A DNA stretch of 64,000 nt, taken from positions 11,649 to 75,648 of the forward strand of contig MWTC01000031.1 in assembly GCA_002066995.1 (NCBI GenBank), written 5' to 3'. The notes under the pieces were generated by a model, which saw only the letters and a program-made list of their open reading frames with translations, searched no databases and was not told the origin of the DNA. Both the position numbers and the translations under genes were made by a program. Of the stretch, positions 1 through 64,000 are shown piece by piece (position 1 is the first letter of the stretch; every line of letters begins with the position of its first letter). The stretch comes from Sphingobacteriales bacterium UTBCD1 (GTDB lineage: Bacteria; Bacteroidota; Bacteroidia; Chitinophagales; Chitinophagaceae).

Positions 1-84
1 TTTGCAAAAGGAATAGTGCTGGATCATCTTGCTTTAAAAAAGAAAAGACTGGAGACCCGGTTTTTTGAATTGACCAATACCTGA
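1..84 (+). CDS. 3' end of an upstream gene (probably the ATPase partner of the ABC-2 permease)
   Basis: The frame is open from the window edge, with TGA at 82-84, 16 nt before the permease ATG. The product is guessed only from the usual ATPase-permease gene order. Confidence 0.3.
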   Translation, partial: FAKGIVLDHLALKKKRLETRFFELTNT

Positions 85-100
85 ATTTCAAACTGACATT

Positions 101-913
101 ATGAATAATCTTATCAGAACAGAATGGTTAAAGATCCGGAAGTACAAAGCTTTCTGGTGGATCATCGGGCTGACAGCACTCTCTTATCCCGGCATCAGCT
201 ATATCTTTCACAACATTTACGAAATATTTACCACGAGAAAAGACGAGACCGCAATGCTTGTAAAAGCGCTGATCGGAAATCCATTTTCTTTTCCTGAAGC
301 ATGGCATACACTGGCATACTCCTCTTCTCTTTTTGTATTCATCCCGGCGGTAGTGGTGATCATGTTCATCACAAATGAATATACATTCAAAACCAACCGC
401 CAGAATATTATTGATGGCTGGAGCCGCAATGAGTTTATGGCAAGTAAGCTCATTGATGTATTACTGGTATCATTGCTGGTCACCGTTATATACATCAGTA
501 TCTGCCTGGTTACGGGACTTACGAATGAAGAGAGAAGCAGCGATACCTGGAGTATGTCTTATTATGCAGGACTCTTTGCATTACAAACTTTTTCCCAGTT
601 ATCCATTGCCTTTTTTATTGGTTTTCTAATGAAAAAAGCTTTTATGGCCCTGGGGATTTTTTTGTTTTACTACATAGTGTTTGAACCTATACTTGTTGGA
701 CTGGCAAAATGGAAAGCGAATGATATCGGGCGGTTTTTGCCTCTGGAGATTTCCGATCGCCTCATACCTGTGCCGGCATTTTTGGGAAGGATTGATAAAG
801 AAGCTTACGAAAAAGCGCTGGAAGGAATCAACTCACATGTCCTGTACACTGCAATCCTTACCACTTTGATCTGGTGGATATGTTTCAGAATGAATAACCG
901 CAGGGATCTCTGA
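101..913 (+). CDS. ABC-2 type transporter permease
   Basis: 270-aa ORF with about six hydrophobic helices and an N-terminal IRTEWLKIRK-type motif seen in ABC-2 permeases. It sits directly downstream of a truncated upstream ORF. Confidence 0.6.
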   Translation: MNNLIRTEWLKIRKYKAFWWIIGLTALSYPGISYIFHNIYEIFTTRKDETAMLVKALIGNPFSFPEAWHTLAYSSSLFVFIPAVVVIMFITNEYTFKTNRQNIIDGWSRNEFMASKLIDVLLVSLLVTVIYISICLVTGLTNEERSSDTWSMSYYAGLFALQTFSQLSIAFFIGFLMKKAFMALGIFLFYYIVFEPILVGLAKWKANDIGRFLPLEISDRLIPVPAFLGRIDKEAYEKALEGINSHVLYTAILTTLIWWICFRMNNRRDL

Positions 914-949
914 CCTTATTTTTTACAAAATAAATTGATTCGTATTTAA

Positions 950-1040
950 TGATTCTTCCCTAATGAATACGGGGGGGCCTGAAACTCAGTTTCGAACGGC
1001 ATAAAATTATGTGTTATACATCATTGCAGGATGACCCTAA
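950..1040. repeat. Intergenic repeat family, copy C (core CAGTTTCGAA at 987-996)
   Basis: Shares the core CAGTTTCGAA, an upstream TCTTCCC-type segment and a downstream TGCAGGA..GACCC segment with the copies at 3115-3195 and 16925-17000. Confidence 0.4.
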
Positions 1041-1084
1041 AAGCACCGAAATCTTCCAGGCAATTTACTCTGAAAAAAATTTAT

Positions 1085-1130
1085 TTGCGAAACCGGTAAG
1101 TTGCACATATATTTGCAACCGGTTGGTTTC
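1085..1130. promoter_or_regulatory. Candidate operator upstream of the ArsR-family gene
   Basis: Direct repeat TTTGCGAAACCGGT / TTTGCAACCGGT and complementary ends GAAACCGGT...ACCGGTTGGTTTC, 20-65 nt upstream of the ATG at 1150. ArsR/SmtB repressors typically bind such imperfect palindromes in their own promoters. Confidence 0.3.
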
Positions 1131-1149
1131 ATAAACAAATAATAAGACA

Positions 1150-1470
1150 ATGAGACGAGACATTTTCCAGGCGGTTGCAGACCCGACAAGACGGGCAATC
1201 ATCGTTTTAATTGCATTACAGGCAATGACGCCAAACGCTATTGCCGAACACTTTGATACGACCCGGCAAGCTGTTTCAAAACATCTTCGCATTTTAACAG
1301 AGTGTGAACTCGTAAAACAGGAACAACAGGGGAGAGAAATTTACTACTCACTTGAGATCAACAAAATGAAAGAAATAGACAAGTGGCTGGAACAGTTCCG
1401 GAAAATTTGGGAAACCCGTTTCAACCAGCTTGACAAAGTATTATCCACAATTAAAAAACAGAAAAAATGA
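1150..1470 (+). CDS. ArsR/SmtB family transcriptional regulator
   Basis: Winged-HTH signature [11 protein letters not shown]...[23 protein letters not shown]. 4-nt ATGA overlap with the next gene. Confidence 0.85.
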
Positions 1471-1952
1471 AAAACCTGCTATTTGAATTCATAGTTGACA
1501 AATCAAAAAATACCATTTCTGTAAGCAGAGAATTTGCGGCCGGCTTATCATTGGTTTGGGACGCATTCACTAAGCCGGAAATCCTTGACCAATGGTGGGC
1601 GCCCAAACCATTTACATCTAAAACAAAAGCAATGGATTTTAAAGTGGGTGGCAGAAGATTTTACGCAATGGTAAGCCCGGAAGGGCAAGAACACTATGCC
1701 ATTCAGAAATACACATCTATTACCCCAAAAAACAATTTCAAATATTTGAATGCCTTTGCCGACAAAGACGAAAACCCTTTCTTACCCGGTTCTGATTGGG
1801 ATCTAACTTTTACAGAGCAAAACGGGCATACAATAGTGAGGATTATTATTTACAACGACTCACTTGAAAGAATGGAAAAGATGATTGAGATGGGCTTCAA
1901 AGAAGGCTTAACTGCAACATTAAATAAATTAGAAATTTTACTATCCAATTAA
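1467..1952 (+). CDS. SRPBCC (AHSA1/START-like) domain protein
   Basis: 161 aa with a [16 protein letters not shown]-type AHSA1 motif. Forms the classic ArsR-SRPBCC gene pair and is translationally coupled. Confidence 0.8.
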
Positions 1953-1965
1953 AATAAATAACATT

Positions 1966-2571
1966 ATGAAAAACCATGGGCTTAATATTTTGATTGCATT
2001 AATAATAGTTAATGTAATGGGTTGCGGAAATTCACAACAGAACACAAACAATAACAGCAATCTTGCTACAAAAGCTAACCAAACTTTAGCAAACAAAACT
2101 GATACGATTAAACAAAAAATCACACCTTGTCTCTGGGTTGAGACAAAAGATGCAAAAGCAGTGGCAGATTACTATTTATCCCTATTTAAAGACGGCAAAT
2201 TGAAAGAGTATCACAAATATAAAAATCCACCGGAAGCGGGCGGAGGAGATTTTGAAACAGCCACCATCGAAATAGCAGGTATGGAATTAAATATTCTGGC
2301 AGCAGGACCATACTTCAAGTTTAATGAATCGGTTTCGTTTGTGCTAAACTGCAAAGATCAGGCAGAAGTAGATTATTACTGGGATGCTTTGACTGCAAAT
2401 GGCGGACAAGAAGGTTCTTGTGGATGGTGTAAAGACAAATACGGCTTGTCGTGGCAGGTTGTCCCTGTTGACTATTTTGACCTTATTAACAGCAAAGACC
2501 CTAAGGTCAGAGAAAAGGCAATGAAAAATACGCTCAAACAGAAAAAACTTATTTTATCAGAACTTAAATAA
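1966..2571 (+). CDS. Lipoprotein with a PhnB-like / 3-demethylubiquinone-9 3-methyltransferase-like (VOC superfamily) domain
   Basis: Signal peptide plus lipobox (IIVNVMGC). The C-terminal ~150 aa carry the CLWV...AEEAV.YY..F...GGQE..CGWCKDKYGLSWQVVP pattern typical of this family. Confidence 0.65.
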   Translation: MKNHGLNILIALIIVNVMGCGNSQQNTNNNSNLATKANQTLANKTDTIKQKITPCLWVETKDAKAVADYYLSLFKDGKLKEYHKYKNPPEAGGGDFETATIEIAGMELNILAAGPYFKFNESVSFVLNCKDQAEVDYYWDALTANGGQEGSCGWCKDKYGLSWQVVPVDYFDLINSKDPKVREKAMKNTLKQKKLILSELK

Positions 2572-2595
2572 TAACCATCAAAACAAATAAAAACA

Positions 2596-3031
2596 ATGGC
2601 GCAAATTAATCCGCACATCAGCTATAATGGAAATGCAGTAGAAGCGTTTACCGTTAACTAATCAGTTTTTGGCGGATAATTCTCAAAGGCTATTCGCTTT
2701 AAATATATTTCAAGCCCTGAATATCCTATACCTGCAAAGGAAGAATATAAAATAATGAATATAGCTTTACCTGTTGGCAGTAATGTTTTTTACGGCTAAT
2801 GATATTCCTGAAATTATGGGAAAAGTAAATGAAGATGAAAACAGGAGCAAAATTTCAATCAGGGCAGAGAGCATAGAAGAAGCCTATGAATTATTTAACG
2901 GACTTTCGGCAGGTAGTCAAATTGAAATGCCTTTTGCCGAAAATCCAGATGGTACTTACTTTGCAATATTTAGAGGCAAATTCGGTATTGAATGTATGTT
3001 TAAGTTTGATCCGAATAATAAAAGACAATAG
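2596..3031 (+). pseudogene. Decayed PhnB-like glyoxalase/VOC gene (two in-frame TAA stops plus one frameshift)
   Basis: The ATG at 2596 gives MAQINPHISYNGNAVEAFTVN*SVFGG*FSKAIRFKYISSPEYPIPAKEEYKIMNIALPVGSNV. The frame then shifts in a T-run (~2786-2791) into the 2774-3031 ORF (...NDIPEIMGKVN...LFNGLSAGSQIEMP...KFGIECMFKFD). The joined sequence matches the full PhnB-like family layout. Confidence 0.7.
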
Positions 3032-3114
3032 TAAGACACAAAAAAACAGTGAACGCCAAACAGGAAAATTTGCATCAGCAGGAGCAACGAATAAATTTTC
3101 ATCGGCAGTGCTAC

Positions 3115-3195
3115 TATTCCTATCTCTTCCCGCTCATCGAAACCTGCAGTTTCGAAGCAGTATTTCATCACTTGAAACAATAGAATAATGATGCC
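3115..3195. repeat. Intergenic repeat family, copy A (core CAGTTTCGAA at 3147-3156)
   Basis: 3147-3194 aligns with 16947-16995 at roughly 40 of 49 positions: CAGTTTCGAA....TATTTCATC.CTTGAA...ATAGAATAATGATGC. Confidence 0.55.
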
Positions 3196-3254
3196 CGCAT
3201 AGCTTAACGCCAAAAATTAGCAAGCAAAAAAATGTAATACCGGCATTCTTGCAA

Positions 3255-5660
3255 TCAACGACTATGCTTCCTGTGAATCGCTTCCAGCCTTGTGTGCAGA
3301 TCCTGCAAACTGCCGGCATTTTCCAATAGTTCATTAGTGATCTTTGTTCTCTCCACCGAACTGAGACCCGGCGTCATATCTGCAATCATTCCCGGCACAA
3401 TCAACCGGTGCAGGTCGTGGACAGGCAATACAGGAACATTCGCTCCTTCCCCGGGTATCTTCGGAAAACTTTTATCGTAAGGAAGATCCAGCGCCACTTT
3501 ATCAGTGCGTGGTTGCTGTTCACAAAATACAGATTCAAATGTGGGTGCCTGGTTGGTTCGTTCTCCCAATCCCCATCTTGATTTTGGAACACCCATCCAG
3601 TGGAGCAAGGTACTGAGAATGGATGTGGAATCGTAAGCAGTGCCGGTACCGGAACGAAATACCGTGTTGGGTGTGATATAGGGAGATACTAATACAGTAG
3701 GAATCCTGACTCCCATGATATCCGAATCGAAACCGTTAAAAGAATCATTGGCCCAGGGCTTTGCTGCATAGGGAGGCGGCACATGATCCGGAAGGCCGCC
3801 GTGTTCATCAAAAGTGATCACGAGTAATGTTTTTTCCCAAAGCGGACTGTTTTGTAATGCTGTGAAAATATCATTCAATTCTCTTTCACCGGGTATCAGG
3901 TCATTGCCGGGATGGTAAGAAGTGGATCCTGTAAACGTCACCCACTTAGGCTCCAGGAAAGAAAATTTAGGGAGGGTGCCATATTTAAGGTCATCAAAAA
4001 ACTGGTTGAGCTGTGGTACATAATTGCCCACAACAAACGGATTATCTATACTCGGTATCTGCCCTTTCAAAAACAGGTTGTAGGTATATTGGCACTCGAT
4101 CCATTCTACGGAATTGTATATTTTAAAATCCCTGATCCCGTTTGCCCACATCACTTTCCAGATGGAAGGACGATGCGGGTATTGCGACCATTCCAGGTAT
4201 TCATTACCATTTTGAAAATTATTCAGTTTGCCCAATGTAGAACCGGTAAGCGCAAAAGCCCTGTTTACGGTGGTGCCGCTTGGAGTAGAACTAAACCAAT
4301 CATCGGAGATGGCATAATTCCGGGCAAGACCATTGAGTACGGGCAATTGTTCCGGTGAATAACCCTGCATCACTTCCGTGGTGCCATTGTTCCAGGCAAA
4401 GCCGCCCATATCAGGTTGTCTCTTGTTGAAATAATCATTGATGTCAGAAAAAAACATCTGGCGTAGCACATCCGAATTATCATGATAGGGATCCTGCTGA
4501 TCCAGGTCGAGATTGATATCCTCACTGAGTTTGCCATTATTGTATTGCGTGATGGCGTACTCTTTTCCACGGAATGAATTTTTAAAACTTTCATCTACAC
4601 CACGGAATGGACCATCAGGCCCGATGAGATGAAAAGGTTCATTCTTTGCATACAGCCATCCGCATACGTGATCGAAAGAACGGTTTTCAATCATGTAATA
4701 AATCACATGCTCAATTTTGTCCCGCATGAATTCCATTGTTCCCGGTTTTTGAGACAATTCAATCTTTACCGGGATCAAGGTTTCAATAAAAGTGAGTGAA
4801 GCGCTGCCGTTAATCTGATCCGGAAATTTTCCCTGGCTGACCGGGCCTCTCAAACCCGATTCACTTTCGGGATCAAACGCCCAAAGGCGATAGGTGTTAT
4901 AGGCAGGGTCCCAATCAATAATATTTCCATCAATTACAAACAAACGATGATCGCTGTTGATACCGGATGTTTGCCAGTTGCCTTTCCGGATGGGCGGATA
5001 ACTCAATGAACCTTCTGCCTGCGGATCGAACTGCCAGATTACAAAATCTCCGCTGGTGGGTTGCCAATCCAGAACATAACCATTTACATATAAAAGCTCA
5101 TGTCCCGTTTCAATCGTAAGCCAGGCACCCTGCGGGGAATAAGGCGCCGGCAACGGATCACTGCTGCCCGGGTCAAAGTTGAAAAGCTGGTTGGTACCCC
5201 TGCCTTCCGTCGGAATAAAATTGAGAACAAAATTGTGCATGGAAACAAGGATCAGTTCTGATCCGGATTCAAATCCTTTTTTGGCGCCATCAGGATTGGC
5301 AAAATCCTGCCGTGAACTGAAAAATTTTGACTTGCTCCACATGCCTGACTGCACAGCCGCTTCCGACCAAACCAATTTTCCATTTTGTGATTTATCGGGG
5401 ACATAACTTCCCAATGGATTATCTGCCTCAGGATTGAATTGAAGCAACCTGTATGCATATTGATTGTCTTTGTTCAGATCACTCCACTGCAAAATATAAT
5501 TACCTGCCTGGATCAAATTCGAATCTTTGGAAATGGATTTATTATCGGCAGAGCCAACCTTGTTAAAAAGTGAAGCACTTTCTGTGTCAACCGACCAAAG
5601 CTGATAATTCCCCGTTTCATGATCGCAGCTAATGCAGAATTGATTTTTTGAATTACTCAT
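3255..5660 (-). CDS. Phosphoesterase-family protein (phospholipase C / AcpA-like) with a novel N-terminal repeat domain
   Basis: The C-terminal ~480 aa carry phosphoesterase hallmarks (IEHVIYYMIENRSFDHVCGW; ITFDEHGGLPDHVPPP). The N-terminal ~300 aa contain 4-5 repeats of the type GNY.L.W......Y.LW.FDP....PL. No signal peptide is visible. Confidence 0.8.
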   Translation of the reverse strand: MSNSKNQFCISCDHETGNYQLWSVDTESASLFNKVGSADNKSISKDSNLIQAGNYILQWSDLNKDNQYAYRLLQFNPEADNPLGSYVPDKSQNGKLVWSEAAVQSGMWSKSKFFSSRQDFANPDGAKKGFESGSELILVSMHNFVLNFIPTEGRGTNQLFNFDPGSSDPLPAPYSPQGAWLTIETGHELLYVNGYVLDWQPTSGDFVIWQFDPQAEGSLSYPPIRKGNWQTSGINSDHRLFVIDGNIIDWDPAYNTYRLWAFDPESESGLRGPVSQGKFPDQINGSASLTFIETLIPVKIELSQKPGTMEFMRDKIEHVIYYMIENRSFDHVCGWLYAKNEPFHLIGPDGPFRGVDESFKNSFRGKEYAITQYNNGKLSEDINLDLDQQDPYHDNSDVLRQMFFSDINDYFNKRQPDMGGFAWNNGTTEVMQGYSPEQLPVLNGLARNYAISDDWFSSTPSGTTVNRAFALTGSTLGKLNNFQNGNEYLEWSQYPHRPSIWKVMWANGIRDFKIYNSVEWIECQYTYNLFLKGQIPSIDNPFVVGNYVPQLNQFFDDLKYGTLPKFSFLEPKWVTFTGSTSYHPGNDLIPGERELNDIFTALQNSPLWEKTLLVITFDEHGGLPDHVPPPYAAKPWANDSFNGFDSDIMGVRIPTVLVSPYITPNTVFRSGTGTAYDSTSILSTLLHWMGVPKSRWGLGERTNQAPTFESVFCEQQPRTDKVALDLPYDKSFPKIPGEGANVPVLPVHDLHRLIVPGMIADMTPGLSSVERTKITNELLENAGSLQDLHTRLEAIHRKHSR

Positions 5661-5711
5661 AAAATATATTTCTATAACTTTTTTTTTGAAAATATTTAAT
5701 TACTCCTTTAA

Positions 5712-7019
5712 TCAGATATCCCCCGGTTTGATATTTCCGCAACAGGGATCACCCGGGCTTGTGGCTGTTTTGCAACGCTGAAAAGCTTCCTCAAAAGTAT
5801 ATTTCGGACGTGGGGGGTTAGGCTCAAAGAACAGATCCATTTGCGCCAGCGCACAGAGAGTAAGCTGATCATTTTCATCTTTTGGCATGGGAGCACCTGT
5901 TCCTTCAGGATTGCCAAACCATCTTTGACACGCCTGAGCCCTTGCATCCTGCGGACTGATATCCGGATTTTCGGAATAAATTTTCAGAAAGGTGGTGGAC
6001 ACCATATCCTGTGCTTCATATTGCCTGATATCCGGAATTTGGGATGGATCATTCGTACACTTTCCGGTTACTCCCGCTGCAATCATGTGGTTCGAAATCA
6101 GGTAAGGGGTTGCTCTTTGTGAATGCGGAAATACTTTAAATGTACCGGTCTGCATGACGTTCACCTGCGGTACGCCGTTTTTGTCCTGCGGTAGTATATT
6201 GGGGTATGCGGTCCTGAACCAGCCGGGTGATTGCGGATCATACAGCGGAGAGCCGCAGATGAGCAAGGGTAATGTATATTTTCTTTCTTCAGGCCAATAA
6301 GGAGGATTCAGAAATAATTCCAGCATCGATTTAATATAATCTCTGTCAGGCCCGCCATCGAAAAATCCGGAGGCCATCATGATCGGAAAATAATCATTGG
6401 GATATTCACTCTCTCCCGAACCCGGAGCAGCGATCGGGCTTACTTCCATAAATGTTTTATAAAACGAAGATTCATTGCTGCTGATACCGGCACAGCTCAA
6501 CAATTGTTCCCACCTCCTGAAAGTAATGGCATTTTCAAAAGTACCTAACTGAACTACTGCCCAGGGAGGATAATGAAGCAACAAAATTCCTTTTTGATTC
6601 ATTACATTCAGTCCCAGTGAAGGAAATAAATGCCATTTGGAAGTGCCATCGGTTGGGCTGCCATTTACATGATAATTTTCCATGGGGTTCCACACATTCA
6701 GTTCTTTCAGCAAGTCCATTCCCCTGATTGCTTTTTGTGCATACTCTTTACTGAATATGGTGGCATGGCGGTTACCGAATTGTTCCAGCACTGCCTGCTC
6801 TCCCGAACTTTCAAGCAGTATATAATAATTACCATCCGGCCTGGTTACTTCTATTTTCTGAATATCTGAAATGCCATCAGCTTTTAATGAATTGGTTGTA
6901 TAGTGTTTGATCACATCGGTATAATCATGAAAGTTCAGGCTTGGGTCTGCAAATTCAGGCGGAGGAAAGAGTTGTTCAATCTTATTGGCAGCGCCGAATA
7001 AATATTTGTAGGAAGACAT
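5712..7019 (-). CDS. Hypothetical protein (435 aa), likely co-transcribed with the phosphoesterase
   Basis: Long ORF with protein-like composition, 51 nt upstream of the phosphoesterase gene on the same strand. I recognise no domain and see no signal peptide. Confidence 0.6.
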   Translation of the reverse strand: MSSYKYLFGAANKIEQLFPPPEFADPSLNFHDYTDVIKHYTTNSLKADGISDIQKIEVTRPDGNYYILLESSGEQAVLEQFGNRHATIFSKEYAQKAIRGMDLLKELNVWNPMENYHVNGSPTDGTSKWHLFPSLGLNVMNQKGILLLHYPPWAVVQLGTFENAITFRRWEQLLSCAGISSNESSFYKTFMEVSPIAAPGSGESEYPNDYFPIMMASGFFDGGPDRDYIKSMLELFLNPPYWPEERKYTLPLLICGSPLYDPQSPGWFRTAYPNILPQDKNGVPQVNVMQTGTFKVFPHSQRATPYLISNHMIAAGVTGKCTNDPSQIPDIRQYEAQDMVSTTFLKIYSENPDISPQDARAQACQRWFGNPEGTGAPMPKDENDQLTLCALAQMDLFFEPNPPRPKYTFEEAFQRCKTATSPGDPCCGNIKPGDI

Positions 7020-7281
7020 AGTTGGTTTTTTTGATGATGTAATAAAACTATTGTAACTACCCGCCGGGTTTTATCCGGAGAAATTTAATCTTCTTTCCGG
7101 TTAAACTGAGCGTTTTTTGTTTCAATCGTAAAAAGTTCCGTAGCTGGCTAAGTGTTCAAAATAGGTGCAGGTACATGACTAATACTTCACACAAGGCATC
7201 ACCGTTTTTCATTTTGGGATTCTCACTTCTTTCTGTTGCGGTGCCAACAACATCAAACCGGGTATCAAAGTACGATTATTT

Positions 7282-8679
7282 TTATTCTGTTGCCCGGTTT
7301 TTTTTCTTTACGAATTCTTCGAGAAAATCATCGGCAAATGTTTTTCGCTGCATGCAGTAGTTTTCTAAAAATGAAATTGCCCTCGGGAGCGTATCATTTC
7401 CTCTAAAAGATTCCGGCAAGCCTGAAAACCCTTCAATAGCAAGCGGCATCAGCTTCTTCGCTGTTTTGAAAATATCATCCTGCTCCAGGCCAAACACAGC
7501 CTGCTGCATCAATGACGGTAATTCACTTCTAAAAGGCAGGAGCAGATCAAGTGTTTTTTCAAGACAATGATTGGAGTACAGCAACCCGCAGTAAAACAAA
7601 ACAGGAATCATTTGCCATTCAGAAGGCGGTGCATCTGCAGAACGTAATTCAAGATAACCTTTGAGCCTTACTTCAGGGAATAACAGGGAGAGATGGTTTT
7701 TAAAATGAGCCAAAGTTGGCTGCAAACCATTCACCGGGTTTGTGATCCAGTATTCCAATGTTATATTGGCGGGAAATGTTTCATCACCAAAATCTTCAAT
7801 AAAGACAACCGGAGCATTCAGGGCAAACCGGAGATAGGCATCAATAAGGGCATCCTTATCAAGAGAATTTTTATTCCGGTTTGCTGTTATCAACCCCGTC
7901 CTGGATTGATCCAACTGTTGCCAGATAAAACTTCTGTACGATTTGTAACCATTGATCTTACCGGCAGTAACCGGTGAATGGGCAAACAGTGCCGTTGCAA
8001 ACGGCGCCAGCAGGTTGGCGGCTACAAATCTTTTCACTCTGGTATCCCAGTCACAACCTGTATCCACATTCACCTGCAATGAACAGGTTTGTACCAACAT
8101 CTTCGAGCCAAATTCATTAATTTTTTCAAAGTAACGGGACATAGCCCGGTATCTTGGCTTATTCAATTGCATTCCGATTTGACCGGTGGTAAACCACGGA
8201 TGCGTCCCACATTGCACAAAACGAAAATTCGTTTGCCGGCTGACCTCATGCAAAATCTGCTGCATGAAATTAAGCTTACAGGATAAATCATCAATCCCCT
8301 GACTGGGGGAAGTGGAAATTTCCACCTGTGCTCCCGGCTCAAACTGAAAGTTGCAGCCATCAGGAAAATCAATGGCTTCAATTATTGTATCATTATTTTT
8401 ACCTAACAAGTTTTTTGTTTTGTAGCGGGCAACTCCTCCCTTCATTTCCGAATAATGAATCAATATATCTGACAAGGAATCGCCATTTCCAAAAAGCCTT
8501 ACCGGTTGTCTATCATTTTGATCATTGATCATAAAGGGAAAGCATTCCCTTTCCACTCCAATACTTTTCACATGCTCATCCCGTAGATTAGATGGGTAAT
8601 GCGCAGGCCCGAATAAAGATTCTTCGATATAATTCCTGCAGATTTCCCTGGTCAGAATAGTAGAGGACGTGATCATCAT
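7282..8679 (-). CDS. gshA: Glutamate--cysteine ligase (plant/GCS2-like type)
   Basis: FEPGAQVEISTSP resembles the EPGGQ.ELSG motif of plant-type GCL, and the size fits. The start is set at the ATG at 8679, 1 nt after the gshB stop (TGAAATG). The 30 upstream codons of the ORF-track call overlap gshB. Confidence 0.7.
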   Translation of the reverse strand: MMITSSTILTREICRNYIEESLFGPAHYPSNLRDEHVKSIGVERECFPFMINDQNDRQPVRLFGNGDSLSDILIHYSEMKGGVARYKTKNLLGKNNDTIIEAIDFPDGCNFQFEPGAQVEISTSPSQGIDDLSCKLNFMQQILHEVSRQTNFRFVQCGTHPWFTTGQIGMQLNKPRYRAMSRYFEKINEFGSKMLVQTCSLQVNVDTGCDWDTRVKRFVAANLLAPFATALFAHSPVTAGKINGYKSYRSFIWQQLDQSRTGLITANRNKNSLDKDALIDAYLRFALNAPVVFIEDFGDETFPANITLEYWITNPVNGLQPTLAHFKNHLSLLFPEVRLKGYLELRSADAPPSEWQMIPVLFYCGLLYSNHCLEKTLDLLLPFRSELPSLMQQAVFGLEQDDIFKTAKKLMPLAIEGFSGLPESFRGNDTLPRAISFLENYCMQRKTFADDFLEEFVKKKNRATE

Positions 8680-8680
8680 T

Positions 8681-9655
8681 TCAGTTTTTTCCTGCTTCTT
8701 TTTTATGAATATGATTTTGCAATGAATCAAAAAACCGGGAAGCGATACCGGTATTAAAAATTGCATCAATCTCCCGGATGCAGGTAGGGCTGGTTACATT
8801 TATTTCGGTCAGATAATCCCCAATCACATCAATACCGGTAAATAATAATCCCCGCTCCCGCAATGCAGGTCCTATCTGATCGCATATCCACCGGTCTCTT
8901 GCCGTTAATTCAAAGCCTTCTGCCCTGGCTCCGGCTGCCAGGTTTCCGCGATGGTCACCACCCGCCGGAATTCTTGCAATTCCATAATCAACCGGAATGC
9001 CGTCAATTAAAATAATCCGCTTATCTCCCAGTGTTTCAATTTCGGGAATATAAGCCTGCGCCTGGATGTATCGGCTTCCTGAACCTGTTACTTCCTCAAT
9101 GATTACTCTTGTATTCGGATCTCCTTTGGCAATAATGAAAACAGATCTTCCGCCCATTTTATCGGTTGGCTTAACAACGATCTTGCCATGTGTATCCAAA
9201 AATGATTTAATAGTTTTTTCAGATCGAGTTAATAATGAGGGCGGACAACATTGCGGAAACCATGCGGTGAAAATTTTTTCATTCACATCTCGTAAGGACC
9301 GGGGATTATTTACCACCAGCGCTCCTTCTTCTTCCGCCTTTTCGAGAATGTATGTCGCCACAATAAATTCTATATCGAATGGCGGGTCTTTTCTCATCAA
9401 TATCACATCCAGGTCACTCAGCGCCCCATATTCTTCTCCGGTAAATTCAAACCATTTTTGGAGATCATTGAAAACGTTCAACCGGCGCATGCGTGCTTCG
9501 GCATGGCCATCCCTTAAAAAAAGATCAGCCATCTCCATATAGGCAATCTCCCATCCACGCTTTTGTGCTTCCAGCATAAATGCAAGCGAAGTATCTTTTT
9601 CAGGATGAATGCTGTGAATGGGATCCATTACCACTCCGATTTTTATCTTGCTCAT
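8681..9655 (-). CDS. gshB: Glutathione synthetase (prokaryotic ATP-grasp type)
   Basis: N-terminus VMDPIHSIHPEKDTSLAFMLEAQKRGWE plus an ATP-grasp C-terminal half, typical of GshB. Immediately upstream of gshA. Confidence 0.85.
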   Translation of the reverse strand: MSKIKIGVVMDPIHSIHPEKDTSLAFMLEAQKRGWEIAYMEMADLFLRDGHAEARMRRLNVFNDLQKWFEFTGEEYGALSDLDVILMRKDPPFDIEFIVATYILEKAEEEGALVVNNPRSLRDVNEKIFTAWFPQCCPPSLLTRSEKTIKSFLDTHGKIVVKPTDKMGGRSVFIIAKGDPNTRVIIEEVTGSGSRYIQAQAYIPEIETLGDKRIILIDGIPVDYGIARIPAGGDHRGNLAAGARAEGFELTARDRWICDQIGPALRERGLLFTGIDVIGDYLTEINVTSPTCIREIDAIFNTGIASRFFDSLQNHIHKKEAGKN

Positions 9656-9743
9656 GAATTTTATTATTGATTAATTTATCAAATTACCTCCGGCAGGGAA
9701 ACAAGCAATTATCATTCGATAAACAGATTTATAAAAACAAATC

Positions 9744-12700
9744 CTATTTCTGCACAAGTTTTTCATAGCCTTTCCAATCTTCCGGAAGTTCTTTTCCCAA
9801 ATATTGCTTACATCTTTTTGCAAAGATTGATGGCACCGTATCCATAACATCCGATTTGATGAGGCTATTAAAGACTGCCAAAGCAGAGGAGAAATCACGA
9901 TTGAAATAAGCCTCCATTCCTGCTGCCAGTTCTTTTTTCGTTGCTTCCTTGGCCCTGCGCCGGTCATCTTCTTCGGCATCCAGCACTTCATACAACCTGA
10001 TGGCCTTATCTTTTCCTTTGACCGCTACATAGTCAACCATCCGTATGGAAAAAGCGCCGGGATTTTCAAGAGAGGAAAAAGTATTCTCACCAACCAGGAA
10101 TTGTGCTTCATAAATCCTGGTCAACTGTTCTATCCTTGAAGCAAGGTTTACCGAATCTCCCAATACAGTACACTGCATTCTGTCTAACCCGCCCATAGTG
10201 CCGAGAACCATGGACCCGGTATTCATACCAAGACCCATTCTCAATGGTGGCCGGCTACCTGTGATATGGGTTGCATTAAATTTTCGCAACGCAGCACACA
10301 TCATGATACCTGCTTCCACCGACTGCTGAGCCGGCACCGGGAACAATGCCATGATCTCATCGCCGGCATAGGAATCTATAAAACCACCAAACCTTGTTAT
10401 CGGCTCTCCCAGCACACTGTAATATTCATTCAGCAATTCAATCACATCATGCGGAGACAGCTTTTCCACCATGGAGGTAAATTCACGAATATCCGAAAAC
10501 AGCACACTCATTTCCATGGCAACCGATTCACCCAGTTCCACCTTCGAAATATCATTATGCCCGAGATTTTTCAAAAACTGGATTGGCACAAAGCGTTGTT
10601 GTGCTTTTAGCAATTGCTCCTGGTTCTCATAAATTCTTGCATTGGCAAGAGAAATGGCTGCCTGGCCGGAGAGCAGTTTGATTATATTCACACGCTCTTC
10701 ACTAAAAGCGCTGTGTGTTACATTATTTTCCAGGTACACGGCTACTCTCCAATGATCGTGCAACGGAAGCGGAACACACATTACCGACAATGGTTTTGCC
10801 CTGATGATATAAGGATCAGAAGAAAAGGGATTTATTTTAGAAGCATTATCAATAACGATGGCTTCATTGGTGCGCCAGGCTGTGTTGATAAGTGTTACGG
10901 GAAAATGAGGCCCCGCATGAACCGGTGAAACAGTTTTTTCTTCCCGGTTACTTTCATCTCTTTGTGCAAGAATGGCAATCTTTCCATCCTGTTCCCCGAA
11001 AAGAAAACCTTTTTGTGCTCCGGCATTTTCCAACAGGATTTGTAAGGTGGATTTAAAAAGTTTTTCCAGTACCAGCTCACCGGAAATAGTTTGAGAGGCT
11101 TTGAAAATAGAATTGATATCGAGCAACTCTGCATTGATGCTGTCTGTAATCGTATGAACAGTTGATTCCTGGTTTTTTGACTGAACAGGAACATTGCCCC
11201 GGTAGGTTGCTGATCCGGAAAGAGACGGGTATTCTTTATCCATTATTTCCACTTTCCGGGAAGCGCCCCACCGGTAATATAAATACCGGGAAGCCTGTAA
11301 ATATCCTTCTGCCGCTTTGGGCAGGCCTGAACTCAATAATAATCTTGCTGCCATTTCATTGGCCATAGCCTCATCGCGGATAAAATTATTTTTTTGGGCA
11401 AGGGCAATTGATCGTTCAAAAAGTGACAAAGCCTCTGCAATGTTATTATGATGACATGCAAACATAGCTTCCATTAATAATTGAAGATGGCCGAAATTTT
11501 CCGGGCATTGTTTTGCCCATCTTGTCATTGTGGCAAGGCTTTGCTGCATTTTATCAAGCAACTTCTGCTGCTCTTCAAAGGCGCTATCCCTGAGCAAAAT
11601 TGCATACACCAAAAAAGAAATAATATGAAAACGTACCAACTGGGGCAATGACATAACGGATGACATCAACCGTTCCTGCTCGAGTATATGAGGCAATGCG
11701 CCCCATGCATCATTGTAGAGAAAGTGAATCTCTGCTTTGTAAATACGATAGTTGGCTATGCCTGTCATAAAATGACGGCGCACCATACCCTCAATGCATT
11801 CTTCCTCATTGAAGTTATCATCAGTCATTGAGCAGAGGCTCCTGGTCATTCCCAGGAAATTCAATTGCATTTGCAAAAACAATGTTCCGGAATCATAGGA
11901 GTCCTGGTAATCACATTCTTTCACGATCTTCAGCATCTTTCGGTGTTCATTAGCCGCAGTTTCCAGATCAAGCTGCGGATCCCAGATAATACAATCCTGT
12001 GCACTGTATGCCAGGTACAAAAGATCGCCTGACTGATAACCGGCTTCTATGCCTTTCCGAAACCAGGGAGTCATGGTTGACCAATGATTGGACCAGTGAT
12101 GCACAAACATCGTATAAACATAAATGACCCTTGACCGGAGAGCGATGTCATCATATTTTTCAACGAGGCTTACCCCCAGCTTGCCATATTCATATCCAAG
12201 AACCGTATCATTAAAATAACCGCAGAGAATCATTCCGTATGCTGCGTATGCAAAAGCAGTCTCAGGACTGTTGCCATACTGCAGGGCTAAATTCACCGAC
12301 TTCAAAACAAGATAGGGAAACATGGTACCGCTGGCAGATAGAAATGCCGCTGCAAATGTTTCCATCAATAACTGGCTGGCAATTTTTGCTTTTTGATCAG
12401 TAAGATTGGAAAGATTAATGAGATCAGCAATGGCCCGGCCATTTAACAACCTTGCCAGCAACTGCACTTCTTCCTCTACATTCAGGGAAGTTGGTTCCGG
12501 CAAAAATTCAAACCCCAGGAATGAAAGTCCTTCACAGGCAGCCTGGATGGATTCTCTCATTTTGCCGATAGTAGCATATTGCCTGGTCCGGGCAGATAAT
12601 ACCAATGCTTTTTCAATGGGTGTTTTTGCATTTTTCAACATTGCTTCTGCCCAATTGTCGGCGCCGTTCCAATCTCCGGTCAAATAAGTGCAATGCTGAA

Positions 12701-15158
12701 TTTCTTCATACAGTTTCCAGGTAAGATCATAATCGGATTGCCAGGCATCTTTTTCAAGAAGATCATATCCTGTCTTCAGATAATTCAATGCTGCTTCATA
12801 AGCCGAAGATTGTTTTGCTTTGATTCCTGCTTTTAAATTTAGCGTCACCAATTCATTGCGTTCTCCCGAGTTTTCAATCAAAGACCTTCCTTCATTCAGA
12901 TGGCCGGTTATTTCAAAAAGCGCATCATCCAGTTCTTCTTTGCTGGTATGATTCAGTATCAGCCGCCCTATGGAAAGATGGAGCGCCTGCCTTTTTTCCG
13001 GAGCAATCATTGAATAAGCAGCCTGCTGCACCCTGTCATGTTGAAACCGGTATGTAGGATTCAGTTCACTAATATCTTGTTCAGTGTTGTCCTGAAATGT
13101 TCCGCCTGGTTTGAATGAATCCAATCCCACCAACTTATAGTTCTCGCTGAGTGGAATAACAACATTTGCCCTAAGCGCTTCTTCCAATTCCTGCGCCGTC
13201 TCATCCATGGTACTTTCATGAATGATCGTTAATGTTTTAAGATCAAACGTGGCGCCAACGCAGGAAGCTAACTGAAGAACCTGTTGCGTGGCGCTTTTCA
13301 GACGGGAGAGACTGGCCACCAGGAAATCAACCACGTTGTCGCTGTTTTTCGTTTTTCTCACCTCGTCAATATCCCAATTCCATTTCCCTGCTTCAGGGTT
13401 AAACCTGATGACTCCCCTTTCATTCAGGTTCTTTAATAATTCAATAGTAAAAAAAGGATTGCCCGCTGCTTTTTCAAATAACACACCACTTAATGGTCTT
13501 GCATCATCCGGGTTACAATGCAATGCATCAGTGGCAATTTGATTTACGGCTTCAGCACTAAGGGGTTCGAGGTGCAAATTTTCAATAATCCGTTCTTTCT
13601 GAATTTCTCCAAGAATGAGATTCAACGGATGGGAATCGTCCACGGCATTGCTGCGATAAGCGCCGATGAGTAAAAAATGTCCCAATTCCTTTGAAGTAAC
13701 GAGATGGTGAATCAGGTTTAATGTAGGAATATCGCTCCACTGCAGGTCATCCATAAACAATACCAGCGGGTGTTCTTTACCGGCAAATACCTTTACAAAA
13801 TTCTGAAGCAGGATAAAGAAACGCTTTTGCGCTTCAGCGGGGGGAAGCTCCTGCACAGGAGGATACTTGCCGATAATCAATTCCAGTTCAGGTATCAGAT
13901 CAATCAGCAGGCGTGCATTATTTCCCAATGCATTGCCGATAGAGGTACGCCATTTTTCAAGAACGTTTTCCGGCTCACCAAGTAATTCATAAATAAGTTT
14001 GCGAAAAGCGTTGGCAAAAGCGAAGTAAGCATTGTTTTGTTTGAACTGCTCAAACTTTCCATGGGCCAGGTATCCTCTTTTTTTTACAATGAATCTGCCT
14101 AACTCATATACCAGCACCGATTTTCCGACACCTGAATAACCTGACACCAGGCAAAACTCTACCGAGCCGTTGGATGCATTATCAAGGTGTGACACTAAAC
14201 AATCAATTTCATCATTGCGGCCATACAATTTCTGGGGGATCTGAAAAACAGGAGAAATATCTGAGGTTGCCAATTCAAAATTAAAATCATGAAATCCCTT
14301 ACGAATCATTTCCCGGCATTCCTCAAGGTCTGCTGCAATACCGAAACTGCTTTGATAACGGTCTTCAGCATTTTTTGAAATGAGTTTTGCAACAATATCC
14401 GATAACATATCCGGGATCATCCGGTTCACTTTATTGACCGGTGTTGCCTGTCTGCTGATATGGCAATGAACCCATTCCAACGGATCACTTGCAGAAAAGG
14501 GAAGCCGGCCGGTAAGCATGCGGTAAAAGGTGATGCCGAGAGAATAATAATCCGTACGGTAATCCACATCACGATTCATGCGGCCTGTCTGCTCAGGCGA
14601 CATGAAAGGCAAGGAGCCTTCAATTCGTTTGGTCAATGAAATATCCTGTCGTTCCCTGGATAGTTCGGTTGAAGAGCTGAAATCAATCAGCCGCAGCGTA
14701 CCGGTACCCGGTTCAATAAGAATATTGGCGGGGTTGATGTCTTTATGGATAACATTTTTTTCATGCAGGCTCCCTAAAATTTTCACAAGTGATACGGCAA
14801 TTGAAAAAAACTGTTTCAGCGGGAGGTGTTTGTTTTCATATCCGGTAAGATATTCCTGTAAGGTAATACCAAATTTCTCCATTACAATTCCCCAATTGCC
14901 CTGTCCAAACGGTACAAATGAGTGCACGTTTATGATTCCCTCAAATTGAAGCTGACGGAGTATCTGGTATTCACGCCTGATATTGGCAATCTCCTCCCTC
15001 GCAGGAAAAGAGGCATTCAGGGTTTTGATGGCTGCTTCGGTATTATCTTCTTTCCTGGTTGCCCGGTAAACAACATGCAGGTTTGACTCCGATATCTTTT
15101 CAATGATCAGGTATCCGGGAATAATTTCCGCATTTTCATTTTCGTGGTAAATGTCCAC
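9744..15158 (-). CDS. Multidomain signalling protein: Ser/Thr kinase - AAA/STAND ATPase - TPR - GAF - class III adenylate/guanylate cyclase
   Basis: Kinase motifs AIKTL, HKDINPANIL, IDFSSS and SPEQ. Walker A GYSGVGKS at about aa 340. A long helical/TPR region and a GAF-like segment around aa 1340-1500. Cyclase motifs VLFSDIREFTS, YAGDEIMALF and GDSVNLASRIE. GTG start 3 nt after the upstream stop. Confidence 0.9.
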   Translation of the reverse strand: MDIYHENENAEIIPGYLIIEKISESNLHVVYRATRKEDNTEAAIKTLNASFPAREEIANIRREYQILRQLQFEGIINVHSFVPFGQGNWGIVMEKFGITLQEYLTGYENKHLPLKQFFSIAVSLVKILGSLHEKNVIHKDINPANILIEPGTGTLRLIDFSSSTELSRERQDISLTKRIEGSLPFMSPEQTGRMNRDVDYRTDYYSLGITFYRMLTGRLPFSASDPLEWVHCHISRQATPVNKVNRMIPDMLSDIVAKLISKNAEDRYQSSFGIAADLEECREMIRKGFHDFNFELATSDISPVFQIPQKLYGRNDEIDCLVSHLDNASNGSVEFCLVSGYSGVGKSVLVYELGRFIVKKRGYLAHGKFEQFKQNNAYFAFANAFRKLIYELLGEPENVLEKWRTSIGNALGNNARLLIDLIPELELIIGKYPPVQELPPAEAQKRFFILLQNFVKVFAGKEHPLVLFMDDLQWSDIPTLNLIHHLVTSKELGHFLLIGAYRSNAVDDSHPLNLILGEIQKERIIENLHLEPLSAEAVNQIATDALHCNPDDARPLSGVLFEKAAGNPFFTIELLKNLNERGVIRFNPEAGKWNWDIDEVRKTKNSDNVVDFLVASLSRLKSATQQVLQLASCVGATFDLKTLTIIHESTMDETAQELEEALRANVVIPLSENYKLVGLDSFKPGGTFQDNTEQDISELNPTYRFQHDRVQQAAYSMIAPEKRQALHLSIGRLILNHTSKEELDDALFEITGHLNEGRSLIENSGERNELVTLNLKAGIKAKQSSAYEAALNYLKTGYDLLEKDAWQSDYDLTWKLYEEIQHCTYLTGDWNGADNWAEAMLKNAKTPIEKALVLSARTRQYATIGKMRESIQAACEGLSFLGFEFLPEPTSLNVEEEVQLLARLLNGRAIADLINLSNLTDQKAKIASQLLMETFAAAFLSASGTMFPYLVLKSVNLALQYGNSPETAFAYAAYGMILCGYFNDTVLGYEYGKLGVSLVEKYDDIALRSRVIYVYTMFVHHWSNHWSTMTPWFRKGIEAGYQSGDLLYLAYSAQDCIIWDPQLDLETAANEHRKMLKIVKECDYQDSYDSGTLFLQMQLNFLGMTRSLCSMTDDNFNEEECIEGMVRRHFMTGIANYRIYKAEIHFLYNDAWGALPHILEQERLMSSVMSLPQLVRFHIISFLVYAILLRDSAFEEQQKLLDKMQQSLATMTRWAKQCPENFGHLQLLMEAMFACHHNNIAEALSLFERSIALAQKNNFIRDEAMANEMAARLLLSSGLPKAAEGYLQASRYLYYRWGASRKVEIMDKEYPSLSGSATYRGNVPVQSKNQESTVHTITDSINAELLDINSIFKASQTISGELVLEKLFKSTLQILLENAGAQKGFLFGEQDGKIAILAQRDESNREEKTVSPVHAGPHFPVTLINTAWRTNEAIVIDNASKINPFSSDPYIIRAKPLSVMCVPLPLHDHWRVAVYLENNVTHSAFSEERVNIIKLLSGQAAISLANARIYENQEQLLKAQQRFVPIQFLKNLGHNDISKVELGESVAMEMSVLFSDIREFTSMVEKLSPHDVIELLNEYYSVLGEPITRFGGFIDSYAGDEIMALFPVPAQQSVEAGIMMCAALRKFNATHITGSRPPLRMGLGMNTGSMVLGTMGGLDRMQCTVLGDSVNLASRIEQLTRIYEAQFLVGENTFSSLENPGAFSIRMVDYVAVKGKDKAIRLYEVLDAEEDDRRRAKEATKKELAAGMEAYFNRDFSSALAVFNSLIKSDVMDTVPSIFAKRCKQYLGKELPEDWKGYEKLVQK

Positions 15159-15161
15159 ACA

Positions 15162-15878
15162 TTAAATATTGAAATATTCATTAAACGTCCGGAGAAATTC
15201 TTTGTGAGCATTGTTTACAAACGGATAACCATGCCCGCACAAGGCGTGTTCAAAAGGGATTTCTTTTAATCTTAAAAAATCTGCAGCGCCGGGCTGGCTT
15301 TCATACATCCATGCAGGGCCGAGATTGGCAGGCCTGAAAAATTTCATTTGTCGCATTGTAGATATGGTTGCTTCGTCAAAGAACTCATCCGGCTCCACCC
15401 AGTTTTGCAACGAATCACAGGCAATCATAATTCCGCCTTCACGGTCAAGACGAATGATACACTCAGGGCGTTTCACCGTTTCAAAAACAAAGAGCGACGA
15501 ATCTCGGAAAGGCATTTCCCCTCCCGGGATCAATTCCTTATCCACTTTTAAATTGTCCTTTACCTTCATTCCGGGCAATGCCCAGAAAGCAGCCTTGTAC
15601 CTGTCCACATAAAATGCATCATCCATTCCATGCATATCCCCGAGGCGCACTACATTTACCACCTTCCCCAATTTATCGAGCGCCTTGAGGCCTTCATCAT
15701 CCAACCGCACTGAATTCAGAATGGTCAGATTTCCATCCTCCCTCACTATGGTCATATTCCTGCTGAATTGCCACATTGAACCAAAGAATTCACCTTTCAT
15801 AGTTCCGGGAACAAAGAACACGTCTTTGAATACCTCCTGGATATTACCATGAGGCATCGCTTCAGCAAATTTTGACAT
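15162..15878 (-). CDS. Hypothetical protein, possibly a degenerate metallo-beta-lactamase fold
   Basis: 238-aa ORF. LGDMHGMDD sits where MBL proteins have HxHxDH, and there is a late CGHG motif. Its stop is 3 nt before the kinase GTG, which suggests coupling. Confidence 0.5.
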   Translation of the reverse strand: MSKFAEAMPHGNIQEVFKDVFFVPGTMKGEFFGSMWQFSRNMTIVREDGNLTILNSVRLDDEGLKALDKLGKVVNVVRLGDMHGMDDAFYVDRYKAAFWALPGMKVKDNLKVDKELIPGGEMPFRDSSLFVFETVKRPECIIRLDREGGIMIACDSLQNWVEPDEFFDEATISTMRQMKFFRPANLGPAWMYESQPGAADFLRLKEIPFEHALCGHGYPFVNNAHKEFLRTFNEYFNI

Positions 15879-16065
15879 ATATTTATTTTTACTAAAAGTA
15901 CCGAAAAATTAATTACTCATTCTTTTTGTTATGTGTCCTGCTGTACCACAAAGCGGCTCTTTTGTACTCCCGGTGAAATTGAATTTTCAGTTAACAGATA
16001 ACTCCCGGAATTGCAAAGCTTGCCGCAAAAAATTAATGAATGGTGGAGTAATTCGTTCTGCTATC

Positions 16066-16851
16066 TTAATAATCAAACCTTCCGGTATAGATATATTCCC
16101 GGGCAAATTCATTCAGATAGGCGTTGACATATTTCCCGGCTGCCGGTGAAATCTTTCCATTAATGACATCTTCAATAGTTTCATTGCCATCGCTTGTGTC
16201 ATGGCGTTTCACAAAAAAAAGTGTCACGTCTTTTCCGCCAAGAAGCCCGATGATTCCCTGTAGATCCTCCCTTGCCTGGTGCATGTCAAATACATGACCG
16301 CCCAATGCAGTATAAGCAGAATGTGAAGCAAGTGAATTGTTGTTAAAATGAGGCCAGTTGCCCGGCGGTGGTTTGAATTCAGGATAATCCTTTTCCGGGA
16401 AAACAGGAAGATGGCGGAGTTTTTCAATATAAGAAAGACTCAACCCCGCAGCTTCCGCTCCTTTAATAATAATATTGAGATACCGTCTTGTTGGCAAACA
16501 ACTGTCATCAATAAATCCGGGAAGCCCGGTATAGGTTTGTGCTTTTATTTTCCTGCCGGCAGTTACTACTTCCACTTCTGTCCTGTCATAGCCCACGCCA
16601 TAGGATTCAACGGCATCCAGTGAGGCAAGACTATCATCAGGGCAGGCATGTACCATGCCTTCCACAAAATCAGCCGGATCAGATGAAGGTACTATATTGG
16701 CAACTCCGCCTTCGTGCCGGAACCAGTGGCGGACATTAAACCGGAGTTTCCAACCATGAAGAATGGCCCGTTCTGATGAAAGAGGAATTACTCCCTTTGC
16801 CTTCAATGAAACCAGGTTGATATTTGAGCCGTAACCAAAATAAAAAAACAT
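16066..16851 (-). CDS. Gamma-glutamylcyclotransferase-like (AIG2/GGCT fold) protein with an unknown C-terminal extension
   Basis: N-terminal FFYFGYGSNINL matches the YGSN(M/L) motif of GGCT-like proteins over ~150 aa. The C-terminal ~110 aa are unassigned. Confidence 0.7.
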   Translation of the reverse strand: MFFYFGYGSNINLVSLKAKGVIPLSSERAILHGWKLRFNVRHWFRHEGGVANIVPSSDPADFVEGMVHACPDDSLASLDAVESYGVGYDRTEVEVVTAGRKIKAQTYTGLPGFIDDSCLPTRRYLNIIIKGAEAAGLSLSYIEKLRHLPVFPEKDYPEFKPPPGNWPHFNNNSLASHSAYTALGGHVFDMHQAREDLQGIIGLLGGKDVTLFFVKRHDTSDGNETIEDVINGKISPAAGKYVNAYLNEFAREYIYTGRFDY

Positions 16852-16924
16852 ATTGCTATTATCCGCCTAAAGTAAATTAAAAAGCGAATACAATAAAAGA
16901 GAGGGCTAAGATTGTTTTTCATTT

Positions 16925-17000
16925 GGCCCCTGCTCTCCGATATTTTCAGTTTCGAAATTTTTATTTCATCGCTTGAAGCGATAGAATAATGATGCAGGAC
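16925..17000. repeat. Intergenic repeat family, copy B (core CAGTTTCGAA at 16947-16956)
   Basis: See the copy at 3115-3195. It lies in the divergent intergenic region between the GGCT-like gene and the VOC gene. Confidence 0.55.
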
Positions 17001-17173
17001 AGGATGGCCCGGATAGCCGGGAATTGTATTTGCGAAAGCCTGTGCGGGAAAAACAATATTTGCATCGCCTTTATTTTTTAGGCAATTGCCTAAAAAGTGA
17101 AAATTATATTTGGAGATAGCTTTCGTATATTTATTAGCGGCAATAATACAGACGCACTAAAAATGAAAGAGCA

Positions 17174-17596
17174 ATGCGACAAAAAATAAACTTAATAACA
17201 CTTGGAACTGACAACTTTGAAAAATCATTAGGCTTTTATGAAAACGGACTTGGTTGGAAAAAGTCGGATAAAAGTATGGATGGCCTGGCTTTGTTTGACC
17301 TGGGCGGAATTATTTTGGCATTACACCCAAGACAGGACCTTGCTGACGACACGACATTGAGGTATCAGCCAACAACTTTTTCGGGACTAACAATTTCGCA
17401 CAACACAAAATCGGAAAAAGAAGTGGATGAAATTTTAGAAATGGTTGAAAAACTTGGTGCGACAATCGTAAAACCGGCACAAAAAGTTTATTGGGGTGGC
17501 TATAGCGGTTACTTCAAAGACCTGGACGGACATTTGTTTGAAGTTGCTTACAATCCGTTTTGGGAACTTGACGAAAATGACAATGTAAAACTGTAA
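17174..17596 (+). CDS. VOC/glyoxalase family protein
   Basis: 140 aa. INLITLGTDNFEKSLGFYENGLGW and DLDGHLFEV are typical VOC beta-alpha-beta-beta-beta module motifs. Confidence 0.8.
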   Translation: MRQKINLITLGTDNFEKSLGFYENGLGWKKSDKSMDGLALFDLGGIILALHPRQDLADDTTLRYQPTTFSGLTISHNTKSEKEVDEILEMVEKLGATIVKPAQKVYWGGYSGYFKDLDGHLFEVAYNPFWELDENDNVKL

Positions 17597-17871
17597 TGAC
17601 AGCAACGCAAGCCATAAAAGAATTGACTTTAATTCCGGGCGTTGGAAAATCTATTGCGACAGATTTGTACAACATAGGCATCAGGCACATTGACGACCTG
17701 AAAGGCAAAGACCCTGAAGTGCTTTACGACAATTCAAATCATTTTGCTGGTTGCGTTCAGGACAGGTGTTTACTTTATGTTTTTAGATGTGCCGTGTATT
17801 ATGCAGAAACACCGGCAGACCAGCAAGACAACAAAAAATTAAAATGGTGGAATTGGAAAGACAATAAATAA
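17596..17871 (+). CDS. Helix-hairpin-helix domain protein (Cdd1-like)
   Basis: LIPGVGKSIATDLYNIGIRHIDDLKGKDPEVLY is an HhH motif. TAATG overlap with the VOC gene. Confidence 0.65.
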   Translation: MTATQAIKELTLIPGVGKSIATDLYNIGIRHIDDLKGKDPEVLYDNSNHFAGCVQDRCLLYVFRCAVYYAETPADQQDNKKLKWWNWKDNK

Positions 17872-18846
17872 CTGCCCTATGCCCGGCAACATCTTCCCCG
17901 GGCCCTGTGAATAGACGGGACGTTACGCCATATTATAAATTACTTCCGTTTTTATTTCCCGGGTCCCGCATATTAAATTCGTGTTTACGCAACGTTCCCG
18001 CCCGCATACAAATCCAGGAAAGGAGATGTTGCCTTCAGATTTATTTCTTAAGTATAACTTCATAAAAAAAAGTATGTTTAAATTTGAATACCATCGGCGG
18101 AAAATCTAATCACCGATGAGATTGAATATTTACCAGACAATCCAAACTCAGGGAAGGATTTCAATCACTTAAGAAAAAACGATTGCAGTTCAACGATTAA
18201 TTCACATATAAATTTTTACCGGCTCAAGAGCAAGTAAAAGGGAATTGAAATCATAAGGATTTTGCATCAAAGAATGGACATAGAAAGTCGTTTGAATGAG
18301 TAAAATTTAGCAGCATAGAAAAGGATCGTTTGGAAATATGGCAGCGGGATGAATTTATACTCAACCGCTGTCATGATCTACGTAAATGCTCCGTCTCTTC
18401 AGAAACTTCAGAGGGAAAAAAATTTTTCCTGATAAAGAGTAACCAGAAAAATTAAGAATCTCCTTACCGGGCGGGTCTTCCGCTGAACCAATCCAGGCAC
18501 TTCTTCAAAAACATTTCGCTTTTACGAAAAAGTTCCGGTAAATGAACCCTATTTTGAAAAAGAATCTGAAAATTTTTTTTTAATAACCATTTTAAAACCG
18601 GCAATCTCAAAAATCGGTTCACTCCGGCAATTTTCTAATTTATTGATTTTACCCGAATTATTAATTCTTTCCCGGGATTCGGGAATCAACCCCGGCATAG
18701 GAAAATGAAATTTTTATGCCCTGTTTTTCAACAATCGTGCAGGTATGAAGCAAAAAAAAGTTTTGAGATTTCAAATAATTCATAAATTTATTTTATATAT
18801 CAGGTTTCTGTGATATAAACTGCTTTTAAAATTAAAACTTAACAAC

Positions 18847-21800
18847 ATGAGAAAATTGATGATGCTCTTGCTGGGTGTTTCATTTCTATTTGCCCGGCAA
18901 TCACTGGCACAAAACAATGTAACCGGTAAGGTTACAGACCAAAACGGAATCCCTATATCCAAAGTAACAGTACAGGTAAAGAACACAAAAACGGGAACTA
19001 CTACAGGTGAAGACGGCACGTTCAAATTAAGTGTTCACCCGAATGCCGTTCTCGTGATCAGCGGCGTAGGCTACGAAACAAAAGAAGTTTCTGTAGGCAG
19101 CCAGACTGTAATCGACGTTGCACTCAAACAACTGGAACAATCATTGAGCGAAGTAGTTGTAACAACATTTGGTATTAAACGTGAAAAAAAGGCACTTGGC
19201 TATGCAGTCTCCACTGTAGGAAAAGAATCCCTGGAGATGAGGCCTGAAGGCGATATTGCCAGGGTGCTTAGCGGGAAAGCGCCGGGATTGAATATTTTAA
19301 ATACGAGCGGGTTAAGCGGAAGCGGCACCAATATTACTATTCGTGCCATCAGCACCATTACGGGTAATTCACAACCGCTTTTTATTGTGGATGGTGTGCC
19401 ATTTGATGCCAGCACCAATGCACAAGCCGATTTTACTTACGGTACTCAGACCTCCAGCCGTTTCCTTGACCTGGATCCAAATAATATCGAGAACATAAGC
19501 ATCCTGAAAGGCTTAAGCGCAACAACTTTGTATGGCGAGCAGGGAAGAAATGGCGTGATACTGATTACTACAAAGAACGGCTCTACACAAAAAATCAATG
19601 CGAAAAACGAAGTGACCGTGTCGCAATCTGTATTTGCCACTCAGGCTGTGCTTCCGGAGTACAACCGCAGTTATGGTGGCGGCTTTGACCAAAGCCTTGG
19701 CCTTCTCTTTTTTAGCAACTGGGGTGCAAGGTTTACCAATCCTCCGACAATGGTCAAACATCCTTATGACAAAGGATGGATGAATACGGCCTTTCCTCAA
19801 TTTAAAGGAGCGTTGTATCCTTATAAATTTTATAATAGTGTTCATGACTTTTTCCGCACAGGCGTTATGAGCAATACTTCAATTAATATTGCCGGTTCTA
19901 CGCCTTCGGTCAACTATAACATGAATTACAGCTATACAGACGACCAGGGCTACCTTCCGGAGAATGGAATGACCAAAAACTCAATAGGCATGGGCGGTAC
20001 AGCAAAACTGACGAATAAAATAACAGTTTCGGGTACTGTAAATTATGTAGCCAACAACGTTAAATCACCGCCTACCAGTAACAGTTATGGAAATAATTCG
20101 GTAAATACTTCCATATTCGGTAATGTCATGTACACGCCTACGGCGATTGACCTGATGAATCTTCCGTACGAAAGTCCGCTTGATCATTCATCAGTATATT
20201 ATCGCAACGGGAATGATATTCAAAATCCCCGCTGGACCTTATACAATTCTTTTACACAAGACAATGTAAAAAGAACCTTTGGCCAGATGCAGGCGAGATA
20301 TGAACTGATGAAAAGCCTGAACCTGACTTATCGTGTAGGTTATGACAGCTATACGGAGTATGAAACCTATTCTCAGAATAAAGGAGGCATATCCACCCCG
20401 ACCGGTATTTTCCGGGAATCCAGCGGAACCAATACAATCTGGGATCAGTCATTTCTAATTAACTACAATCACAACATCAACACTGACTTTTCATTAAATG
20501 TTGATGCCGGAGCTAATCGCAGAAAATATGATTACAGCCAAACCGGTTCTACCAATACAGAACAATTAGTATATGGAATATTCAACCCGGCAAATTTTGT
20601 TTCTCATTCACCATATAGTGAAGATGGTTATTCCAGCCTGAATTACGTTGTACGCAGGCTTGAAACCGGCGTTTTTGCACAAGCATTAATAGGATACAAA
20701 GATCACACATACCTGACAATAGGTGGCCGCAACAGCTGGACATCCACCGTTGAAGATAAAAACAGAAGTATTCTTTATCCGAGTGTCAGTTTAGCATTTC
20801 TTCCCACTTCAGCATTTGAGAGCCTGAAAAATAATGATGTTCTCAACTACCTGAAGCTGCGAATAGGCTATTCAACAAGTGCAAACTTTCCTCCGCCCTA
20901 TTCTACAAGGCCTTATCTCTACACGGCAACCCGTGTATTTCTAACCAATACAGGACAGTCTGTAAATGTAAATGCAATTGCATCCCAGTTGCCTAATCCG
21001 GACTTAAAACCTGAGTTGTTGAAAGAAACTGAAGCCGGGTTAGAAGCAAAACTATTTAAAGACATGATCTCTCTTGATTTTACAGTTTACCAGAGAGTGG
21101 CAAATGACCAGATATTAAACAGGTTCCTCGATCCTTCAAGCGGCTATCAATCAATGCAAATCAATGCAGGTAAAGTAACCAATAAGGGTATTGAAATTGC
21201 TTTGGGTATAACTCCTATTGCAAATAAAGACTGGAGATGGCACTTAGACGGATTATTCTCTACAAACAAAAGCATGGTTTCAGGAATACCAGAAGAATTG
21301 ACAAGAGTAAATATTTCCGGTTATTCCAACGAAGGAACATTTGCCATCAATGGCCAGCCGCTTGGCGTGATCATGGCAAGCGCTTTTGAAAAAGATTCCA
21401 AATCCGGCCAGTGGGTAGTGGGAAGCGATGGAAATTATATTGCAGCGAATGATATTGCAATCATTGCTAATCCCAATCCAAAATATAACCTGACGGGAAT
21501 CAGTACACTCACTTATAAAAATATCAGCTTCAGAATGCAATGGGATTATGTTCACGGTGGTACTATGTTTTCAGGTACTGCAGGCGCATTGCTGGGCAGA
21601 GGCGTAACAAAAGATACAGAATTTGACAGGTATGCCGCATATATTCTGCCCGGCGTCAATGAAAACGGTCAGCCAAACAGGATACAACTATCTACCTCCG
21701 GCGCTTATTACAATAATACACTTCCGAATGGTGCACCTGATGAGAGTGCGGTTTTTGACCAGACCTGTATTCGCTTAAGAGAAGCATCCGTTTCATACAG

Positions 21801-22014
21801 CGTCCCGGCAAAGCTTTTAAAGAAATTACCAATTGGGTCCTTATCCATTTCGCTCTCGGGTAATAACCTTTGGTATAATGCTCCGAATTTCCCCAAATAC
21901 GTACACTTCGACCCGGATGCATCAGGTCTTGGTGTAAGTAACGGCCGCGGGCTTGAGTTCCTGACTGGTCCTTCAGCACGCCGCATGGGTGCAAGTTTGA
22001 GAATAACATTCTAA
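18847..22014 (+). CDS. SusC/RagA family TonB-linked outer membrane protein
   Basis: Signal peptide, a carboxypeptidase-regulatory-like N-domain (VTGKVTDQNGIPISKVTVQVKNT), a plug (FGIKREKKALGYAVS; ISILKGLSATTLYGEQGRNGVILITTK) and a terminal aromatic residue (RITF). Confidence 0.95.
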   Translation: MRKLMMLLLGVSFLFARQSLAQNNVTGKVTDQNGIPISKVTVQVKNTKTGTTTGEDGTFKLSVHPNAVLVISGVGYETKEVSVGSQTVIDVALKQLEQSLSEVVVTTFGIKREKKALGYAVSTVGKESLEMRPEGDIARVLSGKAPGLNILNTSGLSGSGTNITIRAISTITGNSQPLFIVDGVPFDASTNAQADFTYGTQTSSRFLDLDPNNIENISILKGLSATTLYGEQGRNGVILITTKNGSTQKINAKNEVTVSQSVFATQAVLPEYNRSYGGGFDQSLGLLFFSNWGARFTNPPTMVKHPYDKGWMNTAFPQFKGALYPYKFYNSVHDFFRTGVMSNTSINIAGSTPSVNYNMNYSYTDDQGYLPENGMTKNSIGMGGTAKLTNKITVSGTVNYVANNVKSPPTSNSYGNNSVNTSIFGNVMYTPTAIDLMNLPYESPLDHSSVYYRNGNDIQNPRWTLYNSFTQDNVKRTFGQMQARYELMKSLNLTYRVGYDSYTEYETYSQNKGGISTPTGIFRESSGTNTIWDQSFLINYNHNINTDFSLNVDAGANRRKYDYSQTGSTNTEQLVYGIFNPANFVSHSPYSEDGYSSLNYVVRRLETGVFAQALIGYKDHTYLTIGGRNSWTSTVEDKNRSILYPSVSLAFLPTSAFESLKNNDVLNYLKLRIGYSTSANFPPPYSTRPYLYTATRVFLTNTGQSVNVNAIASQLPNPDLKPELLKETEAGLEAKLFKDMISLDFTVYQRVANDQILNRFLDPSSGYQSMQINAGKVTNKGIEIALGITPIANKDWRWHLDGLFSTNKSMVSGIPEELTRVNISGYSNEGTFAINGQPLGVIMASAFEKDSKSGQWVVGSDGNYIAANDIAIIANPNPKYNLTGISTLTYKNISFRMQWDYVHGGTMFSGTAGALLGRGVTKDTEFDRYAAYILPGVNENGQPNRIQLSTSGAYYNNTLPNGAPDESAVFDQTCIRLREASVSYSVPAKLLKKLPIGSLSISLSGNNLWYNAPNFPKYVHFDPDASGLGVSNGRGLEFLTGPSARRMGASLRITF

Positions 22015-22034
22015 ACCAATAAAGAAATTATATC

Positions 22035-23741
22035 ATGAAATTTAGAAAAATATATCTGATGTTAACTATAGTCTTTCTCACAGCAATGACGGGTTGTAAG
22101 AAAGAGTTCAATAGTTACCTGAACAATCCCAATAGTCCCAGCCCTGAAACAGCTGATGTGGATTTATTTTTAAACCAGGTTCAAATGAGCTTCAGTGCCT
22201 TCTGGACAAGAGCATCTGACCTGGGAGCCGAACTGACCCGCCAGCAATACTGGGTGGGCCCTTTCTACCGCAATGGATATACACCCGCAAGTTTTGATGG
22301 TGAATGGACTAATGCTTATACCGGTGTACTGGCAAATGCCAAAGCCTTAATACCGCTGGCCCAGTCGCAAAAAAAATATATCCAGTCAGGTATTGCCAGA
22401 ACATTATCAGCATTTACCCTCGGCACTTTGGTTGATGATTTTGGTGATGTACCTTACTCTGAAGCAGTGTTGGGTAATGAAAACACCAATCCGAAAGTTG
22501 ATCCGGGAGCGACCATTTATGCAGGTGTTCAAACTTTATTGGATAGCGCTATTTCTGATTTCCAAAAATCAGGAGCTGCAGCCGGTCCCCAGGCTGATTT
22601 GTTTTATGGCGGTGATCCGGATGCGTGGACAACTTTTGCAAAAACACTGAAGTTGAAATTCTATATGCAGACAAGGCTTGTGGATCCAACTGCAAAAACA
22701 AAAATTCAGGCATTGCTGACTGAAAACGATCTTATAAATGATGCATCACAGGATTTCGTGTTTCAATATGGCACTTCAATGAGTGCACCTGACAGCCGCC
22801 ATCCGCAATATGCTAATAACTATGTGGACGCCGGCGGTCCCGGATACCTGGCCAATTTCTTTATATGGATGGTAGCGGCTCAAAAATATAACGGCCTTGT
22901 CAAATTTGATGGAGACCCAAGGCTTCGTTACTATTTTTACAGATCAACACTTAACTATAACTGGACAAATAGTTCTACTTGTCCCTGCTATGCACGTTCC
23001 ATTTTTGCCAATGATGCACCTCCCGCATGGTATCCAAGTGTACCCGATGTATCACCTTATTGTGTGATCGGGAAAGGATATCTTGGAAGAGATCATGGCG
23101 ATGCAGCCGGTGCACCACCTGACGGTTCATTCCGTTCTACTTATGGAATTTATCCAGCAGGAGGTGAATTTGATGCTGACCAGGGAAATGCAATTACAGC
23201 ACATATGGGTTTGAAAGGTGCCGGTATAGATCCGATCTGGTTATCCTCTTACACTGATTTTCTTAAAGCTGAAGCTGTATTGGCGCTGGGTATCCCAACT
23301 CCAGGAACAGCAAGAGCTTTATTACAGGCAGGTGTAACAGCCTCTATTGATAAAGTTTTAGGATTCCCGGCAAAGGGAGGTTATTCTGTACCTGCCAGCT
23401 ATATACCCTCGGCTACACAAATCAGTAACTACATTAACCTGGTGCTTAGCAAATATGATAATGCTACGAACGATGATCAGAGATTGAATATCGTCATGAC
23501 AGAATATTACCTGGCAGCATGGGGCAATGGTGTGGAACCTTACAATAATTACAGGCGGACCGGCAAACCTAATAATATGCAATTACCGGTTTCATACCCC
23601 AACCCCGGATTGTTCATGCGTTCCTTCTTCTATCCTTCTGTTTTTGTAAACAGAAATGTCAATGCGCCTGCACAGAAGAACCCGGGTAATGCAGCCGATA
23701 AAGTATTTTGGGATAATAACCCCGATAATTTTATTAAATAA
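22035..23741 (+). CDS. SusD/RagB family nutrient-binding lipoprotein
   Basis: Lipobox (AMTGC), 568 aa, immediately downstream of susC. C-terminal region EPYNNYRRTG.P is typical of SusD-like proteins. Confidence 0.9.
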   Translation: MKFRKIYLMLTIVFLTAMTGCKKEFNSYLNNPNSPSPETADVDLFLNQVQMSFSAFWTRASDLGAELTRQQYWVGPFYRNGYTPASFDGEWTNAYTGVLANAKALIPLAQSQKKYIQSGIARTLSAFTLGTLVDDFGDVPYSEAVLGNENTNPKVDPGATIYAGVQTLLDSAISDFQKSGAAAGPQADLFYGGDPDAWTTFAKTLKLKFYMQTRLVDPTAKTKIQALLTENDLINDASQDFVFQYGTSMSAPDSRHPQYANNYVDAGGPGYLANFFIWMVAAQKYNGLVKFDGDPRLRYYFYRSTLNYNWTNSSTCPCYARSIFANDAPPAWYPSVPDVSPYCVIGKGYLGRDHGDAAGAPPDGSFRSTYGIYPAGGEFDADQGNAITAHMGLKGAGIDPIWLSSYTDFLKAEAVLALGIPTPGTARALLQAGVTASIDKVLGFPAKGGYSVPASYIPSATQISNYINLVLSKYDNATNDDQRLNIVMTEYYLAAWGNGVEPYNNYRRTGKPNNMQLPVSYPNPGLFMRSFFYPSVFVNRNVNAPAQKNPGNAADKVFWDNNPDNFIK

Positions 23742-23755
23742 TTTAAACAGAAATC

Positions 23756-24646
23756 ATGAAAAAGATACTATATATATTGTCGGTGGCCGCTTTGGTAATC
23801 GTCATTCATTCATGTAAGAAAAAAGAGAGCTTAAATGTTTTCTCTGATTACAAAAATTTAGGCCTTGGAACTTACATGACGCTTGACAAAAACATTAATT
23901 TGAATCTGGATTTCTCTCACCTGGCAACATCTACTGTTGGAATACAGGTGAGCCAGTATCCCAATGGCCAGGCTATAGATCATATCATTCTATTTGCTAC
24001 CACAAATGCCTCTTATGATACTACTCAATGGCATTTTGTGAAATCAATTCCTTACACAGGCCCGGGTACCCAGTTAACTGTGAGCGGTGCAGAATTGGCC
24101 ACATCACTTGGAGTGAGCATCGGGACGTTGCAGCCCGGTACTGCATATACTTTTTATACCCGCATCATTACAAAACAAGGATATAGCTTTGATGTAAATA
24201 CTACCGGTGATAACGGGGGGGGTGGTTTGGTGACCGGAGCATACTACAACTCTGTATTTTCATTCACAGCTTATATTGTTTGTCCCTTTACCGGGAATAT
24301 GGTGGGTACTTATAAAGTAATAAGGGATGATTGGGCTGACTGGTCACCTGGTGATATGGTACAGGTAACTGACGGGCCCGGTGCCAACCAGATCAATTTA
24401 AGCCAGGTATATCCAGGAGGTGGTATTATCATTAATCCTTTAATTGTAAATATTGATCCTGCCAGCGGTACTGCAAAAATTCCAAAGACCGTATTTGGGA
24501 AATATTCCGCTAATGGCCACCAATATACTGCAGAAGGAGCAGGAGATAGTGACGTAGCAGGTTTTGTATTTTCCTGTACAGGCTATATCACTTTAAACAT
24601 TAATATTGATGGAGATCCATACAAATTGATCTTGCAAAAACAGTGA
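23756..24646 (+). CDS. PUL-associated lipoprotein of unknown function
   Basis: Lipobox (VIHSC), 296 aa, 14 nt after susD and followed by a terminator. I recognise no catalytic motif. Confidence 0.65.
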   Translation: MKKILYILSVAALVIVIHSCKKKESLNVFSDYKNLGLGTYMTLDKNINLNLDFSHLATSTVGIQVSQYPNGQAIDHIILFATTNASYDTTQWHFVKSIPYTGPGTQLTVSGAELATSLGVSIGTLQPGTAYTFYTRIITKQGYSFDVNTTGDNGGGGLVTGAYYNSVFSFTAYIVCPFTGNMVGTYKVIRDDWADWSPGDMVQVTDGPGANQINLSQVYPGGGIIINPLIVNIDPASGTAKIPKTVFGKYSANGHQYTAEGAGDSDVAGFVFSCTGYITLNINIDGDPYKLILQKQ

Positions 24647-24669
24647 TCATCAAAATTTTCCTGATCAAT

Positions 24670-24705
24670 AATCCCGCTGAAATCTTTTCAGCGGGATTCT
24701 TTTTG
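24670..24705 (+). terminator. Rho-independent terminator of the susC-susD-lipoprotein unit
   Basis: AATCCCGCTGAAA-TCT-TTTCAGCGGGATT hairpin followed by CTTTTT. Confidence 0.65.
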
Positions 24706-24920
24706 AATGCTTGTATCATCCATATCTGCTTGCTTTTGCGATTCATTTCATTACTTTCGAAAAATAAAAAAGCTGCAAATTAAATTTCTTACGCAGTTAA
24801 TACTGCCATAGAATTTGCTGAACAGAATGGCACAATGCCAATCCTGCTAATTTGCGTGAGGGTGGCATACTTTAATTTTTATTTGACTCTGCAGTCAACT
24901 TTTTCAGGATATGGTATAAC

Positions 24921-24951
24921 AAAAAAATCCCCCCGATAAAGATCAGGGGGA
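24921..24951 (-). terminator. Rho-independent terminator ending the dcw/ftsZ transcript
   Basis: Minus strand reads UCCCCC-UGAUCUUUAUC-GGGGGGA followed by U7. It lies ~130 nt downstream of the ftsZ stop. Confidence 0.65.
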
Positions 24952-25079
24952 ACAACTAAAAACACTAGCTAATTGCAAGTGCCTGCCCTAATGCCCCGGG
25001 CGGACGGGGCTTCATTGGAACGAACTGCCTTTGACACGTGCAAAGCGCTACGATGATCGCTTGCCTGCGTCATAACATT
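24952..25079 (-). ncRNA. Candidate structured 3'-UTR element downstream of ftsZ
   Basis: Sits between the ftsZ stop and the terminator. GC-rich hairpin GCCCCG-UCCGCC-CGGGGC, possible pairing GCAAGCG...CGCUUUGC, and repeated GGCAG(G/U) segments. No ORF. Confidence 0.3.
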
Positions 25080-27002
25080 TTAATCAGGTTTCTTTCCATC
25101 AAGGAATGTATTGATCGTACTGATCTGTGATTGATTGTTAGAATCCGTTTTTACTTCGTAATTACTGTAAAAGTTTTCTGCTGCAGAACTGTTGGTGTAC
25201 AATTCCATATTGCGGCGGATATAAGCCGGCACAGTTTCAAACTCATTATTGGGGTCAGCCGCATTCACGTTGAACGATAAGTTGCGCAATTTTTGCAATC
25301 GTTCTGCCGCCCTACGTTTTTGTTCTTCCGCTTCGTCCCGCAAAGCGGGATCCTCAACATCAGGAAACAAAGGTTCCCGATCATTATCGGGATGAGCCTG
25401 ATAAGCCAACGGCATATCCGCCGCAGGAATGTCATCCCGTTCTACAATCTGCATCTGGAGGTCGAGGAGTTCCTCTTCTTCAGGCTTCGCATTTTGTGAC
25501 GAGACCGGTTCTTCGGCAGAAGGCTTTGAGGTAGATACCTCTGCTTTTGTTTCTGCATAGATATTAGATGGCCTTGCAAGGTAGCCTCCCGATGCTGCAG
25601 ACAGCGGGGCGGCATTATCTTTTGCCATTACTTTCTCTTCCTGTTTTTCAAAAGGAGATACAGACGGTGGCTGAACAGGCGAATTTACCTGCTCTTCCTT
25701 TTTCTCCATCCACAATTTGTTCACCGTAGTTGCCCCTGAGCTTTCTACGATTTTCCCGGCAGGTTTTGAATTCTCCTGGCCCAATTCCCAATGAATGACC
25801 GGGCTTTTTTCTTCTGCAATGATCATATCATTCATCGTTGGCATCGGCGTTTCAAAAACAGGATCTTCTTCCACCAGCTTCGGTGCCAATAAATTTTCTT
25901 TTTGTTCCTGCTTCGCAGTTACAGCCGTTTCTTCCCTGGCGGGCTCTTTCATCTTTTCTTCTTCCTTCTGACCTAATATCATTATGATCTTATCTTCTTT
26001 CTTCTCTTTTTTGAAATTCTTTTTATCGAAAGGATCCTTATGCTGAAATCCTGTTGCAATAAGCGTGATGCCTAACTGATCACCGAGTGAATTATCATAC
26101 CCTAATCCCAGGATCACATCAGTGTTTTCACCGGTTTGTGATAACAGGTAGTTCTGAATTACTTCCACTTCATCCATGGTAAATTCATTTTCTCCTTCAG
26201 CAGAATTAATATTAATGAGTATCCATTTCGCTCCCTGTATCTCGTTATCATTAAGCAGGGGAGAGTTCAATGCTTCTTCAATTGCTCTTTGTGCACGGTT
26301 TTCACCAGATGCCGAAGCACTACCGAGAATAGCCACACCGCCATTACGCATCACAGTACATACATCCGCAAAGTCCACGTTGATTTGACCAGTGCTGTTG
26401 ATAACATCTGTAATACACTTTGCAGCAGTTGCCAGCACATTATCTGCTTTAGCGAATGCCTCACGCATTTTCAGATTTCCGAATTGATGCCTCAATTTAT
26501 CATTACTGATGATGAGGATTGTATCCACGTATTGCTTCATCGTCTTGATGCCTTCTTCCGCCTGCTGCTGGCGTTTTTTTCCTTCATAAGTAAAAGGAGT
26601 GGTAACAATACCAACCGTGAGTATGCCAAGATCTTTACAAATTTTTGCAATGATGGGTGCACCGCCTGTGCCGGTGCCTCCGCCCATGCCTACGGTAATG
26701 AAGGCCATCTTGGTATTTACTTCAAGAATGCGTTTGATTTCTTCAAGCGATTCTTCAGTAGCCTGGCGGCCGATCTCAGGATTGGCACCGGCACCTAATC
26801 CCTGTGTGAGGTGAGGCCCAAGTTGCACACGATTGGGTATATGACTATTGGCTAATGCCTGTGCATCGGTATTGCAAATAATAAAGTTCACCCCTTCAAT
26901 TCCCTGGTTGAACATAAAATTCACTGCGTTTCCGCCACCGCCACCCACACCGATCACTTTGATAATGGATGATTTTTCTTTCGGCAGATCAAAATGTATC
27001 AT
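25080..27002 (-). CDS. ftsZ: Cell division protein FtsZ (long acidic/Pro-rich linker and extra C-terminal tail)
   Basis: GVGGGGGNAV and the tubulin signature GGGTGTGGAP. C-terminal peptide-like VPAYIRRN is followed by ~40 more residues. Confidence 0.97.
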   Translation of the reverse strand: MIHFDLPKEKSSIIKVIGVGGGGGNAVNFMFNQGIEGVNFIICNTDAQALANSHIPNRVQLGPHLTQGLGAGANPEIGRQATEESLEEIKRILEVNTKMAFITVGMGGGTGTGGAPIIAKICKDLGILTVGIVTTPFTYEGKKRQQQAEEGIKTMKQYVDTILIISNDKLRHQFGNLKMREAFAKADNVLATAAKCITDVINSTGQINVDFADVCTVMRNGGVAILGSASASGENRAQRAIEEALNSPLLNDNEIQGAKWILININSAEGENEFTMDEVEVIQNYLLSQTGENTDVILGLGYDNSLGDQLGITLIATGFQHKDPFDKKNFKKEKKEDKIIMILGQKEEEKMKEPAREETAVTAKQEQKENLLAPKLVEEDPVFETPMPTMNDMIIAEEKSPVIHWELGQENSKPAGKIVESSGATTVNKLWMEKKEEQVNSPVQPPSVSPFEKQEEKVMAKDNAAPLSAASGGYLARPSNIYAETKAEVSTSKPSAEEPVSSQNAKPEEEELLDLQMQIVERDDIPAADMPLAYQAHPDNDREPLFPDVEDPALRDEAEEQKRRAAERLQKLRNLSFNVNAADPNNEFETVPAYIRRNMELYTNSSAAENFYSNYEVKTDSNNQSQISTINTFLDGKKPD

Positions 27003-27099
27003 AATACTTGGTTTTAAAATGAATAGTGTTTTTCAATCAAAAATTTAAGAACCAAAAAAACAGCGATCTTTTCATTTTTGATTTTATCTTTTTTAACTT

Positions 27100-28473
27100 T
27101 TATAGATGCTTATCTTCTTCTTCCTTGAAGAGTTCAATAATCCCGTCTTTGAATTTGCTCCAGAAATTCTGAAGGCCTTTTCTGCTCTCTAATTTTTCCC
27201 TGCTAACCTCACCTTCCTCATCAACCAATACTACTTCTTCTTCCGTTCTCTTCAATCCGTCAGGCACTTCCACTTTCCTGTAATCTTTTTCAAATTGCTT
27301 GCGGTTATGTTCATAATCATCATATCCTTTCAGGATAAGTCCTATGCAAGTGGAATAAGTCGGTTTTGCCAGTTCTTCAATATGACCTGCAGCGAGGTGT
27401 TCATTCGGAAATCCTATTCTTGCAGGCAACCCGGTCACGTATTCTGTAAGCTGGATCAGGTGCCTTAATTGTGATCCACCCCCTGTAAGCACCACCCCCC
27501 CATTCAATGCTTTGTTATCCAGTCCTACTTGCTTGAGATGATACGTCACAAAATCAAGTATCTCGCTCATTCTTGCCTGTACAATATTGGCAAGATTCTT
27601 TACACTGATTTCTTTGGCAGGCATTCCTCTCAATCCAGGGATTGTGATGTATGCATTTGCTTTTGCTTCATTGGCCAGTGCGCTTCCAAACTGCACTTTC
27701 ATGGCTTCAGCCTGTGTTCTCAAAACACCTAACCCTGTTTTGATATCGTTGGTAATATTTTCTCCCGCAAATGGAATGACAGCAGTATGCTTCAAAATGC
27801 CTTCATAGAAAACTGCAAGATCTGTAGTACCGCCGCCAATATCAACAATAGCAACGCCGGATTCAAGATCTTCCTGACACATAACTGCAGAAGACGAAGC
27901 TAACGGCTGCAATACAAGATCTTTGGTTATCAGGCCCGCTTTCATTACACTGCGGTTTATATTTTTTATTGCATTCTTATCTCCGGTGATGATGTGAAAA
28001 TTTGCACCCACCTTCACACCACCATAGCCGATGGGGTTCGGAATATTCTGAAAATTATCTACCGTGAATTCCTGGGCGATCACATCAATGATCTGGTCGC
28101 CTGCGGGAATATAAGTTTTATACTGATCCTCGACGAGCTGGTCAATTTCCTTCTGTGTAATTTCATTCTCCGTATTTTGGCGTACAATATCGCCTCTTGT
28201 CTGCAAGCTTTTAATATGATGCCCGGCCACACCCACATAAACATCTCTGATTTTGAGATCGGGGTTGGAAGCAAGACAATCATCCAGCGCTGCCTTGATG
28301 GCCTTGATGGTCTCATCAATATTGAGCACCTGCCCGTGTTTTACACCATTGCTGTTGGCACGGCCAAAGCCGAGAATTTCCAATTTGCCGAATTCATTTT
28401 TTCTGCCGGCAATGACCGCAATTTTTGTTGTCCCAATGTCCAGGCCGACAATAATGGGTTGTTCGTTGTTCAT
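27100..28473 (-). CDS. ftsA: Cell division protein FtsA
   Basis: Actin-like ATPase motifs IVGLDIGTTKIAVIAG and VDIGGGTTDLAV. Sits between ftsQ and ftsZ. Confidence 0.95.
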   Translation of the reverse strand: MNNEQPIIVGLDIGTTKIAVIAGRKNEFGKLEILGFGRANSNGVKHGQVLNIDETIKAIKAALDDCLASNPDLKIRDVYVGVAGHHIKSLQTRGDIVRQNTENEITQKEIDQLVEDQYKTYIPAGDQIIDVIAQEFTVDNFQNIPNPIGYGGVKVGANFHIITGDKNAIKNINRSVMKAGLITKDLVLQPLASSSAVMCQEDLESGVAIVDIGGGTTDLAVFYEGILKHTAVIPFAGENITNDIKTGLGVLRTQAEAMKVQFGSALANEAKANAYITIPGLRGMPAKEISVKNLANIVQARMSEILDFVTYHLKQVGLDNKALNGGVVLTGGGSQLRHLIQLTEYVTGLPARIGFPNEHLAAGHIEELAKPTYSTCIGLILKGYDDYEHNRKQFEKDYRKVEVPDGLKRTEEEVVLVDEEGEVSREKLESRKGLQNFWSKFKDGIIELFKEEEDKHL

Positions 28474-28522
28474 AGTATGTTGTTTTTAGTTGTTTACAAA
28501 AACATGTTTGATAAAATACTTT

Positions 28523-29569
28523 TTAATTCTTCCCAGTCATAACTGCCTTTGGCTTTTTAGCTTTTTCAACAGTTATGGGTTTCAGGGGTGCTTTCACGGG
28601 TTTCGGGTATTTTGCTTTAACCTTTTCCTTTTTTATTTCCTGTCTTTCCCCATTCTCTTCCAATGTATCTTTTGTCATCAACGGTTTATCTATATTCTGC
28701 CCGGTCGTAAAGCTGGTATCGCTCTGCATCTGCTGTGCCTGCAGCATCAAACGTTCTACATTCTTTCTCAACTGAACAGAATCGACCTTAGTCATCTGTT
28801 TTCCTTTTATCGCTACCACCTGTCCGCTAAACCGCACATCAATGGTTGCATATTTATTGAAACCGGTTTTGCTCAGCACGTCTTTATAAAAGATCATAAG
28901 CCGTCCAAACTTTTCTTCCACATTTTCCCCATCACCTAATTCTACAGTATGATTGCCGACCGCCGGGGTCATTTCAAACTCCTGATCGTCAGTGACACTG
29001 ATCTGTGCCACCTGAGACATCCAGAATGAATTAGTCAAGATGAACGCTGCAATATTTTTTACCTGGCGGAGTAAAATACTGTCTTTCGATTTAGATATCT
29101 TATCCGGATACCCGGTAAACACCGGCACCTCTGCCACAGCCCTCTCTGATAATGGCAGCTTTTTCGCAGAATTGTCAATATAAAAAGACTTATTCCCTGT
29201 ACTGAATATTCTTGCTACAGGCTCTCTTTCGCTAACAGCTAAGTGCAATACATTTTTATTATCGAAATAAAGTTGTGCATCTTTGATCCATACATTTTTT
29301 TCAAGTGTTCTTTCTAACGAGTGAAGGTCCACAGCGGACAATGCCTGGCCTGTGATCTTAACATGGTTATCTTCAGCAAGCAATTGAAGTATATCATCCT
29401 TCTGAATAAAGGCATGTCCCGGATCACCTTTTACAGTAATACTAATGCCTTTACAGAGCTCCTTATTTTTCTTCCCGATTGCAGCTACTAATAATGTCAG
29501 CATGCCGCCGCCGATCATCAGCCAGATGGCCGTAAATAAAATATTCCGTATCGTTTTTTTAGTATCCAC
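28523..29569 (-). CDS. ftsQ: Cell division protein FtsQ-like (Lys-rich C-terminal extension)
   Basis: Single N-terminal TM helix followed by a POTRA-like region, positioned between murC and ftsA. GTG start overlaps the murC TAG by 1 nt. Confidence 0.8.
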   Translation of the reverse strand: MDTKKTIRNILFTAIWLMIGGGMLTLLVAAIGKKNKELCKGISITVKGDPGHAFIQKDDILQLLAEDNHVKITGQALSAVDLHSLERTLEKNVWIKDAQLYFDNKNVLHLAVSEREPVARIFSTGNKSFYIDNSAKKLPLSERAVAEVPVFTGYPDKISKSKDSILLRQVKNIAAFILTNSFWMSQVAQISVTDDQEFEMTPAVGNHTVELGDGENVEEKFGRLMIFYKDVLSKTGFNKYATIDVRFSGQVVAIKGKQMTKVDSVQLRKNVERLMLQAQQMQSDTSFTTGQNIDKPLMTKDTLEENGERQEIKKEKVKAKYPKPVKAPLKPITVEKAKKPKAVMTGKN

Positions 29570-30972
29570 TATTTTTTTTCAATTATTTCTTTTATCGGTT
29601 CCACCAGCCTGTCTATATCTCCTGCGCCGGCGGTAATCAGGATTTTTCTTCCCGGTGATAAAGAAAGTTTTTTCAGCCAGTTCATTAATCCTTCTTTACT
29701 CAACACCTGTTTTTGTTCGTTTTTCATTTTACCCAGGATCATTTCACTGCTAACACCCTCAATCGGCAACTCCCTTGCAGGATAGACCGGAAGAAGAATC
29801 ACTTCATCTGCTTCATCAAGCGCTTCAGCAAAATCATCTGCCAGATCTCTTGTTCTCGTGTACAAATGCGGCTGAAAAATGACCGTGCATTTTTGGCCGC
29901 TGAACAAGGACTTGGCTCCATGAATAAGTGCCCTTAATTCCTCCGGGTGATGAGCATAGTCATCTATAAAAACAACACGATCCTTTTTGATGATATACTC
30001 AAATCTTCTTTTTACACCTTTAAAAGAACTGACTGCTTTCCTGATTTTCTCTTCTTCAATTCCCAGAAAACCAGCTACCGCTACTGCCGCTACTGTATTC
30101 TCCACATTATGTAACCCGCCAATATGCAGTTCCATTTCTTTGAGTGTTTTTCCTTCAATCATTATTTCAAAGAAATAGCTGCCGTTCATCATCCGGATAT
30201 TCTGAGCATAAGCGCCGGCTTTCTTGTCCTGCAAACTGTACGTCCAATGCTTTGCTGAATGCAGATCCTTTTCTCTTTTCAATCCCGATTTTGTCAGCAA
30301 TAAACCATCCTGCCTTAATCTCCGGCTGAATTCAATGAATGCTTTTTCCATTTCTAATGCCGTACCATAGATATCCAGGTGGTCAGCATCCATTGCCGTG
30401 ATCACAGCGATGTCCGGGCTTAATTTCAAAAAACTCCTGTCATATTCATCTGCTTCCACCACGCAGGTGCTTCTCCCGCCATGTCGTTCTTTCCCGGCAG
30501 ATTCCGATAACCAGAAATTCGTTCCGTAGTTCACAGAAACTCCTCCAAGAAAAGCAGTACAACCATAATCACTGTCACGAAGGATATGAGCTATCAACGT
30601 GGTGATGGTTGTTTTGCCATGCGTACCTGAAACACAGATATTAAAAGAACTTTGAGTGATCATCTGAAGCACATCGCTTCTTTTTACAACCCTGTACCCG
30701 TTTTGCTGATAATAGATCAGCTCTTTATGATCCTTCGGAACTGCCGGCGTATAAACCACCAGCTGAACATCCTTAGGAATTAATTCCACTTCTTCGCTGT
30801 AATGAACATCCATTCCGCTCTGCTGCAATTCACGGGTCAGCGCTGATTCTGTTCTATCGTATCCGGATACTTTCACACCTTTGGAATGGAAGTACCTTGC
30901 CAACGCACTCATTCCGATTCCACCAATCCCGATAAAATAAACCGACCTGATCTTTTTAATTTCATCACTCAT
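29569..30972 (-). CDS. murC: UDP-N-acetylmuramate--L-alanine ligase
   Basis: FIGIGGIGMSALA N-terminus and GTHGKTTIT P-loop. dcw context. Confidence 0.95.
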   Translation of the reverse strand: MSDEIKKIRSVYFIGIGGIGMSALARYFHSKGVKVSGYDRTESALTRELQQSGMDVHYSEEVELIPKDVQLVVYTPAVPKDHKELIYYQQNGYRVVKRSDVLQMITQSSFNICVSGTHGKTTITTLIAHILRDSDYGCTAFLGGVSVNYGTNFWLSESAGKERHGGRSTCVVEADEYDRSFLKLSPDIAVITAMDADHLDIYGTALEMEKAFIEFSRRLRQDGLLLTKSGLKREKDLHSAKHWTYSLQDKKAGAYAQNIRMMNGSYFFEIMIEGKTLKEMELHIGGLHNVENTVAAVAVAGFLGIEEEKIRKAVSSFKGVKRRFEYIIKKDRVVFIDDYAHHPEELRALIHGAKSLFSGQKCTVIFQPHLYTRTRDLADDFAEALDEADEVILLPVYPARELPIEGVSSEMILGKMKNEQKQVLSKEGLMNWLKKLSLSPGRKILITAGAGDIDRLVEPIKEIIEKK

Positions 30973-31064
30973 TTTTAAGTTTTCAATTCACATCAATCTT
31001 TTCCCCCCGAAGGGGGTATTCATAAGGACAGTATTGCTTGGACCTTCTTCTGCCCGGTTTCTTT

Positions 31065-32213
31065 TCAGGAAACCAGCGCTTTTAAAATTTCCTCTGATAT
31101 CTTTTTATCTGCATCAGTTATTGCCAGTACAGATATATTTTTTTTCAATTCATTTTGCCGGTTCTCATCATGTGACAGGCCAAGGATCAATGGGACCAGT
31201 TTCTCACCTGCCTCATTATTCTTCACTATCAATGCTGCATTTTTATTTACCAACTGCAATGCATTCACAGTCTGATGATCTTCTGCAGCAAAGGGGTAGG
31301 GTACAAATATTACCGGCTTTTTTGCAACACACAATTCTGCAACCGTCATGGCGCCTGAACGTGATACCACTATATCTGCCGCCGCATACGCATATTCCAT
31401 CTGTGCAATAAAGTCGTTTGCCCAAATTCCTTCTCTTCCTTTGATCCGCTCTCTTGCCTGCTCTATGTAAGGCTTACCGGTTTGCCATACCAGCTGCAAT
31501 CCTGCATGCAGCAGGTCATCGAGGCCTTTGCCAACAGCTTCATTGATCGATCTTGCTCCCAGGCTTCCTCCAAAAACAAGAACTGTTTTTTTCCTCTCAT
31601 CCAGCGAAAAGAACTTTATTCCTTCATTCCTGGTTAAAGTTGACCGGGAGATTGAAGTACGGACCGGATTGCCTGTCAAAATGATTTTTTCTTTTGGAAA
31701 AAATTTTTCCATCCCATTTGTTGCCACAAAAATGCCTGTTGCTTTTTTCCCCAATAAAATATTCGACTTTCCTGCAAAAGAATTCGACTCATGGATGAAT
31801 GCCGGGATCCCTTTTGACTGGGCCACCCGCAACACCGGGAAACTTGAATACCCGCCTACCCCGACCACAGCATCCGGTTTGAATCTTTTCAGGATCTTAC
31901 GCACCTGAAAAAAACTCTTCACCAGCTTAAATGGAAGTCCAACATTTTTTATCAAAGAGCTTCTATTAAAACCAGCTATATTGATTCCTTCAATTTTATA
32001 CCCTGCCTGCGGCACTTTCTCCATCTCCATTTTTCCTTTTGCCCCTACAAACAATATTTCCGTATCAGGCCTTTCTCTTTTCAATGCGTTTGCAATGGCA
32101 ATTGCAGGGAAAATATGTCCTCCTGTTCCTCCGCCTGCAATTATTATTTTTTTTCTCCCCGCTTCCCTAAGGGAAGATTCTGAAATACCCCTATCACTCA
32201 TTTTATCATTCAT
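31065..32213 (-). CDS. murG: UDP-N-acetylglucosamine--N-acetylmuramyl-(pentapeptide) pyrophosphoryl-undecaprenol GlcNAc transferase
   Basis: IIAGGGTGGHIFPAIAIA motif. The start is trimmed to the ATG at 32213 (alternative 32201), just after the ftsW stop. The longer ORF-track call overlaps ftsW. Confidence 0.9.
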   Translation of the reverse strand: MNDKMSDRGISESSLREAGRKKIIIAGGGTGGHIFPAIAIANALKRERPDTEILFVGAKGKMEMEKVPQAGYKIEGINIAGFNRSSLIKNVGLPFKLVKSFFQVRKILKRFKPDAVVGVGGYSSFPVLRVAQSKGIPAFIHESNSFAGKSNILLGKKATGIFVATNGMEKFFPKEKIILTGNPVRTSISRSTLTRNEGIKFFSLDERKKTVLVFGGSLGARSINEAVGKGLDDLLHAGLQLVWQTGKPYIEQARERIKGREGIWANDFIAQMEYAYAAADIVVSRSGAMTVAELCVAKKPVIFVPYPFAAEDHQTVNALQLVNKNAALIVKNNEAGEKLVPLILGLSHDENRQNELKKNISVLAITDADKKISEEILKALVS

Positions 32214-32224
32214 CACAAAACATT

Positions 32225-33496
32225 TTAAAGAGCTTTTGTTTCTTCTGCAGATTTTAATGAACTTTCCTGTTCCACATTTCTGGCAACACTTAATATGATC
32301 CCGATAGAAAGGCACGTGAACAAAAAACTTGTGCCTCCCATGCTCACCAGCGGCAAAGTCACGCCGGTTACCGGAAACAAATTCACCGTCACTGCCATAT
32401 TTATCATTGCCTGTAATGCCAGGGTAAAACTCAAGCCCAATGCAAGGAAAGCGCCGAATGCGTAAGGGCACCGTTTAAATATCCGGATGCAGCGATACAG
32501 GAAAACGAGATAAATAAATAAAATAAATATGCCCCCTATCAATCCATACTCTTCAATGATTATGGCAAAAATGAAATCATTATATGCCTGCGGCAAATAA
32601 TCCCTCGTCGTACTATTGCCGGGGCCAACACCAAAAATGCCACCTTTGGCGATAGCAATTTTCGCCTGGTTTACCTGGTATGAATCATCATTATCGGCAT
32701 CCTTAGTATCATAAATAAAATTTTCCACTCTCCCGACCCATGTATCTACACGGGAGAATAAACCAGCAGATGTTTTCTTCGTGGCAGTTGCATCATCATT
32801 GCCTGATTTGTGGCGGATCACTGCCGCCATGATCAGCATTAAGACCGGGACCAGTGCGATACCAATGATAACAAGAATGTGCTTTACCCTTGCACGCCCG
32901 ATGAACAGTAACATCAGGCAACTGGCACCGAGTAATAATGCTGTTGAAAGATTAGCGGGAGCAATCAGCAAACAGGTAATAGCTACCGGGGTCATGATCG
33001 GTAAAAATCCTTTTTTCAGGTCCTTGATCACATCCTGTTTTTTACTGATCAGCCTTGCCAGGTACATGAACAATGCGAGCTTTGCCAGATCTGAAGTTTG
33101 CATGGTCATATTGATCAATGGCAATCGTATCCACCTGCTGCCTTCATTCATCCGAACGCCAAAAAATAAGGTGTACAATAAAAGCGGGATGGAGAGAATA
33201 AATAGGACCTGAGCTACTTTCGAATACACAGTATAATTGATACGGTGTGCAAAATAGATCACCATTATGCCTGCCATGATGAAACCGATCTGCTTGAATA
33301 AATAAACTTCAGTGTCTCCTTTAAAATTCTTGTATGCAAGAGAACCCGTAGCGCTATACACAGCAAGCAACGAAACCAATGCCAGCAATACCACCAATGC
33401 CCAGATCACTTTATCACCCCTGGTATGCTGGTGCAAATTCCTGTGCCATCCTTTCAGCGGGTGTTGCAGGGTTTGTATGTTTGTCTGTTCCATCAT
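32225..33496 (-). CDS. ftsW: SEDS-family peptidoglycan polymerase FtsW
   Basis: About 10 TM helices, a SEDS-like loop (MQTSDLAKLAL) and a position between murD and murG. Confidence 0.9.
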   Translation of the reverse strand: MMEQTNIQTLQHPLKGWHRNLHQHTRGDKVIWALVVLLALVSLLAVYSATGSLAYKNFKGDTEVYLFKQIGFIMAGIMVIYFAHRINYTVYSKVAQVLFILSIPLLLYTLFFGVRMNEGSRWIRLPLINMTMQTSDLAKLALFMYLARLISKKQDVIKDLKKGFLPIMTPVAITCLLIAPANLSTALLLGASCLMLLFIGRARVKHILVIIGIALVPVLMLIMAAVIRHKSGNDDATATKKTSAGLFSRVDTWVGRVENFIYDTKDADNDDSYQVNQAKIAIAKGGIFGVGPGNSTTRDYLPQAYNDFIFAIIIEEYGLIGGIFILFIYLVFLYRCIRIFKRCPYAFGAFLALGLSFTLALQAMINMAVTVNLFPVTGVTLPLVSMGGTSFLFTCLSIGIILSVARNVEQESSLKSAEETKAL

Positions 33497-33519
33497 TTTT
33501 AATTACCTGTTTCCAACGC

Positions 33520-34860
33520 TTACAACTCTCTCACAGCTTTCTTAAACTGGTTTCCCCTGTCCTCATAGTTTTTAAATAAATCAAAACTGGCGCATGCAGG
33601 GCTCAGCAGCACCACATCGCCTTTATCAGCAAAATGAAAGGCAGCCCGTACGGATTCAGAGGCGCTGCCGGTGTTTACGATAGGGTTAACATACTTTCCG
33701 AAGGCATCATGAATCTTCCGGTTATCTTTTCCAAGACATATAATCGCTTTCACTTTCTCTTTCACCATATCATTAAGAAGTGAATAATCATTTCCTTTAT
33801 CAACCCCGCCCAGGATAAGAATAGTAGGCCTGGTCATGCTTTCCAATGCATACCAGGTAGAATTTACATTGGTGGCTTTACTGTCATTGACAAATTCCAC
33901 CCCACGTACTGTTGACACATATTCCATCCGGTGCTCCAGGCTTTGAAAGTCCTTTACAGCATCACGCACTTTCTCCTTCCTGATATCCATGGTCACTGCT
34001 GCCAGGCTTGCCGCCATGGTATTATAATGGTTGTGCTTTCCTCTTAATGCAAAGTCAAAAACGCTCATCATTTTATATTCGCTTCCTGTTCTGATATACA
34101 TATCTCCGTCTTTGATAAATGCCCCATGGCGTAATTCTTTTCTCATACTGAATGGCAGTAGTTTAGATTGAATATTGAATTGTTTTATATATTTCATAGT
34201 TACTTCATCGTCTTCGCAGAAAATGAAATAATCATTTGGCTGCTGGTTCATGGTAATCCGGAATTTGCTCCGGATGTAATTTTCAAACCTGTATTCGTAA
34301 CGATCCAGGTGGTCTTCGGTGATATTGGTCAGCACGGCTATGTCCGGCCGGAACGCTTTGATATCATCTAACTGGAAGCTGCTCACTTCAGTTACATATA
34401 ATTGTTTCGGATCTTCAGCTACCTGCCGGGCAAATGAAAAACCTATATTCCCAACCATCGCACAATCCAGGCCTGCAGTTTTGCAGATATGAAATGTTAG
34501 TGCCGTGGTGGTGGTTTTGCCGTTGCTGCCGGTGATCGCAATGATCCTGCTGTTTCCTTTGAAGCGATAAGCCAGTTCAATCTCACTGATGATCTCAATT
34601 CCTTTCTCCCTGATCTTTTTCACCATTTCATTTTTTTCAGGAATGCCCGGGCTTTTCATCACTTCTTCTGCCCGGAGAATTTTTTCTTCATTATGGTTTT
34701 CTTCTTCAAAATCAATTCCCGACTGTTCCAGTTCGTTACGGTATTTTTCATTCAAAGAGCCTGAGTCAGAAACGAACACATCATACCCGTTTTTCTTTGC
34801 GAGTAAAGCAGCACCTACACCGCTTTCTCCGCCGCCCAATATGGCAATTCGTTTGCTCAT
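33520..34860 (-). CDS. murD: UDP-N-acetylmuramoylalanine--D-glutamate ligase
   Basis: ILGGGESGVGAALLA Rossmann N-terminus and GSNGKTTTT P-loop. Confidence 0.95.
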   Translation of the reverse strand: MSKRIAILGGGESGVGAALLAKKNGYDVFVSDSGSLNEKYRNELEQSGIDFEEENHNEEKILRAEEVMKSPGIPEKNEMVKKIREKGIEIISEIELAYRFKGNSRIIAITGSNGKTTTTALTFHICKTAGLDCAMVGNIGFSFARQVAEDPKQLYVTEVSSFQLDDIKAFRPDIAVLTNITEDHLDRYEYRFENYIRSKFRITMNQQPNDYFIFCEDDEVTMKYIKQFNIQSKLLPFSMRKELRHGAFIKDGDMYIRTGSEYKMMSVFDFALRGKHNHYNTMAASLAAVTMDIRKEKVRDAVKDFQSLEHRMEYVSTVRGVEFVNDSKATNVNSTWYALESMTRPTILILGGVDKGNDYSLLNDMVKEKVKAIICLGKDNRKIHDAFGKYVNPIVNTGSASESVRAAFHFADKGDVVLLSPACASFDLFKNYEDRGNQFKKAVREL

Positions 34861-35017
34861 GTTTCCTTACATGTACGGAACCTGGTTCTTCACAAGTATT
34901 AGTTTTTCAACTGCACCACAATTCGGTTTGGACTTTGAATCCGGTTTTTCAAAAAATTGGATCAGCGGTTTTCCATTAATATTTTCATATATCGAACCGC
35001 CCTGAAATCTTAATCGG

Positions 35018-36295
35018 TCATCTCAACTTCAAAGTTGCAACGCTTGCCAGGACACAAAGCACCGTTACTATCCAGAATCTTGTTACGATCTTTGCTTCAT
35101 GATATCCCAGCTTCTGGTAATGATGATGCAACGGGCTCATCAAAAAGATCCTTTTTCCCGCACCATATTTTCTCTTCGTATATTTAAAATATCCGACCTG
35201 CAGCATCACACTGATACTTTCCACCAGGAACACTCCGCAAAAGATCGGTATCAGCAATTCCTTATGCACAATAATGGCCAATGCAGCAATGATACCTCCC
35301 AATGTGAGGCTGCCTGTATCTCCCATAAATACCTGTGCCGGATACGAATTATACCATAGAAACCCGATGCAGGCTCCGATCATCGCTGCAATAAAAATGG
35401 ACAACTCATCCAGGTCGGGGATGTACATGATGTTCAGGTAATCAGCAAAAAAGAAATTACCGCTGCAATAAGCGAATATCCCCAGCACAACACCTATCAA
35501 CGCTGATGTTCCCGACGCCAGCCCATCCAGCCCGTCTGTGATATTTGCTCCATTCGAAACAGCCGTAATGATGAATATCACTATCAATATGTAAAGAACC
35601 CATGTGTAATCTCTCCATCCAGACGGCAACAATTTTGAATAATTGAACTCATGATTTTTCACAAAAGGAATTGTTGTGATCGGGATTTTCGTTTCAACAA
35701 AATATTTTATCCTTCCATTCACCGGTTTTGCAATTACCGTTGTGTCACTTGCCGACGGCGTTCCGATAAACTCTCTCCATATTTTCACATTGCTGTTGAA
35801 ATAAAGGGTGGCACCCACGATAACCCCCAATCCTATCTGTCCCAGAATTTTAAATTTGCCTGCCAATCCATGCTTATCGCTCTTCTTATATTTTTCACCT
35901 TTTTGCTGCGCAATTCTTTTTGCTCTCAGCTTCAGGAAATCATCTACAAACCCTATGATACCAAGCCACAGTGTGCTGAACACCATCAGGCGTACATAAG
36001 CTTTGTTCAGGTTTGCCAGCAATATTGTCGGGATCAGAATTGCCAGGATAATAATGATCCCTCCCATTGTAGGCGTTCCCTTCTTTATTTCTTCTCCCGC
36101 CAAACCAAGATCTCGGACACTTTCTCCCACTAATTTCTTTTTAAGGATACGGATAAGCTTCTTTCCATAAATCATTGTTATCACCAAAGACAGGAGCATT
36201 GCCATTAAAACCCTGAATGAAACAAACTCAAATAACCCGCTGCCGGGAAATTTATGCCCGTTTTCGTTCAGCCAATGAAACAAATGATACAGCAT
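35018..36295 (-). CDS. mraY: Phospho-N-acetylmuramoyl-pentapeptide transferase
   Basis: Polytopic membrane protein with TPTMGG, DDF.K and MGDTGSL motifs. Confidence 0.95.
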   Translation of the reverse strand: MLYHLFHWLNENGHKFPGSGLFEFVSFRVLMAMLLSLVITMIYGKKLIRILKKKLVGESVRDLGLAGEEIKKGTPTMGGIIIILAILIPTILLANLNKAYVRLMVFSTLWLGIIGFVDDFLKLRAKRIAQQKGEKYKKSDKHGLAGKFKILGQIGLGVIVGATLYFNSNVKIWREFIGTPSASDTTVIAKPVNGRIKYFVETKIPITTIPFVKNHEFNYSKLLPSGWRDYTWVLYILIVIFIITAVSNGANITDGLDGLASGTSALIGVVLGIFAYCSGNFFFADYLNIMYIPDLDELSIFIAAMIGACIGFLWYNSYPAQVFMGDTGSLTLGGIIAALAIIVHKELLIPIFCGVFLVESISVMLQVGYFKYTKRKYGAGKRIFLMSPLHHHYQKLGYHEAKIVTRFWIVTVLCVLASVATLKLR

Positions 36296-36384
36296 TATCG
36301 GTTATTGGTTTATCCTTCGGATTTTTCTTTTTTAAAACTGCTCAACCCATCATCTATTCCTGCCTCAGACATCTGTCTAAAAAA

Positions 36385-37848
36385 TTATTTTTTCAACTCT
36401 TCAAACAATTCTTTCACCACTTCTTTATCATCAAAATGATTTCTCACTCCTTTTATTTCCTGGTATTTCTCATGCCCTTTCCCGGCTACCAGTATTATAT
36501 CTTCCGGTCTTGCGAAACTTATTGCAGTTCTGATCGCTTCTTTCCTGTCTGCAATCGTGATATACTTTCTTTTTGCGGCTGCCCCTACCCCTGCTTCCAT
36601 CTGCCGGATAATTTGTTCAGGATCTTCACTTCTCGGGTTGTCGCTGGTGAAGATCACTTTATCACTATACTCACAAGCTACCTGAGCCATCTCCGGCCGT
36701 TTAGTTCTATCCCTGTCGCCGCCACACCCGACCACCGTGATCACCTGTTCAAAACCCTTTCTTAATTTTTTTATCGTTGCCAATACATTCAGCAGTGCAT
36801 CCGGTGTATGTGCATAATCCACTATCGCCATGACCTTTTCATTTGCCGATACCATGTAATCAAATCTTCCTTCTGCACCGGTCAATACACTCAAACATCT
36901 CAGCACTTCATGTTTGTCTTCGTTTAAACAGACAGCTGCACCATACACAGCCAGCAGGTTATATGCATTGAATTCCCCGATCAGCCTGAAATGCACTTCC
37001 CTGTCGTTTACCGTCATCACTAAACCGGTCAGGTTATTCTCAAGGATCTTTCCTTTAAAATCTGACATGGTCCTCAGGCTGTAGAAATATTTCTTTGCAT
37101 GAGTGTTCTGCAGCATCACATCACCTCTTTTATCATCTGCATTACTGATGGCAAAAGCATCAGAAGGCAATGAATCAAAAAAAGATTTTTTCACCCGGAT
37201 GTATTCATCAAAAGTTTTATGATAATCCAGGTGATCATGAGTGATGTTGCTGAAGATGCCCCCGGCGAATCTTAATCCCGAAATACGATGTTGTTGTATC
37301 GCATGTGAACTTGCTTCCATGAAAACATGAGAACAACCCGCATCCTTCATCTGCTTCAATGAGGTATTCAGACTGACAGCATCCGGAGTGGTATGTGTAG
37401 CCGAAACCACTTTTTCCCCGATCCTGTTTTCCACCGTACTCAGCAAACCGCATGTATATCCCAATGATGTAAAGAGCTTATATAATAATGTTGCTATCGT
37501 CGTTTTTCCGTTGGTGCCCGTCACACCCACCACTTTCATTTTTTCCGAAGGGGAATCAAAAAAATTATGGGCGATGTACCCGGCTGCAACTGCACTATTT
37601 TCTACCTGCACATAAGTAACCCCATCTCTAATCAATGAAGGGATCACTTCGCATACAATAACCGATGCGCCCGAACTGATTGCATTTTCAATGAACTGGT
37701 GACCATCCGCTGCCGTACCTTTCACCGCAATAAATACTGATCCCTTTTTCACCCTCCTCGAATCGATCTGTACATCATCCGCCTCTGCCTGTCTGTTTCC
37801 CAGCACTGACCGGATATGCACTTTATATAACAGGTCCTGCAACTTCAT
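36385..37848 (-). CDS. murE: UDP-N-acetylmuramoyl-L-alanyl-D-glutamate--2,6-diaminopimelate ligase
   Basis: GTNGKTT P-loop and the DNPRSEDP motif. TGA-T-ATG junction with ftsI. Confidence 0.95.
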   Translation of the reverse strand: MKLQDLLYKVHIRSVLGNRQAEADDVQIDSRRVKKGSVFIAVKGTAADGHQFIENAISSGASVIVCEVIPSLIRDGVTYVQVENSAVAAGYIAHNFFDSPSEKMKVVGVTGTNGKTTIATLLYKLFTSLGYTCGLLSTVENRIGEKVVSATHTTPDAVSLNTSLKQMKDAGCSHVFMEASSHAIQQHRISGLRFAGGIFSNITHDHLDYHKTFDEYIRVKKSFFDSLPSDAFAISNADDKRGDVMLQNTHAKKYFYSLRTMSDFKGKILENNLTGLVMTVNDREVHFRLIGEFNAYNLLAVYGAAVCLNEDKHEVLRCLSVLTGAEGRFDYMVSANEKVMAIVDYAHTPDALLNVLATIKKLRKGFEQVITVVGCGGDRDRTKRPEMAQVACEYSDKVIFTSDNPRSEDPEQIIRQMEAGVGAAAKRKYITIADRKEAIRTAISFARPEDIILVAGKGHEKYQEIKGVRNHFDDKEVVKELFEELKK

Positions 37849-37849
37849 A

Positions 37850-39955
37850 TCAGCTTAATTGCAGGTAAACTGTCAATCCTCTTTTCACAGCGCTACCTTC
37901 AGAAAGTGACTGCGCCATTACTTTACCTTTTCCGTTCGGAACCACTTTAAGCCCCATGTTTTCCAAAAGGAACAATGCATCTTTCAAGCCCATTCCTTTC
38001 ACATCCGGCATTGTTTGCTGCTTCACTTCATTGGGTTTTACTATTGGCTCATAATTCTTTGCATACACATCTGCCCAGGTATGCTGCATGGATGAATCGG
38101 TATAGCGTATATTCAGCTGCTTAAATACATTCATGATATTTCCTGCATTGCCTGCATAGAAATATGCAGAACTATCTTTCACTGCTGCATACAGAGATGA
38201 ATTCTTTTTGTCAACATACATTGCATAGAGACGGGTGGCAACTTCTCTGAAGACAGGCGCTGCCAGTTGTCCGCCATAATGCAGAGGTGAATGCGGTTTA
38301 GTACGGATCACAACTATGCAAGTATATTGAGGATCATTAGCAGGAAAATACCCCACAAAGGATGCCTGGTACACACCATCACCATATTTCAGTTTCCCGT
38401 CTGCCACATGAGCGGTTCCTGTCTTACCTGCAACCTGGAACGGCATTCCTTTAAATGCAGGTCTGCCGGTTCCTTCTTTCACCACATCTTCCATACACTC
38501 TTTTGCAGAGCGTATTACTGAAGGAGAACAAAAATCATCGCTGAGTACTACAGGCTGATTTTGTTTCAGCACTTTGCCATTGCTTTGTACACTGTTTACG
38601 AGGTAAGGTTTCATCATTTTACCATCGTTGGCAACAGCATTATACAGCATCAGTGTTTGCAGCGGGCTTACCTCCACTGCATATCCAAAACACATGGTAA
38701 CCAGGTCTTTCAGGCTTGCGCCTTTACCCAAATTTGCCATGTGAGGTTTGTCTTCACCAACCAAATCAATTCCCGTTACTGTGTCAAGCCGGAAACGATG
38801 TAAATATTCTTTGAACTTTTCTGGCTGGCTGGCAAAAGTTTTAAAACCGATCTTACTCATCCCGATATTTGAACTGTGGGCAAAACATTCTTTTACAGAA
38901 AGGATAGGTTTTGGAGCTCTTTCTGCATCGTTCACATCACGCACTCCGACAAATGCTTTACCGGTGCTGCCGATCTCCACCTTATCATCCGTGGTAATTT
39001 TTCCTTCACTTAATACACTTAATAAAGTTGCCAGTTTGAAAGTAGAGCCGGGTTCTGTTGTCAGCATCGCATAATTATAATCTTCATCATAAGTACCATC
39101 CGGCCTGCGGCCAAGGTTTGCCATCGCCTTAACCTTCCCGGTTTTAGTCTCCATCACTATGCAGGTACCATAACGAGCCTCGCTTTTATTCATCATATTC
39201 ATCAAAGAAGTCTCCGCTATATCCTGGATATTTACATCCATGGTAGTGATAATGTCTTTCCCGTTTTCCGGTTCTATCTCGTATCCATCTACCGGGACTG
39301 CCACACCGCCGGTGATGAAGCGAACCAATCGTTTTCCTTTCTTTCCTTTCAGCAGAGAATCATAGGTCCTTTCCAGCCCTATATTCTGTGCATTCTCCCG
39401 GTACAGGCCGATCGTTCTCTTTGCCATCATCATGAAGGGATTCTTTCGGAATGGTTTCACCTCGGTGATCACACCGCTTTTATTTCTTCCGAGTTTTACC
39501 AGCGGGAAATTTCTGAAAGCTTTGTACTGCGCAAAGCTTAATTTCTTTTTAAATGCGTAATAACGTTCTTTATTTTTATAAGCAGCCAGCAACTCGCTTT
39601 TGTATTGATCGGCGGATTTATCTCCGAAAAAATCTGCCAGTGACCTTGAAAAGGCATCAATATTTTCTTTGAAAATTTTTCCGTTCTTTTCTCTTAATCC
39701 ATCCGCCTTGAAATCAATGTAAATATTAAACTGGGGAAGTGAAGTGCTTAGCATCTGCCCATCCTCACTGTATATAGTTCCTCTCTCTGCGTCCACAGGA
39801 ATAAAACGCTGATGCATGCTGTCGCCCATGCTGCGCCAGTAATTTCCCTGTACCCGCTGAATGTAAAATGCACGGCCAAGTACAAAGCAACTTAATGCGG
39901 CAATGCCCAAAAAGCTCAGGTAAACCCGCCACAATATGTCACGCCTGACTTCCAA
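37850..39955 (-). CDS. ftsI: Penicillin-binding protein 3 (FtsI) with a C-terminal PASTA domain
   Basis: SxxK (STFK), SxN (SSN) and KTG(T) motifs, an N-terminal TM helix, and a PASTA-like MPDVKGMGLKDALFLLENMGLKV. Apparent TTG start. Confidence 0.9.
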   Translation of the reverse strand: MEVRRDILWRVYLSFLGIAALSCFVLGRAFYIQRVQGNYWRSMGDSMHQRFIPVDAERGTIYSEDGQMLSTSLPQFNIYIDFKADGLREKNGKIFKENIDAFSRSLADFFGDKSADQYKSELLAAYKNKERYYAFKKKLSFAQYKAFRNFPLVKLGRNKSGVITEVKPFRKNPFMMMAKRTIGLYRENAQNIGLERTYDSLLKGKKGKRLVRFITGGVAVPVDGYEIEPENGKDIITTMDVNIQDIAETSLMNMMNKSEARYGTCIVMETKTGKVKAMANLGRRPDGTYDEDYNYAMLTTEPGSTFKLATLLSVLSEGKITTDDKVEIGSTGKAFVGVRDVNDAERAPKPILSVKECFAHSSNIGMSKIGFKTFASQPEKFKEYLHRFRLDTVTGIDLVGEDKPHMANLGKGASLKDLVTMCFGYAVEVSPLQTLMLYNAVANDGKMMKPYLVNSVQSNGKVLKQNQPVVLSDDFCSPSVIRSAKECMEDVVKEGTGRPAFKGMPFQVAGKTGTAHVADGKLKYGDGVYQASFVGYFPANDPQYTCIVVIRTKPHSPLHYGGQLAAPVFREVATRLYAMYVDKKNSSLYAAVKDSSAYFYAGNAGNIMNVFKQLNIRYTDSSMQHTWADVYAKNYEPIVKPNEVKQQTMPDVKGMGLKDALFLLENMGLKVVPNGKGKVMAQSLSEGSAVKRGLTVYLQLS

Positions 39956-40091
39956 TGACTGAACAGTTTTAGTTGTTTTATAAAATACTTAAAGAAACTT
40001 ATGCCAATGCCGTTCAATTCAATAGTGTTCTTCCTTATGCATTTTTTCTTTTCCTGAGACTAATATCTATTTTATCCCGTCCTTATTTCCC

Positions 40092-40499
40092 TTATTTCAA
40101 TGAATCCGTTAGCACCACAGGTGATTCCTCCAGCTCTTTTAATCCCAATGGCGCCACGGCTTTTGCCAGTTCACTTTCCTGGCTACGGAACATCACTTCA
40201 CTTTTCACTGTTTTATATTCATATTGCAATTCTTTAACCTCTTTTCCTGTTTTATTTATTGCACGTATCATTTTGTCCGCATAGTGCCCATTATAGATAT
40301 AAATAACAGCCAGTAAAGTGAGGAATAAAAAGAACGGAACCTGCTTCACTAAAGAATGATAATTCAGCATCTTCTTCCATCCCGGCAATACCTGTTCCGG
40401 GATTTTCAATTGTTCATTACCTGTTTTCTGTTCCTGTATCATTTTTATATTTTGGCTCTTCATTTCCGGATCAAGTGCCACAGTCCGGAGGCGTGGCAC
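40092..40499 (-). CDS. ftsL: FtsL-like cell division protein
   Basis: Small bitopic protein (TM helix VPFFLFLTLLAVIYIY followed by a coiled-coil-like segment) between rsmH and ftsI. The exact start is uncertain because there are internal Met codons. Confidence 0.65.
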   Translation of the reverse strand: MPRLRTVALDPEMKSQNIKMIQEQKTGNEQLKIPEQVLPGWKKMLNYHSLVKQVPFFLFLTLLAVIYIYNGHYADKMIRAINKTGKEVKELQYEYKTVKSEVMFRSQESELAKAVAPLGLKELEESPVVLTDSLK

Positions 40500-40593
40500 T
40501 TATACCCGGTGTTCATTTCAAAGGATTTAGATTTTCAGAACTTCTAACCTTACGTTTACTGTCTAAAAGAGCTTATAATTATTGTCTAACTAT

Positions 40594-41499
40594 TTATTTT
40601 CTTTCTGCAATCCTCAGCTTAGCGCTTCTTGCTCTGGGATTATTTTGTATTTCCCCTTCTGAAGGCGTAATCGGTTTCCTGGTGATCATTTTCAGTTCAT
40701 TTACACGTTCGTCATTGAAAAAAGGATTACTTTCCGGTTCATCGAATCTCCCATGCCGGAAAAAATTTTTTACCAACCTGTCTTCGAGAGAATGGAAGGT
40801 GATCACCGCGATCCTGCCGCCTGGTTTCAATACTACGGGTGCCTGGAGCAGCATCTCCTTTAATGCACCCAATTCATCATTCACTTCAATACGCAATGCC
40901 TGGAACACTTTAGCGAAGTACTTGTCCGGATTTCCTTTTACAATGTTGCGGAGTACATCCTGAAGCTCTTCAGTAGTCTTTATATTTCTTGACCGGCGTG
41001 CTGTAACAATTGCCCGGGCAAGTGTTTTTGCATTGGTAACTTCCCCATACTGCTCAAATAATTTATGAAGGTCTTGCTCAGCGTATGAGTTGACAATTTC
41101 AGCAGCAGTGAGTACTTGCAACTGATCCATTCTCATGTCCAATGCGGCATTGAAGCGGGTGGAAAAACCACGCTGCGCTTCATCGAACTGATGACTGCTG
41201 ACACCCAGGTCTGCAAGTATGCCATTTACCTCAGTAACCTGATGTATTCTCAGGAAACGTTGCAGGTGCCGGAAATTCTGACGAATAAAAGTGATTCGCA
41301 AATCAGCAGGAAGGTTATTTTGTGCTTCCTTATCCTGATCAAAAGCAAATAACCTTCCACCTGTTCCCAGTTTTTTCAGAATTGCCTTTGAATGTCCGCC
41401 ACCGCCAAAAGTGCAATCCACATAAATACCATCCGGTTCAATATTTAAACCTTCAACAGTTTCTTTCAATAAAACCGGAATATGGTATGACTGATTCAA
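40594..41499 (-). CDS. rsmH: 16S rRNA (cytosine1402-N4)-methyltransferase
   Basis: HIPVLLKE and DCTFGGGGHS motifs. Confidence 0.95.
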   Translation of the reverse strand: MNQSYHIPVLLKETVEGLNIEPDGIYVDCTFGGGGHSKAILKKLGTGGRLFAFDQDKEAQNNLPADLRITFIRQNFRHLQRFLRIHQVTEVNGILADLGVSSHQFDEAQRGFSTRFNAALDMRMDQLQVLTAAEIVNSYAEQDLHKLFEQYGEVTNAKTLARAIVTARRSRNIKTTEELQDVLRNIVKGNPDKYFAKVFQALRIEVNDELGALKEMLLQAPVVLKPGGRIAVITFHSLEDRLVKNFFRHGRFDEPESNPFFNDERVNELKMITRKPITPSEGEIQNNPRARSAKLRIAERK

Positions 41500-41516
41500 T
41501 CACTAATAATTATTAA

Positions 41517-41972
41517 TTATTCGTCCCCTTTTGTCATCACATCTTTAGCCAGATCACTGAATGCCTCCGCAGAAAAAGAGTCAAAGAGCTGTTTGTACTT
41601 ATTACTATCCCAGATTTCAATTTTATTGACCGCAGCCACCAACACAATATCTTTTTTCAACTCTGCATATTCTTTCAGGTTTGGTGGTATCAGCAAACGA
41701 CCTGCACTGTCCGGTTCTACCTGAGTTGCCCCGTTCAAAAAATAACGGAGAAACTGCCTGACCTTTGGATCAAAGTCGTTCAGCTTTGTGATCTTGTCGA
41801 AGAGCGGCTCCCAGTTTTTTAAAGGATAAAGGCTTAAGCATTTTTCAAATCCCCTGTTAATAACAAAATGGATGGCATCCACCTCCGGCATTTGCTTCTT
41901 AAAACCTGCCGGAAGAAGAAACCGCCCCTTGGCGTCTAACGTCGATTCGTATTCGCCCAGAAAACCTGTCAT
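41517..41972 (-). CDS. mraZ: Transcriptional regulator MraZ
   Basis: Two SpoVT/AbrB-like halves with LDAKGRFLLP and DSAGRLLIP motifs. First gene of the dcw cluster. Confidence 0.95.
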   Translation of the reverse strand: MTGFLGEYESTLDAKGRFLLPAGFKKQMPEVDAIHFVINRGFEKCLSLYPLKNWEPLFDKITKLNDFDPKVRQFLRYFLNGATQVEPDSAGRLLIPPNLKEYAELKKDIVLVAAVNKIEIWDSNKYKQLFDSFSAEAFSDLAKDVMTKGDE

Positions 41973-42004
41973 TATCAGAGATTTGGGTCAATTTTTAAAT
42001 AATT

Positions 42005-42029
42005 GCCACAAAATAACACATTTTCCCAC
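42005..42029 (-). promoter_or_regulatory. Candidate MraZ operator: three GTG(G/T)N boxes with exact 10-bp phasing
   Basis: Minus strand reads GTGGG-aaaat-GTGTT-atttt-GTGGC (plus-strand GCCAC 42005, AACAC 42015, CCCAC 42025), 33-57 nt upstream of the mraZ ATG. E. coli MraZ binds three TGGGN repeats with the same period. Confidence 0.45.
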
Positions 42030-42476
42030 TTTACCAACAAATTTTACAATTTTTATTTTTTCCACATATATTCTTTTGATGAGACTCAACACAGCAAAGG
42101 ATCTTAAGGGATTTTAAAAATTTTCTAAATGAACTACAGTGAATTTGCTGTGAATTGCAGTGGAAAAACTGTTAATAAGATAGATTGGCTGATTTTATAA
42201 AGAAATCCAACCCGGTATAAGTGAAGATTACGGAAGAACAAAGAACTTATAATTTGCTTTTGTGAATGCTATTCCCGGGATACGAAGTTTTATAAACGTT
42301 CATTGCACCGGAGAAGTATAAATTCCCGGTTAGTCTGAAAATTCTTTTTTCCTACCCTATAAAAAAATATCGTACAAATTTTTCAAAGTGCTAATACTTG
42401 GCCTGAATAAATTGATAACATTTCAATTCATTAATACCTTTGTCATTCAGCTAATACGGCAGTTAGCCGTCAGGAG

Positions 42477-43697
42477 ATGGATCCTAAAAATATTTCGATT
42501 CAGGATTTTACCTACCAGCTTTCGCCGGAGCAGATTGCAAAATATCCGTTGCCGGAAAGAGATGCTTCTAAATTGCTGATCTGCGATCAGGGAAAGATTG
42601 CCGATGATATTTATCGCAATATTGCCAGTTACATTCCTGAAGATTCCCTCTTGATTTTTAATGATACCAGAGTAGTTGAAGCAAGATTATTATTTCAAAA
42701 AATGACCGGCGGAACGATCGAAATATTCTGCCTTTCACCACACGATCAATACCCGGATATTAACACGGCACTTGCCCGGCAGGGAAAAGTCTATTGGCAA
42801 TGCCTCATAGGAGGCGCCTCCAAATGGAAACCCGGCCAGGTACTCGAAAAGAATACAGGAGCAGTTTCCCTTAAAGCAAAATACATTTCCAGGCACACCG
42901 ATCATTTTATTATTGAATTGTCCTGGGTGCCGGATCATTTATGCTTTGCAGAAGTTTTGCATCTTGCCGGGAACATACCACTGCCGCCTTATATCAAAAG
43001 AGAAACAGAACCTTCTGATGCGCTACGATACCAGACTATCTATGCACATTCAGATGGCTCTGTTGCCGCTCCTACTGCAGGTCTGCACTTTACCCCCTAT
43101 ATATTTGATCAGCTGGAGAAAAAAAATATACGGACGGACTTTGTCACACTGCATGTGGGGGCAGGTACGTTCAAGCCGGTGAAAAGCGAAAGAATGGGAA
43201 AGCATGAAATGCATGCTGAGTATATTGACGTATCTTCAAAAACCATTGAAAATATTCTGGCAAATATTCAAAACAAAATTATTGCCGTTGGCACCACTTC
43301 CCTGAGAACGATCGAAAGCTTGTATGGTTTAGGGTGTAAAATAAAATCTGCTCCTTTCATTTCACCGGAAAAATTATTCTTATCTCAATGGGAGGTATAT
43401 GATTTTCCTGTTAATACGATATCAGCAGAAGAATCATTGATTTCGCTCCTTGAATGGATGCAGATGCACAACCCCGAAAGACTGATAACCAAAACTCAGC
43501 TGATCATTGCACCCGGATATAAAATGAAGATCACTGACGCACTCATCACCAATTTTCATCAGCCTCAATCTACCCTGCTGTTACTTGTGGCTTCCATAAT
43601 CGGCAATGACTGGAAGAAAGTTTACCATTATGCATTGAAAAATGACTATCGGTTTTTAAGCTACGGAGATGGTTGCCTATTATGGAGTACTCTTTGA
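42477..43697 (+). CDS. queA: S-adenosylmethionine:tRNA ribosyltransferase-isomerase
   Basis: N-terminus F.Y.LP.E.IA..P...RD.SKLL and the later LPPYI and GTTS.R..ES motifs. Confidence 0.9.
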   Translation: MDPKNISIQDFTYQLSPEQIAKYPLPERDASKLLICDQGKIADDIYRNIASYIPEDSLLIFNDTRVVEARLLFQKMTGGTIEIFCLSPHDQYPDINTALARQGKVYWQCLIGGASKWKPGQVLEKNTGAVSLKAKYISRHTDHFIIELSWVPDHLCFAEVLHLAGNIPLPPYIKRETEPSDALRYQTIYAHSDGSVAAPTAGLHFTPYIFDQLEKKNIRTDFVTLHVGAGTFKPVKSERMGKHEMHAEYIDVSSKTIENILANIQNKIIAVGTTSLRTIESLYGLGCKIKSAPFISPEKLFLSQWEVYDFPVNTISAEESLISLLEWMQMHNPERLITKTQLIIAPGYKMKITDALITNFHQPQSTLLLLVASIIGNDWKKVYHYALKNDYRFLSYGDGCLLWSTL

Positions 43698-45056
43698 TCC
43701 GGCAACAGGTGATACCTTTTTCAAAGGGATTTCTATTGTAAATGTGCTGCCTTTCCCCAGGGTACTGTCCACCGTGATCCTGCCTCCATGTGCTTCCACC
43801 ATCGTCTTAACATAACTTAATCCAAGACCAAATCCTTTTACATTGTGGATATTACCGGTATGAGCCCTGTAAAATCTTTCAAAAATTTTCTTCAGTGTAT
43901 CCCGGCTCATGCCGATACCGTTATCTTCTATAATGATCTCAAGGTTTTTTGTATTAGACTGCGTGGTAATCCTGAGCAACGGCGGCACATTTTCCCCGGA
44001 ATATTTAATTGCATTGTCAATCAGGTTATTGATCAGGTTGGGAAAATGTATTTCATCTGCATCGACCAGGTCATTTTGAGCATTCAGTAACAACTCTGCC
44101 CGCCCATTCTTTTCCTCCAGTTGTAAAGTGAAATTGCCTGCCGCTTCCTTGATTACTTCATGTGCATGTAATGGTTTAAGGTTCAGATCTACTTCCTGTC
44201 TTTCCAGTTGCGAAGCTTTCAATATCGTTTCCACCTGCCGGTTCATCCGTTGGTTTTCTTCCTTAATGATCGAATTAAAATAATTGATCTTATCCCTGTC
44301 CTGCAATACCTTTTCATTCCGCATCGCATCAACTGCCAGTGAAATAGTGGCAATCGGGGTTTTAAATTCATGGGTCATGTTGTTGATAAAATCATTTTTG
44401 ATATCCCCGAGTTTTTTCTGCCGCAACATAGTACGCACAGTAAGATAAAATGCTGCGATGATAATGACACTGAATAAAACAGCCATTGCAATATTCCATC
44501 GGAGCGACTGCAAAACGATTCCTTTTACTGCAGGAATGACCACAATCAGTATCTCATCAGGTGACAGGTTTTCGCCTGGTGTGCCCGTGGGTGCAAGCAA
44601 TGGAGCTATGTATGAAAAATTATGAACAGTATCTGCATAAAATGCATCAAAATTATCAGAGCGTTTTTCAAAATAGTCAATACCGCCCCTGTAATTCAAT
44701 GTAGAAATACCAAATTCAAATCGTACATCTTTAAGGTTATTGGCATTAAACGCTTTTTGAATTTTATCTTTGATCTCTTCTGCAGTAAACCGCTGCCCGA
44801 TAGTAGGCAGCCGGAACATATCCGGTGTCAGTACATCCAGTGGGGTACTGAACCGGTTTAACCCCCCGATAGAAGAATAATTCCCTTTACGGGCAGCAAG
44901 GTCCTCACCCACTTTGTTCGTTGCTTCTTCCACACTGTGCTTGATCTGCTCTTCTCTCAGCAATACCATGTTCCGGATCCAGGATATCTGGATCAATATG
45001 ATACTTGCCAATGAGAGGCTGATCAGAATAGTGATAATGGTAAATATTTTTTTCAA
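43680..45056 (-). CDS. Sensor histidine kinase (orphan; no adjacent response regulator)
   Basis: Two TM helices, an H-box (FINNMTHEFKTPIATI), and N/G boxes (LINNLIDNAIKY; DNGIGM; GFGLGLSYV). Confidence 0.85.
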   Translation of the reverse strand: MKKIFTIITILISLSLASIILIQISWIRNMVLLREEQIKHSVEEATNKVGEDLAARKGNYSSIGGLNRFSTPLDVLTPDMFRLPTIGQRFTAEEIKDKIQKAFNANNLKDVRFEFGISTLNYRGGIDYFEKRSDNFDAFYADTVHNFSYIAPLLAPTGTPGENLSPDEILIVVIPAVKGIVLQSLRWNIAMAVLFSVIIIAAFYLTVRTMLRQKKLGDIKNDFINNMTHEFKTPIATISLAVDAMRNEKVLQDRDKINYFNSIIKEENQRMNRQVETILKASQLERQEVDLNLKPLHAHEVIKEAAGNFTLQLEEKNGRAELLLNAQNDLVDADEIHFPNLINNLIDNAIKYSGENVPPLLRITTQSNTKNLEIIIEDNGIGMSRDTLKKIFERFYRAHTGNIHNVKGFGLGLSYVKTMVEAHGGRITVDSTLGKGSTFTIEIPLKKVSPVAGSKSTP

Positions 45057-45289
45057 CTCATTTCAGTGATGAAACCCAAGATAAATGATTTTACGGATCC
45101 CAGCGATAACGGCAAAAATACTGAGTGTGTTTCTCTTATGCCAGCAGCAATGAAAAAAGTGCCGGTTTTTAACTTGCCTTTTAGAACGTCGGGCAGCCGG
45201 AAACGGAATGAATCTGAGCCGTTGCCTTCATTCATATCTTATAAATAAAAAAATGTTTTGTAAAACGATTTTTCATGCTAAATTGAATC

Positions 45290-45841
45290 ATGATCGAGTT
45301 AACATCAGGCATATTACTGATTGCAGATCCTTTTCTCAAAGATCCTAATTTTCTGAGGACTGTAGTCTTTCTGTGCGAACACCAAACAGAAGGTAGCTTT
45401 GGTTTTGTGCTGAACCGTAAATATGAAAATACGCTGGACGAAATGATGCCTGAATTGGAAGGTCACAAAACGCCTGTGTATTACGGAGGCCCGGTGCAAA
45501 TGGACACCATTCATTTTTTGCACCAGTATCCCGTAGAGATCCCCGGATCTGTTGAAGTAGCCAAAGGCATATATTGGGGCGGAAATTTTGAAACAGTAGT
45601 TGCGCTGATCAAAAATAATCAGCTTGATTTTGGAAAAATCCGCTTTTTTATCGGCTATTCAGGATGGAGCGATGGCCAACTGCAAAATGAAATGGATGAA
45701 AAAACATGGCTTACATCAAAAGCAACAAAAAAGATCATCTTTCATCCTGATCACAATGAAATATGGAAAGATTCGCTGAAGTTATTAGGCGGCGATTATG
45801 AGATTATGATCAATTTCCCAATTGACCCGCAATTGAATTAA
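45290..45841 (+). CDS. YqgE/AlgH family protein (UPF0301)
   Basis: LLIADPFLKDPNFLRTVVFLCEH...GSFGFVLNR and GGPV motifs. Confidence 0.8.
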   Translation: MIELTSGILLIADPFLKDPNFLRTVVFLCEHQTEGSFGFVLNRKYENTLDEMMPELEGHKTPVYYGGPVQMDTIHFLHQYPVEIPGSVEVAKGIYWGGNFETVVALIKNNQLDFGKIRFFIGYSGWSDGQLQNEMDEKTWLTSKATKKIIFHPDHNEIWKDSLKLLGGDYEIMINFPIDPQLN

Positions 45842-45866
45842 ATTGCAATTCCCAAACCATATTTGA

Positions 45867-46598
45867 ATGAAACGGATTGTATGCACTTCTCTTTTAGGAA
45901 TAACTATATTCCTCTCTTCCTGCGATACGTTAAAAAAAGTGGCATCCCTGATTACTCCATCGGAGTTTGAAATGGCCACCGGCCTTAAAGATGCACTGAC
46001 ACAGGGACTGTTCAGCGGTTTCGATGCATTTGCCGATCCTAATGGAAATCCTTTGGTTCGTTTTGTCTTTCCCGGTGATGCCGCAAAAATTGAAAAAACA
46101 TTGCATGATCTTGGCCTGGATAAAATGATAGATAATGTCACTGCAAAATATACTCATGCAATGTCCTCAGCTGTCAGTGCCGCAAAACCGATTTTTATCA
46201 ACTCCGTTAAAAGCATGAGCATTAAAGATGCAGCAAAAATTTTGATTTCAGACAACCCGCATGCTGCCACTGATTATTTTAAAATAAGTATGTCTCCTGA
46301 ATTAATGGTTGCTTTTCGCCCTATCGTTGACAGTACGGTAAAAACTGAAGGTGCTGCTACCGAATGGACAAATATTGTAAACATTTACAATAAGATCCCT
46401 TTCATAAGCAAGCCGCTTGAAAGTAATTTGACTGATTTTATTTCTGCAAGAGTTATTGATGGCATGTTTGTAATAGTAGGCAATGAAGAAGAAAATATCC
46501 GCACTAAGTATGAGTTCCGTAAAACGGATATGATGAAAAAAGTATTCGGTTATGCAGAACAGGAGTTGAAGAAAAGAGCTTCACAACAGGCAAAATAA
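45867..46598 (+). CDS. Lipoprotein, DUF4197-like
   Basis: Lipobox (FLSSC) and a helical ~240-aa protein. The family assignment is from memory of DUF4197-like composition only. Confidence 0.5.
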   Translation: MKRIVCTSLLGITIFLSSCDTLKKVASLITPSEFEMATGLKDALTQGLFSGFDAFADPNGNPLVRFVFPGDAAKIEKTLHDLGLDKMIDNVTAKYTHAMSSAVSAAKPIFINSVKSMSIKDAAKILISDNPHAATDYFKISMSPELMVAFRPIVDSTVKTEGAATEWTNIVNIYNKIPFISKPLESNLTDFISARVIDGMFVIVGNEEENIRTKYEFRKTDMMKKVFGYAEQELKKRASQQAK

Positions 46599-46735
46599 AA
46601 ACAGTCTTCTTATAAGCAGATAAATACGTTGGGGAAAAAATCGCTTGTTTTCACTTATTTTTTATTCTTTCAAGCCGGGTCATTTGTTAATCTCAAAAAT
46701 TTGGTTACTTTTAAATTAAGTTAAACCAAATCAAC

Positions 46736-47765
46736 ATGAGAAAAATTACCCCCCCCGACATTTTTTTCCAAATCACTTGCTTGCCTCTTAGTAATCTTTT
46801 CTGTTTTGCTCAGTTTTAATTCCTGTAAAAAGGAAGAAAAGAAATCTGATGTCGCAATGCAGGAAGAATCTGTCAATAAAGTTCATCCTAATGTTCCTCA
46901 GTGTAGTAACGGCTATCACTGGGACTATAACTTAATGCAGTGTGTACCCAATTGCCCATCCGGTTATATTTATGATCCTGAAACAAATGATTGTATTCCC
47001 AATGAACCAAGCGGTGGATCCAGAATTTGTGGTGCAGAATTTAACCAATTTAATTTAGGTGGTTATACATTAAGCCAGGTGATCGAATATATAGGCGTGA
47101 AACACAACGAATATCAGGATTTCATTTATAATGGCATTATGGCTGATACATCAGTCCTTACTAACGGAACATTACAGGCTTTCCTAAAACAAAAAACGAC
47201 AACTTTTTTTAAAGGGCTGGGCATAACTGAAGCTAATAATCCATTACCCGGAAACTTTGATATATTAGATACAAGCTTTGTAATCACCGGTTATTCTTCA
47301 AGTGCAACAACTATTCTTAATCAATTAAAAGGGATTGCAGATGGATATACTGATGAAAATTATTTCCAGATAATTAACACGCTGGAAAACCTGAAGCAGC
47401 AGGCCCTCAATTTACCTGATTTTACAGAAGCTTTAGCAGTAGCAGGTTGCATAAGTGTTGCTAAACATTCTTATCAGTATTGGACTTACAATCTTACAAA
47501 ATGGTATGCTGTATTACATTTAAGTGGTAGCGGTTATGCAAATAAACAAGCTCCATGTGGTATTAATGTAAAAAAGATTGGAGGGAAAGATGTTATTGGA
47601 GCAATTAATGGGGCTACATTAGGATCTTTTGGAGGAGTTGTAGGTGCATTTGCCGGAGGAATTCTTGGCAGCGCTACTGCTTCGGCAGGACAGGTTTTGT
47701 GGGAAGCCGCAAAATGTATACCCTATGTAGGGAATGTAGTAAGATGGTTATCCGATTGGTTTTAA
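46736..47765 (+). CDS. Putative surface lipoprotein toxin with a C-terminal glycine-zipper module (5' end frameshifted in a C8/T7 tract)
   Basis: The ATG at 46736 opens MRKITPP..., which stops at 46817-46819. The main frame (ORF-track 46806-47765) read backwards encodes ...PPTFFSKSLACLLVIFSVLLSFNSC, a complete lipoprotein signal, if one nt is removed from C8 (46749-46756) or T7 (46761-46767). Mature N-terminus is CKKEEKK. C-terminus is GAINGATLGSFGGVVGAFAGGILGSATASAGQVLWEAAKCIPYVGNVVRWLSDWF. Confidence 0.7.
46749..46767 (+). repeat. C8 and T7 homopolymer tracts at the frameshift point of the toxin gene
   Basis: Counted directly: C at 46749-46756 and T at 46761-46767. Confidence 0.9.
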
Positions 47766-47795
47766 TCTATGTTGAGATATTTAAAATAGCCATGT

Positions 47796-48029
47796 ATGAA
47801 CTTTTTTTCGCACATACGGAATAAGATAAGAGAATCCAAAAAATTTACTATTATATTTATTGTTATATACAGCGTTATATTTTTTTTACTCTTAAGACTA
47901 TTTATTCCGGTATATGCTCACTCTTCAGATTTAATATTATTAATAATCACCAATCTTGTTGTAGTCTTTTATATTCGAAAAAAATTTTTAATTAAAAAAA
48001 AGGAGAAGGATCATCAACAATTGAAATAA
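47796..48029 (+). CDS. Small two-helix membrane protein, putative immunity protein (type A, copy 1)
   Basis: 77 aa: basic N-terminus MNFFSHIRNKIRESKK, two hydrophobic helices and a Lys-rich tail ending DHQQLK. Starts 30 nt after the toxin stop. Confidence 0.6.
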   Translation: MNFFSHIRNKIRESKKFTIIFIVIYSVIFFLLLRLFIPVYAHSSDLILLIITNLVVVFYIRKKFLIKKKEKDHQQLK

Positions 48030-48260
48030 AAAGACCCGGCCAGTCGGTTGATAAACGTTTAACAAAAAGGTTATGGAGGTGCTGATATTAAAGGCGCATT
48101 TGTCGGTGGTAGAATAGGTTTAGCTGCAGGGGCTCCGGGTGTATTTGCGGGAGCAATTTTGAGTAGTGCAGTTTTTTCTTCAGGGCGGGTATTATGGGAA
48201 GCCGCTAAATGCATACCTTATGTAGGAGGAATAATTAGATGGTTAGATGATTGGTTTTAG
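48030..48260 (+). other. Orphan toxin C-terminal cassette 1 (frame intact from 48063, no start codon)
   Basis: 48063-48260 translates to QKGYGGADIKGAFVGGRIGLAAGAPGVFAGAILSSAVFSSGRVLWEAAKCIPYVGGIIRWLDDWF*, collinear with the last 64 aa of the full-length gene. A TAA at 48060-48062 replaces a Lys codon (INV*QK vs INVKK). Confidence 0.75.
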
Positions 48261-48291
48261 TTTATTTCATGATTTTATTAATTTATTTGAT

Positions 48292-48522
48292 ATGAACTTT
48301 TTTTCGCACTTACGGAAGAAGATAAGGGAATCCAAAAAATTTACTATTATATTTGGTATCATATACAGCGTTATATTTTTTTTACTCTTTAGACTATTTT
48401 TTCCGGAATATGCTCACTTTTCGGATTTAATATTATTAATAATTACCGGGTTTGTCGGTGACTTTTATATCCGAAAGAAATTTTTAAATAAAAAAAAGAA
48501 TGATCATCAACAATTGAAATAA
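48292..48522 (+). CDS. Putative immunity protein (type A, copy 2)
   Basis: 76-aa paralogue of 47796-48029. I use the internal ATG at 48292, because the ORF-track start at 48247 lies inside the cassette tail. Confidence 0.6.
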   Translation: MNFFSHLRKKIRESKKFTIIFGIIYSVIFFLLFRLFFPEYAHFSDLILLIITGFVGDFYIRKKFLNKKKNDHQQLK

Positions 48523-48752
48523 AAAGACCCGGCCAGTCGGTTGATAAACGTTTAACAAAAAGGTTATGGAGGATCTGATATTAAAGGCGCAATTGCCGGT
48601 GGTAGAATAGGTTTAGCTGCAGGGGCTCCGGGTGTATTTGCGGGAACAATTTTGGTTAGTGCAGTTTTTTTTCAGGGCGGGTATTATGGAAAGCTGCAAA
48701 ATGTATTCCTTATGCAGGATCTGTGATCAGATGGTTAAGTGATTGGTTTTAA
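48523..48752 (+). other. Orphan toxin C-terminal cassette 2 (frameshifted)
   Basis: Near-identical to cassette 1 at the 5' end. There is a 1-nt deletion at the T8 run (48665-48672), which puts the VLWKAAKCIPYAGSVIRWLSDWF* tail out of frame. Confidence 0.7.
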
Positions 48753-48778
48753 TACAGAGAAATTATAATAAAATTCTT

Positions 48779-48994
48779 ATGAAATTTTTATCCAGGTTAA
48801 GAAATAAAATTTGGGAATCTGCTCCACTATTCTACATCTTTGGTTTGATAAACAGTGTTATTGTTTTTTTCCTTCTTAGGCAATTTCTTCCTGAATGGAC
48901 AGACTTTTCCGTTTTAATCATTGTCATTATTTCCGGTATAATTGGTGACTATTATATAAGAAAATGGTACATTAAAAAAAATAAAAAGGAGTAA
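48779..48994 (+). CDS. Putative immunity protein (type B, copy 1)
   Basis: 71 aa starting MKFLSRLRNKIWESAPLFY, with the same two-helix architecture. Internal ATG at 48779 used. Confidence 0.55.
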   Translation: MKFLSRLRNKIWESAPLFYIFGLINSVIVFFLLRQFLPEWTDFSVLIIVIISGIIGDYYIRKWYIKKNKKE

Positions 48995-49029
48995 TCATTG
49001 GAGCTGCACTTATGACATGGCTTATTCAT

Positions 49030-49109
49030 CAGGAGCAGTATTATGGGAAGCCGCAAAATTTATACCATACGTAGGGAATGTAGTAAGATGGTTATCTGAT
49101 TGGTTTTAA
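49030..49109 (+). other. Orphan cassette 3: tail-only remnant
   Basis: Encodes ...SSGAVLWEAAKFIPYVGNVVRWLSDWF*. It and its 3' flank match 47690-47795, offset 1345 bp. Confidence 0.7.
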
Positions 49110-49140
49110 TCTATGTCGAGATATTGAAAAATGACCTTAA

Positions 49141-49371
49141 ATGAATTTTTTTTCATACATAAATAATAGGATAATAAAATCCAAGAGATTTGCGATAATT
49201 TATAGTATTATTGTAAGTGTTATTACATTTTTTCTCGGCGCACTATTTATCCCTGATCTTAGGGATATTCCCGACCTGATAATAAGTATTCTTACCGGGC
49301 TTGTCGCCCACTTATATATTAGAAAATTTTTAACTGAAAAAAAGGAGAAGGATCATCAACAATTGAAATAA
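49141..49371 (+). CDS. Putative immunity protein (type A', divergent)
   Basis: 76 aa starting MNFFSYINNRIIKSKRF, two helices, tail EKDHQQLK. Confidence 0.55.
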   Translation: MNFFSYINNRIIKSKRFAIIYSIIVSVITFFLGALFIPDLRDIPDLIISILTGLVAHLYIRKFLTEKKEKDHQQLK

Positions 49372-49601
49372 AAAGACCCGGCCAGTCGGTTGATAAACGT
49401 TTAACAAAAAGGTTATGAAGGAGCTGATATTAAAGGCGCAATTGCCGGTGGTAGAATAGGTTTAGCTGCAGGGGCTACAGGTGTATTTGCGGGAACAATT
49501 TTGGTTAGTGCAGTTTTTTTTCAGGGCGGGTATTATGGAAAGCTGCAAAATGTATTCCTTATGCAGGGAATGTAGTAAGATGGTTATCCGATTGGTTTTA
49601 A
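49372..49601 (+). other. Orphan toxin C-terminal cassette 4 (frameshifted)
   Basis: Same 5' junction (AAAGACCCGGCCAGTCGGTTGATAAACGTTTAACAAAAAGGTTATG) and the same 1-nt deletion as cassette 2. Tail is ...AGNVVRWLSDWF*. Confidence 0.7.
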
Positions 49602-49631
49602 TTTAGAGTCAATTATTTAAAAATACCTTAA

Positions 49632-49865
49632 ATGAAGTTTTTTTCCGCTTTACGGAATAAGATAAGAAAATCCAAAAGGTTTACTATTTTATTTAGTGTT
49701 ATATACAGCGTTATATTTTTTTTACTCTTAAGACTATTTATTCCGGAATACGCTCACTCATCAGATTTAATATTATTAATAATCACCGGGATAGTCGTTG
49801 ACTTATATATTCGAAAAAAAATTTTAATTAAAAAAAAGAAGAATGATCATCAACAATTGAAATAA
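49632..49865 (+). CDS. Putative immunity protein (type A, copy 3)
   Basis: 77 aa starting MKFFSALRNKIRKSKRF, a paralogue of copies 1 and 2. Confidence 0.6.
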   Translation: MKFFSALRNKIRKSKRFTILFSVIYSVIFFLLLRLFIPEYAHSSDLILLIITGIVVDLYIRKKILIKKKKNDHQQLK

Positions 49866-50095
49866 AAAGACCCGGCCGGTCGGTTGATAAACGTTTAACA
49901 AAAAGGTTATGGAGGAGCTGATATTAAAGGCGCAATTGCCGGTGGTAGAATAGGTTTAGCTGCAGGGGCTACAGGTGTATTTGCGGGAACAATTTTGGTT
50001 AGTGCAGTTTTTATTCAGGGAGGGCATTATGGGAAGCTGCAAAATGTATTCCTTACGTAGGGTCTGTGATCAGATGGTTAAGTGATTGGTTTTAA
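49866..50095 (+). other. Orphan toxin C-terminal cassette 5 (frameshifted)
   Basis: Same junction sequence. It is 1 nt shorter than cassette 1 in GCAGTTTTTATTCAGGGAGGGCATTATGGGAA. Tail is ...VGSVIRWLSDWF*. Confidence 0.7.
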
Positions 50096-50121
50096 TACAG
50101 AGAAATTACAATAAAATTCTT

Positions 50122-50352
50122 ATGAAATTTTTATCCAGGTTAAGAAATAAAATTTGGGAATCTGCTCCACTATTCTACATCGTGGGTTTGATAAACACTG
50201 TTATTGGTTTTTTTCTCCTTACTCTATTCATTCCTGAAATGAGAAATTCTGGCTATCTCATACTATTTATAATCTGTGGATTAATCACTGACTATCTCTT
50301 AAGAAAGATGTACTATAAAAAAAAGAAGAATGATCATCAAGAATTGAAATAA
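50122..50352 (+). CDS. Putative immunity protein (type B, copy 2)
   Basis: 76 aa starting MKFLSRLRNKIWESAPLFY, with the first ~20 aa identical to the 48779 copy. Internal ATG at 50122 used. Confidence 0.55.
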   Translation: MKFLSRLRNKIWESAPLFYIVGLINTVIGFFLLTLFIPEMRNSGYLILFIICGLITDYLLRKMYYKKKKNDHQELK

Positions 50353-50395
50353 AATTCATCTGAAGAAAAGAACTACACAGCCTTCCAATTAAAAT

Positions 50396-50415
50396 TCCCG
50401 GCTTTGCGACCGGGA
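50396..50415. terminator. Hairpin between the toxin array and atpC (possible bidirectional terminator)
   Basis: TCCCGG-CTTTGCGA-CCGGGA. The flanks are A/T-rich but have no long U-run on either strand. Confidence 0.3.
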
Positions 50416-50459
50416 TCAATAAGTTAAGAGTGTTAAAAGATTTACACCTGAGTTCTTGA

Positions 50460-50720
50460 TTATTCGCCGAGCTGCTTTGCGCCTTCTACAAGTACGGTAA
50501 CCTTATTGCGCAGCACCTCAACAAAACCTCCCTGAACCTCAAACTGAGCGGTATTATTTTGTTTGTCTTTTAAAATTTTCAGGTTGCCGGCTTTCAATGC
50601 ACTTACCAATGGCGCATGTTTCTCCAGTACTTCAAAACTGCCGCTGATGCCCGGCATCTGAACGCCGTACACTTCGCCGCTGTATAATTTTTTTTCCGGG
50701 GTTAAAATTTCTAAGTTCAT
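50460..50720 (-). CDS. atpC: F0F1 ATP synthase subunit epsilon (short form)
   Basis: 86 aa. LEILTPEK..Y.GEV..V..PG..G.F.VL..HAP is the N-terminal beta-sandwich of epsilon. The helical C-terminal domain is absent. Confidence 0.85.
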   Translation of the reverse strand: MNLEILTPEKKLYSGEVYGVQMPGISGSFEVLEKHAPLVSALKAGNLKILKDKQNNTAQFEVQGGFVEVLRNKVTVLVEGAKQLGE

Positions 50721-50733
50721 AGTATTGAGTATA
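50721..50733. repeat. Left arm of the 13-bp perfect inverted repeat bracketing the four-helix-bundle gene
   Basis: AGTATTGAGTATA is the exact reverse complement of 51252-51264 (TATACTCAATACT). It abuts the atpC start codon. Confidence 0.85.
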
Positions 50734-50751
50734 AAATATTAAGCACTCATA

Positions 50752-51117
50752 TCATTCTTCGCCTTTCAAAGTATTATAAAAAGCAAGGATCATTTTATAA
50801 ATCTGCAAGGCCTCATCAATCAAAGATTCATAAATCTCTTTTGTCAGATAGTTAACTCTAAAAGCAAGCTCAATCTGAGTTTGTGCTTCATTTATCGAAC
50901 CCATTGAGATTTCAAGAAATCTTTTAAACTGTTTATTGGTACCTCTCCCTGCTCCTTCAGAAATATTACTTGGTACAGAGACCGCACAACTCCGAAGTTG
51001 AGCAGTAAGTCCATATTTTTCTTCCTTTGGAAAATTTGCGCTTACTTCATAAATCTTAACCACATAATCCATGGAACGCTGCCAGATCTTTAACTCCCTG
51101 TAATTATGCATGCCCAT
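50752..51117 (-). CDS. Four-helix-bundle protein (23S rRNA intervening-sequence protein family)
   Basis: 121 aa with the family pattern Y.EL.IWQ....V..IY.....FP.EE.YGLT.Q.RS.AVSVPSNI.EG.GR....F..FL.I..GS..E..TQ. Confidence 0.85.
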   Translation of the reverse strand: MGMHNYRELKIWQRSMDYVVKIYEVSANFPKEEKYGLTAQLRSCAVSVPSNISEGAGRGTNKQFKRFLEISMGSINEAQTQIELAFRVNYLTKEIYESLIDEALQIYKMILAFYNTLKGEE

Positions 51118-51130
51118 TGAGAGATATTTA

Positions 51131-51172
51131 GACCTTAAGTATTCAGTATTGAGACCTTAAGTATTCAGTATT
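51131..51172. repeat. Tandem direct repeat, 2 x 20 nt with a 22-bp period (GACCTTAAGTATTCAGTATT)
   Basis: 51131-51150 and 51153-51172 are identical and contain the AGTATT(C/G)AGTATT motif related to the flanking inverted repeat. Confidence 0.85.
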
Positions 51173-51251
51173 AAGATTGATGGTATTTAGATTAACTAAA
51201 GAACTTACTTTATCCTTTCAAAACATGCTGCACAATACAGCAACAAATCTA

Positions 51252-51264
51252 TATACTCAATACT
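51252..51264. repeat. Right arm of the 13-bp inverted repeat
   Basis: TATACTCAATACT, 20 nt from the atpD stop codon. Confidence 0.85.
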
Positions 51265-51284
51265 AAAATCTCTTTTTCTCTCCC

Positions 51285-52796
<1,512 letters not shown>

Positions 52797-52987
52797 TTAT
52801 TTCAGGGCGCAAAGGTAAGGGCCAAACGGTAATCTTCCAATTAGAAAATAGCCTGTTCTTTCAATGTGGAAAAGAGGTTTATTTATCCCGGGGTATTTTC
52901 TTTAATTGCACCCTTTCCATTGCTATAAAAGGAACGTAAGAACACCCTGAATTCTCATTCCAGATACTTCTTCATTACATTTGCCGG

Positions 52988-54202
52988 ATGCAACTTACCG
53001 AGGTTAACAATAAAAAACTTGCTAATGAATTTTTATTGGTAAACGTGGAAATAAACCGGAACAACCCTGCCTACATCCGTCCGCTGGACAAGGATATTAA
53101 TACCGTTTTTGATCCTGAAAAAAATAAATCTTTTCGTTTTGGTAAGGCCACCCGCTGGGTATTAAAAGATGAATCTACGGCAGGCTCTGAAGGAAAGCTG
53201 ATCGGCCGCATTGCTGCTTTTACCAATAGCAGGTATAAAAATAAAGGTGATGATATCCCCGTAGGATGTATCGGTTTTTTTGATTGCATTAATGATCAGA
53301 ACGCTGCCGACATACTTTTTGACGTAGCAAAACACTGGCTGATGCAGCAGGGAATGCAGGCAATGGATGGACCAGTCAACTTTGGTGAAAGGGACCGATG
53401 GTGGGGACTTGTAGTAAAGGGAAATGAAATCCCTCCAATGTATGGGATGAATTTCAACCCACCCTATTATCAAAAGTTGTTTGAGAACTATGGATTTAAG
53501 AAATTTTATAACCAGATCTGCTTCGCTTTAAAAGTAAATGGCAGACTGCAGGAAAAATTTTTTGAGCGGCATGCAATGTGTGCCAGGGATCCAAATTTCA
53601 GCTCCACCCATTTAAAGAAAAATCAGTTAGAAAAGTTTGTAAAAGATTTTACCATAGTTTACAACAGGGCATGGGCCGGCCACGGAGGCATGAAGCAGAT
53701 AGAAGAAAAAGTAGCTTTCAAATTGTTTAAGGCGATGAAACCGGTACTGGATGAGCGCATCAATTGGTTTGTATATTATAAAGGTGAGCCGGTGGGAGTA
53801 TGGATCAACCTGACCGACCTGAATCAATGGTTTAAATACCTGAACGGAAAGTTTGATTTCTGGCATAAACTTAAATTTCTCTGGATCAAATCAACAATAA
53901 AAAACAAAAAATTTACTGGCCTGATCTTCGGAGTAGTGCCTGAGTTCCAGGGCAAAGGTGTTGACAGTTATTTGATTGTAGAAGGTGCTAAGGTGGTGCA
54001 GGGCTTACATATTGAAAACGGTGAATACAAGAATGGAATACCCATATATGAAGATTATGAAATGCAATGGGTAGGTGAGTTCAATCCTAAAATGATCAAC
54101 ATAGCGGAATCTCTTGGAACATACCGGAGCCGGATCCTGACCACTTATCGTTATTTATTTGACAGAACCAAAGAATTCAAACCCCATCCCGTCCTGGACT
54201 AA
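52988..54202 (+). CDS. Conserved hypothetical protein, possible GNAT-fold acyltransferase
   Basis: 404-aa ORF. GVVPEFQGKGVDSYL resembles GNAT motif A (Q/R-x-x-G-x-G/A). Nothing else is assignable. Confidence 0.5.
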   Translation: MQLTEVNNKKLANEFLLVNVEINRNNPAYIRPLDKDINTVFDPEKNKSFRFGKATRWVLKDESTAGSEGKLIGRIAAFTNSRYKNKGDDIPVGCIGFFDCINDQNAADILFDVAKHWLMQQGMQAMDGPVNFGERDRWWGLVVKGNEIPPMYGMNFNPPYYQKLFENYGFKKFYNQICFALKVNGRLQEKFFERHAMCARDPNFSSTHLKKNQLEKFVKDFTIVYNRAWAGHGGMKQIEEKVAFKLFKAMKPVLDERINWFVYYKGEPVGVWINLTDLNQWFKYLNGKFDFWHKLKFLWIKSTIKNKKFTGLIFGVVPEFQGKGVDSYLIVEGAKVVQGLHIENGEYKNGIPIYEDYEMQWVGEFNPKMINIAESLGTYRSRILTTYRYLFDRTKEFKPHPVLD

Positions 54203-54265
54203 AAATTTATACACAATAGTTCTCTTTTTCCTGCGGGTTGAGATGGTTTCTTAAATTGCAGTATC

Positions 54266-56065
54266 ATGGAAAAATTCATTGTTTCAGCGAGGAAGTACAG
54301 GCCGCAAACCTTTGATACCGTAGTAGGGCAGGCTCATATTACTACTACTTTAAAAAATGCTATCCGCAATAAACAGCTGGCACATGCATTTTTATTCTGC
54401 GGGCCAAGAGGTGTAGGGAAAACAAGCTGTGCCCGGATTCTTGCCAAAACGATCAATTGTGAACATCCGACCAAAGACGGTGAAGCCTGCAATAAATGCA
54501 ACTCCTGCAAAGCATTCAATGAGGGCACTTCGCTGAACTATTTTGAACTTGATGCTGCTTCCAATAATTCTGTAGATGACATCCGTGAATTGGTGAACCA
54601 GGTCCGGTTTGTTCCCCAGAGTGGCCGCTACAAAGTATATGTGATAGATGAAGTGCACATGCTTAGTCCCTCCGCCTTCAATGCCTTCTTGAAAACGCTT
54701 GAGGAACCACCGCCTTATGCAATTTTTATTTTAGCCACAACAGAAAAACATAAGATCCTCCCCACTATTCTCAGCCGTTGCCAGATTTTTGATTTCAAGC
54801 GGATCAATATCAATGATACAGTAGATCATCTGCAGGATATCTGTAATAAAGAGGAAATCAAAGCAGACAAAGCTTCTTTGCAGGTAATCGCTCAGAAAAG
54901 TGAAGGCTGTATGAGGGATGCTCTGAGCATACTTGATAAGATAGTCAGTTTTACCAACGGTCATTTGAATTACAGCAATACCCTGGAACACCTCAATATA
55001 CTGGATGACGATTACTATTTTAAGTTAATAGGCTGCATATTGCAGCAGAACTTATCGGGGGCATTGTTGTTGTATGACGAAATCAATCATAAGGGATTTG
55101 AAGGTGACCTGGTATTAAACGGATTTTCAGAATTTATCCGCAACCTGCTGGTAAGTAAAGATGAGAAAGTCGTCAGTTTGCTGGAAGTAGTTGAAAGTTT
55201 TAAAGAAAAATTTATTGAAACGGCAAAAAAGGTCTCACCGGCAGTTCTGATCAGCGCTTTAAATATCCTGAATGAAGCTGAGATCAGTTATAAAGCTGCC
55301 CGTAATAAAAGACTACATGTAGAACTGGCGCTTATCAAACTATGCTACCTGCAGCAAGCTATTGAACTAACTTCAGAAGACAGCACTATTGTTAAAAAAA
55401 AAGTAGTTGATGCACCGTTGGCTTTTCGCATTACAGCGATCAGGTCTTTCAATAAAGAGGTGAAAAATGAAACCTCAAATGTTCAACACAAGCCTTCAAA
55501 TGCAACACTTGTCATCGAAACAGGAAGAGTGAATAAAAATGAAAATTCATTAGTAACAGAGGAAGCAATCAACTATGCACAACAAACCGTAACCGCTGAT
55601 TCACCATCCGGCTCCAGGCTGGCTACCCTTGACAAGATCCGCAAACAATACAGGAATAATGGTACAGAATCAAATGGAGGCAGCAATCACTCATTACAGC
55701 CGGAAACTTTGCAGAAAGCATGGAACGGATATATTCATAAACTGAAGGAAACCAAAAACCCTGCGGTACCCAGCTTTGAACGCTCTTTTTTACGCATAAA
55801 AGATGCTAATTCTTTTGAAGTGGTCAGTAGTAACAGCCTGGAACAAAAATTCATTGAACATGAACGGAGCAAACTCTTCTTATTTCTCCGCCAGCAATTG
55901 CATAATAACAGCCTCCAGTATAGCGTAGTCGTAGAGGAAAACCCTGAGGAACACCTGAAACATGAAGTGAACCTTACCGCAAGGGAGCAGTTTCAGAAAA
56001 TTACAGAACAATATCCGATGGTAAAAGAACTGAAAGACCGGCTGGGCCTGCAACTGGATTATTGA
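54266..56065 (+). CDS. dnaX: DNA polymerase III subunit gamma/tau
   Basis: RPQTFDTVVGQ, Walker A GPRGVGKTS, a Cys4 zinc module (CEHP...CNKCNSC), DEVHML, and SRC. Confidence 0.95.
   Translation: MEKFIVSARKYRPQTFDTVVGQAHITTTLKNAIRNKQLAHAFLFCGPRGVGKTSCARILAKTINCEHPTKDGEACNKCNSCKAFNEGTSLNYFELDAASNNSVDDIRELVNQVRFVPQSGRYKVYVIDEVHMLSPSAFNAFLKTLEEPPPYAIFILATTEKHKILPTILSRCQIFDFKRININDTVDHLQDICNKEEIKADKASLQVIAQKSEGCMRDALSILDKIVSFTNGHLNYSNTLEHLNILDDDYYFKLIGCILQQNLSGALLLYDEINHKGFEGDLVLNGFSEFIRNLLVSKDEKVVSLLEVVESFKEKFIETAKKVSPAVLISALNILNEAEISYKAARNKRLHVELALIKLCYLQQAIELTSEDSTIVKKKVVDAPLAFRITAIRSFNKEVKNETSNVQHKPSNATLVIETGRVNKNENSLVTEEAINYAQQTVTADSPSGSRLATLDKIRKQYRNNGTESNGGSNHSLQPETLQKAWNGYIHKLKETKNPAVPSFERSFLRIKDANSFEVVSSNSLEQKFIEHERSKLFLFLRQQLHNNSLQYSVVVEENPEEHLKHEVNLTAREQFQKITEQYPMVKELKDRLGLQLDY
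55394..55410 (+). other. A9 slippery run in dnaX followed by stops in both alternative frames
   Basis: Codons 377-379 are AAA AAA AAA. The -1 frame reads AGT AGT TGA (stop 55408-55410) and the +1 frame reads TAG (55404-55406). Confidence 0.45.
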
Positions 56066-56199
56066 CATTTATCAAACCATAACGAAAAATTCCTGAATAT
56101 CTGCTACTCGTATTCTTACTGATAAAATTGAGTATTAGTGATATTGACTAAAATCTAAAAACCAGGTTATTTTGATTTTAGAATACAAAGTAACTATTT

Positions 56200-56412
56200 A
56201 TGAACCTGATGATGTTTCTTGGCAATGACCTGATCGAATCCATACCGCTGGAACTTAGCAGGATTTCTAAGCCGGGCTACCTTGGCAGTTTCAAAAGAGC
56301 AATGAAAGTAAAATATAATGAACTGATCCAACAATATGGTGAAAAGCCGGAATTCTTTGTTGTCGAAAATAAAACTGAGAAGACTGATACGGGCGGGAAA
56401 CCCGGGCATTAA
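56200..56412 (+). CDS. Hypothetical small protein (70 aa)
   Basis: ORF with balanced, protein-like composition. An antisense ORF of equal size looks less protein-like. There is no other support. Confidence 0.3.
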   Translation: MNLMMFLGNDLIESIPLELSRISKPGYLGSFKRAMKVKYNELIQQYGEKPEFFVVENKTEKTDTGGKPGH

Positions 56413-56667
56413 ATTGTTTAACCCATATCAACACTAAAAATAAGTTCAGGAGAAGTACTGCCAGTTCCCTCATTTACATCAGTATATAGAAATTTTTACC
56501 CATTGCACGCTTTTTGTCCTGCCTATTTCCAAAATGCATCATCAACCTTTTAACCTTTGTTTCAGATTTTTTTATGGATGAGTTGAAATGATAACTGTTA
56601 CAGCCTGAATAATCCTGAGGAGGCGTAAATGTATTGAAGCCAAACTTCATAAGAAAGAAAATACCAT

Positions 56668-58221
56668 CTATAACCGGATAATTGCAAATCCATTTCTCCT
56701 GTCTCTTATATAAGGAACGGCCAGTTCATTCTCAGAAATCTGGCGGGCTCTCTGAAATACAAGTTTATTTTTTATCAGCCAGTATTCTATCCCTTCATTT
56801 AGCAGGTTTCCTTTTTCATCCAAAACAGTTGTATTGCTGTATGGTAATTCATCCCTGAGAAGATCGTTGTATAAAAGAAACAACTTTTCCCGGTAGGGAA
56901 AAAACACATACGAAAGATACGACCGGCCCAATTCCGTAACCTGCTTTTTATTGATGATGCCACTCCAGCAACTGTCATTACGTTTTGCAGGAAAATAAAA
57001 AAGAGTCAAATCTCCCCTGTCAAAATCTTTCCGGATGCCTGCAAGGTTATCATACCGGGTGTAATCTCCCCTGTTCCAGTAAATATTTCTTTCAGGAAGA
57101 AAAACAGTTGAATCACCTCCTTCCTGCCGGTCTTCTGTATGTCTTTCATTATTATAACCATTTTCCGGAAGCAGTTTTCCGTATTCTTTTAAAAACAAAA
57201 ATCCTTTGCCGGGCGCCACCAGAAAATATTCTTCATAAATATTTTTGTACCGGTTTTTGTCTTTAGCTAGTGAATTAAAAGAATATGAAGTATCGAGGTC
57301 AAGATGAAAAGGATCCATTGCAAAGTGTGCTATCCTTACGTTCTTAATACCCGTTCGCCGGGTAGTAAGGAGTATTCCCGCAAATCCTTCCTTCAGTTCA
57401 TTATCATAATAAAGGCCTGCGTCTTCCACAGAAACTGAAGATGCGAGCTTAATTTCCAGGCACCCTGTATCTGTGTTGTCTTTATCAAAATAAACCAAAA
57501 CATAATGATGATTTTTGACCGAAGGCACCATCATAAGCCAGTTCCCGTTATTAAGCAGCTTGATGGGACTACTGCTATAACCTTCCAATGCGTAATCAAC
57601 CATATCGTATTGCACCAATGGTTTATTGATCATGAAGTTTGAATACTCTGTCCTTTTGATCAAATTCCAATTTTCATCATATAAAAATGAATATAACCTG
57701 GCCGGTGAATCGGGAACGGTTTCAAAGCCCAGAAGCAGCACTTTCTTTTTATTCTGCGACCGAACCAGTATAAAATCCTCGCATTTTAATTTTGATGAAA
57801 ACTCTGCAATAGTTCTGGATGTACCACAACTGCTTCCATCAGCAGTGTAGCGAAGCAGAGAAACTATTATTTTTTGATCTGCTGCCTGAAAGTCCACCTG
57901 ATCAAAATATTCATCACCGGCAACGAGATATTGTTTGATAAGGTCAACGGGAAGAGAATATGGTATAATACGCACCGGGTTCATCCGGGAATCAAATATT
58001 TCAAAACGGAGTCCTTTGTAATCCTTCGAAGATTTTTTTGATTCCTGATTACTGAATTGCAGTTTACCTGCCTGCATCCAATAATAATCTCCTGCTTTAC
58101 CGGCTACATCAAAAAGAGATGACAGCCCGCCCTTTATGTAAGGTGAATATAAAACCTTCTGAGCCTCCGGAAATCCGGCGCTGAGAGAAACAAGAATCAA
58201 GATCAGTGCTCCGGTTCTCAT
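56668..58221 (-). CDS. Hypothetical secreted protein (517 aa)
   Basis: N-terminal signal peptide (MRTGALILILVSLSAGFPEAQ). I recognise no domain. Confidence 0.6.
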   Translation of the reverse strand: MRTGALILILVSLSAGFPEAQKVLYSPYIKGGLSSLFDVAGKAGDYYWMQAGKLQFSNQESKKSSKDYKGLRFEIFDSRMNPVRIIPYSLPVDLIKQYLVAGDEYFDQVDFQAADQKIIVSLLRYTADGSSCGTSRTIAEFSSKLKCEDFILVRSQNKKKVLLLGFETVPDSPARLYSFLYDENWNLIKRTEYSNFMINKPLVQYDMVDYALEGYSSSPIKLLNNGNWLMMVPSVKNHHYVLVYFDKDNTDTGCLEIKLASSVSVEDAGLYYDNELKEGFAGILLTTRRTGIKNVRIAHFAMDPFHLDLDTSYSFNSLAKDKNRYKNIYEEYFLVAPGKGFLFLKEYGKLLPENGYNNERHTEDRQEGGDSTVFLPERNIYWNRGDYTRYDNLAGIRKDFDRGDLTLFYFPAKRNDSCWSGIINKKQVTELGRSYLSYVFFPYREKLFLLYNDLLRDELPYSNTTVLDEKGNLLNEGIEYWLIKNKLVFQRARQISENELAVPYIRDRRNGFAIIRL

Positions 58222-58364
58222 AACACAAACTCATCAGTAAGTTACATTTTTTCCATAACCTGGTAAGGCTCCCATACAGTATCTCAAACCGGAACAATGA
58301 ATTTTTATTTACCATCATTGCTGATCAAAGAAATTTAGGGGGATTGTAATATCATTTTATAATA

Positions 58365-58391
58365 AAAAGGCCCGCTTTGGACGAGCCTTTT
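58365..58391 (-). terminator. Rho-independent terminator after the Trp-rich protein gene
   Basis: Minus strand reads AAAAGGCUCG-UCCAAAG-CGGGCCUUUU followed by UAUUAU. Confidence 0.5.
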
Positions 58392-58421
58392 CCATATATA
58401 AACTAAAGACATTGAAGATTA

Positions 58422-59846
58422 CTATCCTCTTTTCCTGTTTCCACCCCAGCGCCCGGGAATATTCATCTGCCCGGGGTTCCCGCCATCTCTGCGTTCAAAC
58501 TGGCGGGGTTGTTCTGTTTGACGGGGCTGGTTATAGCTACGGCTTTCAAAATTTCTGATTCCGGGATTCCTGCTATTATCCTGAATAGCAGGCTGTCTTC
58601 TTTCAAACGGGTTTGAATTCCGGTTATTATTCATCCATACATTGTTTTGCCTGTCAGAATTTTTCCGATCGGGATTTGGATTATTATTCGGCAACTGTTG
58701 CTGCCTTCTAATAAAAGGATTACCCTGATCCTGATTATTTCTTTGAGGAAGATTATTAGTCCTTCCGTCAAATGGATTGCTGTTTCTTTCCTGCCTATCT
58801 ATGTTGTTGCTGTTATTGCTGTTTTGTCTTGTATGGTTATCGAGTTCCCAACCGTTTCTCTGAGGAAGATTATTTCCCCGGTTGATTGTGCTATTCCCCC
58901 CTATACCATTATTATCATTTTGTCCATTCCGGTTATTGAATCCCCTATCATTTCTCTGAGGAAGGTTATTTCCCCGGCTGGCTGTATTATTATCCCTTCT
59001 TACCCTGCTATCATTCTGAGGACTGTTGTTAAACCGTTCAAAGCTTCCTGGGGCAAACCGGTTATTATCATTTTTTTCTACATTCGGGCGATACATCGAA
59101 ATAGAATTATTGGCAAACACTGTCCTTCCCGGTCGTTCAGATTCATGGAATGAAACAGGCCTGATCCGCTGATTAGTGAAGCGCTCAACTTCGTTCCGGC
59201 GTGGCCCGCTTACATAAACATTCCTTCCCCTGCCGCCATAATTATTAATGATCGTTGTATTATTAATGATTGTTGTATTATTAATGATTGTTGTATTATT
59301 TACAATTGTCGTATTCATTCTCGGGCTGACACAATAATCATAGATTCGTGGTGCAGTAATATAACGCCGCGGTGCAAAGCACCAATAATCCATGGGCGGT
59401 GCATAACTGCCTATGGAAATACTAATATTAAATCCCGGGTTCAATGGCGCCCATCCATAAAAATCGCCACCGCTTCTCCAGGCCACCCATGCAGGAGACC
59501 ATTCATACCCGGGTACCCATAGCCATCCATAAAGTGGATCATAGAACCAACGGCCATAGTGAAAAGGAGCCCAACCCCAGTCAAAATCAGAAACCCAGAT
59601 CCAATCATATTGATCAGACCATTCCCAATGACCCATGGTGCTGTAAGGGCGGAAGCCTGCACCTACATTCGGGTTCCACACATATCCATATTGAGGATAA
59701 TCTATCCAGTTACCATAAGGGCTGAGATCATCATAAAAAGTCTGGAATGTGATATTTGCAGAGATCTGTGCGGAAGCTGTATTTCGAAAAGGAATCGTCA
59801 GCAGCAATGCTGCTGCAATTATTGAAATGCTTAAAATTCGTTTCAT
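58422..59846 (-). CDS. Secreted Trp/Gly-rich repeat protein with an Asn/Arg/Gln-rich low-complexity C-terminal half
   Basis: Start trimmed to the ATG at 59846 (MKRILSISIIAAALLLTIPFRNTASAQ signal peptide). W-rich core (WEWSDQYDWIWVSDFDWGWAPFHYGRWFYDPLYGWLWVPGYEWSPAWVAWR), (NNTTII)n, and three RGNNLPQRN-type repeats. Confidence 0.7.
   Translation of the reverse strand: MKRILSISIIAAALLLTIPFRNTASAQISANITFQTFYDDLSPYGNWIDYPQYGYVWNPNVGAGFRPYSTMGHWEWSDQYDWIWVSDFDWGWAPFHYGRWFYDPLYGWLWVPGYEWSPAWVAWRSGGDFYGWAPLNPGFNISISIGSYAPPMDYWCFAPRRYITAPRIYDYCVSPRMNTTIVNNTTIINNTTIINNTTIINNYGGRGRNVYVSGPRRNEVERFTNQRIRPVSFHESERPGRTVFANNSISMYRPNVEKNDNNRFAPGSFERFNNSPQNDSRVRRDNNTASRGNNLPQRNDRGFNNRNGQNDNNGIGGNSTINRGNNLPQRNGWELDNHTRQNSNNSNNIDRQERNSNPFDGRTNNLPQRNNQDQGNPFIRRQQQLPNNNPNPDRKNSDRQNNVWMNNNRNSNPFERRQPAIQDNSRNPGIRNFESRSYNQPRQTEQPRQFERRDGGNPGQMNIPGRWGGNRKRG
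59241..59312. repeat. 18-bp in-frame tandem repeat (about 4 copies, the last degenerate)
   Basis: ATTATTAATGAT(C/T)GTTGT at 59241, 59259 and 59277, with a degenerate copy at 59295. Encodes (T)TI(I/V)NN repeats on the minus strand. Confidence 0.85.
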
Positions 59847-59983
59847 GGTTATTTTTTTACGGTTTAAAAAAACGGGCCTGAAAAATGTACACACAATAAG
59901 AGACTCTACTATTGTGCCATAGTTGTATGCCATGAACTCCTTTTAATGAATTATTATGAAAAATATATTTCACAAAAAACTTT

Positions 59984-60005
59984 TCACCCATGCCCTTCCG
60001 GGTGA
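59984..60005 (-). terminator. Possible terminator after the DUF4399-like gene
   Basis: TCACCC-N10-GGGTGA hairpin. On the minus strand a U6 run begins 4 nt downstream. Confidence 0.35.
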
Positions 60006-60109
60006 AAAAATTTTCTCATCATCTTTTCTTTACATATTATAAAACAGCAACATTATCCTGCCCTTCACTACCTGGCAGGAACCGATATATTTTAAAATAT
60101 TGAATTGAT

Positions 60110-60622
60110 TTATTTCTTCACGGTTACATTCACCGTTGTGGCCAGCTGTGCACCATAAGACCTGTGAATTCCATCAGCAAACTGCAATGTAAGCTTATGC
60201 TTTCCCGGAGCCAGAGACAATTCAGCTTCGCTTTGTCCTTTTCCGTAATGAAGATGGGTCGAATCAGTCGGAACAACAGTTCCAAATGCCAATGAATCTT
60301 CAGCATCTATAAAAATATGGAAATGACCGCTGCCCGCAACTACTGGGCCGATCGCTTCCACTTTCATCTTATCCACCCCCATCTGAACTTTGAAAGGACT
60401 ACTGACAGTTGCCCCTGTTTTAAGATTTTTAAAATACACTTTTGCACCCTGGGGAACTGATGGTTCTTCCGGAACGCTGGTATTTTGCATATTCATATTA
60501 TGTGTTGAGTCAGGAGCTACTTTGCTTGCTGTATCCCCGGATTTCTCCGATCCTTTACCTGAACTATTACAGGCTGAGAGTATAAAAAGTCCGGCTGCCG
60601 CTAAAAATAATTTACTGGTCAT
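60110..60622 (-). CDS. DUF4399-like lipoprotein
   Basis: Lipobox (ILSAC). GSGHFHIFID and THLHYGKGQSE...LAPGKHKLTLQFADG resemble DUF4399. Confidence 0.65.
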   Translation of the reverse strand: MTSKLFLAAAGLFILSACNSSGKGSEKSGDTASKVAPDSTHNMNMQNTSVPEEPSVPQGAKVYFKNLKTGATVSSPFKVQMGVDKMKVEAIGPVVAGSGHFHIFIDAEDSLAFGTVVPTDSTHLHYGKGQSEAELSLAPGKHKLTLQFADGIHRSYGAQLATTVNVTVKK

Positions 60623-60892
60623 ATTAAAAAATTTTACGGCTAAAGGTAGTCCTATTTAGCGAAGTCTCCGGCCCGGGGTATGTTATGTATTTGTAAACAG
60701 AAACAATATCTTTCCTATTTTCCTTATTTAAATCAGAATAATCTCCCGGATTACGGGTTCAGCCCAATTATCTTTTTTTTATACTTGTCAATAACTATTC
60801 CTGTCTGTACCTCTGAAAATTAGCAATCCTGCCTGCTGATAATCTACCGGATCAACCTATCGATAAGTACCCGTTTTTGAGAAATTCAGGAA

Positions 60893-61867
60893 CTACTGTT
60901 CAATCAGGCCTTCGTAAGCCCTGGAAGCATAGTACCTGTACTTTTTCGACTCATATTTTGTGCCGCAAAGAACTGAATGAATAAATCCATTAAGCTCTAC
61001 TTGTTGGGTATGGAAAATTTTTTGTTCCGGGTTGGTTTTAAAATAAAATTGAATACGCCGGTCTTTAGTTTTATAAACAATCATGCTATCGCCTGAAAAT
61101 TCAGAAAAGGAAAATTCTTTTTGTAAATCCTGCAGGAACAAATGACTTCTGTACCAGGTACCACCCGTGTCGGATACAACCGGTTTGCCATTGTACAATG
61201 CTACACTGTCATTATAGGCAAACACGTTTAATGCAGAACCTTTCACTTGCCGTAACCAGCTTATGATCTCAGGACAATAGCTGTTCTCATAACCATAATC
61301 GCTGTCAAGAAAACTGATACGCTTGACAGAAGATGGAATGTCTTTTACACCTGCCAGGTAGCCGAAAATAAAACTGCCTCCGCCACTGTGACCGTTCAGG
61401 TAAATACTTACATTCTTTGTTGCTGTCAAACCCGATAAAGAGTCGACCAAATGAGGTATCAAATCCCGGAATTCTGGATGCTTCTGTTTCCATGAAGGCC
61501 AGCTTTTGTAATTGTTCTCCAGGTATATGACAATAAAATTTTTTTTCTTCAATTGTTTCCTGATAAAGCTTGTCTGTGCCCTGATATGCTGAATATCGAA
61601 ATGCCAGTCATCGCCCTCTTTCATTCTCCTGCCCATTGTTTGCTCCGTAGTACTGCCATTGGGTAAAGCAAAAAAAGTGACGATGGTTTCTTTTTGAGAT
61701 GAAAAGTTTCGGGGTCTGTCAATGGTGACCTTAATATCGCCATGAACCCGAAAAGAATCTATAGATGAGAAATTTTTTTGTGCTTTGCCGCAAAAACAGG
61801 CTGATGGAAAAATTATAATTGCAGTTATAAAGAATTTCAACACAAATAATCTGATTAAAAAATCCAT
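60893..61867 (-). CDS. Secreted alpha/beta-hydrolase-like protein (putative esterase)
   Basis: Signal peptide. GHSGGG matches the nucleophile-elbow pattern G-x-S-x-G. Confidence 0.55.
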   Translation of the reverse strand: MDFLIRLFVLKFFITAIIIFPSACFCGKAQKNFSSIDSFRVHGDIKVTIDRPRNFSSQKETIVTFFALPNGSTTEQTMGRRMKEGDDWHFDIQHIRAQTSFIRKQLKKKNFIVIYLENNYKSWPSWKQKHPEFRDLIPHLVDSLSGLTATKNVSIYLNGHSGGGSFIFGYLAGVKDIPSSVKRISFLDSDYGYENSYCPEIISWLRQVKGSALNVFAYNDSVALYNGKPVVSDTGGTWYRSHLFLQDLQKEFSFSEFSGDSMIVYKTKDRRIQFYFKTNPEQKIFHTQQVELNGFIHSVLCGTKYESKKYRYYASRAYEGLIEQ

Positions 61868-62047
61868 AGTTATAAATCAAAGATAAGTTCCGGGCTAACT
61901 ATACAAGCGCCATAAAAATTTAACCTCAGGCTTGTAAAAAGTTGGATATGTAATAAAGATTATTTAACAAATTGGGAATGAATAAATTATATTTAGAGAA
62001 TACACTATTTCCGTAAAAGCACGGCTTCTAAATTCTTTTTAACAAAA

Positions 62048-62081
62048 TTTGATATATCGTATGGAAGTTTTTTTATCTTTG
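62048..62081 (+). promoter_or_regulatory. Bacteroidota-type promoter candidate (-33 TTTG, -7 TATCTTTG)
   Basis: TTTG at 62048-62051 and TATCTTTG (matching TAnnTTTG) at 62074-62081, with a 22-nt spacer. Confidence 0.4.
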
Positions 62082-62192
62082 TATACGAACAATCCAACCT
62101 TATTTAAATCACAGACCCTTTATTGTTTCATTGCAATCCGGTACCTACCTGGAAACTGTAAACACATTTTTGAAACTTTAAAACATCTGTGT

Positions 62193-62303
62193 ATGAAAAA
62201 AGTCTACACTTTGCTTCAAAACCCCGACGTACAGGGAGCTATCACTATCACACTTATTGTTGCCACTATCGTAGTAGCATTCCTTATGACTCTGGGAAAA
62301 TAA
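62193..62303 (+). CDS. Small hydrophobic peptide (36 aa)
   Basis: MKKVYTLLQNPDVQGAITITLIVATIVVAFLMTLGK has one TM helix. It lies between a promoter-like element and a strong terminator. The longer 84-aa ORF-track call starts upstream of the putative -7 box. Confidence 0.4.
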   Translation: MKKVYTLLQNPDVQGAITITLIVATIVVAFLMTLGK

Positions 62304-62350
62304 TTGTTTAGAAACAGAGAATAATCTTTGTTCCAGCAGGAAATAATTTT

Positions 62351-62377
62351 GCTTTGCCCCCGGCAAAGCTTTTTTTT
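62351..62377 (+). terminator. Rho-independent terminator
   Basis: GCTTTGCC-CCC-GGCAAAGC followed by T8. Confidence 0.7.
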
Positions 62378-62476
62378 GTACAATTCCGGTCAGGATATAA
62401 ATCTGATTCCTCCAAATAATAAGAACTATTCTTCAAAGCAATCTGTAACAGGATCCGGCTTCGGATATGATTATCA

Positions 62477-63715
62477 TTACGTTTCCACGTAATTCAGGTC
62501 TTTATGGTAGGTCTCTTCGGTAAAATAAAAAGCGATGAGTGTAACAATCATGACCACTACTCCGGTAACAATTCCACTTTTAATAAGAGGCCATTGCCAG
62601 GTTTTCTGAAACAGATCTAAAAACATGAGGTTGATTAACGGTAATGCTCCACGTACCATATTGGGAATTGTAGTAGCTGCAGTGGCACGCAGGTTGGTTC
62701 CGAACTGCTCCGCTCCCATTGTAATGAAGATAGCCCAGAACCCCGTACTGAAGCCGAGTAATGCACAGATCCAATACATCCTGGTATCGGAATTATTAAA
62801 GGAGCTGAAAAATAACACCAGGGCTAACATGCTTAATACATAATAAAGCAGCAATCCTTTCTTCCTGCTTTTAAATAACTGGCATATAAATCCTACAGCT
62901 ATATCACCTAATGAAATAGCAGCATAAGCAAACATGATGGCACGTCCCGAATCTATAGTTGTACTCCCGTAAAGTTCACCTGCAAATTTATCGCTCTGGT
63001 TCACCAGTATCCCAATAACAAACCAGGTCGGCAATCCGATGAGAATGGCAAAAACGTATTTTTTAAACCGTTTTCTGTTGTTGAAAAACATGAAGAAATT
63101 CCCACGGGCTACATCTAATTGTTTTACCTGTTTGTACATCCCTGATTCGGCAACAGCGATACGGAATAACAGTAACACAATGCCAAGCCCACCGCCTATT
63201 TTATAACACAAACGCCAATTATGATCAGTAAAAAAGAAAACAAAATAAGCAACAACAGCCCCGCTCAGTCCAATGCCGGCTACCATGGAAGTGCCAATAC
63301 CTCTTTTGTTTTGCGGCATGTATTCGGTCACCAATGTTATACCGGCGCCTAATTCTCCAGCCAAGCCAAGCCCGGCGGCAAAGCGGCACCACGCATATTG
63401 GTCCACCGTTTCTATATAACCGGTCAGAAAGTTTGCAATGGAATATAAAATAATGGAACCGAACAAGACGGATAACCGTCCTTTTTTATCTCCCAAAATT
63501 CCCCAAATAATACCACCCAGCAACAATCCGATCATTTGTAAATTGATAACATGAGTACTGTCCACCAGCATTGTTGCATCTGTGGCACCCACATCCCGCA
63601 TGCTGGGTGCTTTCACAATAGTAAATAATAAGAGATCGTATATGTCCACAAAATATCCAAGCGCTGCCACAATCACAGCAATATTGAAAATAGAGTTGGA
63701 ACGATTGGGTTGCAT
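62477..63715 (-). CDS. MFS transporter
   Basis: 412 aa with ~12 TM helices and a GDKKGR loop motif between TM2 and TM3. Confidence 0.85.
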   Translation of the reverse strand: MQPNRSNSIFNIAVIVAALGYFVDIYDLLLFTIVKAPSMRDVGATDATMLVDSTHVINLQMIGLLLGGIIWGILGDKKGRLSVLFGSIILYSIANFLTGYIETVDQYAWCRFAAGLGLAGELGAGITLVTEYMPQNKRGIGTSMVAGIGLSGAVVAYFVFFFTDHNWRLCYKIGGGLGIVLLLFRIAVAESGMYKQVKQLDVARGNFFMFFNNRKRFKKYVFAILIGLPTWFVIGILVNQSDKFAGELYGSTTIDSGRAIMFAYAAISLGDIAVGFICQLFKSRKKGLLLYYVLSMLALVLFFSSFNNSDTRMYWICALLGFSTGFWAIFITMGAEQFGTNLRATAATTIPNMVRGALPLINLMFLDLFQKTWQWPLIKSGIVTGVVVMIVTLIAFYFTEETYHKDLNYVET

Positions 63716-63720
63716 ATAGT

Positions 63721-64000
63721 TCAGGAATTTGAAGCAGGCGGCGTATCCTCAATATCAGTTTTCCGGCCAAAAAATACTTTATATAAAACAGGCAAAGTAG
63801 TTATCAGAACGATTATGATCGTGATCGCTTCGATATGATCTTTAAGGCTGTAATTATAATTTTTTAATACCCACCGTTGTAAAAAATGTCCTCCAAGCAT
63901 CATAGAAGATACCCAGCAAAAACTTCCCAGTATATTATAAAATGAGAAAACAGCTTTATTCATTTTTACCATCCCGGCAACAATTGGCGCAAAAGTTCTT
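63721..64000 (-). CDS. DedA/VTT-family membrane protein, C-terminal part (gene continues beyond the window)
   Basis: The frame stays open upstream of the ORF-track Met (…RTFAPIVAGMVKMNKAVFSFYNILGSFCWV), matching the DedA motif R.F.P..AG...M....F..YN..G...W. Confidence 0.7.
   Translation of the reverse strand, partial: RTFAPIVAGMVKMNKAVFSFYNILGSFCWVSSMMLGGHFLQRWVLKNYNYSLKDHIEAITIIIVLITTLPVLYKVFFGRKTDIEDTPPASNS

What the first reader, a model, noticed from the sequence alone, without database searches (positions are those of the whole stretch)
55394..55410. dnaX contains an A9 run with immediate stops in both shifted frames: candidate gamma-subunit slippage site
Seen: codons 377-379 of 599 are AAA AAA AAA (55394-55402). 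A -1 shift reads AGT AGT TGA and a +1 shift reads TAG at once. Either slippage product would therefore end 0-2 residues after Lys379, at the boundary after the clamp-loader core (domains I-III) and before the tau-specific region. Established knowledge: E. coli makes gamma by -1 ribosomal frameshifting on A AAA AAG with a stop just downstream. Thermus thermophilus makes gamma by slippage on a run of A residues in dnaX. Inference: the same solution is used here. I am not aware of it being documented for Bacteroidota.
Basis: partly seen in the sequence, partly recalled or inferred. Interest (0 to 1): 0.6.

Follow-up and report, generated by a model that had tools for sequence, protein, structure and literature searches.

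The report
Conserved poly-A slippage site in dnaX
A run of nine A's in the replication clamp-loader gene dnaX of this Chitinophagaceae bacterium is a strongly conserved slip site that most likely yields both a long (tau) and a short (gamma) protein from one gene. The trick was proven in Thermus and already predicted for other Bacteroidota, so this is a new member of a known kind.

Summary
dnaX (54266-56065, +, 599 aa) has AAA AAA AAA at codons 377-379 (55394-55402). The -1 frame reads AGT AGT TGA and the +1 frame reads TAG at once.

One A9 proves little on its own: about 56 sense A9 runs lie in this genome's ORFs. Conservation is the evidence. An A9-A11 run sits at the same place in 111 of 117 relatives (plus one A8) and in 62 of 91 dnaX genes sampled across the phylum. 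The flanking linker is not conserved. The run occurs in all three codon phases and never holds AAG. Both shifted frames close within 5 codons in 75% of genes, against 11.5% of random positions.

Some relatives have gamma in the zero frame and reach tau only by adding or removing one A. One such layout recurs on at least 23 contigs.

No conserved RNA hairpin or upstream sequence motif is present.

Best reading: Thermus-type transcriptional slippage yields gamma of about 43 kDa beside tau of 68 kDa. This is inferred.

Antonov et al. 2013 listed poly-A dnaX in Flavobacterium, Cytophaga and Capnocytophaga, in the two-ORF form.

The parts
54266..56065 (+). dnaX coding sequence; the zero frame gives tau (599 aa, 67.9 kDa)
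   Evidence: ORF list; NF011531 DNA polymerase III subunit gamma/tau, E 3.9e-209, over residues 1-598; Pfam DNA_pol3_delta2, DNAX_ATPase_lid, DNA_pol3_gamma3; molecular weights
54266..55402 (+). Part shared by tau and the predicted gamma: clamp-loader domains I-III (to about residue 364), a 12-residue linker and KKK
   Evidence: Pfam domain III matches residues 246-364; residues 4-360 align with E. coli gamma/tau 3-357 in PDB 1jr3, 3glh and 8gj0
55394..55402 (+). A9 slippery run, codons 377-379 (AAA AAA AAA)
   Evidence: Sequence. An A8-A11 run lies at the same site in 112 of 117 relatives, and an A9-A11 run in 62 of 91 dnaX genes of the phylum sample. No AAG occurs inside the run, against 28% AAG at other conserved Lys columns
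55404..55406 (+). TAG stop in the +1 frame (read when the mRNA has one A fewer or two more); product ends ...KKK* (A8) or ...KKKK* (A11)
   Evidence: Sequence; translations
55408..55410 (+). TGA stop in the -1 frame (read when the mRNA has one extra A, or after a -1 ribosomal shift); product ends ...KKKSS*
   Evidence: Sequence; translations. A TGA formed by zero-frame ..GTT GAx.. recurs in many relatives
55403..56062 (+). Tau-only region: low-confidence linker (about residues 380-450), then helices and a confidently folded alpha/beta C-terminal domain
   Evidence: AlphaFold2 model of residues 380-599: pLDDT 52-68 for the first ~70 residues and above 90 for model residues 101-180 and 191-210, with a dip to 68 in between. 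Only weak fold matches to DciA, DnaA domain I and the E. coli tau C-terminus (5fku_E E 0.13; 2aya E 0.94). Precomputed Pfam label DUF8439

Best explanation
The A9 run in dnaX is a programmed recoding site of the Thermus thermophilus type. While transcribing the run, RNA polymerase realigns the nascent RNA on the homopolymeric template, so a share of the mRNAs carries A10, A11 or A8 instead of A9. Ribosomes translate these mRNAs normally and stop 0-2 codons after the lysines. The result is a gamma protein of about 43 kDa made of clamp-loader domains I-III only. Unslipped (or +3) mRNAs give full-length 68-kDa tau, which carries the C-terminal region that in E. coli binds the DnaB helicase and the polymerase alpha subunit. 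Shown here: the anatomy of the site; its nucleotide-level conservation; and relatives in which tau itself requires a change of frame at the run. Inferred: that slippage occurs in this organism, that it is mainly transcriptional, the ratio of the two products, and that gamma has a function.
For: 1. Position. The run lies 13 codons after domain III ends and before the tau-only region.
2. Conservation. 112 of 117 dnaX genes from Chitinophagaceae, Saprospiraceae, Sphingobacteriales and Cytophagales have a run at the same place (A9 in 47, A10 in 61, A11 in 3, A8 in 1). In a sample of 91 dnaX genes across the phylum (mostly one per genus), 62 have A9-A11 there. The background rate of A>=9 on that strand outside the site is 13 per 580 kb, or 0.005 per window of equal size. 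Only one other A>=9 occurs anywhere else in these dnaX genes.
3. The DNA run is conserved, not the peptide. It occurs in codon phases 0, 1 and 2 (54, 14 and 44 genes). 12 of 112 genes do not encode KKK (for example EKKN, VKKN) yet keep the run. No AAG is used in the run, while nine conserved Lys columns elsewhere in dnaX use AAG 28% of the time. The flanking bases are not conserved.
4. The genome otherwise avoids such runs. Of 500 KKK tripeptides, 224 would be encoded as A9 from codon usage, but only 21 are. Sense-strand counts fall 492, 56, 1 for A8, A9, A10. This is the signature that Baranov et al. 2005 (PMC1088944) take as selection against RNA-polymerase slippage.
5. Stops. Both shifted frames close within 5 codons in 75% of relatives, against 11.5% of random codon positions in the same genes.
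6. Natural frame swaps. In 6 of the 117 genes, and 18 of the 91 in the phylum sample, the zero frame stops after the run and the tau C-terminus continues in another frame. Across all 24, that frame is +1A in 21 and -1A in 3. The layout of L096 recurs on at least 23 contigs from separate assemblies. Congeneric genomes differ in layout (coded genera g67 and g70). Tau is reached in either direction, which fits a mixed population of mRNA lengths rather than a one-directional ribosomal shift. This is the criterion used by Antonov et al. 2013.
7. No E. coli-type stimulators. The window RNA folds no better than shuffles (z = -0.46). In 111 relatives the upstream and downstream segments have mean z of -0.6 and -0.5, with no consensus structure and no conserved upstream motif.
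8. Precedent. Slippage at A9 in T. thermophilus dnaX gives about 50% gamma (Larsen et al. 2000, as summarised in PMC1088944 and PMC5009743).
Against: The gamma-length products are not in the 15-billion-protein collection. That is expected if the DNA is stably A9, but it gives no positive support. An A9 or A10 run always contains an in-phase A_AAA_AAA heptamer, so a -1 ribosomal shift gives the same ...KKKSS product and cannot be told apart by sequence. About 56 other A9 runs are tolerated in ORFs of this genome, so slippage at A9 may be modest. 29 of the 91 phylum-sample genes and 5 of the 117 relatives lack the run (6 of 117 counting the A8), so the site is dispensable in some lineages.
Confidence: 0.75

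Rival explanations
1. Recoding is real but translational. Ribosomes shift -1 on the in-phase A_AAA_AAA heptamer, or slide on the lysine-encoding poly-A, and terminate at the nearby stops. RNA polymerase copies the run faithfully.
For: The run contains an in-phase A_AAA_AAA heptamer. tRNA-Lys(UUU) is present and can re-pair perfectly in the -1 frame. E. coli dnaX makes gamma this way on A_AAA_AAG (PMC3711429, PMC5009743). One relative, L063, has replaced the run with an in-phase A_AAA_AAG and keeps a -1-frame stop two codons later. The -1-frame (+1A) stop is the more tightly placed one in most relatives.
Against: There is no conserved downstream hairpin and no conserved upstream sequence of any kind, both of which are needed for high efficiency in E. 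coli. What is conserved is a run of at least 9 A in any codon phase, where a heptamer would suffice. The +1 frame is also closed quickly, which a pure -1 mechanism does not require. Among relatives with gamma in the zero frame, tau lies in the +1A frame in some and in the -1A frame in others. A tRNA-Lys(CUU) is present; from my own knowledge, its absence in E. coli is part of what makes the heptamer there so shift-prone.
Confidence: 0.17
2. No recoding takes place. The lysine run is kept for a protein-level reason, such as a basic patch or a linker or protease site, and the A-richness reflects codon bias in a 41% GC genome.
For: 100 of 112 relatives do encode KKK. AAA is the preferred Lys codon at 76%. 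In Caulobacter, gamma is made by ClpXP proteolysis rather than recoding (bioRxiv 10.1101/2022.11.10.516041).
Against: No AAG occurs in the run in any of the 112 genes, against 28% AAG at other conserved Lys columns. Elsewhere in the genome KKK is encoded as A9 ten times less often than codon usage predicts. 12 genes keep the run without KKK, and the codon phase varies. Out-of-frame stops are enriched just after the run. In 24 sampled genes the zero frame ends at the run and tau continues in another frame.
Confidence: 0.04
3. The run is a DNA-level contingency tract. Replication slippage changes its length heritably and switches cells between tau-default and gamma-default states.
For: Run length and frame layout differ between congeneric species (coded genera g67 and g70). 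Lengths A9, A10 and A11 all occur.
Against: The window's exact 599-aa product, hence an in-frame A9, is found on at least 23 contigs, and no gamma-length variant is on record. The L096 layout is equally stable over at least 23 contigs. Within the window's genus, A9 differs from A10 by a G-to-A substitution after the run, not by an indel. From established knowledge of E. coli, tau is essential, so an off state would be lethal without transcript-level slippage.
Confidence: 0.04

Closest known systems
Thermus thermophilus dnaX programmed transcriptional slippage (Larsen, Wills, Nelson, Atkins and Gesteland 2000, PNAS 97:1683; summarised in PMC1088944 and PMC5009743)
   Same: Single dnaX ORF with tau in the zero frame. 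An A9 run on the sense strand. Stops close by in both other frames, so any slip that is not a multiple of three gives gamma. No dedicated RNA stimulators.
   Different: A different phylum. Here the run lies 63% of the way through the gene, 13 codons after domain III, so gamma is the bare domain I-III core of 379-381 aa. [quoted passage not shown] The Thermus case is shown experimentally; this one is inferred from conservation.
Two-ORF poly-A dnaX genes in which tau requires recoding (GeneTack dnaX cluster; Antonov, Coakley, Atkins, Baranov and Borodovsky 2013, NAR 41:6514, PMC3711429, Supplementary Fig. S3)
   Same: The same phylum-level lineage (Flavobacterium johnsoniae, F. psychrophilum, Cytophaga hutchinsonii, Capnocytophaga ochracea, Chlorobi). 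The same kind of run of about 10 A at the gamma/tau boundary. My sampling shows both layouts at the same site, with both occurring within single coded genera.
   Different: In those genes the zero frame ends after the run (gamma is the default) and tau needs a slip. In this window tau is the default and gamma needs the slip. A frameshift-finding screen such as GeneTack cannot detect the single-ORF layout. [quoted passage not shown]
Escherichia coli dnaX -1 programmed ribosomal frameshifting on A_AAA_AAG
   Same: The same gene and the same outcome: gamma ends one or two codons into the -1 frame. The shift site is lysine codons.
   Different: E. coli uses a heptamer with an upstream Shine-Dalgarno-like element and a downstream stem-loop (PMC3711429 Fig. 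1). Here there is a homopolymer of at least 9 A and neither stimulator. E. coli gamma ends near residue 430, here near residue 380.
Caulobacter crescentus DnaX processing by ClpXP (Vass and Chien; bioRxiv 10.1101/2022.11.10.516041)
   Same: It yields a short gamma-like DnaX beside tau.
   Different: It is post-translational proteolysis with no slippery sequence, and nothing in the present data points to it.

Membership tests
Thermus-type dnaX transcriptional slippage site | The gene is a dnaX orthologue encoding clamp-loader domains I-III plus a tau-specific C-terminal extension | tested here: met
   NF011531 full-length equivalog (696.5 bits, cut-off 685) and TIGR02397; Pfam domains; alignment to E. 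coli gamma/tau structures. The C-terminal domain folds confidently, but its likeness to E. coli tau domain V is weak.
Thermus-type dnaX transcriptional slippage site | Sense-strand homopolymeric A run of about 9 or more within a single ORF that encodes tau in the zero frame | tested here: met
   A9 at 55394-55402 in phase 0 of the 599-aa ORF.
Thermus-type dnaX transcriptional slippage site | Stop codons close downstream in both alternative frames | tested here: met
   TAG at 55404-55406 and TGA at 55408-55410. Only 1.2% of codon positions in this gene match this, and the feature is enriched across relatives.
Thermus-type dnaX transcriptional slippage site | The run is under purifying selection at the nucleotide level | tested here: met
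   A8-A11 in 112 of 117 relatives and A9-A11 in 62 of 91 phylum-sample genes. All three codon phases occur. No AAG in the run against 28% elsewhere. The genome avoids A9 tenfold.
Thermus-type dnaX transcriptional slippage site | mRNA population heterogeneous in A-run length while the DNA is homogeneous | not testable with these tools
The DNA side is supported by at least 23 contigs with the in-frame A9.
Thermus-type dnaX transcriptional slippage site | A gamma-size DnaX protein is made in the cell | not testable with these tools
   No proteomic data are available. The predicted products are 42.7-42.9 kDa.
E. coli-type dnaX -1 ribosomal frameshift site | In-phase X_XXY_YYZ slippery heptamer | tested here: met
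   An in-phase A_AAA_AAA heptamer lies within the run. This is inherent to any in-frame A9.
E. coli-type dnaX -1 ribosomal frameshift site | Downstream stem-loop stimulator | tested here: not met
   Window fold z = -0.46. The 60 nt downstream in 111 relatives have mean z of -0.49 and no consensus structure.
E. coli-type dnaX -1 ribosomal frameshift site | Upstream Shine-Dalgarno-like stimulator | tested here: not met
   No GGAG-like element is visible in the 20 nt upstream, and the 15 positions upstream are not conserved among 111 relatives. No dedicated motif scan was run.
Two-ORF poly-A dnaX (Antonov et al. 2013) | The zero frame terminates just after the run and the tau C-terminus is in another frame | tested here: not met
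   The window's dnaX is one 599-aa ORF. The feature is met in relatives L027, L033, L034, L037, L079, L096 and in 18 genes of the phylum sample.

The most novel reading that the evidence does not exclude
The poly-A tract is an ancient feature of the Bacteroidota-Chlorobi lineage that also acts as an evolutionary dial. Base changes in or beside the run switch which isoform is the default product: tau in frame, gamma in frame with tau at +1A, or gamma in frame with tau at -1A. These changes, together with run length (A9, A10 or A11), reset the tau:gamma ratio. Lineages, including congeneric species, have switched repeatedly because RNA-polymerase slippage is efficient enough (tens of percent) to make all three layouts viable. 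If so, Bacteroidota RNA polymerase slips at A9-A10 far more than is generally assumed, and the roughly 56 other A9 runs in this genome's ORFs would also yield sizeable truncated or alternative products.
Probability: 0.3. Interest if true: 0.55.

Novelty: new member of a known kind. Interest (0 to 1): 0.3.

Why it matters
The purpose of making two DnaX forms is still unclear more than 30 years after their discovery (bioRxiv 10.1101/2022.11.10.516041). The site is kept in about two thirds of sampled Bacteroidota-lineage genera and occurs in three interchangeable layouts. That is further comparative evidence that both gamma and tau are selected for.

There are practical consequences. Genome annotation should flag this site. 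In the two-ORF relatives, gene callers split dnaX into a truncated gene plus an orphan DUF8439 ORF. Cultivable, genetically tractable Bacteroidota such as Flavobacterium johnsoniae would allow a direct test of tau-only and gamma-only alleles.

For this window in particular, the result is a well-supported but expected instance.

Tried and rejected
- Exact-sequence look-up of the predicted 381-aa and 379-aa gamma products in the 15-billion-protein collection found neither. This is uninformative about transcripts.
- RNA structure near the run (single fold, 111-sequence z-scores, anchored alifold) found nothing. An E. coli-style stimulator was therefore rejected.
- Pfam on the tau-only part gave no family, even at E up to 10.
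- Fold search of the modelled C-terminal domain gave no match at E <= 0.001. There were only weak hits to DciA, DnaA domain I and E. coli tau. The claim that this is a tau domain V homologue therefore stays inconclusive.
- Literature searches for an experimental demonstration in Bacteroidota found only Antonov et al. 2013.
- The look-up of the -1A-type relative L079 returned one contig without DNA, so that rarer layout is not independently confirmed.
- Assembly error was rejected as the source of the A9. It was also rejected for the two-ORF layouts: L096 lies on at least 23 contigs, two genera of coded family f4 share the layout, and so do four genomes of coded genus g47.
Full report
**Observation.** The sequence at 55380-55412 reads ...acagcactattgtt AAAAAAAAA gtagttgatgc.... 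The only long ORF here runs 54266-56065 on the + strand and encodes 599 aa. The A9 at 55394-55402 is exactly codons 377-379 (Lys-Lys-Lys). After the run, the -1 frame reads AGT AGT TGA (to 55410), and the +1 frame reads TAG at 55404-55406. The predicted short products are 381 aa (...KKKSS, 42.9 kDa), 379 aa (...KKK, 42.7 kDa) and, for two added A's, 380 aa (...KKKK). Full-length tau is 67.9 kDa.

**Identity of the gene.** The protein is DnaX. NCBIfam NF011531 (DNA polymerase III subunit gamma/tau) matches residues 1-598 at E 3.9e-209. Pfam finds DNA_pol3_delta2, the DnaX ATPase lid and gamma domain III, the last ending at residue 364. Residues 4-360 align with residues 3-357 of E. coli gamma/tau in the solved clamp-loader structures. 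The run therefore sits 13 codons after the clamp-loader core. An AlphaFold2 model of residues 380-599 shows about 70 low-confidence linker residues, then helices and a confident alpha/beta domain. Fold search of that domain gives only weak matches: DciA, DnaA domain I, E. coli tau C-terminus 5fku_E at E 0.13 and 2aya at E 0.94. Homology to tau domain V is plausible but not shown.

**Is it more than chance?** A single A9 is not. My rough ORF set for this 3.76-Mb, 41% GC genome holds 56 sense-strand A9 runs. The genome does avoid such runs. Of 500 KKK tripeptides, codon usage predicts 224 encoded as A9, and only 21 are. Sense A-run counts fall from 492 (A8) to 56 (A9) to 1 (A10). Baranov et al. 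2005 read this pattern as selection against RNA-polymerase slippage (PMC1088944). Only 1.2% of codon positions in this dnaX have out-of-frame stops as close as those at the run.

**Conservation in close and middle-distance relatives.**
- I collected dnaX from 40 genomes of the same genus, family and order and 80 named loci from GTDB representative genomes. The names place the window in Chitinophagaceae (Terrimonas, Ferruginibacter, Sediminibacterium, Chitinophaga and others). The set reaches out to Saprospiraceae, Pedobacter, Mucilaginibacter, Sphingobacterium and Rufibacter.
- Of 117 usable genes, 112 have a run at the same place: A9 in 47, A10 in 61, A11 in 3, A8 in 1.
- On the same strand outside the site, A>=9 occurs 13 times in 580 kb. 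It occurs once elsewhere in all these dnaX genes.
- The surrounding linker is not conserved in sequence.
- The run starts in codon phase 0, 1 or 2 (54, 14 and 44 genes). Twelve genes encode only KK plus N or T yet keep at least 9 A.
- No AAG occurs in any run, although nine conserved Lys columns elsewhere in dnaX use AAG 28% of the time.
- Both shifted frames are closed within 5 codons in 75% of genes, against 11.5% of random positions in the same genes.

Selection is therefore acting on the nucleotide run and on the nearby stops, not on a lysine patch.

**Natural frame swaps.**
- Six of the 117 genes have the zero frame ending just after the run, giving a 376-384 aa gamma-size product. The tau C-terminus continues in another frame: +1A in L027, L034 and L096, and -1A in L033, L037 and L079.
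- The L096 layout is encoded identically on at least 23 contigs from JGI, ENA and Logan assemblies, so it is not an assembly error. The -1A case L079 could not be confirmed independently.
- In a sample of 91 dnaX genes spread over the phylum (mostly one per genus), 62 have A9-A11 at the site. Of these, 18 need +1A for tau, 43 have tau in the zero frame, and one has long open frames in both the zero and the -1A frame. The other 29 lack the run. Congeneric genomes differ in layout.
- From established E. coli knowledge, tau is the form that binds the polymerase and the helicase and is essential. These genomes therefore imply that a change of frame at the run is efficient in this lineage.
- Tau is reached by adding an A in some species and by removing one (or adding two) in others. 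This fits a mixed population of mRNA lengths. Antonov et al. 2013 used the same argument to assign such sites to transcriptional realignment.

**Mechanism.** Stimulators of the E. coli kind are absent.
- The 141 nt around the run fold no better than shuffled sequence (z = -0.46).
- In 111 relatives the upstream 45 nt and downstream 60 nt have mean z of -0.6 and -0.5. There is no consensus structure and no conserved upstream motif.
- Both tRNA-Lys(UUU) and tRNA-Lys(CUU) genes are present.

A bare homopolymer of 9-11 A is what the Thermus case uses. I therefore favour transcriptional slippage at about 0.75. A ribosomal -1 shift or sliding on the in-phase A_AAA_AAA heptamer would give the same ...KKKSS product and cannot be excluded (about 0.17). 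One relative (L063) has an in-phase A_AAA_AAG with a -1-frame stop two codons on in place of the run. This suggests the two mechanisms can replace one another at this site.

**What could not be done.** The predicted gamma sequences are not in the large protein collection. The full-length form is encoded on at least 23 contigs with the same A9. That argues against assembly error and against DNA-level length variation.

**Comparison with what is known.**
- The Thermus thermophilus A9 site was proven experimentally (Larsen et al. 2000).
- Antonov et al. 2013 described two-ORF dnaX genes with 10-A runs. Their Supplementary Fig. S3 lists Flavobacterium johnsoniae, F. psychrophilum, Cytophaga hutchinsonii and Capnocytophaga ochracea beside Chlorobi and Coraliomargarita. 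Poly-A recoding of dnaX in Bacteroidetes is therefore already in the literature.
- What I could not find in print is the single-ORF, Thermus-like layout in this phylum, or any experiment in this phylum.
- Earlier notes of this scan record the same phenomenon in more than 140 genomes. They agree with this reading but are not independent evidence.

**Verdict.** The site is a new member of a known kind. Interest is modest (0.3). The site is real, ancient and under strong selection, but a specialist would expect it. Its main value is for annotation and as comparative support for the view that bacteria need both DnaX forms.

Noticed in passing
L063 (Ginsengibacter sp. MAG, JBDTSD010000304.1), dnaX codon 377: The A-run is replaced by CC A_AAA_AAG, the exact E. 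coli slippery heptamer in the right phase. A -1-frame stop follows two codons later (...KKAT*). This may be a switch from homopolymer slippage to a heptamer-type ribosomal frameshift at the same site. It is a single MAG.
   Followed up: partly
G000 contig C7:176905-178252 (+), outside the window: This is the only A10 run inside an ORF of the genome. It lies at nt 1153 of a 448-aa gene for what looks like a TolC-type outer-membrane efflux protein (named by eye, not searched). Either slip would truncate the last ~50 residues.
   Followed up: partly
window 55403-56062 (DnaX residues 380-599); also L079 and L215-L220: The tau-only C-terminal domain carries only the precomputed Pfam label DUF8439. 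In two-ORF relatives, gene callers annotate it as a separate 126-206 aa orphan ORF. Its fold resembles the KH-like domains of DciA, DnaA domain I and E. coli tau only weakly.
   Followed up: partly
L027 (G013, same family, 1.4-Mb genome): A strongly reduced genome of the same family has the two-ORF layout: A10, gamma 381 aa in the zero frame, and tau of 593 aa only with one added A. It is the only copy seen, so assembly error is not excluded.
   Followed up: no
L033 (G025), L037 (G030), L079 (CAILUU010000055.1): In these three relatives tau lies in the frame reached by removing one A (or adding two). This is the opposite direction to the -1 DNA-level frameshifts reported for the published two-ORF dnaX genes. 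L079 could not be confirmed independently.
   Followed up: partly
window 5679-5687 (-) and 18573-18581 (-): These are the two other A9 runs in the window, giving 3 in total against 9.9 expected from shuffles. I did not check whether they are coding or conserved.
   Followed up: no
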